Positions 1-64,000 of a DNA stretch of 64,000 bases are shown in pieces; position 1 is the stretch's first letter, and each line of letters opens with the position of its first letter. The stretch comes from Octopus sinensis. Taxonomy: Eukaryota. The stretch covers positions 167,834,001 to 167,898,000 of the forward strand of contig NC_042997.1 in the NCBI RefSeq assembly GCF_006345805.1. Reading direction: 5' to 3'. A program made the translations under genes and the position numbers. The notes beneath the pieces were generated by a model. It had not been told where the DNA came from. It ran no database searches and saw only the letters and a program-made list of their open reading frames with translations.

Positions 1-404
1 GTGTGTGTGTGTGTGTGTGATCCTTAATATGATATTTTGTTTATCCTTGGTGTTAATTCACTAATATTTAGTTGATCGCCTTCAGTGCCTATACGTATTT
101 AGAAGTGTTGCCAATGGTGTTTAGCTCCAGATTATCCCTAATCCAGCTTGCCAATAGTCAGATATTCTAAACCATTACCTCACAGTATTTTCAAACATAA
201 TTCAGCTTTGATAACATTATCCAAAATTCCATCACTTTATTCTGAGTGCGATTTGTCTATTATTTCTAACAGGTCAAGCAATCGACTAAAGGCTCCCTCA
301 GTGGCTGATTACCAACATTAAGCTATTGGTTTTGTTTGTTATCTCTATGTTACAACCACTAATCACAGATAATTTGTATGTTACATCTTATTTCCCCATT
401 GCAG

Positions 405-600
405 TGAAAATCAACTTCAAAAACAACATGATTTAGCAGTAGAAAAGCTGAATGGTTGGCGTAAACGGATTCTAGACAGTGTGAGTGGCTTATCTAAAAA
501 GCTGAAAGAATTTGCAACTAAAGACAGAATGTCAGAAGCTCAACAGATTTTAGCAGAGATTCGTATCATTGAAAATCAATTGGAAGTTTTGAAAAAAGAG
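405..600 (+). CDS. Dynein HC exon 1 in window (tail)
   Basis: cag|...|gtagga; ENQLQKQH...KDRMSEAQQ...LKKE. Confidence 0.85.
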
Positions 601-3600
601 GTAGGAAGTTTTGAAATTCATGCATTTCATTTACAAATATCATCGTTTAACGTCCGTTTTCCATGCTAGCATCGGTTGGACGGTTCGACCGGGGTCTGGG
701 GAGCCAAGAGGCTGCACCAGGCTCCAGTCTGATCTGGCAGTGTTTCTACAGCTGGATGCCCTTCCTAACGCCAACCACTCCGTGAGTGTAGTGGGTGCTT
801 TTTATGTGCCAGCGGCACAGGTGCCAGGGGAGGCTGGCGACGGCCACGATCGGTTGGTGCTTTTTACGTGCCACCGGCACAGAAGCTAGTCAAGGGGCGC
901 TGGCATCGGCCACGTTTGGATGGTGCTTTTTACGTGCCACCGGCACTTTGGTACTAGGTCAGCAATTTTGCGAGGACAATTTGTCAATTGCATTGATTCC
1001 AGTGCTTCACTGGTGCTTATTTAGTCAATCCTGAAAGGATGAAAGGCAAAGTCGACCTTGGTATTATTTGAACTCCAAATATAAAGAGCTAGAGGAAATA
1101 CTACTGCTATGTATTTTGTCCCATGTGGTAATGATCTGACAGTTCACTACCCTATTCACAAATAATATCAAGTGTTGTATCATAAGACTGACTGACAGAA
1201 GGAGATAAGTTTCTGTGAATTGAATCCATGAACTGGTTTCAAATTGGGGTCCTTTACATTTTCAGTTTACAAACATCACAGAAGCCTAAGATGTCATGTC
1301 TGCATTTCTTTTCTTCACCTGCTCAGTTTCTAATGTTTTTTTAGAGTGGCGACTACTGCACTCTCTCATCATCATAAACAGGTTGTGAGAGAAAGAGATG
1401 AAAGAAAGAATAACATAAGCAAACTTCAAAATAATGTAATGAACAGATATTCCCTTATGTAGATGTATGCATGTAGGTAAACCACTTGGCTAAGATAACC
1501 ACTAAATATTATGAATCCATTTAGTGTATTCAATTTGGCTAAAGCCATCTCATTCTCCTCTCCATGGATTTGAACTCAGTACTGAAAGCTAAGAAACTTC
1601 TTAATTTTACAGTGCTACCAATGTTTACTGTACTAAAATATACTACCTTCAAGTACAGACAAACTGATGAGCTGGATCTTTGTAAAGTGAAGTATCTTCA
1701 TCCTGAACTCAGTGAACTCCAGTTATAGGATTTGAACCATTTCCTCTCCACCTTGTAGTCCGTCAAACTATGCCTCAACCAGTTATGTATTGGTCAACTG
1801 TTCATGCTATGAACAGTTGGTCAATACTTTAGCCGTCTTGTAATTTCATTTTATATAAATATTGAGGTTTAGTCGATATTGTTGGTACTTTTCACTCATG
1901 CTACTTTCATAATCATAACTATTAGAACTGGTAATTTAAAAAAAAATAAGGAAAAGGAAGGTTCACTTATATCTTTTTCTTTTTTTACTTTCTGCATTGC
2001 AATCATCATCATCATTTAATATACTGACATGGGCTGAGTAGTTCGATAGGAGCCAGAAGGCTGTACCAAACACTAGTGCTTTTTATGTGGTGCTGGCATG
2101 GATGTTTCTTATATAGTGCTGGCACAGGTGCTTTTACGTGGCACCAGCACAGGTGCTTTTTATGTGACACCAGCATGGGCGCTTTTACGTGGCACCAGCA
2201 CAGGTGCTTTTTATATGACACCAGCATGGATGCTTCTTACATTGTGCTGGCATCAGTGCTTTTACGTGATGTTGGCATAGGTGCTTAGGCCTAATCTATA
2301 ACTTGATTTAGCACCACCAACTAGTCATTCAATAGCTTTAGCAGAGATCGCTCTGTTACAAGTAATTCAATTAGATGTCTGGTTTGAAAATAACCCCATT
2401 AGTCTCAAAAACTTTGAGGGTTTCTCTTCCTCCTCAAAATAAACTAACTAAAAAAAAAAAGAAACAATGATGGATAAGGGATTAGCATTTCAGCATTTTG
2501 GTTGAAAAATCATGAAGTTATATTCCATATCTAGGACAGTTTTCAGTAGATAAATCATAGAAGATAACTTCATAAGTTCCTCCAAAGCAGAGTTGATAAA
2601 AAACAAAAACAAAAGGAATCTGTGTAATGATGAAATGAAAATTAACCAGAAATTGACCAATCAGTGCCGACATTGTATCTTCCTTTAGAAGCTGTTGAAT
2701 GAATGATTTGATTTGATTTCTTTTTATAAGTGCATTTACACACCTTTTTATTGTACCTAAAAACAAGGTTAAAAGCACACGTGTATGTGTGAATGAATCT
2801 ACCTGATAGTATATCATAACAATTATTGTTTGTATATGAATGACTCGTTTACAAAATATCCTTCCTCCTACTAACATGGAAGAAAGACTTCTTATGACAG
2901 TATGAAATTCTAACATTAACGCAAACTTCTTAGTCATAATTATCATAAGTGAAACCGGCTGTCTACATAAATACACCCACACACACACACAAAGCATATA
3001 GTCCAACATAAAAGTTTTGTGTATTGTTCTTTTTAAATTTTTCACTATATATATGTTTATTGTATCAACTTCATACAATTAGAAACAGAATATTAATGAA
3101 GAAGAGATGATGCTGGGATTGGAAGAAATCAGTGAGTTTGAACAGGTGCAATTTCTAGCAACAGCAGTTGAACCTTATGAAAGGCTTTGGTCAAATGCTG
3201 TCAAACTACAAACACAATATGAATGTTGGATGAATGGGCCGTTGTTGAACGTCAATTCTGAAGAAGTGGATCAAGAGGTAATATTTTGTTTTCTATTATG
3301 GTTGACATCATGATGTCTTAATAAATTCACTATGAAGTGAGTTGATGACTTGGTTTCAGTTCTTAGTTGGAACACCTTTCAGTTTCCATTCATAAACTCC
3401 TAGTAAAAGATTTAAGCATCACAACTTTATTTCTCCTACCCAGATAAACCTCAGGTATTATTTTCCATTTTACTATAAGTCTACACAGATGCAAGAATGC
3501 ATGCAACCCTCCACGTACCACACACACCCATACAGCAACAATAGCCAAACCAATTTTAATGCCTCCCTATATTGTCACTGCTAAGAATAGTACTCATATA

Positions 3601-4756
3601 TCCATCAAGTGACACCGTTGGATTTAAAGACAGTAAGGAATGATGCCTTCAATTGCAGGCATGGCTATGTTGTTATGAAGCTCATTTTGCAACAATGTAG
3701 TTTCAAGTTCAGTCCCACTGCACAGTACCTTAAGCAAGTGTCTTCTATGATAACCCAAGGCCAATCAATACCTTGTGAGAGGATTTGGAAAACAGAAAGT
3801 GAAAGAAGCTCATAATGTGTGTGTGTTTCTTCTGCTACTACGACTTGATGACCAGTGTTAGTTTAAGTAACTCAGTGGTGTGGCAAAAGAGATTGACAGA
3901 ATGAGTGCCAGACTTAAAAATAAGTACTGAAGAGAGACAATTTTTTTTATGAAACCTTTCAAGGTAGTGTCCCAGCATGGCTACAGTCCAATGACTAAAA
4001 TAAGCAAAAGATAAAAGATACACAACCTGAAAAAAATTTAGTATGGTCATAGCTGTTCTATCTTGGCATGCAGTTCTGGTGAACCAGTATTGACCTTATA
4101 CTGAACATCAAAAAAAAAACAAGCAGCATTCTTTTCCCTACTCTGAGAGTAAAAACATAGCATGTGAAGGTTCTGTATGAAAGTCTAAAAAATGCCTGTG
4201 AGCTTGTCAGCACACCAGCTTGAATGTTACCTTCCCAAATTAGTCCTTACATTCACCAATCTTATTGAGATCTTATTCAAAAGACTAACCTTCATTTTCA
4301 AAACCAAAAAAGTACTTTCACATCTAACAGTTGCTAAATCTTTACAAAGGTTAAGTGAAATCCACAATGGAATACTGCTCCTATATATGGGATAGTGATA
4401 CTGCCTCTTCTGCTGCTATGAACATTTCTTGATCATTGATTGGCATGGAGTTGTTTCTGCTTTTCAGGGGTGGCTAGTCTGGTAACACCTCCATCCAGAC
4501 CAACCCAGTTCATTGATATTTTTCTGTCTTGTTACTCCAGTTGAGTCCATTTATCACTTCTTCCAGTCCTTCCCCTTCAGATGTTGTTCCTTTGACACTT
4601 ATCCACCACCACCATATTTTTCCTGCCGTCATCAACTTGCAGTTTTTCAAGATAAATATTAAGTACATCAATCTCACTGTTCTTGGTGGGAATACAAAAG
4701 CTCTTCTTCCAAACTTTCCCACAAAAAATGAAATAGACACTGTGTGTGTGTGTGTA

Positions 4757-4788
<32 letters not shown>

Positions 4789-7319
4789 AGATATCTCCAA
4801 GAATAGGAAACTTCCAGCTTTGTTAAAAATTGGCCAGTTACTTTCAAATCTAATGGCCTATACAATGACAATGGTATCCCTAATTTACCATCAAGAACAT
4901 TTACCCTTATTTAACATCCACCAATATTTCTTCATCATGTTCACTTTTCCATGTTTGGATGGGTTAGACAGACTTTGCAGAGACAGATCTTCTATGGCCA
5001 GATGCTTTTCCTGTTGCCAACCTCCACCTATTTTTCCAAGCAAGGTAATATTTCCCTATGGCCAGACGTGTTTTTACAGAATATTGGAAATTAATGACAT
5101 TGCTTGTATGACAGTGACACACATTTACAGCTATCACATGATATCAAGATAAAGAGACACAAATGTACACATACTGACTCTTACACACACACACATATAC
5201 ATACATATATATATAGAGAGAGATAGATGCCCACACACAAACACAGTGAATGTCTTTCAGTTTCCATCAACCAAATAAACTTACTAGGCTTTGGCCTTGG
5301 GCTATAGTAGAAAATGCCTTCCCAAAGTGCTACGCTAGGACTGAACTTGAAATCATATGGTTGGTAAGTAAATTTCTTAACCACAAAGACATGCCTACAC
5401 CAATAAGACACACCTATGTCTATTGCCACACCTGCACCTATACCCATGCCTGGTATTAAGTCCCCTGGAGATTTTCAACGGAATTTTTGACAGTTGGTCA
5501 AAGGGTCAACAGTTCAAATTTCGTCAATATTGCCAAACTGTCTCAATAGAAACTTACACATCAGTTGTCTTTTGCACCTGTTGACCTCTCTAAATATGCT
5601 TTATCTTTCTCATATCTCACTTTACTATCTTAAAATGTAGAAGGCTATATAAAATAATATAGACTGGAAAAAAACTTAATTATCAGGGCTGGGAAATCTT
5701 TGATCATAGTCTGCTCATTTAGAGTCAACCTGAGAATAAGTAACTTTTATACTCTTAACCCATTTTATCATAATGTCTACAACTGTAGTACTTGTATCTT
5801 ATTTACCACAAAAATGGTTATTGTCAACCAACAAGCTTAAATTGTGTTATATAAACATAATTATAGAGCTATTCAATTCAGTTTTGGCAGGAAGTTAGAT
5901 TACTGTGATAATTTAAGTATTCTTTTGCTTGGTTACAAAACTATTTTATAAACATGTATATTTTCTTATAAGTGGAGGCGCAATGGCCTAGTGGTTAGGG
6001 CAGCGGACTCGCGGTCGCAGGATCGTGGTTTCGATTTCCAGACCGGGCGTTGTGTGTGTTTATTGAGCGAAAAACACCTAAAAAAAAGCTCCATGAGGCT
6101 CCGGCAGGGGGTGGTGATCCCTGCTGTACTCTTTCACCACTCTTTCTCCCACTCTTTCTTCTGTTGGCCTGCTCGCTTAGCCAGCGGGGTGGCGTCATTC
6201 GAAGGCTAAAACAATGCGAATGCATTGTGACCAGCGATGTGTAACAACATCTGATGGTCTGGTCGGTCACGTGGTCATTTTCTTATATGATGGAGTAAAA
6301 GCACTAGATTTGTTTAAGGTTACAACACATTCTTCGACCTGCATCATCCCAATGTCTACAAGTGAGGGCTCTTTGAAAAAGCAGGGACACTTTAATCCAA
6401 TGAAGTTGGAATTTCACTAATATCTAAGTTTGATGAAAATAGACTTGATTTCATAATTTCATAGGTTTTGACAGATTCAGTTACCTTGGGATAATAAAGG
6501 TTTAAAGGTACCGCTAGTGCTTGCTCAACTTACTAAAAATAATGAATAAATCTTTCTAAAATCACACCCTGCTATCTTAGAAAAGAACAATTTGGATTGC
6601 AGTTCTGGACATGTAATCCTACAAATACTATAATTGTGATAAAGCAGGATGGTCATAGCTGGTACATCTTTGATCTACTTGATCAACACTGACCTGAAAC
6701 TATACAACAATAATTTACTATACTCATCTTGACCTTTACTAGTGTTACCTCAACTATGCCGCATATACTAAGCTCAGTACAGAACATTATTTTATTGTTT
6801 TAATTATATTAACACATTAACTGCCACATGTACTACTGGCAGTTCATTGCAAACTTCACAGCTGCCAATATGCACCATCAGTGGTACATTTTGGTAATTT
6901 GAAAAAATATTTTATTCTGTATCTTTGATGTGGTTTCAAGGATACTTAAATGATATGGGTGCAAAATATCAAAGTTTAATTATGAAATATTCTAAAAATG
7001 CAAAAATAATAATAATTACATTTCCTTGTAATTATACAATATGCAGTGTGACTGAAAATACATGGCATCATCAGTAAGTTCCAGTAATAGACTGTGGCAG
7101 TTAGCATATTCTTTTACTCTTTTACTTGTTTCAGTCATTTTACTGTGGCCATGCTGGAGCACCGCCTTTAGTCGAACAAATCGACCCCAGGACTTATTTT
7201 TTGTAAGCCTAGTACTTATTCTATCGGTCTCTTTTGCCAAACCACTAAGTTACAGGGACGTAAGCACATCGGTTGTCAAGCGATGTTGGGGGCACAAACA
7301 AAGATACACAAACATATAC

Positions 7320-7352
<33 letters not shown>

Positions 7353-10300
7353 CATATATACGACAGGCTTCTTTCACTTTCTGTCTACCAAATCCACGCA
7401 CAAGGCTTTGGTCAGCCTGAGGCTATAGTAGAAGGCACTTGCCCAAGGTGCCACGCAGTGGGACTGAACCTAGAACCATGTGGTTCGTAAGCAATCTACT
7501 TACCACACAGCCACTCCTACGTCTATGTTAACTAGATTTCATTTTAAAACGTAAATTTCTAATATATCTCTTTCAGATTCAGACTTTATGGAGGATTGCT
7601 TACAAATTAACCCAAGTTTTTAATCACCCAGACAAGAAAGGACCATTTAAAGCTGCCAGAGCCATGAAAAACAGATTGGAGAAATTTAAAATAAATATAC
7701 CGCTTGTGAAAGCACTCTGTAACCCTGGTATAAAAACTAGGCACTGGAAGATGATGAGTGAAAAGGTAACTCTTTATAAATATTATTCTGTTCCTCTAAG
7801 TTCTGAATCGAAATCTCTCTGTAGTCAATTTTGTCTTTCAGTCCTCAGGGTTAATAAAATAAATTACCCTTAAAGTAGTAAGGATGATTTAGTTTACTAC
7901 ACTCTTTCTCAAAACACACTGCGGTTGATTGGAACTAACCAGAGAAATAGACAACAAATATAACAAACAATGAATAATAATTCATCTTTTTCTTTAGGTT
8001 GGCTTTGATATCACACCACAGGAAGATACACCTTTATCTGAGATCTTGAAACTGGACCTTGAAAGGTACTTAGATGAACTGTCAGCCATAAGCTCTCAAG
8101 CTAATAAAGAATTTGCTTTAGAAAAGGTAAGTGCTGGGTTTAGTTTCAGATAAGCATGTAATAAATAGTATTAATTGACATGTCTGAATTTGTAGTGTTT
8201 TAGTGGTAGTCTGAATTTGTGTATGATAATTTAAAGAAGATGGTTAATTAAAAAGAAACATTGCATTTGCCAGTAGCTTATAGAAAGGTTCCTGTGCTTG
8301 TCCCATTTTGTTTAGCATTCAAACTGGTCATATCCGGCCTAAATATTCTACCATTTTTATGTTAAAATTGGCCAGATCTGGCTCCTCACACCTATCCTAC
8401 AATGTCATTCTAAAAATAAGCAATCACACCATGAAAATATCTTAGCTATAGGATAATGCATGATTGATACAAAATAGTGTGAATAAATAAGCATTACATT
8501 TGAAAGAGTAATCTGAATGCTACAAGATTAAAACAAAACAAAGAAATTGAAGCCTCTATGCTCCCTAGGGGCTGACCATTTTAGTACCAGAGAAAATATG
8601 CAAGGGTGAAAGAACCTATGGAGACCTATGTGGGCTGAGAAAAATAATGAATACTTAATTTTTCAAAATTCATATGTATACAAATTACTTTTAATTACCA
8701 TTTTTATTGTTGGAATTTTACTTTTTTCATGAGTTTTTAAATTTTCTGCAGTAGACTATTTCTTTTTGTATGTAACAGCTGGTATCCCACACCTATTCTA
8801 TGTAGATGTTCAACCTGCTTAAAACATTAGTCAAATTGCTTTCAAATTACATACATTACATTCTACTGTCTTAAAAGGTCTAGACAACTCAGGATTATGG
8901 GAGAAGATATTTGCTAAGGTACAACCTAGCCATACCTGCACCCATATGTTATTTCTACACTCATATGATATGGATGCAGCCATACTGCTATACTGCTGAA
9001 TCATATATCCAGGATTGTTAAGTCTGAGAGCAATGGAATGTTATTTGACCATGTACTCATTAACAGAGATGTTTTACAGAGCTACAAAGATCTCTGGGCT
9101 AAAGTAAAAGAGGAACCCGTTTGCCAAAAAGTAGCAAAATGTGAGTGGGTATGAATGGAAAATATAAGGACATTTGGGATACTAGAGGGATGTTTGGCAA
9201 GGAAGACTTGGATTGGATTCCAGAGGAGAAATGGAAGACAGGATGCCAGAAGATTATGTGGCTGAAATCAGCAGAAAAGGACTTGAAGATGACAGGTATA
9301 ACAGAGAACCAAATATAAAGAAAAGCATGATGAAAAATATATTGGAAGAACCTATGGAGAGTTTATGTTCTGCGAGGAATACAAAGACGCCCTGATCATC
9401 ATCATCATCGTTTAACGTCCGTTTTCCATGCTAGCATAGGTTGGATGGTTCGACTGGGGTCTGGGAAGCCAGGAGACTGCACCAGGCTCCAATCTGATCT
9501 GGCAGTGTTTCTACAGCTGGCTGCCCTTCCTAATGCCAACCACTCCGTGAGTGTAGTGGGTGCTTTTTACATGCCACCAGCACAGGTGCCAGGGGAGGCT
9601 GGCAATGGCCACAATCAGTTGGTGCTTTTTATGTGCCATCGGCACGGAAGCCAGTCAAGGTGGCGCTGGCATCAGCCACATTCAGATGGTGCTTTTACAT
9701 GCCACCAACACAGGTATCACAACTACAATTTCCATTTGATTTTTGATGTTGATGTATTTGACTCAATAGGTCTCCTCAAGCACAGCAGGTCGCCCTACAA
9801 TCCAAAGTAAGCACAGCAGGCTGTTCTGATGATAACATGTTTTTATGTAATAGATAAGTTGTTTCTCAAAATTCTGTTTTGTTAATCCATAATGTAGTCA
9901 TCATGTCTCCACTAATTCTGATGATATCTTTATTAAGTGTACCAATGATTAAATTATCTTAAACTTAACACTCTTAAACAAGTTTTTGTATATGGGATTT
10001 TCAGGCATTATCTAAAATGAAGGATGATTGGGAAAACATGGCATTCAACTTCAGTCCTTACAAGGACACAGAACTATTTATACTATCAGCTTTTGATGAC
10101 ATCCAGGCTCTTCTTGATGATCATATTGTTAAAACTACAACAATGAAAGGTTCAGCATTTGTTGGACCTTTTGAAAAGGAGATTAAGGAATGGGGTTATA
10201 ATCTTGTGAGTAGCTCACCCTCTCTTTATCTTACTTTCATCAATGTTTCTCTTCTTTATGTATATATCTATTCGTTATATTATTTCCTTCTTGTTTGTGT

Positions 10301-13300
10301 TTCTCTTTTTCATACAATACCACTACAACAGTCTATGGGTCAGGACATTATTTCTGTTTTCAGGGGATATCATCAAGGAAACTAATGATAAAGATTTATG
10401 GAAAAATTGTTATGCAAACAATAAAACGTATTAAAGATGCACTGGGAAGAGTTAAGCATACTTATTTCATTAGAGTTTGAGAAAAAAATTATGTCTAAGT
10501 GTGTTTAAGGAAAGCTGTTGGATAGAAGATGAAACAGTATCAATCTATGATAGCCTTCTACAAATGAGACAGTAAGAGGAATATGAATAAGTTGGTGCAG
10601 GTGATATTCAAGATTTATTGCATGCTGATAAGACCTTTATCTACAATGATCTTAAGGGGTTGACAGAACTGCAAATGTCCCCTTCAGATAGGAAGAGGAT
10701 GCTCCTTTACATTAGTTTTAATAGCAGAATTCTTAAAGCCCTGCTTTAAGCCTTTTGATTAGACCACTATATTTTTAAAGAAAGCATGATCATCATACAT
10801 TCTCTTTCCATGACTACACCTGGGTAAAAAATTAACATATTTCTACAATACAAAATGTATAGAATCTAAAGCATCTTGATTTGTTTCAGAATCGTATGAA
10901 AGATATCCTGGAATCTTGGCTGAAGGTTCAGTCTGCCTGGTTGTACTTGGAACCAATATTTGGATCGGCAGATATCAGAGAGCAAATTCCTGTACAGGGT
11001 AAAATGTTTGAAGAAGTTGACCAAAACTGGTAAATTATTTAGATATGTCTACTTCAAATTATGTTTCTTTTTTTATTTTGTTACATTTTTATTTATTTGA
11101 ATATTTATAAAAGAAGTAACAAAGAGAATTGGAGACCCCTTAGCAATTATAAACAAGCAGTTCATGAAATAAAGATAGATTTAAAGATTTCAATAAACCT
11201 CATGTATAGAAGGATATAAGCATATATATATTCTTATTTAATTGAGGTCTGATGATTGAGATGATATTAATAACTTGATTTTGCATGAGCAGAGGGAAAA
11301 CTCCTCTCTTTTATTCCTTTATTATGCTGCTATGTTCTTGAGAAAGGCATGAATATCACACAGTCCTATCCTGTTCAGTTATATATGCATGTAGCCTTAT
11401 GCTTGTGTTAAGAGATTGACAACTTGTATTCTGTCTATGACACTGTTGTCTGTAGGACATAACTCTTAAAATGGTCAAATATACCAAGCTATAAACAAGC
11501 ACCAAATTGAAAGAAAAGCTTCCTTCCTTAAGCAGCAGAAGCAACCATTCAAGAATTTGGACCTGGAGATCTCCATTTCCAGCAACTTTGAGGTCCACCT
11601 CCCAGTGGTGTCAGGCGTCAACGAAGAGCCCTCGACTACAACAAGACGACCAAAGTTTTTTTGTTTTTTTTCCAATGTCTGGGGTCTCCCACCCCTAAGC
11701 CCTAGATCATCACCTAATCACCCTTACCCGTCTTGTTGCTTAACAACAACAACAACAGCAGTAGCAGAAATATTGTTGATTTGGCAGACCTAAGTTCAAT
11801 TTTATGTTGGTATCCCATCCAGCAGAGAAATCATTGTAGAAGAGAATGGAACTTAGAAAAATTTATCTAATTATTCCTTAAAGATAGAATAGAAGCAGGA
11901 GAATTAATTGCTACTGAATGTAAAGTTAAACACCCTGCTTCATAGATTGTTTAGGCTTTCATCTTAAATCAGAATAGTCTAATTTGTAGATTTGACATAG
12001 CTATTAAGAAAGATTTTGATTTGTTTTCCTTTTATTCTTACATTGTCTTCTTATGTTGATCATTTTCATGATGATATTGCATTTTAGCTTATGCCTGATT
12101 ATCTAAAATAATATTTTTACGGAGATGTACTTGCATAGCAAGTGACCTGATCTGAGATCATGTGCAGGAACGAAAACAATTGCAGCATGGCAGGTGTTTA
12201 TAAGCCATTTAAGAAACACACAAAAACTGTTAGATTCATTTCAACATTTAAATTTAATTTGCCAAACTATATTTTTGTCACTTTGAGACCGCAACCTGTT
12301 CACTGACAAAATATTTTTGCTGTAGCCATATTACGTAAAGAATATTCATGGAAGTTATCAATATATAGTATCTGATCTATCTACAATCCACCAACACAGT
12401 ATTCTGATTTTTCATTTATCTATGCTTTGACACATGTCAATTAAAGGTAAATAAGTCACTTGAGATAGTAACCCTGATTTGAATACTAGCTGAAACTGTT
12501 TCAACTCACAAGGTTTATTGCTCTTGGAAAATTCATTAAAACTGCAACTCTTTATTTCTTATCTCACATGAAAATATGAAGCCTTAAAAGCCAATGAGTG
12601 AACCTTTACAAAGCCATCGGACCTGCTACAAATACTGCCAAATCCCCTTTGAATAACCCCTACCATCTTTTTAAAAAAAGTGACACATTGAACAATGTAG
12701 TCCTACATACACTATGTATGAAATATAAGAAACAGTCACACCATTGTGTATGGGTTTACTTGATCAAGACTGACAGGAGTTAAGCAATGATACTTTCATC
12801 CACTGCTTCATACTTATAAATAACAATAATGAGCTTATTATAATAACGATGAAATTCTAAAGAAGTTAATGAGGCAACATCTCCAGCGAATTCCTTTTAA
12901 CCCTTTCATTACCACATTTCTGTTGAAATGTACTACCTTTGCCACAATTAATTTTGAAAATATCAAAGAATTCAGTAAGATCACTTTGCCAATATTAAGC
13001 TGGTGGGTAGAGCATACATAAACATAACATTTTGATGGAATGTTTTAATTTAAATCACTTCAAAACAAGAAGTTTGTATCACAGAGCTACAGGTAGTCTT
13101 AGGCAGGTTGGTATCAAGAGTTAATACACTGTGACAAAGTCATTTAAGACTAGTTTTGAAAATAAGTCCTTTTAAATGTTTTATCTATTCATTGAATATT
13201 ATTCTTCTTAAAACTCAATTTTTGTTTTAAATAATTGATTGTCTGTGTTCCATCTAGACATAATTAACATTTTTTTCTTTAGGAAACAGATCATGTCAAC

Positions 13301-16300
13301 TGCTAAGCAGAGTCACAAGGCTCTAACTGTTGCTTCCCAGGACCAGATGCTTGAAAAGCTACAATATTCAGTGGTAAATACGCTCTTCAACATTACTATA
13401 GTGGCTGTTGTTGGCTGTTCAAATGCATGTTATTAACTGGAAAAACAGCTAGCATGAATCACAATAAAACATTTTTGTGTATAAATATATTGTTTATTCT
13501 GTGTTCACCTTTTGTAGAGAAACCATGTAGTATGATACAAAAACATATGTGTTTACATACAAAGGAAGTTTTGATTTTTGCTTTTGCACTGAAAGAAGTA
13601 ACATATATTTGTATTACAGCATGTATTCATGTGTGTAATGAGAACAGTCATTTTGAGAATGCGTGTGTGATAAAATATCTTCATTTATGAACCATATATC
13701 TTGTGAGTCACACGTGGGAGACTTGCATGTGGAGCTACAGAGAAGATATATGTCTTTGACTGAAAGCTGGCAGGAACTGGAGAGCTTCTACTGTGTGGCT
13801 TGGAATGAGGTTTGTATATCAGAATGAGGCTACTGTATCAAAGCGAGGCTAATATATCAAAGCAAGACTAGACGCCTTGTCGATATATTCATCTGCTGTG
13901 CAGGTTGACTCACGTATTACTATGTAATATGTAGCTCTGCTACATTACAATTCATTTAGGGAAATTTGTAATTTAGAAAAGTCTGAACCTATCAGTTTAT
14001 AGACTTCACTAATTGTTTTTATTTTAGCACATAAGTCAAAATACTTAGCAGTATTTCTTCTGGCTCTTCACATTCAAAGATCAAATCTCACCAACTTTAT
14101 TTGTCATGCTTTCAGGATCAATAAAATACAGTACCAGTCAAGTACTAGGGTTTATGTAATCAACTTGCCTCCTCCCCTCAAAATTACTAGCCTTGTCCCA
14201 AAATTAGAAAGAATTATTATTATTTTTGCTTGCAACAGACATAATCAATTTTTTTGAATTTTTAATTAATTTGTTTTGATTCTCAAAAACATTCCATAAA
14301 AATCATTTCAAAACTTTGTTTCTTTTCAAATTTAAGAGCCTGGAATTTTTGGAAATAGTTACCTTCAATATAGTTTTTGTGTCATATATTTTGATTTTTC
14401 CATTTTTCTGCTGGTATAGTCTGATTGTTAATTCAGACAGCATATTGTTGGTGGTGATGGTGATGGTAGTGGTGATGATAATGATGACAATGACAATAAA
14501 AATGAGAAGAAGGATAACAGTGATAGAGGTGGTGGCAATGAGAATGAGGATGATGAAACAATAAAAGGGATTATAGTTATAAAAAGATGACAATAATGAG
14601 GAGAAAAAAGGGAGAGATGAGGCAACTGAAATGGAAGAGACAATAATAGAAATAGAGATGATAATGATTTTCTTAATAATGGAGATGATTGTAATCATGA
14701 CACATGATGTAAAACTAGTAACTTGTTCACCATTTACAAAATGTTTCACTAGGACATATTTTCTCAAAAACCTTGTGCCATGTCACTGTATATGTTCACA
14801 TTAAAATCAAAACTGCTTCTTTTAGCACACAAAAAAGTACTACCATTATGTATGGCACATCAACTGATCGTGCCTCTAAAAAGACCCTTCACAAAATTTT
14901 CTGTGCTGCTGAAAATATTACTCTTTTACTTGTTTCAGTCATTTGACTGTGGCCATGATGGAGCCCTGCCTTTAGTCGAGCAAATCAACCACAGGACTTA
15001 TTTTTTGTAAGCCTGGTACTTATTCTATCAGTCTCTTTTGCTGAACTGCTAAGTTATGGGGACATAAACACACCAGCATCGATTGTCAAGCGATGTTGGG
15101 GGGACAAACACAGATGCTCAAACATATACACACACATACATATATATATACAACGGGCTTCTTTCAGTTTCTGTCTACCAAATCCACTCACAAGGTTTTG
15201 GTCGGCCTGAGGCTATAGTAGAAGACACTTGCCCAAGGTGCCATGCACTTGGTAAGCAAGCTACTTACCACACAGCCACTCCTACGCCTACATTAGCTTA
15301 ATCTCCCTCAAATCCCATTTTAATGTCTTAAAAAAATGCGTTGGATAATGTCGTCCTATTTACACAGGCACATAGCTTAGTGGTTAAGGTATTCAGCTCA
15401 TGATAGTAAGGTTGTGAGTTCAATTCCCAGTGGCATGCTGTGTCCTTAAGCATGTTGTATCCTTTATTTAATATTGCTCTAGCTCACTCAGCTGGCAAAA
15501 GAATATGGTGCTTGTATTTCAAAGGGCCAACCTTATCACAGTTTGTTTCATACTGAATCTTCCTGAGAACCACATTAAGGGTATATGTGTCTGTGTGCTC
15601 AACCACTTGCACATTATTTTCAGGAATAATGTGTTACGGTAACCAGATCAACTGGACCCCTTATCATCATAACTGACCAATTGCCAGCATTTACACATTA
15701 TTTGAAACAAAACAAAAAAAAGACAAATAGGTTGTTCACAGTTGAAATATTTATGGACATAGGGCTGTTTGATCAGAGTTAGCCAACACCTAAACAGCAA
15801 CAACAACAACAAAAGTGGAGGCGCAATGGCCCAGTGGTTAGGGCAGCGGACTCGCGGTTGTAAGAACGCAGTTTTGATTCCCAGACCGAGCATTGTTAGT
15901 GTTTATTGAACAAAAACACCTATGCTCCATGAGGATTAAGCTCCATGAGGATCAGAACCTGGCTGTACTCTTTCACCACAAATTTCTCTCACTCTTTCTT
16001 CCTACTTCTGCCACAAAGCAGAGGAACCATGGTGTAACCAACTATGGTGTGGTAAACTTTCAGACCCTAGTCTAGATTATGAATCTTCTGTAGCCCAGGA
16101 TGTATTCAGCTCTCCACCCGTTAAAAGCCACCATTTATGGAATAAGGATAACAACATAGCTTTCACACCCATGCAACCGCCAGTCTATCGCGTGTGGTGG
16201 GTGGATCTTCAAGTTGCCACACGCATTCCTAGTAGCTTAGAGTAGGCTCGAATTAGAGATTATTCTTTGTGGCTAATGGTGTGAGTCCTGATTGGAAGAA

Positions 16301-19300
16301 GAAGAGCAACAACAACAACAATACTTTTTTAATTTTTTTCCCCCAGACTTTACTAGAAGACATACAGTGTGGACTAAATGATTATCTGGAGAAAAAGAGA
16401 CTATTTTTCCCAAGGTAAGTAGTAATGCTTTATTTACCCTCTCAGAATGGGGTAAATAATATATAAAAAGATAAAGTATAATGTCTAACTAAGGTTAATT
16501 GGAGTGTGAGACCAGGGAAAACAGTATCTTGGATGAGATATGCAGAATAAAAAACAAAATGTTTACAAAAATTCTGTAGAAGTTGAATTAAATATAGACC
16601 ACATCTTAAAATAAAGCCATTTGATTGACAGGTTAGTGAAATGAATAAGTTAGCAGTTAGTTCTAACTGATCCAGGACTGATGTCAGCAAATCATTCTCT
16701 AACCATGTCTGGTCAGAACCTTTCTGCTACAGTCACAATCGAAGCCCACAAAAATAAGAGAATCACTGATGTTTTACCATCATCATCATCCTCATATGTC
16801 CATTTTCCATGCTGACATGAGTTGGATAGTCCAACAGGAACTGGCAAACTAGAGGTCTATATCAAGCTCCAATGTCTGCTTAAGCATGGTTTCTGTAGCT
16901 GGATGCCCTTCATAATGCCAACCACTTGCAAAGTATACTGGGTGCTTCTTATGTAGTACTGGCACTAGTGAAATTACCATGTAGGTAGCAAGATAAGACC
17001 CCTCGACTGAGGTGATTATGTTATAACAAATGATTCTTAGTGCAACACAATAGCCAACAAATATGTCACTGTGTGGTTGTTTGATATGCTAAAAATAGCA
17101 ACCAAATCTCTCTTTAGATTACATCCTACAACCTTAGATAAAGAAAGGAAATATTAGATAGCTTAACAACATATAATCTACTTGTTTCTTGCTCCTCATA
17201 TATTAAACTTCATATAAATTTTCAGTGGTGCCAGAGTTCCCTGATCTAATATGTTTTAGAACACATTACACCTACAAAGTATTTTTTTATCTTGTAATCA
17301 AGGAGTAAGGCAGTGCTCACTACCCATTGCAGAAACTTTGAAACTAGTGAGAAGAAAGTATCCTCAAAACAAAGATTTGACCTGAATGCTTGCAACAGAG
17401 TGGACTCTGCTAAAAGCACCCAAAGACTAGGTGGTCACATTTAACCAGGTGATAGATTAAGTCCACCAATCAAGAGACATTTATTATTCAAATAGTGTTT
17501 CTCATATGTTAATATTTTTTAATAAATTTAAAGGCGGTGAACTGGCAGAATTGTTAGCAATGTAAAGCTGTGAGCTGGCAGAAATGTTAGCCTGCCGGAC
17601 GAATTGCTTAGTGGTATTTTGTCTGCCGTTACGTTCTGAGTTCAAATTCCGCCGAGGTCGACTTTGCCTTTCACCCTTTCCGGGTCGATTAAATAAGTAC
17701 CAGTTACGCCCTGGGGTCGATATAATCGACTTAATTCATTTGTCTGTCCTTGTTTGTCCCCTCTGTGTGTAGCCCCTTGAGGGCAGTAAAGATATAAGAA
17801 TTGTTAGCATGCAGGGCAAAATGCTTAGTGGCATTTCGTCCATCCTTACATTCTGAGTTCAGATGCTGCTATGATCAACTTTGCCTTTCATCCTTTTGGG
17901 GGTCGATAGGATAAGCACCAGCTGAACACTGGGGTCAATGTAATGGAATTACACCTTCTCTCAAGATTGCTGGCCTTGTGCCAAAATTTGAAACAAAATT
18001 TTTTTTAATGAATTGCATAATTTGGTTTCAGGTTCTTCTTCTTATCTAATGATGAACTTCTCGAAATTCTCTCTGAAACGAAAGACCCTTTACGTGTGCA
18101 GCCTCATTTGAAGAAATGTTTCGAAAGCATTGCCCAGTTGGTTTTCACTCCTGAAAAAGTTATTGTAGCCATGGAATCATCTGAAAAGGAAAGGGTGAAT
18201 TTCTGTACCAATATTGTCCCATCAGAAGCACATGGGCTTGTTGAAAAATGGCTTCAACAAGTAAGTTAAATAACAATAACAGTGATAATTGGTTACATTG
18301 TCAGTTAAAAATTTACCTCAATGTATACATTTATTATTGGTTAGGTTTGTTCAAATGATAATATAGTTTCATCATCATCATTATCATCGTTAAACAATCA
18401 TTTTCCATACTGGCATGAGTTGGATGTCTTGACAGAAGCTAGCAAGCCAAAGGATTGTACCAAGCTCCAATGTCTATTTTGGCATAGTTTCTATGGCTGG
18501 ATTCCCTTCTTAACACCAACCACTTCACAGCGTAATGATTATATTTAAGTGGTGCTGGCACTAGTGAGGACACCAAGTAACTTACAAGACAAGACCCCTC
18601 TTCTGAGGTGTGGGTACTGCTGAGGGAAGCAGCTTTATGCTAGGTGATGAGAGGTTAAAATATGATACAGGAACAAGAACAGCAGTTTTGCAAAGAAGAT
18701 ATACATGGCGGGAAGCTGGCAGAAACGTTAGCACACCGGGCGAAATGCTTAGTGGTATTTCATCTGCTGCTACGTTCTGAGTTCAAATTCTGCAGAGGTC
18801 GACTTTGCCTTTCATCCTTTCGAGGTCGATAAATTAAGTACCAGTTGCATACTGGGGTCGATGTAATCAACTTAATTCCTTTGTCTGTCCTTGTTTGGCC
18901 CCTTGTGGGCAATAAAGAAATAAGAAGATATACGTGGCTGTCTCAATTGGAAAATTAGGGATTGAGTCAAAGATGTGTCAGGATGTACCCTCAAGCTACA
19001 GGGCAGATATAAGAAAAGCGGTCAAGAGGATTGGAAAGGCTGAATGGATAGGTAAATTTATAAGAACGTGAAAGGAGAGTGGCAGATGGATAGAAATGAG
19101 GATAGAAGTGAATGCAGTGAATGGTGAGTACAGGTGGAGGCATGATCAATGGGGAAACATTAAATATATAGGAAATAAAGAGAATTAAAGTTTATTACCA
19201 ACTGGAAATTGGATAGTCCTCATCTGGTGCTATTTAGCTCTCATCAATACAATATCAGTGATTGGAATCCAGTACATAGATTTAATCACTGTTGTTTGAA

Positions 19301-22300
19301 GAATAAGTCATCTTTGATCTGTTTTCCATAAACTTCAGGTAGAGCATGCAATGAAACTAAGTCTGAGACAAGAAATGGTTAAAGCTGTGGAGAGTTATAG
19401 TCATAATCATCGAAACAAATGGGTTTTAATGTGGCCTGGACAGATTGTGCTGGCAGCCAGCCAGGTACATTGGACAGCTGAAATTACAAAGGTTGGTAGA
19501 AATAATATTTCTATATTTTGAAATAAGTTAAGAAAAAACATTGGGAATTATTTTTATAATTAACTCCATCTATTATTAAGTAATCTCCAATCTTCCTCAG
19601 ATTTCATATTTCAAATGTATACACAAGCTTATTTTAAATACATATGACTTCCTAGTTTGAATACATACAACTTTATGTTATGAATGTACACAGCTTCATA
19701 TTTTGAATACATACAACTTCTTCAAAAATTACAAGGACTTGTATCCTTGTATTAAATGGTTATTTACCATTTTCCTTTAGGATGTTCTTTGAAATATTGT
19801 AAAAACTACAATTTAGGTTCAAATAAGTAATATCTTATCATCCACTGAGTCATTGGTGTATCACTGAATACTTCAACTTCAAAATGCTAATGAGATCATC
19901 TCTACATTATCACCTAACCTGCTAAAAATAGAAGCTAAATCTTTCCCAAATAGCATACTACCATCTTCAATAAACAGAGAAACATTATACTATTTTTCTT
20001 TGTTTATCTAATGTAGAAGTGTTGACTGGAGAGAGATTTAGCTGTATTACCCTAATAAAACATAATGGAATGGTCACAGAAGGAGCATCTTTGATCATTG
20101 GTCTGCTCAACCTACAGTTGTTGCTTAACCTAGGGTTAAACAATAACTTAGTATAATCCAGTTGCAGAATACAACACTGGAATCTTTAACTAATACTCCA
20201 TCAAATCAGTCACCATGTATAATTCAAATAATCTTTACTCTATGAGATTGGTGAAATGAATAAAAGCAGTGAAATTTGTGGTTAGATATAGCATGATTTG
20301 TTTCTTTTTAATAAAATTAATTTGGATACATTTTTCTTTTTATCCATTGTAGGCCATCGAAAAGGGGTCAATCCAGCAATATGTGGAGGAAAGGCAGCAT
20401 CAGATTGAAGAAATTGTGGAAATTGTTCGTGGTAATATTTCAAAAATGGCCAGAATCACTCTTGGAGCTCTCATTGTCATTGATGTTCATGGTAAGAGAT
20501 AGAAGTTCAGTTACTCTTCATGTTGTCCATATTTAGTTGGAAAAATGTTGCACACAAGAACATTGATTTTTCCCATTAAACTTGATCATTGTTGCAATTG
20601 GTGTTGTTGTTGTTGGTAAACCCTGATTGAAAAGATTTATGATCAAAGCATTTACACCATGACCATCCTTTCATAAGTTATCCAAAACAGTCTTTAGCCT
20701 GAAAGTCCTACAAAACAAACCAGCTAGTTCATCCTCATCAATGTGTAAGGTTTTTTCCAAGCACATCATTGCACTTATCAACAGTTGGTTCCCTATATAT
20801 TGCTAAAGTGGAACTTTCACAACTGCATTGCCCTGTTTGTAGAGGGTTACGAACACCTGATGACTTTCTAGATGCCAGGCACCCTGACTGGTGTGTTGTG
20901 GTAGTAGCAGCATCCACTGTCTTCCCCCTCATTGTTTACATTTCAGGGAATTGTTGTTGCTGTTGCTTCTGCAACTGCCTATTGCTACTCTTCTACTTTT
21001 CCTGTTCCCTTGTTAAGCAGCAGGGCCTTTATATGGTTTATACTCCCATATATTTTTCAAACTCCACCTGTCTAACACCCGTGGACATATTTACAAAATC
21101 AGAAAACAGCACAGCTCCCATGACTTTCAGAAACATTTTTTCACGCTGAGAGTTGCTGAAGCATGGAACAAACTGCCGGTATCAGTTGTTAGTTGTCGGA
21201 GCACTGCATCCTTCAAAACTTCCATGCTTCCTGAGATTCGCCAACACTACACCTGATTTTCTCCCCTCCATACACACGCAAGCATGTATCTGACTCATAC
21301 ACTGTTCGCTTTCCAGACATTTGTACATTACTCCATATGCTTTATATGCACTTTTGACAAGTTGTGGTGCACCTGAGCACTATATACAATAATTTCATCA
21401 TTATATATATGTGTGGCAAGTGGAATTCTCACCTGCATCATTAGTCTGATTGACCTCCTTTCCATTCCCACAATGGATTAAAATTCTGAGATAGTCTTAT
21501 GCATCTAAAGATACACAGACTCTAAGACTACATGTTGTTAAGTGTCACCTCTGTGCTCCCCACCTACCCATACTGTACCACAAAGGTGACAATAAACTAA
21601 GGGCCCACATCAACACAAATATCTCTGGCTGTGAGCCTTTTATTCCTCTTGTTTCTATATTCTCTTGTCTTTATCATTTCTTCATTTCTCTTACTTTTTC
21701 CCAATTAGCTCGAGATATTGAGTCCCAGTTAATCCGTTCTCAAGTAAGTAATGTACAAGACTTTAACTGGATTAGCCATTTGCGGTACTACTTTGAAGAC
21801 CAGTCTGTAATAGTCCGAATGGTGACCACCTCAGTTGCATATGCCTATGAATATCTGGGGAATTCAAGCCGTCTCGTAATCACACCACTTACAGACAGGT
21901 GTTACAGGTGAGCAACAATTTATGGATTTGTATTACATCTAATTTGTTTCACTGTTATTGTTATTGTTGCTTTTGTTGTCATCCCTCATAGTGTGATTGG
22001 GGAACAATATTTCTGAACTGTAGTGATTATGGTTAGCTGGTCTGTGGCATTACACAGCAGCATGTTTCTGTGTATTATTTCATTTGTGAAGTCCAGTGTG
22101 CAAAGTTAATATAATTAGCTTTAATGATTAATTCTGATCATAAAGGCAGGTGGACAATTATGAGATTTTATATTAATTAAAATCAGTTAAAAATTTCTTG
22201 GGAACGCAGTACTTGAATGTGGATTTGATAAAATATGTATTAAAAAACTGTGCATTGATATTGATGAAATTTATTCTTAAAGTAAAACTTTCATTGATGT

Positions 22301-25300
22301 AATTGTATTAATAATGTACACAAACATTTGGTATATGCATCATTTTGTGCTTATTGTGTATTAGTCAATTCTTTTTAACTTTTGACATTTTTTAGAACCC
22401 TTATGTGTGCCATCAGATTAAATTTGGGTGGAGCACCTGAAGGACCTGCTGGAACGGGGAAAACAGAAACATCAAAAGATTTAGCAAAAGCAGTTGCAAA
22501 ACAGGTAGGACAACTAATAGGATATATTCAGGGGTTTAGATATCAAATGGTGCAATGAAAATTATCTCAGTAGTAAATGTGAAGGCGCATGGCTCAGTGG
22601 GTAGAGCATCGAGCTTACGATCATGAGGTTGTCAGCTCGAATCCCGGACCAGGCTGCGTGTTGTGTTCTTGAGCAAGACACTTTATTTCATGTTGCTCCA
22701 ATTTACTCAGCTGTAGAAATAAGTTGCCACATCACAGGTGCCAAGCTGTATTGGCCATAGCCTTTCCTTTGGATAACACTGGTGACGTGGAGAGGAGAGG
22801 CCGGTATGCATGGGCGACTGCTGGTCTTTCATAAAACAACCTTGCCTGGACTTGTGCCTGGGAGGGTAACTTTCTAGGTCTGTGTCGTGACCGAAGGGGG
22901 TCTCAAGTAAATGTTATCAAAATAAAACAAAACAAAGAAACAATAAATAGCATGGATTACAGCATACTGGACATGTATATGGATGAGTCAACAGGGTGAG
23001 ATGAATAATCAGATGGAAGACTAGAAATTTGGACCCTGTCACACACAATTCATGTAACCCTAAGTGGGCACCATATATTGTTATAGTTCACTACTGTAAA
23101 TAGTTGTGTATTTTTCTAAACTCACAATATTGAGTTCAACTCATCCTGAGAGTTTAATGAATGTCATAGGAAATTATTCCAGTTTTAGCCTTGAAACTCA
23201 ACATAGAAATTAGATTTACAAGTGTGCTTCAGTTTTCTGTTTTCAAGAAAATGTAACATACTGTATTAGGCACCCATACACATAATTTAAATTGTGGGCT
23301 GAGTGGAAACCAAACTGTTTTGAAATTTGGTAAGATACAATCTAAAAACAATATAATTGCCTTTATATTTGATAATGTTTAACAAACTTCATCAATGAGA
23401 AAAGCTTTCTGATTTTATGGTGCAGAAACACAGAAACTGAAAAATGACTTAACAAGCATCTAAGAACAACTTTACATGCTCATGAATTATATTATATTTG
23501 AAGTAATCTGATCATTAAAGATCATTAAACAATGAAGGGAAATTTGAAAACAAACAAAACTATTTGATATTCTATCATTTTACAAAGTGACCCTCATGAA
23601 AACCTATCGTATGTCTGCTATCCAGATACTGTTTTGACATAGTTGAAACTCTGAGCTATCAAATTTGCTACATTACATACTATGATTGATAGTCAAAACA
23701 TCAAATTGTTGCACATGTTCTGTCATTTAATCAGTATCATTTTATCAATCCTGACTAGATGAAAAGTTACACTTACCTTCATCATCCAAAGTAAACAAAA
23801 TCCCAAAACCATTTTTAGTTATCAGCTCAGGTAGGGGGCCCCAAAAGGGGTTTCAGGGAGTAGCATCCCTGCCTTCTTGAGCTAGTTTTTCACCACATAT
23901 CTTAAAAGCCATTGTAGAGGCCTTGGTCTCAGGACCACTCATGTCTAGAAACTGAGGTTGGGGGTAAGCAAGGGCATGCTTCCTGAAAATCCAGCTCCAA
24001 AAAAGCCTCATGATAGCAAAGGAGAATGGGCACCAGCCAGCCCAAAGGTTGAGGTGGACTGCATCTGCATACCTCGGTTACTATGGTATTGAGGTAGATC
24101 CAGCCACCCCCATCAATGGGGACAAAAACCAGATTTAAAACACTGGATGATGACGATGATTTTTAGTTATCAGCTGAAACTGTGATTATCATAAATGTAT
24201 ATCTTTAAATCATGTGAAAGAGTTATAAATGCCTCAATTTCCATATCTTCTTTGATCAATAAATCTAAAAATTTCAAACATAATTATGTAATCATTATGG
24301 ATTCTATAATTATTTTACAGTGTGTTGTCTTTAACTGCTCAGACAGTCTGGACTATAAAGCTATGGGCAAATTTTTTAAAGGTCTGGCACAGTCTGGTGC
24401 CTGGGCATGTTTTGATGAATTTAACAGAATAGAATTGGAGGTAAGTGTTACTAGTTAGCTGAAGTAAGTATTGCATGTTATATATATAAGAATAGGTAAC
24501 AGATTGTAATTTTGAGTGGTAAATATGACATATGACTTAAGTCATCATTGCTCTTGAGAAATGTATGAATCGCACAGCACTTCATTTCTCTCCTAATATG
24601 AATATATGAAATCAGTAGTTTATCATGTGGTTGGGCAGTACCACAAAGTAAGAGAAAAGCTTTTAGCAGAGCTGTTCTGTGAGCTGATTTCAGTAACTGA
24701 CTTACTTCTTTTATAACACTAACATATTTAAACCAGATATTAACATTACAAATGCTTCAGTTTTTTAGTATTTTCAAAAAGTTGGTACCAGTGCTTAACC
24801 ATTGAATATAATGACCAAAATGTTGCTCCTGTGTGAAAAGAATATGTAAAGTCTACATTATGGATTAGATAGACTGAAGCAAATTTGTAGTGATGCCATT
24901 TTGGGAGTCTTTAGCACGCATGCGCAGAGTTGGATTACTTCCAATAGGCCACTGGAAGTTCCCTCATGCGCATGCGCAGAGAACTACCAACAGAAAGATT
25001 TCCTGCTGGCTTTGTCTTTTCGAAGCTGCAGCTGAATTGAGTGGACACAACTCAAGGTTCTCTCAAGAAAACCAACACTATGCGGGAATGGAGACAGCAT
25101 TTTGGGTCACACAAGTTAACTATTGTGAATAGTTTTATGGTCTTGGCTTCCGGTTCGCCCTGAAGAAAATATATGTATATATATTTTTATTTGCGAATCC
25201 AGACAAAAATAAAATATTATTTATTGCTGTTGAAGATAGTCGAAGTTTTGGTTTTCCTTTCGACATAATTGAATGTAACAGGATAAGACCGGCACCCCTC

Positions 25301-26466
25301 AAGTGTTCCAGAGACCTTTATCCTTGTTACAAATTGATTAAAAATGACTGAGTATTGAACATTATTTTTTTACTGGTTCATGTATCATATAAATAAATCC
25401 TGCTACAGAGTTTTGCTATATTTAGCTGCATTTATGCTTGTTCTTATCCACAATTGTATAGACTAGATTAAGTTTAAGAATTTATTCATAATAATGATGA
25501 ACTTATTGTATGCAGTGCTCAGGTACACTACAATTTCTGAACAAAATTCTTGACCTATTTATATCTCTGTCATGGTTATCCACACTGAAGATCAACAGAA
25601 AATCATTTTAATATAACCCTTATTACGAGGTCTGTCCAAATGTAAAATGAATTTTTAAAAACAAAATTTGTCATTTTATTTACAATTTAATCAGATATGT
25701 CCCCTTCTGAATAGTTCCCTCCATTGTTATGACACCACTTCCAGCAGACTCTAGATGGTTGGTCTGCAAGAAAGAACATCCAAAACTCTCTCAAATTTCT
25801 TAAAAATAGATACAGATCTGTTTGACTAGAGTTAACCGAGTGTTAAACAACAATGGAATTTTGATCCCTGTAACGAAGCTCATTAAATGCATTAAATGTG
25901 GTAAAAACTTCAACACCTCAATTTGTTCTCTTTTTCATTTGTCCTCTTTCTCAAGGTATTATCTGTGATTGCTCAACAATTACAAACTATCCAGCGTGCT
26001 ATAATAGAACAACGGAATATGTTTGTCTTTGAAGGGACATATATATCTCTTGATCCTACTTGTACAATCTTCATCACAATGAATCCTGGATATGCAGGTC
26101 GGGCAGAGCTGCCAGACAATCTGAAAGTATTGTTTCGTACTGTGGCCATGATGGTACCTGACTATGCCATGATTTCAGAAATCCTCCTATATTCAATGGG
26201 CTTTGTTGATGCCAAAAATCTTTCAACAAAGATTGTTGCTACCTACAAACTCTGCTCAGAACAGGTACAAAGCTCTATTCTCTTCCTCTGACTCTCTTCA
26301 TAATAATTATTCTTTTTGCCATTTCCTACATTTAAATGAATATCATTAATTTCATTCTATTTAGTCTCCTCTTCCTGTTATTTTCTTCCATTTCATTTGT
26401 AAATGGTGTCATCATTACCATCATCTTCATCATCATCATCACTATCATCATCATCATTATCTTCAT

Positions 26467-26502
<36 letters not shown>

Positions 26503-28646
26503 TATAGAACGTATATCTTAAAAATTAAGAGACCTGTTAACATAATATGTAGTGCAGCAACTGTACTTAGTTAAAGTAACATTATATATACTGTAAAAAA
26601 TTGGAGAGAAACATGGTAAAATTGTGGTGAGCTGGCAGAAATGTTAGCACGCCAGGTGAAATGCTTAGTGGTATTTTGCCTGCTGTTACGTTCTGAGTTT
26701 AAGTTCTGCCGAGGTTGATTTTGCCTTTCATCCTTTGGGGATCGATAAATTAAGTACCAGTTACACACTGGGGTCGATGTAATCGACTTAATCCCTTTAT
26801 CTATCCTTGTTTGTCCTCTCTATGTTTAGCCCCTTGTGAGCAATAAAGAAATAAGAAACATGGTAAATCTGTATGCTTATATGTAACATTCCTATCCACA
26901 ATGTGGGAATGTAGTCAAACCTTGTACTGTACTCACTGTCATAAATATCATTTTCAAATTTGGACTCAAAGCTAGCAATTTCAGAGTAGGAGGTGAGTCG
27001 ATTACATCAACCCCAGTATTCAACTGGTACTTATTTCATCAATTCTGAAAGGGTGAAAGGTAAAGTTGATCTCAGTGGAATTTAAACTTGGAACATAAAG
27101 ATGTACGAAATGCTACTAAGTGTTTTGCTCAATATGCTAATAATTCTGTCAGTTCACAAGGCAGTGAGCTGACAGAAATGTTAGCATGCCTTGTGAAATG
27201 CTGAGCAGTATTTCATCTGTCCTTACGTCCTGAGTTCAAATTCTGCCGAGGTCGACTTTGCCTTTCATCCTTTCAGGGTCGATAAATTAAGTACCAGTTG
27301 TGTACTGGGGTCGATATAATCAACTGGCCCCCTCTCCAAAAATTTCGGGTCTTGTGCCTAGAGTAGAAAAGATTCTACCAGTTCACTGCCTTCTCACTGT
27401 ACATAAATATAGTAACACTAATTGTGTAACTTACCATCTATAGGAATGTATGTGTAGAATACCCACTGCCCTAGGCTGTGGTAACACTATGTGTGCTATG
27501 CCCACTGTATATAACATACTCATAGTACAAAATTATTGTGGTACTGTACATGTATCATGCCCACTTCACAGATATAGAGGGACGCTAAATGTACTAAAAG
27601 AAATATATGTAGTTTTTCTCCAATCCTCCTTCAAAAGAGCGCACTCCTGAAATATTCACTCCTCTCCCACCTTTCCTCTGTTGGTAAACTGTAACTGGAC
27701 ATCAACAATTCTTCTTATACCCTGTTATCCTTATCTTATTAGTAAAGGGTGTATAGCTATGAGTACTGATGATCATTTTTTTTGTTTTGTTTTGTTTTTA
27801 TGTCTAATCAGAGAATAAAGAACAGCTCCCATAGTCTATTGAAGGACTCCAAGACTGATGGTTAAAAAAAATGAGTGGAACTGGAGGCTTGGTTTGAATG
27901 CTTGCAACAGAGTGGACCCCTTTAAAAACACCTAGTTGCTAGAAATGATCTCTCTGATAAGTTCCTGCAAAGTTTTCATTACTCAGTTTCCTTCATAAAG
28001 CTTTTTGTCAAACTGAGGCTATAGTAGAAAACACTTTACTGCACAGTGAGATCAAATCTAGAACCATGTAGCCACAATGCTGTTGAGAGGAAGCCCCCAA
28101 AACTGCACATTCTCTCCTAAAAACCTCATAAGCTTGCCAGCATCTGGTATGTGGAGCTTTCAACTGGTAGCACTTGCATCGGCAAGTTGATTGCAAAAAG
28201 TCATAAGCAATTGCTGTGTTATAGATCCTAAATAAATTTTAAAGTTTTAATTTAAAGATAAGCTGTCAGAAGCCTTGTCTATTCTCTATTTCCTAGACAA
28301 ATAAATATGTTTTAATCTTAAGTTATCAAAGTCCTTGCCTAATTCCTAAAAAATTTTAAATTTAAGTTAAGTTACCAAAGTCAAGCAATTATGTAAAAAT
28401 CTGTTATTTTCTATGTAGCTCTCCACACAACAGCATTATGATTATGGAATGAGAGCTGTGAGGTCTGTATTGACAGCTGTGGGTAACCTCAAGCTGATGT
28501 ACCCAGACCGAAGTGAAGCACTTTTGGTCTTAAAATCAATCAAAGATGTCAACTTGCCAAAAGTAAGATTTTATTTTTAGTTGTGCTTCTGTTTTCTGAC
28601 ACTTTTTTTGTTGTTGATCTAGAGCAATTTATATGTAGGATACTGA

Positions 28647-28703
<57 letters not shown>

Positions 28704-31700
28704 CATGGAAAGCGGACGTTAAATGATGATGATGATGTGTCTGTGTATGCATACATGCATGTACATATGTAGAACTGCTCCCTACATATATAAATATAAG
28801 ATATATGAATGAGCCTATGATGAAACTGAATGCTGTTAAGTATATATACCACAATAATAACACAAAAATCACCCTCAAATCACTTTCTGCTATCTTAAGA
28901 AGTTTACATTCAATAATGTAATCCAAAGTGAAGTATTTAAAGGCAAACAAAGACAGTATTGTTCATGGTTTTGATTAACAGTCTACTCAATCAGACCACA
29001 TTACTTAAGGGTGAATAAAGGTTTCAAATTTTTATGTGAAGTCAGCAATTTTAGAGAGAGAGGGGGAATAAGTTAATTACATCAATCCCAGTGCTCAACT
29101 GGTACTTAGTTCATCAATCCCAAAAGGATGAAAAGCAAGTGAACTTCAACAGTATTTGAATTCAAAATGTAAAGCTGGAAGAAATACTCCTAAACATTTT
29201 ATCTGATATGATAAATTAAATAACAACAACAATAATAAATCTATAGGTAAGCAGTATTATATAAGGTCTTTGACCTAGACACATAGTACTCAAAGGTAAA
29301 ATTCACCTAAAGTAGGTGTCACAGGCTGGTATAATTCAGTGCTATAAGAAGCAGTAGGCCTGTGGATTTGAGAAATGTATGAGTTTTTTTTTCCCAATAC
29401 AGGTTTTTCTAATGCTTATGATAAAATATATGTGCAATATACCAACATACTGTCCAAGACATATTATTTTCTCAACAACATATTACTAGGCATGGGAAAA
29501 AACTGAAATGACCATTAGTTTCCATTGACAGAAACAGATAAATAAATAATTTCAAGAAATACTATAGCATAATAAGAAACAGTAGTTCAGGGTGTTAACT
29601 TTACAAATCTTCATCATCATCATTCCTTTAATTTCTTTTATTGCAGTTCCTTTCTCAAGATATCACATTATTTGAAGGAATAATATCAGATCTGTTCCCA
29701 GGATTAGAATTACCTCAGAGTGAATACAGTCATTTAGAGATGGCAATAAAGAGGACTTTAGACATAAGGAACCTGCAGCCTGTACCTTGGTATATTGAAA
29801 AAATAATCCAGGTATTCATCTACCATTTTTTTTTACTATGTAGAGCAAAAGTGAATCTGCTTATTTAAATATGCATGCATGTAGGAATGGATGAATGTAT
29901 GTATACATGTATGTATGAATATATGTATATGTTATACCATTCATACTATGCATATTAAATGCAACCATTTGACATGATAGCACATTCATTGCCATTCTTT
30001 TCTCTTACATGCCATTCTAATCCATAACTCCCCAAGTTCACCACCTCAACTATAACCATCTCTGAGTTTCTGAGCATGCTTCCCAAGAAAAAACTAAACA
30101 TAGACACCACATACTCATTTGCCATTAACATCAGACTTAGCTTTTATTGGGTTGTCCGGAAAGTTTGTGCCAATTTATAGTAGCTTACCTTTAAACTTAA
30201 TTTAGAACATGGTTGAGTCCATAAAATAGGATTTGACTACACCTCCATTTAGAGCACAATTTAAGCTATCTTTTCGTGGAAGAAGGTTTATGTTCCTATA
30301 ACCTGTGTTAATGCTGTAACCCTTTAAAATGGAAGATAAGAAAGTTCATTTTTGGTACTTGATGATTTGGGAACCAGACAAAAATTGCTGCAGCTAGGCT
30401 GGGATATGTTACCCCACCCTCCATATTCACCAGATATTGCTCCTTCGGATTTCCAATTATTCAGGTCTCTGCAGAATAGTCTTAATGGTAACAATTTCAA
30501 TTCCTTGGATGACATAAAAAGATATCTTGATTAATTCTTTACCATGAAACCACCTCAATTCTGGGAAGAGGGTATTTTCAAGTTAAAGGAAAGATGGAAA
30601 CTCATTGTGCAACAAAACGGTTCATATTTGGTTGATTAAAAATGTATTTATTGACCATTTTCTTTCCTTTAAAAATCGGCATGAACTTTCTGGACAACTC
30701 AGTACATTTGACTCAGTTTTAATGCTTGACTCACTCTTAACAAATGATCTAATCTTAACATATTACCTAAAATTATTGTCTTTTCTGTGAGCAATCATAT
30801 CTAATAAAATAAGAAAACTATATGTGATATATTTTCATAATGAAAATATTGTTAGTTTTATGTTGATTTATTTATATTTTTTTACCATCAACCCTGACAG
30901 ATATACAATATGATCTTGGTACGCCATGGTTTAATGATTGTTGGGGAACCTATAGCTGGCAAGACCTGTGCCTATAAGGTACTGGCTGATGCACTTGGAG
31001 AGCTTTCTCAACAAAATCTTATGGATGAGAATCAGGTAAGATATTGCTTTGTTTTATTATATTTCTTCATTTTCCGTAATTACATTTATGGCAAGCAAAG
31101 GAATTTGATGATGGTTCTCTAATCCAATGGATACTGTAGCATAAATAGTTAGCTTCTGTCAAAATGAATCAGTGATCCAGTTTCATTTACTTTTTTCTTC
31201 TTCTCTTCAAATAGATGCAACTGAGATGCATCTCGCAATGTTGCACAAGGAGTCTCTATCCTCCATCACCTTTGGTAAAGCCACAATTTTATGTTGTTGC
31301 CTTTACCAATAACAGGTAGTTGAGTGAGTGGTCTTTGTCCTCAATTAAGATGCATAGGTTTCTAAAATAAATAAGATATAACCTGTTGTTCAGTATGATA
31401 ACAGTGGCCAACTTTGAGCAATGATAGTAGAAATGAGTGTTAGCTATTCTACTGTTTGAGGGTGTTTACTGAAAGGAAGAAAGACAATGTGGATTCATGT
31501 CCTCCTATTTCTTGCAGGATCTCTAAGACTAGTTGAAGAAATGAAGAAGGAACTAGAGACCTAATCTGAATGCTTGCATTATGAGAGTTTCTCTCATAGT
31601 AAGTACTGCAGTATAGTGGGGACAAATATTACCTCATAGTACAGAATGTTATCACTCTAGTACATATCGTGTATGGTGTACAAACGTTATATCATACACA

Positions 31701-34700
31701 ATTTATATAGACAATGTTGAGTTATTTCTCACAAACACCGGACCATGCTATAACAACATTTTCTGTTGTAATATATAATAGTATCCTCTGCAGAGTCCAA
31801 ACCTATGCAAGGTTTTATTATGGAAGACCAACAGCCACTGTTACAACAAATTTCTCTTCTCCATGCCATTGATGTTGTCCTGTGGAAAGGCTGAGCTGCA
31901 TATGGTGTGCCACCTGTGCCTTTGCAGGAAACTCAGAACATCAAGAACCAGAACAAGTACCACTAATCATTTTGTCCAAAGTACTAAGGATTTTGTTAAT
32001 TCATTGAATTTTATTTATCAACCCTACAACTCCAGAAAGATGAAAAGCAGTTTTAGTACACATGTTCATAATGGGTCTGGTACATATACAGAGTTGCCCC
32101 CACACACTGCCACCATAAACTGTTACAATTTCTACTGTATAACACATAGATGAGGATGATGATAACAACAATAGTAGTTGTGGTAGTAATAATGATAGCA
32201 ATCATATGTTGTTGTTGCTGTTGTTTTTGTTGTTGGTCGGTGATGAGTGATGATGATGATGCCAAACTTACAGTCAACCAGAAAAATTGAGTTTTATGTT
32301 ATTTTTCATTGCAGGTTGACTACCAAATTATTAACCCGAAAGCCATAACAATGGGTCAGCTGTATGGTAGATGTGACCCAATCACTAATGAATGGACTGA
32401 TGGTAAACTCATTGTGCATATTCCCATTAACGCAAACATGGAGAGATAATACATACCTATATTGCTTTTTCGTGAGAAAAAAATTATTAGTACCAACACT
32501 TCAAAACAAAGTATGCTTGAACAAATGAGAAGATCCCTTTATACAAAACCTTTGATAGCCTTGTTAACCCACAAGTAAAGTGCGTGTATATGTATATCTC
32601 TATAAATATTTTTTTAGAAATAAAATGTCTTTTAGTAGTGTACAGAATGATATATTGCTAATAATAATGTGTTGTGATACATTTCACTAAATATCAGAAA
32701 ATGCTAACACATTCATGAACATCAAACAACATCGTGCAATATGACATATTAAGTCAAACATCAATATTTGCTATACATTACATCAGTTTTTCAGCCACTG
32801 TTGTCACACAATACATCATAGCATTAGGTCTTGGACATTATTGTTAAACATTATTATATGTCACATTAGAAAACATTATTATATTTTACATCAGAAAACA
32901 ATGTCAAATTCTCATTAGTAAACATTGCTGTACGTTACATCCGAAAGTGTTGCATGCTTTATCAAATCACATTGTTGTATGTAACATTAGGAAACATTGT
33001 CATGTTACATCAGTAAACATTCTCATGTTACATCAGGCATCAGTCAATAATGTTAAATATTAGATCTGTGCAATTGTCATATATCAGGCATATGACAGTA
33101 TTGGTTGGTATTAGAAAGTGTTAGGTATGAAATAATGTCATACATTAGACATGTGACAGTATTGTCCTATGTCATTATTGTTGTTTAGTTTATATTTGCC
33201 ATCACAAAGCTGATTCCTTATGACTAATCTTAATGTTTCACCTAATTTCTTAGGAGTTCTGGCCAACAGCTTCAGAGAACATGCTTCAAGCACATCAAAA
33301 AACCGTAAATGGATGGTGTTTGATGGTCCTGTTGATGCTATTTGGATTGAAAATATGAACACAGTCCTAGATGACAACAAGAAGGTAATAATTTTATGCT
33401 CTTAGCCCTTAGTCAGTCAAACAGAGCTGACTTATGATCAAAGGCGTTCCAGCTCTGACCACCCTGACAGACACAGAGCCCTTAAATCACATTATCTTGT
33501 GTGTGTCCTCTTTTTTTATGACAGTAGGGTATGGTTCAAAAGAGTTTGGGCAGCTATTTCTTGCAGCGCACATGACTACATAGAGGCTTTATGGTTGGTT
33601 TATATAGGCAGCTAGTTGAAAAACAGAGTATGACCCACAAATCTTGCATTCTGGATATTTCATATCTTCATTTTGTTAAGGACTCTTAACAACATCTCCA
33701 GCATATTGATCTATGGTGTCAAACAATGAATTTTTTCTCAATCATTATGTATTCCTTCCATGACAATCTTATATTTATTTTTGAACTGTGTTACAAAAAC
33801 TTCAACCATATACTTATTCACGTTTCAGGAAGTAGGTGTTAGTTTGAAAGTTATTACTTAGTGACAACACAAAGTAATAACATAATGGTTCCCTCCTTGT
33901 CTTAATAAAGATGTTGAAATTAAATGTAACGGTAGTTTATGGTCCTCTTCATGACCAGATTTGGGAATTGGGAGCCAGAAAATTCCTGGACCTGATCAAT
34001 CATATAAATTTATCTCAGCCCATTAGCTTGTGACTAATGTCATAACAGAACAAAGAGGAAGCTTCTCTTGCTAAGATGAATAACTTTTGTAGTACTAGAG
34101 GCAAATAGTAAATGCATAAGAATTTGTGGGACTGTATATGTGCTGCCAAAGTCAATAAATCTTTATTTTTACAAATTACTAGGTAAATAACTTATATTAG
34201 ATTACTGTTTTTGTTTTAAATGTTAAATTACTTTATTTATATATATATATTTCAAGGTTTGGAGATGATATACAGGTATTATATATTAGAAAAAATAAGG
34301 TGCTCAGAAATCTGGATGGTTATATATTTACAGATCTGAAGACTCCACAAGAGTGGACGCAAGCACTAATATATGATTTATAAAAACATGTGACATATTA
34401 ATAAATATCTGTAAATATAAAACCATCCAGATTTCTGAGTATCTTATTTCTGCTAATATATATATAATGTTAAATTTCACAGACTTTGGCACAAAGAGTT
34501 TCAAATTTAAATGGAAAAATTCTGCCCACAGGCAAGGCAATCACTATCATTGCTCCATGTTGTTGCTCAGCCTTCTAAAAATTGTGGAAAAATCTTTTTT
34601 TTATACTACATCTTGTTTTAAAATAAAGGATGGATAATTTAGATAATGAAGCCTCAGATACACTGTCTGGACAAAGTAAAGATATGGTCACAGCTAGAAA

Positions 34701-37700
34701 ACCTTTGATCATAGGTCTGTTCAGTCAGAGTTGACATTTATAGTAGTGGTGGCAGTGAAATTTTATTTGAATCACAGGATATTACGTTTCTTACTGTATT
34801 CCTTTAAATTGTTTCAAAAATTGTTTGTAAATCTGAATATACTTCCAACCACTTACCTCTAAAATACTAAGCAAAGAATTAGCCAAGAGGACGCTTCTCC
34901 ATCATTGCTCACTCTGCTAGAAATAAGAGCCATTTACCTCTCAAAATACACTGTACTGGATAAAAGGACATTTTGGATAAAATACTCCATTAAATCAACT
35001 AGTTCAACCTGCTATTGATTTCAAAACAATGAGCTTTCTTAAATTAGCAACAAGGTGAGTATCCTATGGTATTTCATCCATTGCTTTCATATAGTGCACT
35101 ACAAAGCTAGCTCCTATTGTTAACAAACCTTTAAATTTTCCTGTCTCTTTTCCTATCTTATCAGTAAACTCTGAAATTTTGCTACAATGTGTTCCATTCC
35201 CACCTGACTCTACCAACTACTGACCTATCACTTCCACTCCCAACATCTCAAAAATTAGATAAAGCATTGTTAATCATCTTCTAAGTCTCTCTTCTTCCTC
35301 AGTGACCAGCGGTACAGCTTCTATAGGGTCATATCTATCAGGTACTTGCTATCCCCGTGTCACCTACAGGTAGCCCTCACCCTGACTATCTCAACAAAAG
35401 CTGTGCATTCCTTTGCCAAAAGAGGTAACAGAAATTTGTTACATGTTTTCTTCTCTCTAAACAGATTGCTCTGTCTAAATTATACTATCTGCAATATGCG
35501 TTTTGATTAACTATGTACTTATTTCGCTTTGTATGTGACCTCTCTATCCAGCTCTGTCTCATGAGTGGGGAAATAATACAGATGAGCAGCAAACAGAATA
35601 TGATATTTGAAGTGTGTCACCTTGAACAGGCATCTCCTGCCACTGTTAGCAGGTAAAGTATCTCATTTAATTTCTCATCTCTTTGTTTTTGTGTAGCTGA
35701 TCACATCCACAAGTACATCTCTTCCACAGCACACACTGTCATTCAGTAGTTGATAGTAAAATCTGTTGGGTGGCTAGAAATTAGGATGTCTTATGCTGAG
35801 TGATATGTATGTATTTGGGGTTTGTCAGAATGGGATGTGATGGAAAAGTCAGTGTGCTTAAGATACTGTAGGAGTTTTCTGAGGCAGTGGAAATCTTTAG
35901 GATATGTAGTATGGAAAATGTTGCAGTGGTCAGGATGTGTTTTGTGGGCTATAGTGTGGTTGTCAGAAGAGATTGAAGTGTGCCAGAAAATTGTTTAAAG
36001 AGAACATCAGGTATATTTAGAAGGTAAAAGTAAGAAGTTGGCCAATGTTCTAAGATGTGAAGATCAGAGATGTTAAGTATCCTGGATTGCAAAGCAGTGA
36101 GTAAGAGAAGATCAAGATGTCAGGAGGAGAAGGTGTGTAAGGCACTCTCTCTCATACAATGTTGAAAAGAAAGAGGCCTGTAAGTGTCATTATAACTGGT
36201 TATTGAAATAAAGAGAATGCATGGGAGAAAGTGAGTCTACTTCAAATTGAACCATCAGATCCAGTCATTCAAGATGACAGCAGTATGGTAGATAGGGCAA
36301 TTAAGGATATGAAAGTAGGAAAGATGCCCAGTCCATCAGGAATTGCTGTTGAAATACTTAAAATATTAGGTAAAGTATGATATAGACTGGTCATCTGGAT
36401 ACTAAATTAAGCATACAAAGGTGTTGTACTCAAAAGACTAGCATAGTAACATTATCATTAGTAGCTACAAGGACAAAGGAATTGTACTAGAGAGAGGACA
36501 TTACAGAAGTATTTAGATTAGGTTATAAAAGTTACTGAAAGAAGTATAGTGGAATTGATTAGGAAGAGAAATAACAAGGATGTGAGGCAGTTTGGCTCTA
36601 CTCCAGGAAGAAGTATTAATGCTATCTTTCTAGTGAGAAAACTGAAGGAGAAGTATCTAATCAGAGAAGTATCAACCTAGAGAAGGCCATTCATAGGGTT
36701 CCACTCTCTGATCTGTGACCTCAGTGTGGTCAGTAAGGAAGCTTGGAGTAGATGAATACCATGTAGAGAAGTGTAGTTAGCATATACATAATGGACCTCA
36801 TCAGATCTGCATATTCCCTGTTGATGGTTTGATTGACATCCATCAGTCACTATCATCATTTATACACTTCTTGCTGGGACATCCTTAATCATTGGTCTGC
36901 TTGATCAAGACTGACCTGGGGCTAAACAACAACTTCACTCCTCTCTCACTGTAATTTTGTTGCAACCTTTCTGCTACTTTTCTTCACCTTCAATGCATTC
37001 TTATTGCATCCATGCTAATAATTATACAGCAATTTTCTAGCAAACTCACTTTGCATTACTTCCTTTTCAGATGTGGTATGATTTATATGGATGCACTTCA
37101 ACTGGGATGGAACACCTTAGTGAAATCTTGGATGCAGAAAACTTTGAAAGATTTTACTAAAGGAGAAAAGAACACAATAGAAGTTAGTATACATTTTGTA
37201 TAGTTAAAAAAGAAAAAAAAACAACCAAAAAGAGTACTAATGATTTACATTGGCCAAAATTGTATTGGATCGTCCCATAAATAACAATGCTTTTTTTATA
37301 CTTCTTTTATTTTTCAAAATTAAAATAAACAAACTTCTTTTTCTAATCTAAAATATAATGTCCTTCATTTTTTACAATGCTCTTCCCTCTATCTGGTAGA
37401 CTTGCAAGGCTACTCTTCCAAAGTTCACTTGAAATATACTCCTCCTGTACTGTTCTGACCTTGTCTACAAAATTCATGTTTTTTCTATCCAAATGATTTT
37501 GAAAATTGCGGAATAAATAATAATCAGATGGGGTAATGTCTGGTAAATATGGTGGGTGGAGCATTGTTTCCTATTCAAACTGCTCCAGCCTTTGGAATGT
37601 CATTATCGCTGTATGTGGCTGAGCATTATCCTGATGGAAGAACACCTTTCGTCTTGAAACCAAAGATGGTCGCTTTTCTTCTTGTGCTCACTAAAGCTGC

Positions 37701-40265
37701 TCAAGCTGTTCACAGAAGATCTCCTTTGTTATCATTTGGTTTGGGTTTAAAAGTTCAAGGTGGACCAAACCTTTCATATCCCACCAAAAAGATAACAACA
37801 CCTTACATGGGTAAAGACCTTCTTTAGCCTGGGGTGCTGCCAATGTTTCTCCTTTCCCTACCCACTGTCTTTGGCACTTGACATTTTTTCAGAGAACCCA
37901 TTTCTCATCACCAGTCACCATTTGGTCTCAAAAAGGTTCATGCATGAGACTTGGCAACAAAGGAGAGCACACATTCACTCTCTGCATGCAATTAGACTTG
38001 GAAAGTTTGTGAGGGACCACTGACCCAATTTGCTGACTTTTCCAATGGCACACAGGTATCGATGAAAAGTTAAATGACCAAATCCAAGCTTCTCTGCTAG
38101 TTCCTCAACAGTTACAATGGGATTTTGTTCCACCAGGGTTTGCAGGACATCCTTGTCAAGCTCTACAGATCTTCCAGGAAGAGGCTTATCAGCAGTTTCC
38201 AGCTCAGAATTTTTAGAGCCACCACTGACACTGGCTTATGCTTATTGTCCAATCCCCATTTACTTCATTCATATTCCTCACACTTTCTATTGCATTGTTG
38301 CTTTTATTGAACTCATAAAGCAAAATATGCTTTATCACTTCCATTATTGCTTTAAAAAAAAACTGTTAAAATCAAACTGCACTCTTCAAAACTTGTACTA
38401 AGAATAATTACATGGTAAAATTACTGCCTGCTTCTATAGCAAGTTGATGCAGGTAGTTTATCCTGTCCCCCTCTGACTTTTGGTTCATGCAATTGAAAAA
38501 AAATCATATTATTTATGGGATGACCCAATATTTATTGATATATAAATAAAATTACTTTAGTAGGTATGCCATCATGACAGTAATTTGAACTCACATCCAC
38601 AAATTTGTGACTTCTCAATTAAGTTTATTAAAATCAGTTTATGTCATTTTCAGGAACTGATATGTTACACTACTAGCATCATCAGCTATATATGTAATCA
38701 AATCTTCCACTAAACTGCTATAAATACCTGTTGCTGAACTGCTTGTTCTAAGGTTTGAACCTGAGTTGATAGAAATAAATGTAGAGAAAGAAAAATAATT
38801 GCTTCAATGCAATGGAAATGTAACTATTCACCCCTGTGGTAGACTGGTCCAAACAATAGATTGTTCAAATGAATATTGCTGAAAAAAAAATTACTTTACT
38901 TTTCCCTTCTCTACAGATTGGCTTTCAAGCTGTTATGCTGCTAATGGAGTAAATCATTTGCTATTCAGAGTCATATCTCAACAACTTTCATCAGCAGCAC
39001 TTACTATTATTTTATCTGCAATCTTGACATTACAGCAACCAACAAATAAGCAGAAAGTTACTGACCTTAGATTTGAAGCCACACAGCTTGCTTACCAATT
39101 CTCTTTAAATAAGTACTAACCCTGCAGACCGTGCATTGACAGTGTTCATTTAACCCTAATATGATGTTTAATTAATTACAACTTGGTTTAAGTTATAAAG
39201 CTACTCAACTTTTGTTTCTCTGTACAAACTAAGCCAACTTTGATGAGTTGTGTGAACTTATAATATAGAACTGGATAAGGCGGCGAGCTGGCAGAAACGT
39301 TAGCACGTCGGGCGAAATGCTTAGCGATATTTTGTCTGTCTTTACATTCTGAGTTCAAATTCCGCCGAGGTCGACTTTCCCTTTCATCCTTTCGGGGTTG
39401 ATAAATTAATTACCAGTTGCATACTGGGGTCAATGTAATTGACTGGCCCCCTCCCCAAAATTTTCGGGTCTTGTGCCTAGAGCAGAAAAGAATATACAAC
39501 TGGATGTAATAACCACTGCAGCCAACCCAATTTACAGTTAAAATCCATAGCAAGTTTTGCAGCTAACTTACACATTCTTTGACCTTTGGATTCTTCTTTC
39601 AGCTAGTCTCAATCTGAGACACGTGCTTGACAGAATAATTACACAAAATTATAAATCATTTCTGGTAGTTTCCATATTTATTATGTTTTGCTCTACTTTT
39701 TGATGGTGCTCTAACAGAAACTATAATCCACACGCACCCCGTATAACACTTTTTCTATCATTTATGTTCAATGATCATTCTTATATGACATTTCTACAAA
39801 TGTGTGCACATATCTTGTTCTTTCATACTAACACATGAATTGTTGTCTTCTATAACCTTTGAACTGTTGTTTATATTACTTTGAATTGTTGCTTAATATT
39901 TAAAATGCTGTCTAATATTATGAACTGTTGCTTAATACTATTCTTAATCACTTTGAACCAATGCCTTATATAATACTTAAACTACAGATTATATTATTTT
40001 GATCATCTGTTTTTGTATCAATAATTATTACCCCATTACTTAAGTACAGATGGGAAAACTCAAAATAAACTTTTGTATATATGTAAATACAGTTACTGCA
40101 TTTGTTGTACTCTTGTCACAATTATTCATTACTATTTTTTCTTATTCTTATACTTTTATACATCCAATTATTCTAACAAGGTCTATCAGTTATTTTTCAG
40201 CTATTTTACCAGTTTTGAAAATACTTTAACAGTGACTGTCTTCAACTTATACTGCTTATACATAT

Positions 40266-40301
<36 letters not shown>

Positions 40302-43300
40302 TTCACTGGCTCTATAATTTCAATCAGTGTTTTATTTTACCAGTTCTGTTGGTAATTTACTGGTTTATTCTATTAGTTTAACTGGGTGTTTTATCTTATT
40401 CTGTGATCCACACCACAGCAAAAATTTCTAGCTGGAATAGCACTGAGAATGTTCAAGACTATTCTCAGTCTTTCACAATGCTTTTCTCTCACAGACAACA
40501 ATCTCATATTCTCAAACATTATTTGGATAATTTGAGAAATAAAAATTTTATATCAATATAAAATATCTTAGTCCACCAATTCTGTCAGTTATTTTTGCCC
40601 AAATTTTCTCCTCTGTTCTGACCTTTAATAGTTGTTTGAAATTTTCTAGATTCTTTCACATAAGGCTGGTGGAATTAACAAATTAGATAAAAGACTTAGC
40701 ATTTCCTGCGGTTTTTTACATTCTCACTTCAAATTCCACCAAGGTCAGCTTTGCCTTTCATCCTTTTGAGGTCAGTGACATAAGTACCATTTGAGTACTG
40801 AGCATAACTAGTTTCTGCCACAAAAATTTCATGCCTTGTACCTATAGTAGAAAGGATTATTATTAAGGCAGTGAGCTGGTAGAATTAATAAATCAGACAA
40901 AATGCTTAGCACTAATTCTTCTGGCTCTTTATGTTCTCAGTTCAAATTTCAGTAAGGTCAACTTTGCCTTTTCATCTTTTGGGGTTGATGAAATAAGTAC
41001 CAGTTCAGCACTGGGATTGAGATAATAGACTTACCCACTAACCTAAAATTACTGGCCTTGTGCCAAAATTTGAAAGTGTTATTATTGGAATTGTTGTTTG
41101 ACAGTTGCTTTATTTGTCTGCTTCAGTATCTTTTCAATTGGCTGCTTCCTAGTAGTTTGGACTATGTTACCAAACACTGCACTCAGATCGTACCTTGTCA
41201 ATACATGCACCTGGTCCTTAACATGTTGAAACTGTATGAATGTCTTCTTGAAGAAATCAGGTAAATTCTGTCATTGGGTTACCTATCACTCATTACCACC
41301 ACCACCACATTTTTATTTTAAGCATTTTTATCTATTTTAGATTTTTGTTTTAATATTTATATAATGGCACTGAAGGCAAGTAGGTTCCCAGTAAGCTATT
41401 TCTACAATGTCAGTTTAGTTACCAGTTGAGAAATTTCACTTCACTTATTCTCCAGCCATAGTAATAACTGTTAGTTTGATATGCATTTGCACATAAACAA
41501 TCATGTTATTGTTTAGACTCAGATCAGCTCTCATCAAGTAGACCTATGATCTACTGTATTCTATCCTACTTTTTTTTTTTTTAATTAAACATCATATGTC
41601 TAAAACACATTAACTCATTCTTCTGAAGATAGTAGAATGTTATACAAGAAAAATTTGGCTGCTTTTTCTGCCAAGGCAAGTAACCATTTAAAGGTTCTCT
41701 GAATATAAAGTCTTTGGTTGCCTAACAATCTACTGGGAGTTACAGGGTATTTTCATTGTCATTCCATTATAGTGTTGGCCAACAAGTCGATAGTGGGATC
41801 TATCCACCTGTCGATGGTTCATAATCAAACACTGATCACAATCCTATGAACCCCTGGCAAAGACACCTTAGTTTCAGTAACTCAGTCCTCCAAATTATAA
41901 ACTGATATTATAGAGACACACAGTTTACTTTTAGAAGTTATAAGGGTACTGAAAAACAAATATTTGATTATCTTAAGTGATATGTACAATTCCACCCTTA
42001 TTTTAAGAATAGCAACAGAAAATGTTCTTCAGTAAGGTTCTATGTTAAAATGTTCTATGTTAAAACAGTACATGAAAACAATCTAAAACCTTCAGTGATG
42101 TTTTAACAACCCATTGGATTATAACATATTTATTTATAATCTTCAGTTTTCTAATTCATAAACTGGAGTTTATTCACCCTTTATCTTTAGAGGGTTGAAA
42201 GAATAACAACCAATAATATGTAGAAATCAACCATAATCTCTTTCCTGCAAAGATTGGCCTTCTGACCAATCAAAAGAAAAGAGTTATTGGTCAGCTTCTT
42301 GTACCAATTCAGCACTCTTGCTTATAGCTTGGTTTGACCTTAGAACATTAATACTAATAGAATTTGAACTATCAGCACCTCAGCCAGCAGGATTATTGAT
42401 TTGATCAGCTATGACTGCATAGTAGTACCCATAATCCATATTTATATAATACATAAGACTGTGCTAGTCTGAAGTGAGATCTATAGGAACTTATAAAACC
42501 TGCCCATCTTTCCTGGAATAAATATTTAAAAATAAAGCTGTTTGTTAAAATAATTAAAAACAAAACAAATTTTAATTTCAGACATATCGGAGGTCCACAA
42601 GATGAGATGGTTAATGTTGATGATATAGCAGGATTTTCAGTAATTCAAGAAAAACTAGCTGAAGAAAAATCTAACATGATTATTACCCACTTCTTGTTTG
42701 CATTGGTCTGGTCATTATCAGCAACTTTGACCTTTGATTCAAGTCTCAAGTTTCAAGAGTTCTTCCACAAGTTATGTGAAACTGAAAGTATAAATGCAAG
42801 GTGAAAGGAAATGTTTACACATACACATAAATGCACAATATATATTTATGATTATTCTATATCACTTATCGTCTCTTTCCATCATCTTTTTGTTCTTTGT
42901 GTAGTTCAGACTTCCGGCAGGCGACGAGAGAAGACTTCAAGTACAAATGTTATTTACAACTGGTTTATTTACAGGATTCACAGGATAGGTGAAGTGTGCT
43001 GCTCTCAGCTACTATCTTAAGCTGTGTGCGTTTTGTAGTAGCTCCGTTAGTGCGGCCGCATTGCCTCTGAAGATACACATGCAGAAAGCCTCAGCCAGTG
43101 GTGGTGTTCACAAAGTGGCACCAAAAAGAGAGATTTGAAGAGGGTTATCTCTTTATATAGTTTTCTATCGCAAGCCTCGTTGTAATCTCATGCATGGCAA
43201 ATGGATGCAGGTGAGGTCTCGCTCCAGTCTCTGAGATGGCAATGGCTGCCATGAGATCTCATCCAATATGGCGCTGACTGCTTGTGCCACTACACACTTT

Positions 43301-46300
43301 TAATAATAGAGAAATGAATGAAGGTAGTGAGCTGGCAAAATCATCAGCACACCAGACAAAATGATTAGCTGCATTTCTTCTGACTTTCTGTCTTCGGTTC
43401 AAATACAACTGAGGTCAACTTTGCCATTCATCCTTTTGGGATTGGTAAAATGAGTACCAGTCGGCACTGGTGTCCATGCAATCGACTTACCCATTCCCCT
43501 GAAAATGCTGGTCTTGAACCAAAATTTAAAGCCAACATTAAGGAAGTGAATAACTAAATTTGTAGAGCAACAAGCATAATGGAACTAGTCACTGAACAAT
43601 TGATGAACTTATTGAGATAATTGATGAGTCCTGGATCACCTGCCAACGAATTTTGAGCAAGGAATTTGTGAAAAATTTTGAACAAGGAATTTCAGCAAAA
43701 TTTGTGCCTTGCTTCCTCACAGAAGTTCAAAAGCAGTCACAACTGAACTGAAAGAATAGTTGAAATTTGATCTAGACCTTTTTTTTTGAAGGTCATTACT
43801 GGTGATGAAAGCTGGTGCTATGGAATTTGCAGATGTGGAAGAGGTGACGAAAAAATAAGACAGAGGTATTAAAAGACATCACTTTGCAAGAGTTCCAGCA
43901 CTGCTTTGAACAGTGGAAAACACATCTGGATCGATGCATTGCTCCAAATGGAGAATACTTTGAAGCTGATGAAAGAGTAAAATAATATTGCAATATTCCA
44001 GTTTCTTTTGGGCACCCCCTCATATTATGAATTCAAATACCAAAAAAGACTTCATTTTTTATTCATTCATAGTTAAAATATGTACCAGTTATATACTGGA
44101 ATCAGCTCAATTGACTATATCCCTTTCTTTACATTGTAAGCTCAATTCTTGCAAGTGGTAACTTTACTGTTCATCCTTCTGGTATCAGTAGAATAAATAC
44201 TCCTTCTTTATGAATTTGTGTTCCCAGTAAGAAATCATTACATACCTGGTGGGTTGGCTGTGGGAAAAGAAATGGATTTCTCTCTGGTCAAGCACTCATC
44301 AATTATTTAAGTGTAACTGAAGAGGGTGATATATTTGAAAAGTCATGTACTTAAGTATACTTGAAAATTTACTGGAAAGCAGTACTTATCTCCAACCTTA
44401 ACTGAAGTGGAAGATCAAGTAGAGAGAGGTAGTGCTCTCTACTAAATATACTGAAAAGTAAGATGAGAGTAGCAAATATGATCCAACTGAATGAATCTAC
44501 TAATGATAGACAGATCATCATCGTTTAACGTCTGTTTTCCATGCTAGCATGGGTTGGACGATTTGACTGAGGACTGGCAAACCAGATGGCTGCACCAGGC
44601 TCCAATCTTGATTTGATAGAGTTTCTACAGCTGGATGCTTTTACATGCCACTGGCATGAGGGCCAGTCAGGTGGTACTAGCAACAGTCACAGAAAAATCG
44701 TGTTTTTTTTTTACGTGTCACCTGCACACCGGCACAGGTGCCAGTAAGACAGATAGTTGTTACTGTTAAGTTTTTCCTTTGAGGAAGAATGTGCAACTCA
44801 AAATTGATTAAGGTTACCAGAGTACATGGACACAGAGATACAAAACATTCTGGAGAAGGAAAGTATGAAAGCTGAATGATTCTTCAGTGATTTAAAAATT
44901 CAAAAAAGAGCTGGACAATATATATTACAAGAAAGAGGAGACCTATAACACAGAAGACAACTTGGAGTTTTTTGGAGATGAACTGCTGTGACACACAGAC
45001 TAGATTTGTAGATGGTGTAAAGTTCCAGCTATATGGGAGGTAAAAATATTAGATGAATGCTATAGAGATATAAGGAAGTTAGGCAATAGGCCTGGAAAGA
45101 ATAAGAGAAAAAAGGAGCAAAATTAGAAAGCTAGAAGAGAAGTTAAACTCTAAAAGAGTATTGTTATTTGCTTGAAGTATTGCAATATGCATGAGAGAAT
45201 TGCTTGAAAAGCCATTGAACAATGCAGGTAGGGACTGAAATATGAAAGGTGATGTCAATGAATAGAAGCAGGGATAAATATATAGTCTTACTTTACAAAG
45301 GTTCTTTAATATTCCTATGTTCCAACTTTTGTCTTCATCCACTAACATCACCAATGTGTTTTCATTAATTTTTGACCTGCATTGCTCAAAACTTTTTCAA
45401 AAAGTTATCTAATTATACACTTGTCCAAAGAGAAAAGTTGAATGCAAGAAGTTTGCCAATATTCTGCAACATGTGGATGAGGGGCAGTTGTTGTTCAGAA
45501 TTGCAAAGCAATGTATCACTATGAATAGAGACCTCATGATGTCATTGGCGAAAAGTGTGGAATGATAATGCATTGACACTGAGGAGGAACATAGAATTTG
45601 TTTACAAATGATTTTATACCCATGCCAGCATAGAAAATGGATGTTAGATGTTGATGATCACATACACCAGGGGTAGCTGAAAAGTTTCTGGCTTTAGGTA
45701 AAAGAAAATACAGGATCAGTTTATGATTTTATTCAACATATTCCCCTCTCAGATTCACACACTTATTGTAGTAGTCCTTCAGTTTTTATAAACTTTGTAA
45801 AAGAATTAGGAAGGTTGAGCCTCCAACCAGACCTTTCATGATATCCTTAAAGCCAGGAACTTTTCAGCACCCCCTCGTATATGTGTATATATATAAATAT
45901 GTGTGTGTGAGTGTGTGTGTCAATGGGTGGGTGGATATAGATGAATAGTGATACACATATACATATGTGTATCTGCTTGTGAGTGCATACATCTGTGAAA
46001 GTAAGAATGCAGTCACCTTAAAACTTATATATACTTATATATATATTATTTATCTAAGTGTTTTTAATTTTTTAAAATATTTTATTTTGGCAGGCCTAAA
46101 GAAATGAAATTCTCTCGAAGTCTCTTAATCCCTAAGAAAGGATCCATTTATGATTATATTTATATGAAGAAGCAATATGGATCTTGGAGGACTTGGGAAA
46201 GTCTTGTAGATCCAACAATCATTACAGGGAAAACAAAGGTGATTAAACCCGTTTTCATTATATTTGATAATTATTGGTTGAGGAATAATAATGTTTTGTT

Positions 46301-49096
46301 TTACCATTGTCAAAGACACAGCAGCTGTTTGAGTCTAACACACGACTGACTTGTTATGTTAACAGTTAGAGTTCAAGCATTACTGCAAAAATCTAAAGTT
46401 ATTTTTGATGTCGTTACGATTCTTTTACCACAAGTCAGCTCAAATTGAGCAGATCTGTGATCAAGCATACAACTCCAAATCATTGGATTTTTGTTTAAAC
46501 TGTAATGTATCCAGGACTACATTATATTAGATATACAATTCTCCTCTTTTAACATCTTAGGGTATGAGCTGGCTGGATTTGAAGTGGGTGGCTAGCTATT
46601 GTTTATAGCCAATCAAGTAACCACCTTTCTTGAACCAGTTGTTTTGCATCTGGTGAAGTCACATAACACTTCCTGTTATGATTACTGATTCCATTTACTA
46701 TCTGAGTAGTTATTAGCAAGAAAGGTACTCAACAGTAAAAAAAACAGTTGCTCAAACAACCAAATATTTTTTCAAAACATTCTCTCACCTTATTGGATAG
46801 GGAATGTCAACAAAACTAATAATGCATGAAGAAAAGACATCATACATGAGTTGGGAGGATTTGCTGTAGAAGACTATGGTTAATGTAGAACTTATGACTA
46901 TATTTATGTGAAGAAGTGTTTGCAGTTTAATATATTACAAGAACACAAGAGGTGGAAGAAGATGCAGTTCAATTTATGGGATAAAAACGAAATAGATAAT
47001 TACAAGCAAAGTGAGTGTTGTCATAATTGTATTGTTGTTGTTACAGTTATAGATTTTTGTTGTTACTGTAATAGCTTTTGTTGTATACCTTGTTCTTATC
47101 CTTGTTGATAGATACAATCAGGCAGGCTTATTGATACATTAGGTTTATGGGTCTTGGAGGAGATGGGAATGTTGCTGTCAGCTGACAATAGATGTTTTTC
47201 AGATAGAGGTGAGATGTAGACTGCAAATTCTTAAAAGTATGTTGGCAGCATTGCTTTTGACCTGGCTGTAATATTACAATATTGTTATTAGTCGTGAAGA
47301 TGTTATAGAAATGAGAAAAGTGTTACAGTAAGGCTACAAGTATTATAATAGTAGTGGTGTTTAGTAAGCAAGTTATAGTAGCACTTGTAGCAATGCATGA
47401 TATAAACACCAATCCCACCTTCAAAAAATGCCCTTCAAAACCTGTTTTTAAAAAATCAAGCTGGACAATCTTCTGAAACATATTCATTGATATAGATGTT
47501 CCTACAGTGTCATAAAGCATATTAAATTGTGAAGTGTTAGGTATTTAAATATTAAAGAAGATATGGCTTTTTATATTTATCTCTAAATCTATAGAGAAGC
47601 TAATGCATGCTTTACTTTGGATAATAGTGTGCTTTCAAAACTCTATCCACCAGATTTTATCATACATGTATAACTCATATCTCAGTTGGATTCAAACATT
47701 TTAGAATTTATTCTCTTATGTATTAATGAATGGGAAAAGCAAAGCACTTTACAAATGCTTTGCAGAAGAAAATAGATTGCCATTGAATCTCCATACCATA
47801 ATAACAAGAGATAGCATTGGATGCAATCAAGGCTTCTAAAAATGTATTATAAGATGTTGTCAGTAAAATTCGTTTTTTCCCATTTATATTAATGCATTTC
47901 ACAGAAAATTCAAATGAGTAAACTGGCTCTGTGATATAGCAATAATGAAAACTTCAGATCAAAGATGTGTTATTTGTCTGCATACATTTTGGCAATGCAA
48001 GACTGAAATACAGTTAATGATCATGAAAATCAGCTAGCTTTTATAGACTAATGCTATGCAATTGCTCATAATCTATCTTTATAATACAAGTTCATTTTTG
48101 GTTTTTATGCAAACATGTTTTAATGTTTCTCAAACACATCTTTTAAAACTATACTTAGATGTCATTTAACCCTTTAGCATTTAAACCAGTCATGTCTGGT
48201 CCAAATTTTCTACCTGTTTTATGTTCAAACCAGTCATATCCAGCCTCTCACACTTCATCTACAATGTCATTCTAAAACTGAACAATCACATCATTGAAAT
48301 CTTGAAGCCTTGAAGTAATAAATGATTAATTCAAAACAATGTGAATAAATAAGGCAATCTGTATGTTAAATGGTTAAGAACTATTATTATTCTATGTTTG
48401 ACTTTTGCTTTATGTCTGTACAAGTTGGCTCCAAGTCTCACCCAGAGACCTCAAGAGACAACAGGTTGGAAGTTCTGTGCCATATATTTGGGTTTTTTTT
48501 TTTTTTTTGGTGTTGTACTAGTGAATGTCTAATACATAAAAATAAAATAAAAAAAATAAAATAAAATAAATAAATAAATAAATAAATAAATAAAGTTTGT
48601 TTTAAACCTTGGGATTACATAGAGAGTATTTTGCGTAGGATATGAGCAGTTCCCATGAGCACTATCTTTTGAATTTCTGCCATTTTGGGGTTTCCTGGTA
48701 TCTGAGTTAGGTAGCAATTAGTCCCTTTCGCTATCATTCCCAGGGCACCTATGACAACAGGTATTGTTTTAGTCTTCAGCTTCCACATTTTGCTGATTTC
48801 TATTTCAAGATCTTTATATTTGCTCAGTTTTTGGTAGGTCTTGACAGATACGTTTATATCGATTGGGACAGTCATATCAATGAGGAGGCATGTTCTTTGT
48901 CTGAAGTCTTTCAATATGATGTCTGGCCTATTTGCATCTATCTTCCTGTCAGTTTGAATGGTGAAGTTCCAGAGGAGTGAGATGTGGTCATTTTCAAGCA
49001 CTGGAAGTGGATTATGTTCCCACCAGTTTTTTTCATGGGGCAAATCCAGGTTTTTGCAAATTACCCAGTGAATATATGAATTATTATTATTATTAT

Positions 49097-49129
<33 letters not shown>

Positions 49130-52100
49130 AGTTACCTTTTTTGGATTTTGATATTTTCCAGGGTTGAGATTCTAAGGATTTGAACCTTTCATTATTTTAA
49201 TTCTTGAGGTTTCAGCATCCAAAGTTATGGTGTTTAAGGTTGTATGTTTCAAGATTAAGACCCAAACTCTTAAGAATGGTACTAGTCTATCTACAGGGAA
49301 TTTATTTTGTATTTGCTTAACAAGGAAACCTGAGTAAATCACTTGTTCTTAAAATACTTTCAATGGTTGCAGGGTATTTATATTTCTTTCATCATAACTT
49401 TCATATCCATTTCTAGATGAACAAAGTTCTAGTGAATACAAAAGAGACTGAAAAACAGAATTTCTTTTTGAGGCTCTTCTTCAATCAAGGAAAGCCTTTA
49501 CTATTTGTTGGCCCTACAGGAACAGGAAAAAGCTCTGTTATCAATAGCTTTCTTTTGAAACTGAATAAAGACTCCTACATAACATGCAACATCAACTTCT
49601 CAGCACAAACTTCAGCCAATCAGACTCAAGATATCATTGTCTCCAAACTAGAAAGGTAGGTGATGCATTTTACATCTTGGCAAAACCCAGTTATCAGAGA
49701 AGGAAAGAAAACTTTTCCCAGAACATGCAGCTTTCTAATTAGAACACATCAGGGTATTTTTTTCCTTTTTTGTTTTACTTTGTTTGGTGACTTGGCCTTT
49801 ACTGACTTTGTTCTCCCATGTTTCTTAATTTAAATATCCAGAGGATGAAGAATTTTACTAATGACAGTATTTATTCATTGATCAATATTCAAATTACATC
49901 AAATTTACTTTCTTTACAATATACAATATAAAATTGAATCATCAACAATATTATTTCACCCCTTGATTCAGCAGACCTATGATAGAGAACATTTGAACTA
50001 TAAACACTCCATTTATTTTCAAACACAGTGTATGTAGGAAAATATTACTCAATGTATCCTTCTTTTTTAAGATAAGATATAAATTTAAGGGGAATTTGGC
50101 TGCTATTTTCAGCAGATCAAGCCCTCATACAGAGTCCCCCTGGAACAGCAGTGATAGCTGAAGGAGAACAGAGTTATAATTACATTTATCTTATCATTAA
50201 GCAAGGTAGAACACCAGTGATCACTTATGCATCCTGCTAAATAATATTTATCTGATATCATACGACCAGATAGAACAAAGTACCGTAAATCCTCAAGTTT
50301 AATCCACATTTTTTCCCCAAAATTTAAAGATCAAAATCCCTAGTGCGTACTATATACGAGGTTAAAAATGAAAATAATTTTCTAAGCAATGTCCGAGTCT
50401 CTATTTGCTGTCCAGCAATGCTTATTCTGACGCATTTTATGATGTCGGGCACGAAAATACCTTAAGCTAAGCCTGAAAGCAATAGAGTCATGAAAGAATC
50501 ATCCATAACATGCAGTAAGCAACATTTATTAACCGTTATTACTGTTATTTCTTTATTTTCTGCAAACAAAATGCACAAAAAAGCTTCACGTTTGCATTGT
50601 GTTATATATACAATAATAATAAAGGACGTTACCGTATACATTTTTACAAACCAAGGACGTTATATAGGCCTCCTTGACTCAAGTTAGAGAAGGGGTGTGT
50701 ATTATACACAAGGTTTTGGTTTTTCAGAGGTACGGCCCTCAAAAAATCCCCTGCGTATTATACTCAAGGGCAGACTATACTCGAGGATTTATGGTACATA
50801 CATTATTTATTGTATCATATCTTGAGTTATAACTTTTAAATGTGCTGGGGATAGTCCAAGAAGTACCCACATGAAAATCCAAATCCCAAATCAAGCTGTA
50901 ACACAGACAGATAGTAGTTGGGTGTTTTTCCCTTCAAGGTAGAAAAACACTGTTTCCTATAAGCATACTGCACGCTACTTGTTTTAATTTTGTTACCAAC
51001 TCTTTTGTATATGTATATTAGTTGTTACATTTTGTATTTTTCTCATTCTTCTCTCAACTTTTCTTTATTTACCATCCAGTCAGTAGGCTTAATTTTTGCC
51101 TGTTACTGCCCTTGTCTCGCCTTTTTTCTGTCCTTATTTGTCTATTGTGTCCACTTGTCAATACCACAGAAACTTACACTGCTGATCCTGACAAACTGAA
51201 CAATATTGTTAGGCATCAAAACCATGATGATAATTTGTTTGACAACTGATGAGGGGCTCAGCATGTTTGTATTTGTTTGTGCATTTTATTTTCTATTTTT
51301 CTTTTAAGTTTCTTTGTTTTCCTGTGCTATCCTTTTCATTATTACATTAGACATATATGTGTATGTGTGTGTGTGTGTGTGTGCATACACATATATACAA
51401 CAAAATGTTGTTAAACTATATTTATCGAGAGAAGTAAGAAACAAATTAAAAGTTATGGCACTCTTTTAATAGCTTCTCTTTCTTTTTTATATTTAATTGA
51501 TATCATATATAAATAATGTACATTCTTTGTATTTTGAGGAGGTGTAAAGGAGTCTATGGTCCTTCAGCAGAGAAAACATTGTGTGTGTTTGTTGATGATT
51601 TAAATATGCCAGCTCTTGAAAAATTTGGTGCTCAACCTCCAATAGAACTACTGAGACAGTGGTTAGACCATGGATTCTGGTATGATAGGTATGACATTTC
51701 CTACTATCTCTTCATGTTTTTTATACCCGTTTTTACTTATTTATTTTACTTCTTGCTGGTTTCATTCACTAGACTGACCATGTTTAGGTCCTATTTTCTA
51801 GGACATGAGTAATTTTTTTAAAATTATTAACTGAGGTTATTATTTTAAAGCAAGCTTAAGAATAACAATAAAACTTTTACTAGTGGAGGAACTCAACAAA
51901 ATTTGTATCTATCAGGACTGAGACATTGTTCCTCTCCAGCAAGTCTTCCCAGTGTACTCTGCATATTAGTAGATCACCTCTGAAACAAATGGAGAAGTAT
52001 CTTGCTGGTACATTCATGAGTGCTTGGATGCTAGGATTGCAGGTCCTGGTAGACTTGCAAGGCCCCTCTTCCAAAATTCATTTGTCTCTGCACCGAAAAA

Positions 52101-54678
52101 CAACGAGACCTGGGATGAAGTGGTGAAGCACAACCTTCGAACATTAGGCCTCACCAAGAAAATGACTAGCAGCCAAGACCTTTGGAAATATGCTGTGCTT
52201 GAGAAGACTCAGCAAGCCAGATGTGGCCTATGCCAGGAGCATAACCAGCCCACTTATGCGTAGCTTTTCCTTCTTTGGTCACTAAACTTTGCTTGTGAAG
52301 ACCTGTTGAGGCAAGTGAAATCAAATCAAAATCATTTTGATGACTAGCATCCGTGCTAGTGGGGTGCAAAGAGCACCATACGAGTGTGATTGCTGACAGA
52401 GCGGCTATTCAAGTATGATTGTTACCAGCGTCGCCTTACTGGCACTTATGCCTGTGCTAGCAGGGTGCCAAGAACACCACCCGAGCATGATCGTTGTGAT
52501 CGTTGCCAGAGCAGCCAACTGGCTTCCGTAACCATGGCACGTAAAAGGGCACCATTCGAGCGTGATCGTTACCAACGTCGCTTCACTGGCACCTGTGTTG
52601 GTGGCACGTGTAAAAAGATTCAAGCGAGGTCATTGCCAGTACCGCCTGACTGGGCCCCGTGCAAGTGGCACATAAAAAGCACCCACTACACTCTCGGAGT
52701 GGTTGGCATTAGGAAGGGCATCCAGCTGTAGAAACTCTGCCAGATCAAGACTGGAGCCTGGTGCAGCCATCTGGTTGCCAGCCCTCAGTCAAAACCGTCC
52801 AACCCATACTAGCATGGAAAACGGATGTTAAATGATGATGATGATGATGATGATATATATACATATATGAAATGTGTGTGTTCATTTATTGAATTCAGGA
52901 AAGACACTACTATGTTTGAGTTAATTAATGTAAAAATATTGTCAGCGATGGCACCAACGAGTGGAGGCCGCAATCCAATAACCACACGTTTCCTGCGTCA
53001 CTTCAACATCATCCATATTGATGCATTCTCAGAAGATATTCTAAAGGAAATTTTTTCACCAATGACCGAATGGCATTTCAGACAATTCCCTGTATCTTTG
53101 CGCCGATTCTCACGGGTGAGTGACACTTTACATATTTTTCCCCTCCATTGCTGATTAGCTAATCAATGATTTTGATAGTGGTAGTGTAGGTGGTGATGTT
53201 AGTAGAGAATATAATTGTTCCTTCTCGAGCCATGCCTGGATCGTAAGGGCTGGTTTCCCGGTTTCCTTGGCGTATGGGTTCCCCACCTGGATGGGACGCC
53301 GGTCCATCACAAGTGAGCTGCAAGATGCAGGAGAAAAGAGTGAGAGAAAGTTGTGGTGAAAGAGTCAGCAGAAGTTTGCCATTACCTTCTGCTGGAGCCG
53401 CATGGAGCTTTGGTGTTTCGCTCATAAACACACACATCGCCTGGTCTGAGATTTCAACCCGCGATCTCTCGACCACGAGTTCGCTGCTCTAACCACTAGG
53501 CCATGTGCCTCCACAGAGAATATAATTGTCATGATGACAGTTTTTATTGCTGTTGTTTAGCTCCAGCTCAATCCTGTTTGGATATTCCTTTGATCTAAAC
53601 CATCCCAACTTTGCAGAAGCCCATCATGTGTATGTGTATGCATGTACTTTCATGCATGTCTATGTTTGTCTACCACCATTTAACAGCTAGTGTAGTTTTA
53701 AGTCCCTATAACTTAGTGGTTCAGCAAAAAAAAAAAACAAAAGGAAACAGACAGATTTAGAACCAGATTAAAACAGGTACTGGGGTCAATTTGATTGACT
53801 TAAAAATACTTTCAGCATGACATGCTGACATAACCACAGTCTAATAACTGAGACAAATAAATGAAAAGAAAATATATGTTTATATTTTGTGTGAGTGGTA
53901 ATTAATTGCAATGCTGGTATGTAATGTGTGTGGGGGGGGGTGCACATATATACACATACTCTACATGTGCCCTTGTGCAAAAATCTCTTTTAGTGTTGCT
54001 ATAATATTGGGATAGCCACACTAATTATATTCTGTGTCAATGCCAATACCATAATTATACCATGTTCTACCTTGTCCAATGTCTCCAATTTTACATTAGA
54101 AAATATTCTGTCATCTGCTTCATATTTATACATTATACTAAATTATTCTGTTGTGTCTGGGGAGAGTCATTTTCTTTTTGTGCCTTAAAATTTAACATAC
54201 TCACCGGCAAAATTTCCACTTATTTTTTATTTTCCTAAAAGTTTCATTGCGTCTTGCAACCTTTTCAATAGTCTTGACTCTGTCCGTTATTTACACTGTG
54301 TTCCTTTTTGATTGTTTGTGCGCATGTGTGTGGGTCAGTGTTTGTGTGTGTGTGTGTACCTATGCATGCATGTACGTATGTATATGTGTATGTATGTATG
54401 CATGTGTATGTATGTATGTATGTGTGTGCATCTGTATGTATGTATCCTGTATATTCATGTGTTTGCATGTCTGTGTTTGTGTATTTTCTATGTATGTGTG
54501 TTTGTATATGTATGCACCGCTGTCTCCACTAAATTATACTCTTTGGAAAGTCCTTTTATATGCACCCAAAATACTTTTGCTGATCCTTATCTTTTCTAGC
54601 ACATTAACTCGTGGAGAGAACACAACAGAACATTTAAAGCCCCATGCTTTCTTTTCCTTCTTCTTTCTCTCTCTCCTG

Positions 54679-54709
<31 letters not shown>

Positions 54710-55682
54710 CTACTCTCTCTCTCTTTCTTTCTCTCTCTCTTCCCCCTCTCTGTGTCTCTCTCATTCTGTTTCTCCTCTCTCTCATTCTGTCTTTCCCTTT
54801 CTCTCGCTTGTCCTGTCTCTCCTCCTCTCTTGCTCTTCCTTCTCTCCCCTCTCTCTCATCCTCTCTCTCCCCTTCTCTCTCTCATCCTGTCTCTACCCCT
54901 CTCTCTCTGGTTCTGTCTCTCACTCACTCTCATCCTCTCTCTCCCCACTCTCTCATCCCATCTGTCTCTCCTCTCCTGTCCTGTCTCTCCCCTCTCTCGT
55001 CCTGTCTCTCCCCTCTCTCTCATCCTGTCTCTCCCCCTCTTTTGTCCTGTCTTTCTCCTCACTCATTTTACCTTCCTCCTTCTCTCTCTTTTTCCCCACT
55101 TTGCATAATCATTTCCAGTTAGTCTTTTTTTTATATGTTCTTTGAATTAAACCTGTTAGCACTAACTTTGTTTCATGAATTAGCCATTTTAGCACAACTT
55201 AATTTTACTCTATTGTGATTACAGATCATTATTCATGCCACACTGGACATCTACAAGAAAGTTGTTACCAAGTTTTTACCTACTCCTTCAAAATCTCATT
55301 ATGTCTTCAACCTTCGAGATTTTGCACGTGTCATACAGGTGAGAAGTGAAACAGATATGTTATATGTTATATCAATGAGAGACATGGTGTCAGCTTCATA
55401 GGTCATACACGTGAAAGGTCATTCAAATATTATTAAATGGCATACAGTAGATGACAGTAGATTAGCAAACGTATTGGGCAACATTTCTCAACCGGGGTTC
55501 CCTGGAATCCTAGGGTTCTGCAAATGGTTCCTTAGGGTTCCATAAGAAAGAGTGAGATAAGCTAATGCTAATTTCATGATTGTAATATCACTATACATGC
55601 ACAACATATTACTGGTTATTGTAACATTGTAATATAGGTATCATCCTATCTAACTTATTATGTTATCAAAAAAATATAACAA

Positions 55683-55715
<33 letters not shown>

Positions 55716-58673
55716 ACCAGGTAAGTTAGGGGTTGTGAATCCAACCCACTAAGGGATAATACTTATCCAGTATATTGTTGGTATAATACCCAATTATTAA
55801 TACACAAGTGTTTTTACTTTCAATGCAATAAACTTACTTATTGTATTAAATGGGTGAAGGTAAAGAAATATTTTACCATTAATTTATAATACAAATAAGA
55901 AAATGGAGAAACAATTTAGTTGGTTCATCAGCTTTAGGATATTAAAATGTTAACTTATTTATATATATATATATATGATGTTTACCACATGAACTATGAT
56001 GAAAAAATATGAGAATGATATGGTATATAATTTTTTTGTGCAGGGGTTCCTTGAGACATGTAATTTATTTTAAGTGTTAAACAAGGGTAAAAAGATTGAG
56101 AAACACTGCTGTAGAGAGTGAGAAAATTACTTTGCAGTATTTCTTCCAATGTTTAACATTCTAAGTTCAAATCTTTCAGAGGTCAACTTTGCATTTCATC
56201 CATCTGAGTCAATAAAATAAAGCACCTGCTAAGTACCAGCTTTGCACTTAAATTAGAAGCGCATTATATGGCATACAATACTGTACTTTGGCTAAATTGG
56301 CAGAGATATATACAAATAAAAAAAGTACCAGTCAATTGCCCTCACAAATTACTTGTCTTATGTTTAAATTAAAAGCAATTATATGGCATGCAACACAGTA
56401 GTTTGGCTGCATTGGTAGAGATGTAGAGAAAATACCTTGTGGTATTTTATCTAATTTATCTATACAGCAATTAGGATGTTTTCTGTGAGACAGTGTATTG
56501 TAGTCAAGCAGAGTATGCTACTGAATAAACGTTTTTCAACCACTATCCTACAGTGTGTTTGTATGCCATATATGGTCCACAAGTAGAAACAGGTCAGGAA
56601 ATACCCGTATATTTTGAAAACTTGTTTTTAATGCATTGCATTAGCACATGTTTATTCCTTTTGCAGCAAAGTACAATGGATATACCCATCTCTGTTTTAA
56701 AATTAATTTACGTACTTCTTTTTATAAGATAGCATTTTTTTAAAAATTAGTGTACATACTATTTTTCGCACTTGATTCAGTGTGCCATAGAACAAAAAAA
56801 TGTTGAATATTGCCAAAATTGCCATTGTAATGTGTAATACAGTATGTTAATCATAGTATGTTGTATATCATGGTACATTATTACACAAGAAGTTATTCAA
56901 GGCATATATAGGGCAAGCTGGCAGAATTGTTAGCACGCTGGCCGAAATGCTTAGCAGTATTTCATCTGCCGTTACGTTCTGAGTTCAAATTCCACTCAGG
57001 TCAACTTTGCCTTTCATCCTTTTGGGGTCGATTAAATAAGTACCAGTTACGCACTGGGATCGATATAATCGACTTAATCCGTTTGTCTGTCCTTGTTTGT
57101 CCTCTCTGTGTTTAGCCTCTTGTGGGTAGTAAAGAAATAGGTATAGTGTAACAGATTTTCATATTGGATGGTGGGATCTAATATGTTATATGGGATTTAA
57201 AGTGGTAATCAGGATATCTAATACTGGCAACCAGAGTATGCTGAATGTATATTGTTGTGCAATTTATTCATATACTGGGTTCGATATATACATTAAGCCA
57301 TTATTTAAACATAATAATTTTATCTTTATTCAAACATAAATTGAAACAATACTATTTGCAAAAATAGTCGCAAACATTGTGTAAAGATTCCTAACATCCT
57401 CTTGTTTTATTGTTAATCCTTAATCAAACAAAATCTGAACAAATTGTAGCACTGAAAATGGCTGGTATAAAGAATTAAGAACTATGATGAAAGCAAAGAG
57501 TAGTCATTTTGAATTGTAAACAGATGTAAAATATTGTCAATAAATATAACAATCAACCTGTAAACTTTCATTAACCAAAACTTAAAGCTTGTTATCTTAT
57601 GATAAAGTGAATAATGGGTGAATATATATACCACACTTGGTATATTCAAATTTTCAGATGACAGTAACAATAGAAAAGGGAAAACTGGACTCACAAGATG
57701 TATGAAGGCCCTTTATTTGGAATGTTGGTGACATGTAAAAAGCACCAACCGATCGTGGCTGTTTGCCAGCCTCCTCTGGCCCCTGTGCTGGTGGCATGTA
57801 AAAAGCACCCACTACACTCACGGAGTGGTTGGCATTAGGAAGGGCATCCAGCTGTAGAAACACTGCCAGATCAGACAGGAGCCTGGCACAGCCTCCTGGC
57901 TTCCCAGACCCCAGTCAAACCGTCCAACCCATGCTAGCATGGAAAACGGACGTTAAACGGTGGTGGTGGTGGTGGTGGTGGTGGTGGTGGTGGTGGTAGT
58001 GGCGGTGGCGGCAGCAGCAGCAGCAGCTCAGTCTTGCTGTGAATGACTGCCAATTCACAGCATGACTGAGTTACACAGAACAAATGTCAAGGTTGTAATT
58101 GCTGCTCACCATGAGATTATCTATCATTAGAGCATAAGCCAGAATGCCTCATATTTGTTCCAGTTCTCTGAGTTCAAATTCCACCCGAGCCAACTTTAGC
58201 TTTCGACTTTTTTTAGGCACGATAAAATAGTACCCATTGGTTGGTGTATTAGCAGAACTGCAAGAAAGTTGGATCAGATGCTTTGCAATATTTTTTTTAG
58301 TTCCTATATTTCAGTTTATTCAGTCAATTCTGCCAAACCTCTATCAATTTGTAATCTTATAATGAATATGAGAAATTGTTATATTATGTGCATCACATCT
58401 AAATATTGTTATATTTACATCCAGATTTGACCAAGCTAAGCATTTGCAATTCCATTTGTCACTTCACTTTTTTTTTTTTACAGGGTATTCTCCTATTTTC
58501 CCCACAGTCTGTCTCAGAAGATCCAGAATGCATTCATAAAATCATTCGCTTGTGGACACATGAGACTTATCGCTTGTTTTCAGACCGTCTTGTTGATCAG
58601 GCTGACCAAGAGTCTTTCTTTAAAATTCTTAAGGTAAAGGTAGATTTAATTTGTTCATTTGTCATTATTGTTA

Positions 58674-58709
<36 letters not shown>

Positions 58710-59993
58710 TATTATTATTATTATCATCATTATTATTATTGAGTGAGAGAGCAGTACATGCCATCAAAATGACATTGGGGTAAAATATACAAAGCCCAGT
58801 ATACTCATCATGACTACCCGTCTGATAAGGGTACACTAGGCACATGCGTCACAACCATATGTGCACGACAAGGTGATCTCATATCAAGATAAACAGCACA
58901 TGACCTTGCAGGTGGGGCCCAGTTAGAATTTTATTCTGGTCGAGTAACCAATACCACTCAAAAGGTCCCTGAATAAGGGTTGTTTAAGGATGTTGAACAA
59001 AACACCCATGTTTCCAGAGGTGAATTATTCAAACCCCAAAGAATCCCTCTCAACACATGGCTATGATGCTCCCCCACTACTTCTGCTCATGATCAGAGAT
59101 GCACATATCATCAGCCACTAAGGGAAATGGTCAACTGGTTACGGTCAAGCAACTGACAAGCAAATCTGTGGTATTGAGCAGAATATTTGCTGTAGCCCAT
59201 CATTTATACCAAGACAAAACAATGTACATGAAAACACTTTCAATCAGTTAAGATCAGAAGCCACGAAAGCCACTGCCTGGTACTGCATCAGGGCATTTAT
59301 TATTATTATTATTATTACTTTTTTTTTTTCTTCTTTCAAATTTGCTTCCATTTCTTGCCGAGTGTCTTCCCGACTCCTAGGGCAAAGAAACTCATAGTAT
59401 ACATTGGTAGGCCATTAAACCAAACTCAATAGTTCGTTCATTTAAAAAAAAATTTTTTTTTAAGTTAAATTAAAATACATGAGCAGCAACAGTTCTCACA
59501 TCGACAATGCTCTTCTCAATACGTGTGATGTACCAGTTAAGACAATCTTTTGCACTTCTTGCAGGGATGGTAAGCCAGGGATCATTCTCATATAATTTTC
59601 GGTTCCCTTCTTGATCATTCCTAGTGCTCCTACGATCACTGGTATTGTAACCGCCTTGAGATGCCACATTTTCTCAATTTCAATGAGTAAGTCTTTATAT
59701 TTTCTGAGCTTGTCAAACTCTTTCGCTGAGATATTATGATCACAGGGGATGCTCATGTCGATCAATAAACAAACTTTATTGTTTTGGTCTTTCACAACAA
59801 TATCAGGTTTATTGGCCTTGATGGTTCGGTCTGTATGTACTGGAAAGTCCCACAGAATGGTTACATTTTCTCCTTCAGTTACAGCCTCAGGGTGGTGATT
59901 ATACCACTTGTCAGCAGTTTTGATATTGTAATGCCAACTTATTAGGCAGTGTAGATATTGGCCAACTCTGTCATGTCTTAATTTATACTCCAC

Positions 59994-60052
<59 letters not shown>

Positions 60053-63000
60053 TCCTCCTTCTCCTTCTCCTTCTTCTTGTGAGCTGGTAGAATCATTAGC
60101 ACACCAGACAAAATGCATAGCAACATTTCATATGTCCTTACATTCCAAGTTCAAATTCCACCAAGGTCACCTTTGCTTTTCATCCTTAAAATAAAATAAG
60201 CACCAGTTGAACACTGGAGTCAATGTAATTGATTTACAACGCAAGCCTGAAATTGCTGGCCTTGTGCCAAAATTTGAAACCATTATTATAATTACTATTA
60301 AGGCAGCAAGCTGGCAGAATTGTTAGCATACTGGACTAAGTGCTTTGTGACATTTCTTCCAGCTTTACATTCGGAGTTGAAATTCTGCTGACGTTGACTT
60401 TGCCTTTCATCCTACTGGGGTACTGGTTGAGCACTGGGTCAATATAATTCTTAAAGACAGGTTCTTAGTGTGGGATTCATTATTGCAAACAAACCTAATA
60501 TTCCAACAGTGTTAATACTTTTACCATTCTAAACATTCTCTATATATTTCAATATTCTGACCAGTCTAAGTACTCCAACATTGCTAACATTTTTAACATT
60601 CTAAACACTCAATCATTTTTAACTTTCTAGACATTCTAACATTCTAAACTGTTTAAGCATTCCTAACATTGTAAGCATTACCAAAATTCTACACATTCCT
60701 AAATGTTTCTAAGCATTCCCTAGACGTTTCTAAGCATCCCTTATATGTTTCTATCACCCAAACATTTCTAGGAATTCTCTAGACGTTTCTAAGCATCCTA
60801 CAAACATTTCTAACCATCTCCTAAACATTTCTAAGCATTTCCCAAACGTTTCTAAGTATCTCCTAAACGTTTATAAGTCTTCCTGAAACATTTATAATCA
60901 TTCCTTTAATGTTTTTAACCCTTTCGTTACTGTATTTATTTTGAAATGCTCTGTGTTTCTTTTAATTACTTTAAATATTACAAAGAATTTAGTAAAATAA
61001 CTTGGCTATCATTAAGCTAGTGTTAGGAACATAAATTGTGGCTAAGGTTTGGTGGAAGATTTTAATTCAAAACTTATGGAAACAAGACATTTGTACTCAG
61101 AGCCAGTTCTGGTTTCAGCCGGGTTGGTAATGAAAGGGTAAGCATTTCCTAAATGTTTTTGAATATTCTAAGCACTCCTCACACTTTAAACACTCCATCA
61201 TTTTTAACTTTCTAAACCTTTTAAACATTCCTAGCATACATACCACCATACCTAACTCCCTACATAATGTCATACTTATCTTTATGTTATGCTCTGTTCA
61301 TACTTCTATGCTTACTTTCATATCTCCCCCATTTTTACTTCTGTTCTTACAACCTCCATTCTTACCTCCAGACTTGTCTCTAGTCTTACCTTCAGACTTA
61401 ACTCCATTCTTACATCTACACTACCTGTTTTTCTAACTGCCAAACCTCCATATTCTATATTCCAGTTATCTATTGAAGCCCAATTCAAAGAAAAGTTCAA
61501 CTCTGTGTTTGGACATTTGGCCCCTAAAGGGAAACAAGTCACCCCAAAAGACATGAGGTGTTTAATATTTGGAGATTTCATGGAGCCTAAAGAAGGTAGT
61601 GTCAGGTTGTATGATGAGATTAGTGACCAGGATGAGTTGAGGCAGGTAAGTGTCTTGACTATAGATTATTCCCATCATCCTCATTGCCACCATCATCATC
61701 GCCACCATCATCATCGCCACCATCATCATCGCCACCATCCTCATTGCCACCATTATCATTGCCACCATCATCATCGCCACCATCATCATCGCCACCATCC
61801 TCATTGCCACCATCATCATTGCCACCATCATCATCACCACCATCATCATCGCCACCATCATCATCGCCACCATCATCATCGCCACCATCATCATCACCAC
61901 CATTATTATTGCTACCATCATCATCGCCATCATCATCATCATCATTGCCACCACCACCACCATCATTGTCACCACCACCATCATCATCACCACCACCATC
62001 ACCATCATCTCTAAAATAACTGAATGTGAGATGTGAATGGAATATTGTTTATAAGTAAAGCTTTATCATGTGATATGTTTCTGTGAAGGTAATTGAGAAA
62101 TACCTGGCTGATTACAATTTGATGAGTAAAACTCCAATGGATCTGGTCATGTTTCATTTGGCTGTTGAGCACATTACAAGGATCAACAGAGTTTTGAAGC
62201 AACCCAACGGTCACTGTTTACTCATTGGTGAGTATATAGTTTATGGTTCACTCAATAATTTTAATCATAACAACAAGAGCATGACAGACATGTGGCTCAT
62301 TAATGACACAGGTGTAATTCATTGAAAGCAGATTTAAAGAAGCAAATCTCATATCTAATGGGAAATTGTTGGGAGTAAGTGCTGGGGAACAACTGCCCAA
62401 TAACAGTTGAGACAAATGAAAATATATCACTTAAAGATCAAACTTTTGAATGACTATCAGATGTGATTCAATATCACCTGTTTATGGCAAACATTTGTAA
62501 CTAATTAATGGCAAAGTAATAACTCATCAATTATCAAAATAAAAGTAAGCAGATTCAGAAACTTTATTCCACAATGTAGATATAAAGTTTACAGCTTTCT
62601 TTTAAAAATCTGTTATATAGATTAGAAGTAGTATATTAATTTAAAATAGCCATCTATGCATCATACTCAATCTAGATACATAATTGAAAGGTAAGTTGCT
62701 GTTGTATTGATCCAGATATGACATCTTTGTTTAAAAACACCATGTATATCAGAAGGAGACAAATATTGTACCGGCTGTGGCTAACAAGAACACATAATGC
62801 ATTTTTCCCAAGTTAGGCCTTATCAGTGATATGTACTCATAGCCAGCCTCATGCCTAAATGAGAAGGCCCAACTAGGTTGAAATACATCTGGCATTCTTG
62901 TTAGCCACTGCTGGAACAATTTTCATCTCTTTTCAATATTTTTGTGCTTTCACACATAGCATGTTCATTAGTGATTTTTTTTCTGGATGAATATACAGTA

Positions 63001-63323
63001 ACTTGCTTTTAATGATGCGTTTACATTAAGTATGATACGTAGATGGCTAACTTATTTTAGTTTATAAAATTTGGTAATATTACTTAATAACAGTACTGAA
63101 GAAAATTTGACATTTTGCTTTTGCTTTGGTAGGAATTGGTGGAACAGGCAGACAGAGTGCCACACGACTGGCAGCATTCATTGCAGAATTTGAACTTATC
63201 CAAATAGAGATGGGCAAAGATTATTCAACAGCTGAATGGAGAGAAGACCTAATGAAAATTATTCGAAAATCTGGTGAAGATAGTACTCCACTTGTCTTCT
63301 TTTTGGGAGATTATCAGATCAAG
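405..63323 (+). CDS. DNAH3: Axonemal inner-arm dynein heavy chain, DNAH3-like, partial (33 exons, about 1740 aa; tail, linker, AAA1 to start of AAA4)
   Basis: 33 exons with GT-AG borders and matching phases give one open frame. Motifs: [86 protein letters not shown] and LQPVPW favour DNAH3 over DNAH7/12 as recalled. Family call is firm, orthology less so. Confidence 0.9.
639..947 (-). mobile_element. 5'-truncated RTE-type LINE 3' end
   Basis: Reverse complement matches the 3'UTR and (GAT)n tail of the copy at 52091-52853. Confidence 0.8.
985..1152 (-). mobile_element. tRNA-derived SINE family 1, degenerate
   Basis: Reverse complement of family core GTCGACTTTGCCTTTCATCCTTTC and B-box. Confidence 0.75.
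2075..2286. repeat. Minisatellite, about 8 units of 25-27 bp, derived from the RTE 3'UTR module
   Basis: Tandem GGTGCTTTTACGTGGCACCAGCACA variants, preceded by a degenerate (CAT)n RTE tail at 2002-2075. Confidence 0.8.
3083..3277 (+). CDS. Dynein HC exon 2 (tail)
   Basis: tag|...|gtaata; [12 protein letters not shown]...EPYERLW...EEVDQE; alternative in-frame acceptor at 3088. Confidence 0.88.
3655..4020 (+). mobile_element. tRNA/CORE-like SINE family 2, degenerate
   Basis: Reverse complement of the copies at 7110 and 14918. Confidence 0.7.
5971..6276 (+). mobile_element. tRNA-derived SINE family 3, full length
   Basis: A-box TGGCCTAGTGG, B-box GGTTTCGATTTCC; 11-bp TSD ATTTTCTTATA at 5960-5970 and 6277-6287. 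Confidence 0.88.
7110..7525 (-). mobile_element. tRNA/CORE-like SINE family 2 with internal (TA/CA)n
   Basis: Minus-strand tRNA head, CCTTGGGCAAGTG core, (TAAAAGAG)n tail; close copy at 14918-15290. Confidence 0.85.
7577..7765 (+). CDS. Dynein HC exon 3
   Basis: cag|...|gtaact; IQTLWR...[17 protein letters not shown]. Confidence 0.93.
7998..8126 (+). CDS. Dynein HC exon 4
   Basis: tag|...|gtaagt; [11 protein letters not shown]...[10 protein letters not shown]. Confidence 0.93.
8308..8531. mobile_element. piggyBac-like MITE family B, degenerate
   Basis: TTTAGCATT...AATGCTAC..TTAA ends; homologous to 48166-48352. Confidence 0.6.
9395..9826 (-). mobile_element. RTE-type LINE 3' end
   Basis: (CAT)n then sequence closely matching 639-947. 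Confidence 0.82.
10005..10205 (+). CDS. Dynein HC exon 5
   Basis: cag|...|gtgagt; ALSKMKDDW...[14 protein letters not shown]...KEWGYNL. Confidence 0.94.
10890..11029 (+). CDS. Dynein HC exon 6
   Basis: cag|...|gtaaat; [20 protein letters not shown]. Confidence 0.95.
12258..12310 (-). ncRNA. Degenerate minimal type I hammerhead-like motif (G3-C8 core)
   Basis: Minus strand TTTGTCA-GTGAACA-G-GTTGC-ggtctcaaa-GTGAC-AAAA-atatagtt-TGGCAAA; G12 reads A here. Confidence 0.45.
12897..13124. mobile_element. piggyBac-like MITE family A
   Basis: TTAA-CCCTTTCATTACC...GGTATCAAGAG-TTAA; homologous to 60915-61141. Confidence 0.7.
13283..13373 (+). CDS. Dynein HC exon 7
   Basis: tag|...|gtaaat; (W)KQIMSTAK...MLEKLQYSV; phases fit both neighbours. 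Confidence 0.88.
13630..13949. mobile_element. Putative solo LTR
   Basis: TG...CA ends, TGTAATG/CATTACA inverted termini, 5-bp TSD ATTCA at 13625-13629 and 13950-13954. Confidence 0.65.
14918..15290 (-). mobile_element. tRNA/CORE-like SINE family 2
   Basis: Close copy of 7110-7525 with a deletion in the head. Confidence 0.85.
15364..15680 (+). mobile_element. tRNA-derived SINE (family 4-like), old
   Basis: TAGCTTAGTGGTTAAGG and GAGTTCAATTCCC boxes; 5' half resembles 22581-22905. Confidence 0.65.
15814..15999 (+). mobile_element. tRNA-derived SINE family 3, 3'-truncated
   Basis: Matches 5971-6160. Confidence 0.82.
16347..16414 (+). CDS. Dynein HC exon 8 (linker)
   Basis: cag|...|gtaagt; [23 protein letters not shown]. 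Confidence 0.95.
16777..17012 (-). mobile_element. RTE-type LINE 3' end, degenerate
   Basis: (CAT)n tail and GCTGGATGCCCTT motif. Confidence 0.7.
17533..17995 (+). mobile_element. Family 1 SINE with a second family 1 SINE nested in its head
   Basis: 13-bp TSD AGAATTGTTAGCA at 17547-17559 and 17797-17809; both copies carry B-box and core. Confidence 0.88.
18032..18260 (+). CDS. Dynein HC exon 9 (linker)
   Basis: cag|...|gtaagt; [31 protein letters not shown]...VEKWLQQ. Confidence 0.96.
18370..18692 (-). mobile_element. RTE-type LINE 3' end, interrupted by a SINE
   Basis: (CAT)n tail and family motifs. Confidence 0.7.
18707..18921 (+). mobile_element. tRNA-derived SINE family 1
   Basis: B-box GAGTTCAAATTC; TSD AAGAAGATATAC(A/G)TGGC at 18693-18709 and 18922-18938. 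Confidence 0.88.
19339..19491 (+). CDS. Dynein HC exon 10
   Basis: cag|...|gttggt; [22 protein letters not shown]. Confidence 0.94.
20353..20491 (+). CDS. Dynein HC exon 11
   Basis: tag|...|gtaaga; [23 protein letters not shown]. Confidence 0.95.
21060..21402 (+). mobile_element. CR1-type LINE 3' end
   Basis: Translates to [10 protein letters not shown]...[20 protein letters not shown]...SFK, typical CR1 ORF2 C-terminus, then 3'UTR. Confidence 0.85.
21709..21907 (+). CDS. Dynein HC exon 12
   Basis: tag|...|gtgagc; [11 protein letters not shown]...[21 protein letters not shown]. Confidence 0.96.
22396..22504 (+). CDS. Dynein HC exon 13 (AAA1 Walker A)
   Basis: tag|...|gtagga; [22 protein letters not shown]. 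Confidence 0.97.
22581..22905 (+). mobile_element. tRNA-derived SINE family 4
   Basis: TGGCTCAGTGGGTAGAGC and CTCGAATCCC boxes, CORE-like CTTGAGCAAGACACTT; TSD AGTAAATGT at 22572-22580 and 22906-22914. Confidence 0.85.
23828..24158 (+). mobile_element. Short retroposon with (GAT)n tail
   Basis: Perfect 17-bp TSD ATTTTTAGTTATCAGCT at 23811-23827 and 24159-24175. Confidence 0.82.
24321..24440 (+). CDS. Dynein HC exon 14 (AAA1 Walker B)
   Basis: cag|...|gtaagt; CVVFNCSD...[15 protein letters not shown]. Confidence 0.97.
24886..25331 (+). mobile_element. Putative solo LTR
   Basis: TGTAG...TTACA ends, 4-bp TSD AATT, AATAAA near 25208, CpG-richer than flanks. Confidence 0.62.
25956..26264 (+). 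CDS. Dynein HC exon 15 (AAA1)
   Basis: aag|...|gtacaa; [23 protein letters not shown]...LCSEQ. Confidence 0.96.
26409..26503. repeat. (ATC)n microsatellite
   Basis: Direct reading. Confidence 0.9.
26621..26853 (+). mobile_element. tRNA-derived SINE family 1
   Basis: 14-bp TSD AGAAACATGGTAAA at 26607-26620 and 26854-26867. Confidence 0.9.
26950..27391. mobile_element. Minus-strand family 1 SINE with a plus-strand copy (27158-27371) inserted in its head
   Basis: TSD-like ATTCT(GT/AC)CAGTTCAC flanks the plus copy; the minus copy head resumes at 27372-27391. Confidence 0.82.
28419..28562 (+). CDS. Dynein HC exon 16
   Basis: tag|...|gtaaga; [14 protein letters not shown]...DVNLPK. Confidence 0.96.
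28649..28737. repeat. (TA)n followed by a 35-bp extreme 3' stub of the RTE LINE
   Basis: (TA)n then GCATGGAAAGCGGACGTTAAATGATGATGAT. Confidence 0.85.
29018..29210 (-). mobile_element. tRNA-derived SINE family 1, degenerate
   Basis: Reverse complement of family core. Confidence 0.7.
29647..29811 (+). CDS. Dynein HC exon 17
   Basis: cag|...|gtattc; [19 protein letters not shown]...KIIQ. Confidence 0.96.
30145..30704 (+). mobile_element. Internally deleted mariner transposon
   Basis: TA-flanked TIRs of about 30 bp; [20 protein letters not shown] transposase motif. Confidence 0.92.
30901..31035 (+). CDS. Dynein HC exon 18 (AAA2 P-loop)
   Basis: cag|...|gtaaga; [16 protein letters not shown]. 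Confidence 0.96.
32315..32402 (+). CDS. Dynein HC exon 19
   Basis: cag|...|gtaaac; [13 protein letters not shown]...EWTD. Confidence 0.96.
32700..33170. repeat. Degenerate minisatellite, about 23-bp unit
   Basis: Recurring AAACATTGTCATGTTACATCAG-like units. Confidence 0.65.
33254..33384 (+). CDS. Dynein HC exon 20
   Basis: tag|...|gtaata; [26 protein letters not shown]. Confidence 0.97.
35150..35420 (+). mobile_element. Decayed CR1/Jockey-like RT fragment
   Basis: Remnant NY*PI...ISK...LSDQ.Y.F motif with stops. Confidence 0.5.
35552..35652 (+). CDS. Dynein HC exon 21
   Basis: cag|...|gtaaag; [11 protein letters not shown]...QASPATVSR. Confidence 0.96.
36200..36790 (+). mobile_element. 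Decayed RTE-type RT fragment
   Basis: [24 protein letters not shown]...HYRSI, QFG..PGRS..AIFLVR; stops and frameshifts. Confidence 0.78.
37071..37182 (+). CDS. Dynein HC exon 22
   Basis: cag|...|gttagt; [20 protein letters not shown]. Confidence 0.93.
37263..38530 (-). mobile_element. Near full-length mariner transposon, transposase disrupted
   Basis: TA-flanked TIRs TTGGATCGTCCCATAAATAA / TTATTTATGGGATGACCCAA; about 1.27 kb; VTGDEKW and HPPY.PD..PSDYYLF. Confidence 0.93.
39278..39490 (+). mobile_element. tRNA-derived SINE family 1, young
   Basis: CpGs retained; TSD AATATA(G/C)AACTGGAT at 39262-39276 and 39491-39505. Confidence 0.9.
40664..41077 (+). mobile_element. Two family 1 SINEs head to tail
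   Basis: Two cores joined by a short (TTA)n; ends about 50 bp before exon 23. Confidence 0.75.
41127..41260 (+). CDS. Dynein HC exon 23
   Basis: cag|...|gtaaat; [14 protein letters not shown]...LLEEIR. Confidence 0.9.
42582..42800 (+). CDS. Dynein HC exon 24
   Basis: cag|...|gtgaaa; [13 protein letters not shown]...KFQEFF. Confidence 0.88.
42898..43296 (-). mobile_element. Putative solo LTR
   Basis: TGTGTAGT/ACTACACA inverted termini; minus-strand TATATAAA then AATAAA; TSD ambiguous. Confidence 0.65.
43322..43535 (+). mobile_element. tRNA-derived SINE family 1
   Basis: Head, B-box and core. Confidence 0.78.
43650..44023 (+). mobile_element. Mariner fragment with right TIR
   Basis: [19 protein letters not shown]...CI..NGEYFE; ends GGCACCCCCTCATA. 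Confidence 0.85.
44515..44747 (-). mobile_element. RTE-type LINE 3' end
   Basis: Family tail; AGACAGAT on both flanks. Confidence 0.8.
45665..45879. mobile_element. Mariner-derived MITE
   Basis: TIRs GCTGAAAAGTTTCTGGCTTTA / TAAAGCCAGGAACTTTTCAGC; ends CTCGTA. Confidence 0.8.
46094..46238 (+). CDS. Dynein HC exon 25
   Basis: cag|...|gtgatt; [10 protein letters not shown]...GSWRTW. Confidence 0.9.
48166..48352. mobile_element. piggyBac-like MITE family B, partial
   Basis: TTAACCCTTTAGCATT start; matches 8308-8531. Confidence 0.62.
48500..49078 (-). mobile_element. Dong/R4-type non-LTR retrotransposon 3' end (restriction-like endonuclease)
   Basis: ORF 48615-49043: W.F.IQTDR.I.ANRPDI...LID...P...K..KY.DL; 5' junction in (TAA/TAG)n. 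Confidence 0.88.
49417..49655 (+). CDS. Dynein HC exon 26 (AAA3 Walker A)
   Basis: tag|...|gtaggt; [13 protein letters not shown]...[15 protein letters not shown]. Confidence 0.96.
50281..50796. mobile_element. Non-autonomous Tc2/pogo-type DNA transposon
   Basis: TIRs TACCGTAAATCCTC / GAGGATTTATGGTA; internal G(C/T)GTA.TATA..C.AGG repeats. Confidence 0.78.
51539..51688 (+). CDS. Dynein HC exon 27 (AAA3 Walker B)
   Basis: gag|...|gtatga; KGVYGP...FVDDLNMP...[12 protein letters not shown]; acceptor is GAG (start 51539 or 51542). Confidence 0.92.
52091..52853 (+). mobile_element. RTE LINE 3' portion: ORF C-terminus, long 3'UTR, (GAT)n tail
   Basis: [15 protein letters not shown]...DLWKYAV resembles RTE ORF2 end; 3'UTR is the source of at least 9 other fragments. 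Confidence 0.85.
52899..53115 (+). CDS. Dynein HC exon 28
   Basis: cag|...|gtgagt; [20 protein letters not shown]. Confidence 0.95.
53219..53514 (-). mobile_element. tRNA-derived SINE related to family 3
   Basis: Minus-strand TGGCCTAGTGGTTAGAGC head; perfect 15-bp TSD AGAGAATATAATTGT at 53204-53218 and 53515-53529. Confidence 0.9.
54233..54272 (-). ncRNA. Minimal type I hammerhead-like motif (U3-A8 core)
   Basis: Minus strand CTA-TTGAAAA-G-GTTGC-aagac-GCAAT-GAAA-ct-TT-TAG. Confidence 0.5.
54315..55100. repeat. (TG/TA)n then long (CT)-rich polypyrimidine tract
   Basis: Direct reading; explains the spurious ORFs here. Confidence 0.9.
55225..55338 (+). CDS. Dynein HC exon 29
   Basis: cag|...|gtgaga; [22 protein letters not shown]. 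Confidence 0.96.
55479..56108. mobile_element. hAT/Charlie-like MITE with a (TA)n-flanked insert
   Basis: CA...TTTCTCAA / TTGAGAAACACTG termini and subterminal GGGTTC repeats; no clear TSD. Confidence 0.68.
56911..57140 (+). mobile_element. tRNA-derived SINE family 1
   Basis: Close match to 17565-17796. Confidence 0.87.
57722..58027 (+). mobile_element. RTE LINE 3' end with (GGT)n/(GGC)/(AGC)n tail
   Basis: Reverse complement of 639-880. Confidence 0.85.
58484..58633 (+). CDS. Dynein HC exon 30
   Basis: cag|...|gtaaag; [18 protein letters not shown]. Confidence 0.94.
58741..59297 (-). mobile_element. About 555-bp non-coding element bounded by (TTA)n on both sides
   Basis: Sharp junctions with (TTA)n arrays, balanced GC, no long ORF; strand inferred from neighbour. 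Confidence 0.62.
59318..59995 (-). mobile_element. Dong/R4-type non-LTR retrotransposon 3' end, second subfamily
   Basis: Open ORF 59496-59993: RHD.V...W..H.P...[18 protein letters not shown]...KY.DL; (TAA)n on both sides. Confidence 0.9.
60078..60450 (+). mobile_element. Two family 1 SINEs head to tail
   Basis: Two heads and cores joined by a (TTA)-like spacer. Confidence 0.75.
60490..61240. repeat. Degenerate minisatellite, about 21-bp unit, interrupted by a MITE
   Basis: Recurring AAAC(A/G)TTTCTAAGCATTCCT units. Confidence 0.72.
60915..61141. mobile_element. piggyBac-like MITE family A
   Basis: TTAA-CCCTTTCGTTAC...GTAATGAAAGGG-TAA. Confidence 0.75.
61466..61645 (+). CDS. Dynein HC exon 31
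   Basis: cag|...|gtaagt; [10 protein letters not shown]...LYDEI. Confidence 0.92.
61672..62008. repeat. 15-bp minisatellite (CATCATCATCGCCAC)n
   Basis: Direct reading; fills most of the 443-nt intron after exon 31. Confidence 0.92.
62089..62227 (+). CDS. Dynein HC exon 32 (AAA4)
   Basis: aag|...|gtgagt; [14 protein letters not shown]...[15 protein letters not shown]. Confidence 0.95.
62755..62930. repeat. Inverted repeat, arms about 75 bp, each with a decayed hammerhead-like motif
   Basis: GTGGCTAACAAGAA / TTCTTGTTAGCCAC perfect core; both arms read TGAnAAGGCCyAACTwGG. Confidence 0.7.
63133..63323 (+). CDS. Dynein HC exon 33 (AAA4 P-loop)
   Basis: tag|...|gtaagc; [16 protein letters not shown]...EWREDL. 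Confidence 0.96.
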
Positions 63324-63494
63324 GTAAGCAAGCATCAAGATACCTTTCCACTAACATTGGAACATCATCTGTCCAGTGTTCTGACTAGTGGCATGTGGTG
63401 ACTGTTGTATTGGGTGTGCTGTCACACCCAATGCCACCAAATTTCAAGCAGGGGTATAACAAAAGTTTTCCATTAAGATTAATGAGTGAGGTTT

Positions 63495-63870
63495 ATCATC
63501 ATTGTTTAAAGTCCGTTTTCCATGCTAGCATGGGTTGGACGATTTGACTGAGGACTGGTGAACCAGATGGCTACACCAGACTTCAATCTGATCTGGCAGA
63601 GTTTCTACAGCTGGATGCCCTTCCTAATGCCAACCACTCCGAGAGTGTAGTGGGTGCTTTTACGTGCCACCGGCACAAGGGCCAGTCAGGCGGTACTGGC
63701 AATGGCCATGCTCGAATGGTGCTTTTTATGTGCTACCTGCACAGGAGCCAGTCCAGCAGCACTGGCAACAACCTCGCTTGAATGTTTTTTTTTCACATGC
63801 CACCAGCTCAAGTGCTAGTAAGGCAATGCAGGTAATGATCACATTCAAATGGTGTTTTTAACATGCCATT
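63495..63870 (-). mobile_element. RTE-type LINE 3' end
   Basis: Family tail and three or more GGTGCTTTT..GTGCC modules. Confidence 0.82.
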
Positions 63871-64000
63871 TGCCATTTTTTATGGGTGTGCAGTGTACAC
63901 CTAGTACACCCAGAATATATGCCTCTGGTTCTAACATCTTTCTAATGTTGAATAATCTTTTTGGTGACACGTTATTGTTTTTATCGAAAATCTCTTTGGC

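What the first reader, a model, noticed from the sequence alone, without database searches (positions are those of the whole stretch)
54233..54272. Candidate minimal hammerhead ribozyme with a U3-A8 core, antisense in a dynein intron
Seen: minus strand reads CTA / TTGAAAA / G / GTTGC-aagac-GCAAT / GAAA / ct / TT / TAG, i.e. stem I, 7-nt core, one extra base, 5-bp stem II, GAAA, vestigial stem III, UH site. Known: the canonical core CUGANGA has a C3-G8 tertiary pair that tolerates compensatory swaps, and Penelope-like elements carry minimal type I hammerheads with an extra base after A9 and a very short stem III that cleave as dimers. Inference: this is the ribozyme of a non-autonomous Penelope/retrozyme-like repeat (about 54150-54275). 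G5, A6, A9, G12, A13 and A14 are all present. A search for CUGANGA would miss it. Stem I is only 3 bp, so this copy may be weak.
Basis: partly seen in the sequence, partly recalled or inferred. Interest (0 to 1): 0.72.

Follow-up and report, generated by a model that had tools for sequence, protein, structure and literature searches.

The report
Decayed Penelope hammerhead in dynein intron
This is the cut-down end of a Penelope-type jumping gene, one of thousands of copies, carrying a small hammerhead-shaped RNA motif of an already published kind; the family motif likely cuts RNA slowly and in pairs (untested), but this copy has two damaging changes, faces against the host gene and likely does nothing.

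Summary
The motif is there as described (minus strand, 54271-54235) and is very likely a real minimal type I hammerhead. It is not a retrozyme. It lies in a 381-bp, 5'-truncated copy (54147-54527, 10-bp target duplication) of a Penelope-like retrotransposon family that encodes reverse transcriptase and GIY-YIG nuclease; 2,852 places in the genome match the motif pattern exactly. Across 11 lineages the motif sits after the ORF and keeps its stems and the 3-8 pair by compensatory change (C-G 7, U-A 2, G-C 1, A-U 1). U3-A8 in Penelope hammerheads is published (PMC4209133). This copy is probably crippled: the stem III palindrome is broken (ACUU for AAUU), G10.1-C11.1 has become G-U, no partner lies near, and the dynein pre-mRNA carries the opposite strand. 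Cleavage is untested, and copies do not begin or end at the cut site. The more unusual states (G3-C8 in a sister family, A3-U8 in one metagenome contig) lie outside this locus; I did not find them described as natural, but could not read the main survey. This scan has already reported the same set of cores on other windows of this and other genomes.

The parts
54235..54271 (-). Minimal type I hammerhead motif (stem I 3 bp, U3-A8 core, extra G, stem II 5 bp, GAA, 4-nt stem III, U17); predicted cut between 54238 and 54237
54147..54527 (-). 5'-truncated Penelope-like retrocopy, family A (3' part of the 3' UTR, hammerhead, ORF start); 83-88% identical to three longer copies and 76-81% to two more
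54137..54146 (+). Target-site duplication, left copy (10 bp)
   Evidence: same 10-mer on both sides, only these 2 occurrences in the window
54528..54537 (+). Target-site duplication, right copy (10 bp)
54147..54170 (-). First codons of the element's ORF (ATG at 54170, MTLPRHNR); the copy ends at the shorter of the family's two 3'-end clusters
54241..54241 (-). C at position 15.2 where the family has A (90 of 98 copies A, 2 of 98 C); breaks the AAUU palindrome predicted to form stem III in a dimer
54246..54246 (-). U at position 11.1 where the family has C (69 of 98 C, 26 of 98 T; a CpG site)
53116..55224 (+). Host intron of a dynein heavy chain gene, between the exon ending the AAA_7 match and the exon starting AAA_lid_1
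12114..12310 (-). Decayed end of sister family C (G3-C8 core at about 12303-12297, but A at position 12 and broken stem II/III)

Best explanation
The motif is the hammerhead-shaped end of a Penelope-like retrotransposon, copied into this dynein intron as a 381-bp truncated insertion; in the parent element it likely works as a slow self-cutting RNA that needs a second copy and perhaps the element's protein, while this copy is likely inert. Shown: the element's anatomy (ORF, 3' UTR, motif, next ORF start about 70 nt after the predicted cut), the target duplication, the copy number, and paired changes in stems I, II, III and at 3-8 between related families. Inferred from published Penelope hammerheads: two motifs in a tandem transcript pair their palindromic stem III (AAUU with AAUU) and cut after U17, trimming or circularising element RNA. 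Inferred from copy ends: reverse transcription starts inside the next ORF on RNA that is uncut (or re-joined) at the motif, which is why every copy carries the whole motif as a passenger. This copy has lost the palindrome and the G10.1-C11.1 pair, has no partner nearby and is read backwards by the host gene.
For: RT + GIY-YIG ORF ends 430-740 nt upstream of the motif in most longer copies; 2,852 exact pattern matches, reversed control 0; 10-bp target duplication. Same place in 11 lineages holds a motif with Watson-Crick pairs at 3-8 in 11 of 11 (four pair types), 2.1-1.1 11 of 11, 10.2-11.2 11 of 11, 15.2-16.2 11 of 11; on a plain MAFFT alignment of 13 rows 96.7% of cells pair, 18 cells change on both sides, 0 of 500 shuffles reach this and slid partners give 10-62%; RNAalifold finds stem II unaided. 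The motif finder did not ask for a 3-8 pair. All four hallmarks listed by Cervera and de la Pena (families with covariation, extra base before 10.1, G10.1-C11.1, palindromic 15.2-16.2) are met, and U3-A8 is described there. 87 of 97 copy ends fall in two clusters about 88-108 and 150-165 nt past the cut, like the two internal start sites and 'tail' of the anole element. Stem III duplex is about 5 kcal/mol worse for this copy than for the family form; stem II 1.3 worse.
Against: No cleavage data. No Rfam hammerhead match, though Rfam also missed canonical-core relatives in all 8 loci given. Fold energy of this copy is not above shuffles. None of 30 ORF-bearing copies begins at the cut (nearest main starts -6, -21, +36; four secondary pieces start at +4, +9, +12, +21) and 96 of 97 copies read past it. 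The clade tolerates odd core letters: C at 9 in two lineages, U17 in 9 of 11, a U3-G8 subfamily (48 exact matches; 10 of 98 copies), one lineage with A at 12 and one with G at 4. Family A has the weakest stems of the three families in this genome. Lineages are related and registers were set by hand, so permutation values are not true probabilities.
Confidence: 0.8

Rival explanations
1. The motif keeps a hammerhead fold but family A no longer uses it for cutting; it serves as a structural signal (protein binding, start of reverse transcription, promoter part) or is decaying.
For: Copies neither start nor end at the cut; in the anole element cutting was not needed for insertion in vitro and no RNA-seq ends were found at the cut; U3-G8 subfamily amplified; C9 in young family B; short stems in family A.
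Against: The 3-8 pair is a tertiary contact of the active fold and was re-paired in four lineage changes; G5, A6, A13 invariant and G12 kept in 10 of 11 lineages; tested Penelope hammerheads do cut slowly as dimers or with protein.
Confidence: 0.17
2. A short non-autonomous retrozyme that spreads as tandem units or RNA circles.
For: Most copies are short and lack the ORF; animal retrozymes are reported to derive from Penelope ends (part 1).
Against: Copies share 3' ends but have variable 5' ends reaching into an RT + GIY-YIG ORF; this copy is single, with a target duplication; no head-to-tail array of a short unit in the first 30 loci; retrozymes were defined there as tandem units each with a motif.
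Confidence: 0.03
3. The copy was kept because it regulates the dynein gene (co-opted intronic ribozyme).
For: It lies in a dynein intron; one contig of another organism's run carries the same flank and 23 nt of the element (under the tool's 31-nt bar for bridging).
Against: Opposite strand to the pre-mRNA; 8 of 165 positions differ from the subfamily majority, near the median of 5.5%, and two of these hit the motif; about one such motif per megabase genome-wide.
Confidence: 0.02
4. Chance likeness to a hammerhead in an AT-rich repeat.
For: Unremarkable fold energy, 3-bp stem I, non-canonical core, no Rfam hit.
Against: 0.005-0.025 expected per window; homologous position in related families holds motifs with different letters and the same pairs, several with the canonical core.
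Confidence: 0.02

Closest known systems
Minimal hammerheads (min-HHR) of metazoan Penelope-like elements, including the U3-A8 variant of Schistosoma mansoni Cercyon elements (Cervera and de la Pena 2014, PMC4209133)
   Same: Type I, in the pseudo-LTR, extra base before stem II, G10.1-C11.1, palindromic 15.2-16.2, mostly single truncated copies, U3-A8 core.
   Different: Host is likely an octopus (closest named protein Octopus vulgaris, 95% to family B); stem I only 3 bp; U17; sister families with G3-C8, with C9, and a U3-G8 subfamily, none of which is in the text I read (figures not held).
PAc (Poseidon of Anolis carolinensis) hammerhead and 'tail' (Frangieh et al. 2024, PMC11167929)
   Same: Motif close to the ORF start; two clusters of 3' ends inside the next ORF; copies made from uncut RNA.
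   Different: There the ORF starts within the ribozyme, here about 70 nt after the cut; canonical C3-G8 core there; this family has the Cys linker of Neptune/Nematis type.
Canonical C-terminal-endonuclease PLEs, Neptune/Nematis type (Craig et al. 2021, PMC8557442)
   Same: Single ORF, RT then CX2-5CxxC linker then GIY-YIG; inverted 5' pieces; optional tail; hammerhead near the 3' end.
   Different: Clade not resolved between Neptune and Nematis here; DKS in place of DKG in families B and C.
Animal non-LTR retrozymes (bioRxiv 10.64898/2026.07.22.740005)
   Same: Type I hammerhead, Penelope origin.
   Different: Not tandem, not fixed length, parent is autonomous.
Natural U3-A8 hammerheads of Perreault et al. 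2011 (PMC3088659)
   Same: Same compensatory core pair, stated there to be active in vitro.
   Different: That passage does not concern Penelope elements.

Membership tests
Minimal type I hammerhead of PLEs | Core U4 G5 A6 A9, G12 A13 A14, A15.1-U16.1, H17 | tested here: met
   All present in the window copy and together in 70 of 98 family copies
Minimal type I hammerhead of PLEs | Watson-Crick pair at 3-8 | tested here: met
   U3-A8; 11 of 11 lineages paired, four pair types
Minimal type I hammerhead of PLEs | Extra base before stem II and G10.1-C11.1 | tested here: met
   Family: extra G 93 of 98, C11.1 69 of 98; the window copy has G-U
Minimal type I hammerhead of PLEs | Palindromic stem III for dimer formation | tested here: met
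   Family AAUU in 83 of 98 copies; NOT met in the window copy (ACUU)
Minimal type I hammerhead of PLEs | Compensatory changes in stems across families | tested here: met
Minimal type I hammerhead of PLEs | Location in the pseudo-LTR between ORF end and next ORF start | tested here: met
Minimal type I hammerhead of PLEs | Site-specific self-cleavage after position 17 | not testable with these tools
   Only assembled contigs were available
Rfam hammerhead families | Score above gathering threshold | tested here: not met
   No hit; canonical-core relatives are missed too, so the test has little power
Penelope-like element, C-terminal endonuclease | One ORF with RT followed by GIY-YIG | tested here: met
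   YVDD RT motif and GIY-YIG-type end; Pfam RVT_1 E 0.0022 (family B) and GIY_YIG_2 E 0.0016 (family A), both below curated cut-offs
Penelope-like element, C-terminal endonuclease | Partial tandem pseudo-LTRs, inverted 5' pieces, optional tail | tested here: met
Neptune or Nematis clade | CX2-5CxxC linker between RT and nuclease | tested here: met
   C-x4-C-x2-C in families A and B; definition
Neptune or Nematis clade | Placement in an RT tree with named reference elements | not tested
   No named references were in hand
Non-LTR retrozyme | Non-coding tandem units, each with a hammerhead | tested here: not met
   Single copy with target duplication; family has an ORF

The most novel reading that the evidence does not exclude
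One clade of Penelope-like elements has run a natural scan of the hammerhead active site: all four Watson-Crick pairs at 3-8 (three in sister families of one genome), an amplified U3-G8 intermediate, C at 9 twice, a U15.1-A16.1 flip and U17 as the rule. If these cut, natural G3-C8 and A3-U8 ribozymes exist, thousands of them in one animal genome, unseen by CUGANGA searches, and the tolerance would point to help from the element's protein.
Probability: 0.35. Interest if true: 0.5.

Novelty: new member of a known kind. Interest (0 to 1): 0.28.

Why it matters
For this locus, little: it is one worn copy among thousands. For the family, it adds a likely cephalopod example of a published core variant and shows that searches for CUGANGA and Rfam both miss these motifs. 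The side result, four different 3-8 pairs in one clade with young, intact ORFs in families B and C, offers matched RNA and protein pairs with which to test the open question of whether and when Penelope hammerheads cut.

Tried and rejected
Rfam: no hammerhead hit on the window, the 701-nt region or 8 related loci. Fold energy: not above shuffles for five stretches. A long-range helix pairing the bases before stem I with the start codon appears in the predicted folds of families A and C, but was no better than shuffles in any of 15 motifs (p 0.07-0.89): dropped. Mutation density inside the motif among 61 subfamily copies (2.1% against 2.8-3.7% in flanks) was not used, because many copies were picked by likeness to the motif. 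5' ends at the cut: none of 30. Sequencing runs: no RNA holder listed, only contigs; laying 8 of the 20 runs showed no place where many molecules begin or end, which contigs cannot show. A search with a more distant protein piece brought no fourth family among the 30 loci and 6 stretches looked at. Two labels in the tree (L050, L089) are wrong picks of the motif finder and were ignored. Lunse et al. 2017, Przybilski and Hammann 2007 and Nelson and Uhlenbeck 2008 were not held.

Full report
Observation. The 40-nt piece folds into stems I and II, but no better than shuffles (z -1.15). A descriptor written after seeing the motif finds this one site in the window, against 0.025 per shuffled window (200 shuffles; 0.005 for stem II of 5 bp or more). 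Rfam gives nothing, but it also missed canonical-core relatives in 8 loci. Exons of a dynein heavy chain lie on the + strand (6 of 6 pieces given hit dynein motor families); the motif is antisense in intron 53116-55224.

What carries it. A 91-nt query found 1,959 candidates in the genome, 40 scored, 43 matches. A 30-letter pattern of the motif matches 2,852 places exactly, its reversed control none. Copies share their 3' part and differ in 5' extent; longer ones run into an ORF with an RT motif (YVDD), a C-x4-C-x2-C linker and a GIY-YIG-type end. Pfam support is below cut-off (RVT_1 E 0.0022 for family B, GIY_YIG_2 E 0.0016 for family A). The linker marks the Neptune/Nematis type according to Craig et al. 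(passages). The closest named protein, 95% identical to family B, is from Octopus vulgaris, so the host is likely an octopus. The window copy spans 54147-54527 and is flanked by a 10-bp direct repeat found only there in the window: an ordinary 5'-truncated retrocopy. It differs from the majority of its subfamily at 8 of 165 positions, near the median of 5.5% for 61 copies. The next ORF starts at 54170, 67 nt after the predicted cut. Of 97 copy ends, 29 fall 88-108 nt and 58 fall 150-165 nt after the cut, 1 at the cut and 9 elsewhere, matching the two internal start sites and tail described for the anole element (PMC11167929, parts 1-2 of 4 read).

Is the motif real? Copies of one family mostly repeat one master, so the test is between families. 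Protein searches found two more families in this genome, B (about 57% identity to A) and C (about 50%), and 40 metagenome loci. Of the metagenome loci of this clade, motifs after the ORF were seen in L121, L122, L125, L126, L127, L128, L131 and, with A at 12, in L133 and L135 (same flank, counted once; L134 and L136 are near-identical proteins whose 3' part I did not print); none was seen in L123 and L129 (51 and 153 nt left), L124 or L132; L130 and L137-L143 do not reach the ORF end. In the 11 lineages, with registers set by hand, position 3-8 is a Watson-Crick pair in 11 of 11 (C-G 7, U-A 2, G-C 1, A-U 1); 2.1-1.1, 2.2-1.2, 10.2-11.2, 10.3-11.3 and 15.2-16.2 also 11 of 11, 2.3-1.3 and 10.1-11.1 10 of 11. 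The finder did not ask for a 3-8 pair. On an unedited MAFFT alignment of 13 rows, 96.7% of 60 cells pair, 18 change on both sides, no shuffle of 500 reaches this and slid partners give 10-62%; RNAalifold predicts stem II by itself. Relatedness inflates these controls, but the pattern is that of a conserved hammerhead fold. A tree of 48 of 95 ORF pieces (rows without a motif from this genome and surplus copies left out; bootstrap not settled; midpoint root) groups A with B (100/99) and both with C (97/93), and puts the other U3-A8 lineage, L126, with a C3-G8 lineage (99/97), so U3-A8 likely arose twice.

This copy. Among 98 distinct copies, U3 is in 96, A8 in 87 (G in 10), C11.1 in 69 (T in 26, a CpG site), A15.2 in 90 (C in 2), U17 in 95; 38 keep core, stems and palindrome together. 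The window copy has U11.1 and C15.2; contigs of four runs show the same majority letters. The stem III duplex is about 5 kcal/mol worse and stem II 1.3 worse than in the family form. No second family-A end lies in the window, and the dynein pre-mRNA holds the reverse complement. It is likely inert.

How it likely works. By Cervera and de la Pena (PMC4209133, parts 1-2 of 4 read, 2 of 3 supplements searched), such motifs do not cut as monomers and cut slowly as dimers; the anole motif cut only with the element's protein and was not needed for insertion in vitro. I infer the same here: in a tandem transcript two motifs pair their AAUU palindromes and cut after U17 at a low rate, while most insertions are copied from uncut or re-joined RNA. 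Against a constant role in making the template: none of 30 ORF-bearing copies starts at the cut, 15 reach upstream of it (the query's own locus included, two of them starting inside the motif), four secondary pieces start at +4 to +21, and 96 of 97 copies run past it. Odd core letters (C9 in family B and L126, U17 in 9 of 11, a U3-G8 subfamily with 48 exact matches) fit a slow or helped ribozyme, and also the rival that the fold is kept for something other than cutting. That U17 is a poorer site than C17 is recalled, not from a call.

Comparison and novelty. U3-A8 is in print for Schistosoma Penelope elements (about 1,300 hits) and for other natural hammerheads (PMC3088659, passages). The finding is therefore a new member of a known kind. 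Retrozyme is not the right label (bioRxiv 10.64898/2026.07.22.740005, part 1 of 5). Family C (G3-C8; 1,335 exact matches) and L131 (A3-U8, one contig) are less usual: searches found G3-C8 only as a made variant (PMC3884650, one passage; PMC8495972, passages; PMC11167929) and A3-U8 not at all; a search for octopus with hammerhead ribozyme listed four papers, none of which by title, abstract start or (for PMC8557442) passages treats this motif. Lunse et al. 2017, the largest survey of these motifs, was seen only as a citation and in review passages (PMC6765202), and figures and one supplement of PMC4209133 were not visible, so the claim is open. This scan's index lists eight earlier unreviewed reports of the same set of cores, three from this genome, none near this place; I consulted it after my own tests.

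Verdict. Real motif, known kind, likely dead copy. Interest 0.28.

Noticed in passing
window 12114-12310 (-): Decayed end of family C with a G3-C8 core, A at position 12 and broken stems.
   Followed up: partly
L161-L186 (family C), G000: Young sister family with a G3-C8 core, 7-bp stem I and AAUAUU palindrome; 1,335 exact matches of a 35-letter pattern; open frames up to 1,042 aa.
   Followed up: yes
L071-L080 (family B), G000: Young family with canonical C3-G8 but C at position 9 in every motif the finder picked, an imperfect stem III palindrome and both U17 and C17 copies.
   Followed up: partly
L257-L276, L059, L093, L098, L099, L112, L113, L115, L117, L118: Subfamily of A with U3-G8, a possible step between C3-G8 and U3-A8; direction not determined.
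   Followed up: partly
L131:1703-1746; L125:4966-5016; L126:2490-2537: Metagenome relatives with A3-U8; with U15.1-A16.1; and with U3-A8 plus C9.
   Followed up: partly
G000, listings: Many motif matches come as head-to-head pairs 6-80 nt apart: short fold-back insertions whose inversion point lies just upstream of the hammerhead.
   Followed up: no
families A, B, C (L017, L074, L162): The shorter 3' end falls at about the same codon of the ORF start in all three families (after P-x-x-N), which suggests a conserved start signal for reverse transcription (read by eye).
   Followed up: partly
L203, L209: Two ORF-bearing copies begin at +93 and +97, the same place where many copies end; may be unit-length copies or insertions into a pre-existing end.
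   Followed up: no
window 54204-54199 (-): A consensus-like splice donor (GTGAGT) lies between the motif and the ORF start in family A; Penelope elements can hold introns; not tested.
   Followed up: no
L032, L040, L070, L086: Canonical CUGANGA hammerheads of another repeat; three lie within about 1.3 kb in L070, as a retrozyme-like array might.
   Followed up: no
window 48615-49127 (-) and 59496-60092 (-): Two open frames that look like C-terminal parts of non-LTR retrotransposon proteins (recalled likeness).
   Followed up: no
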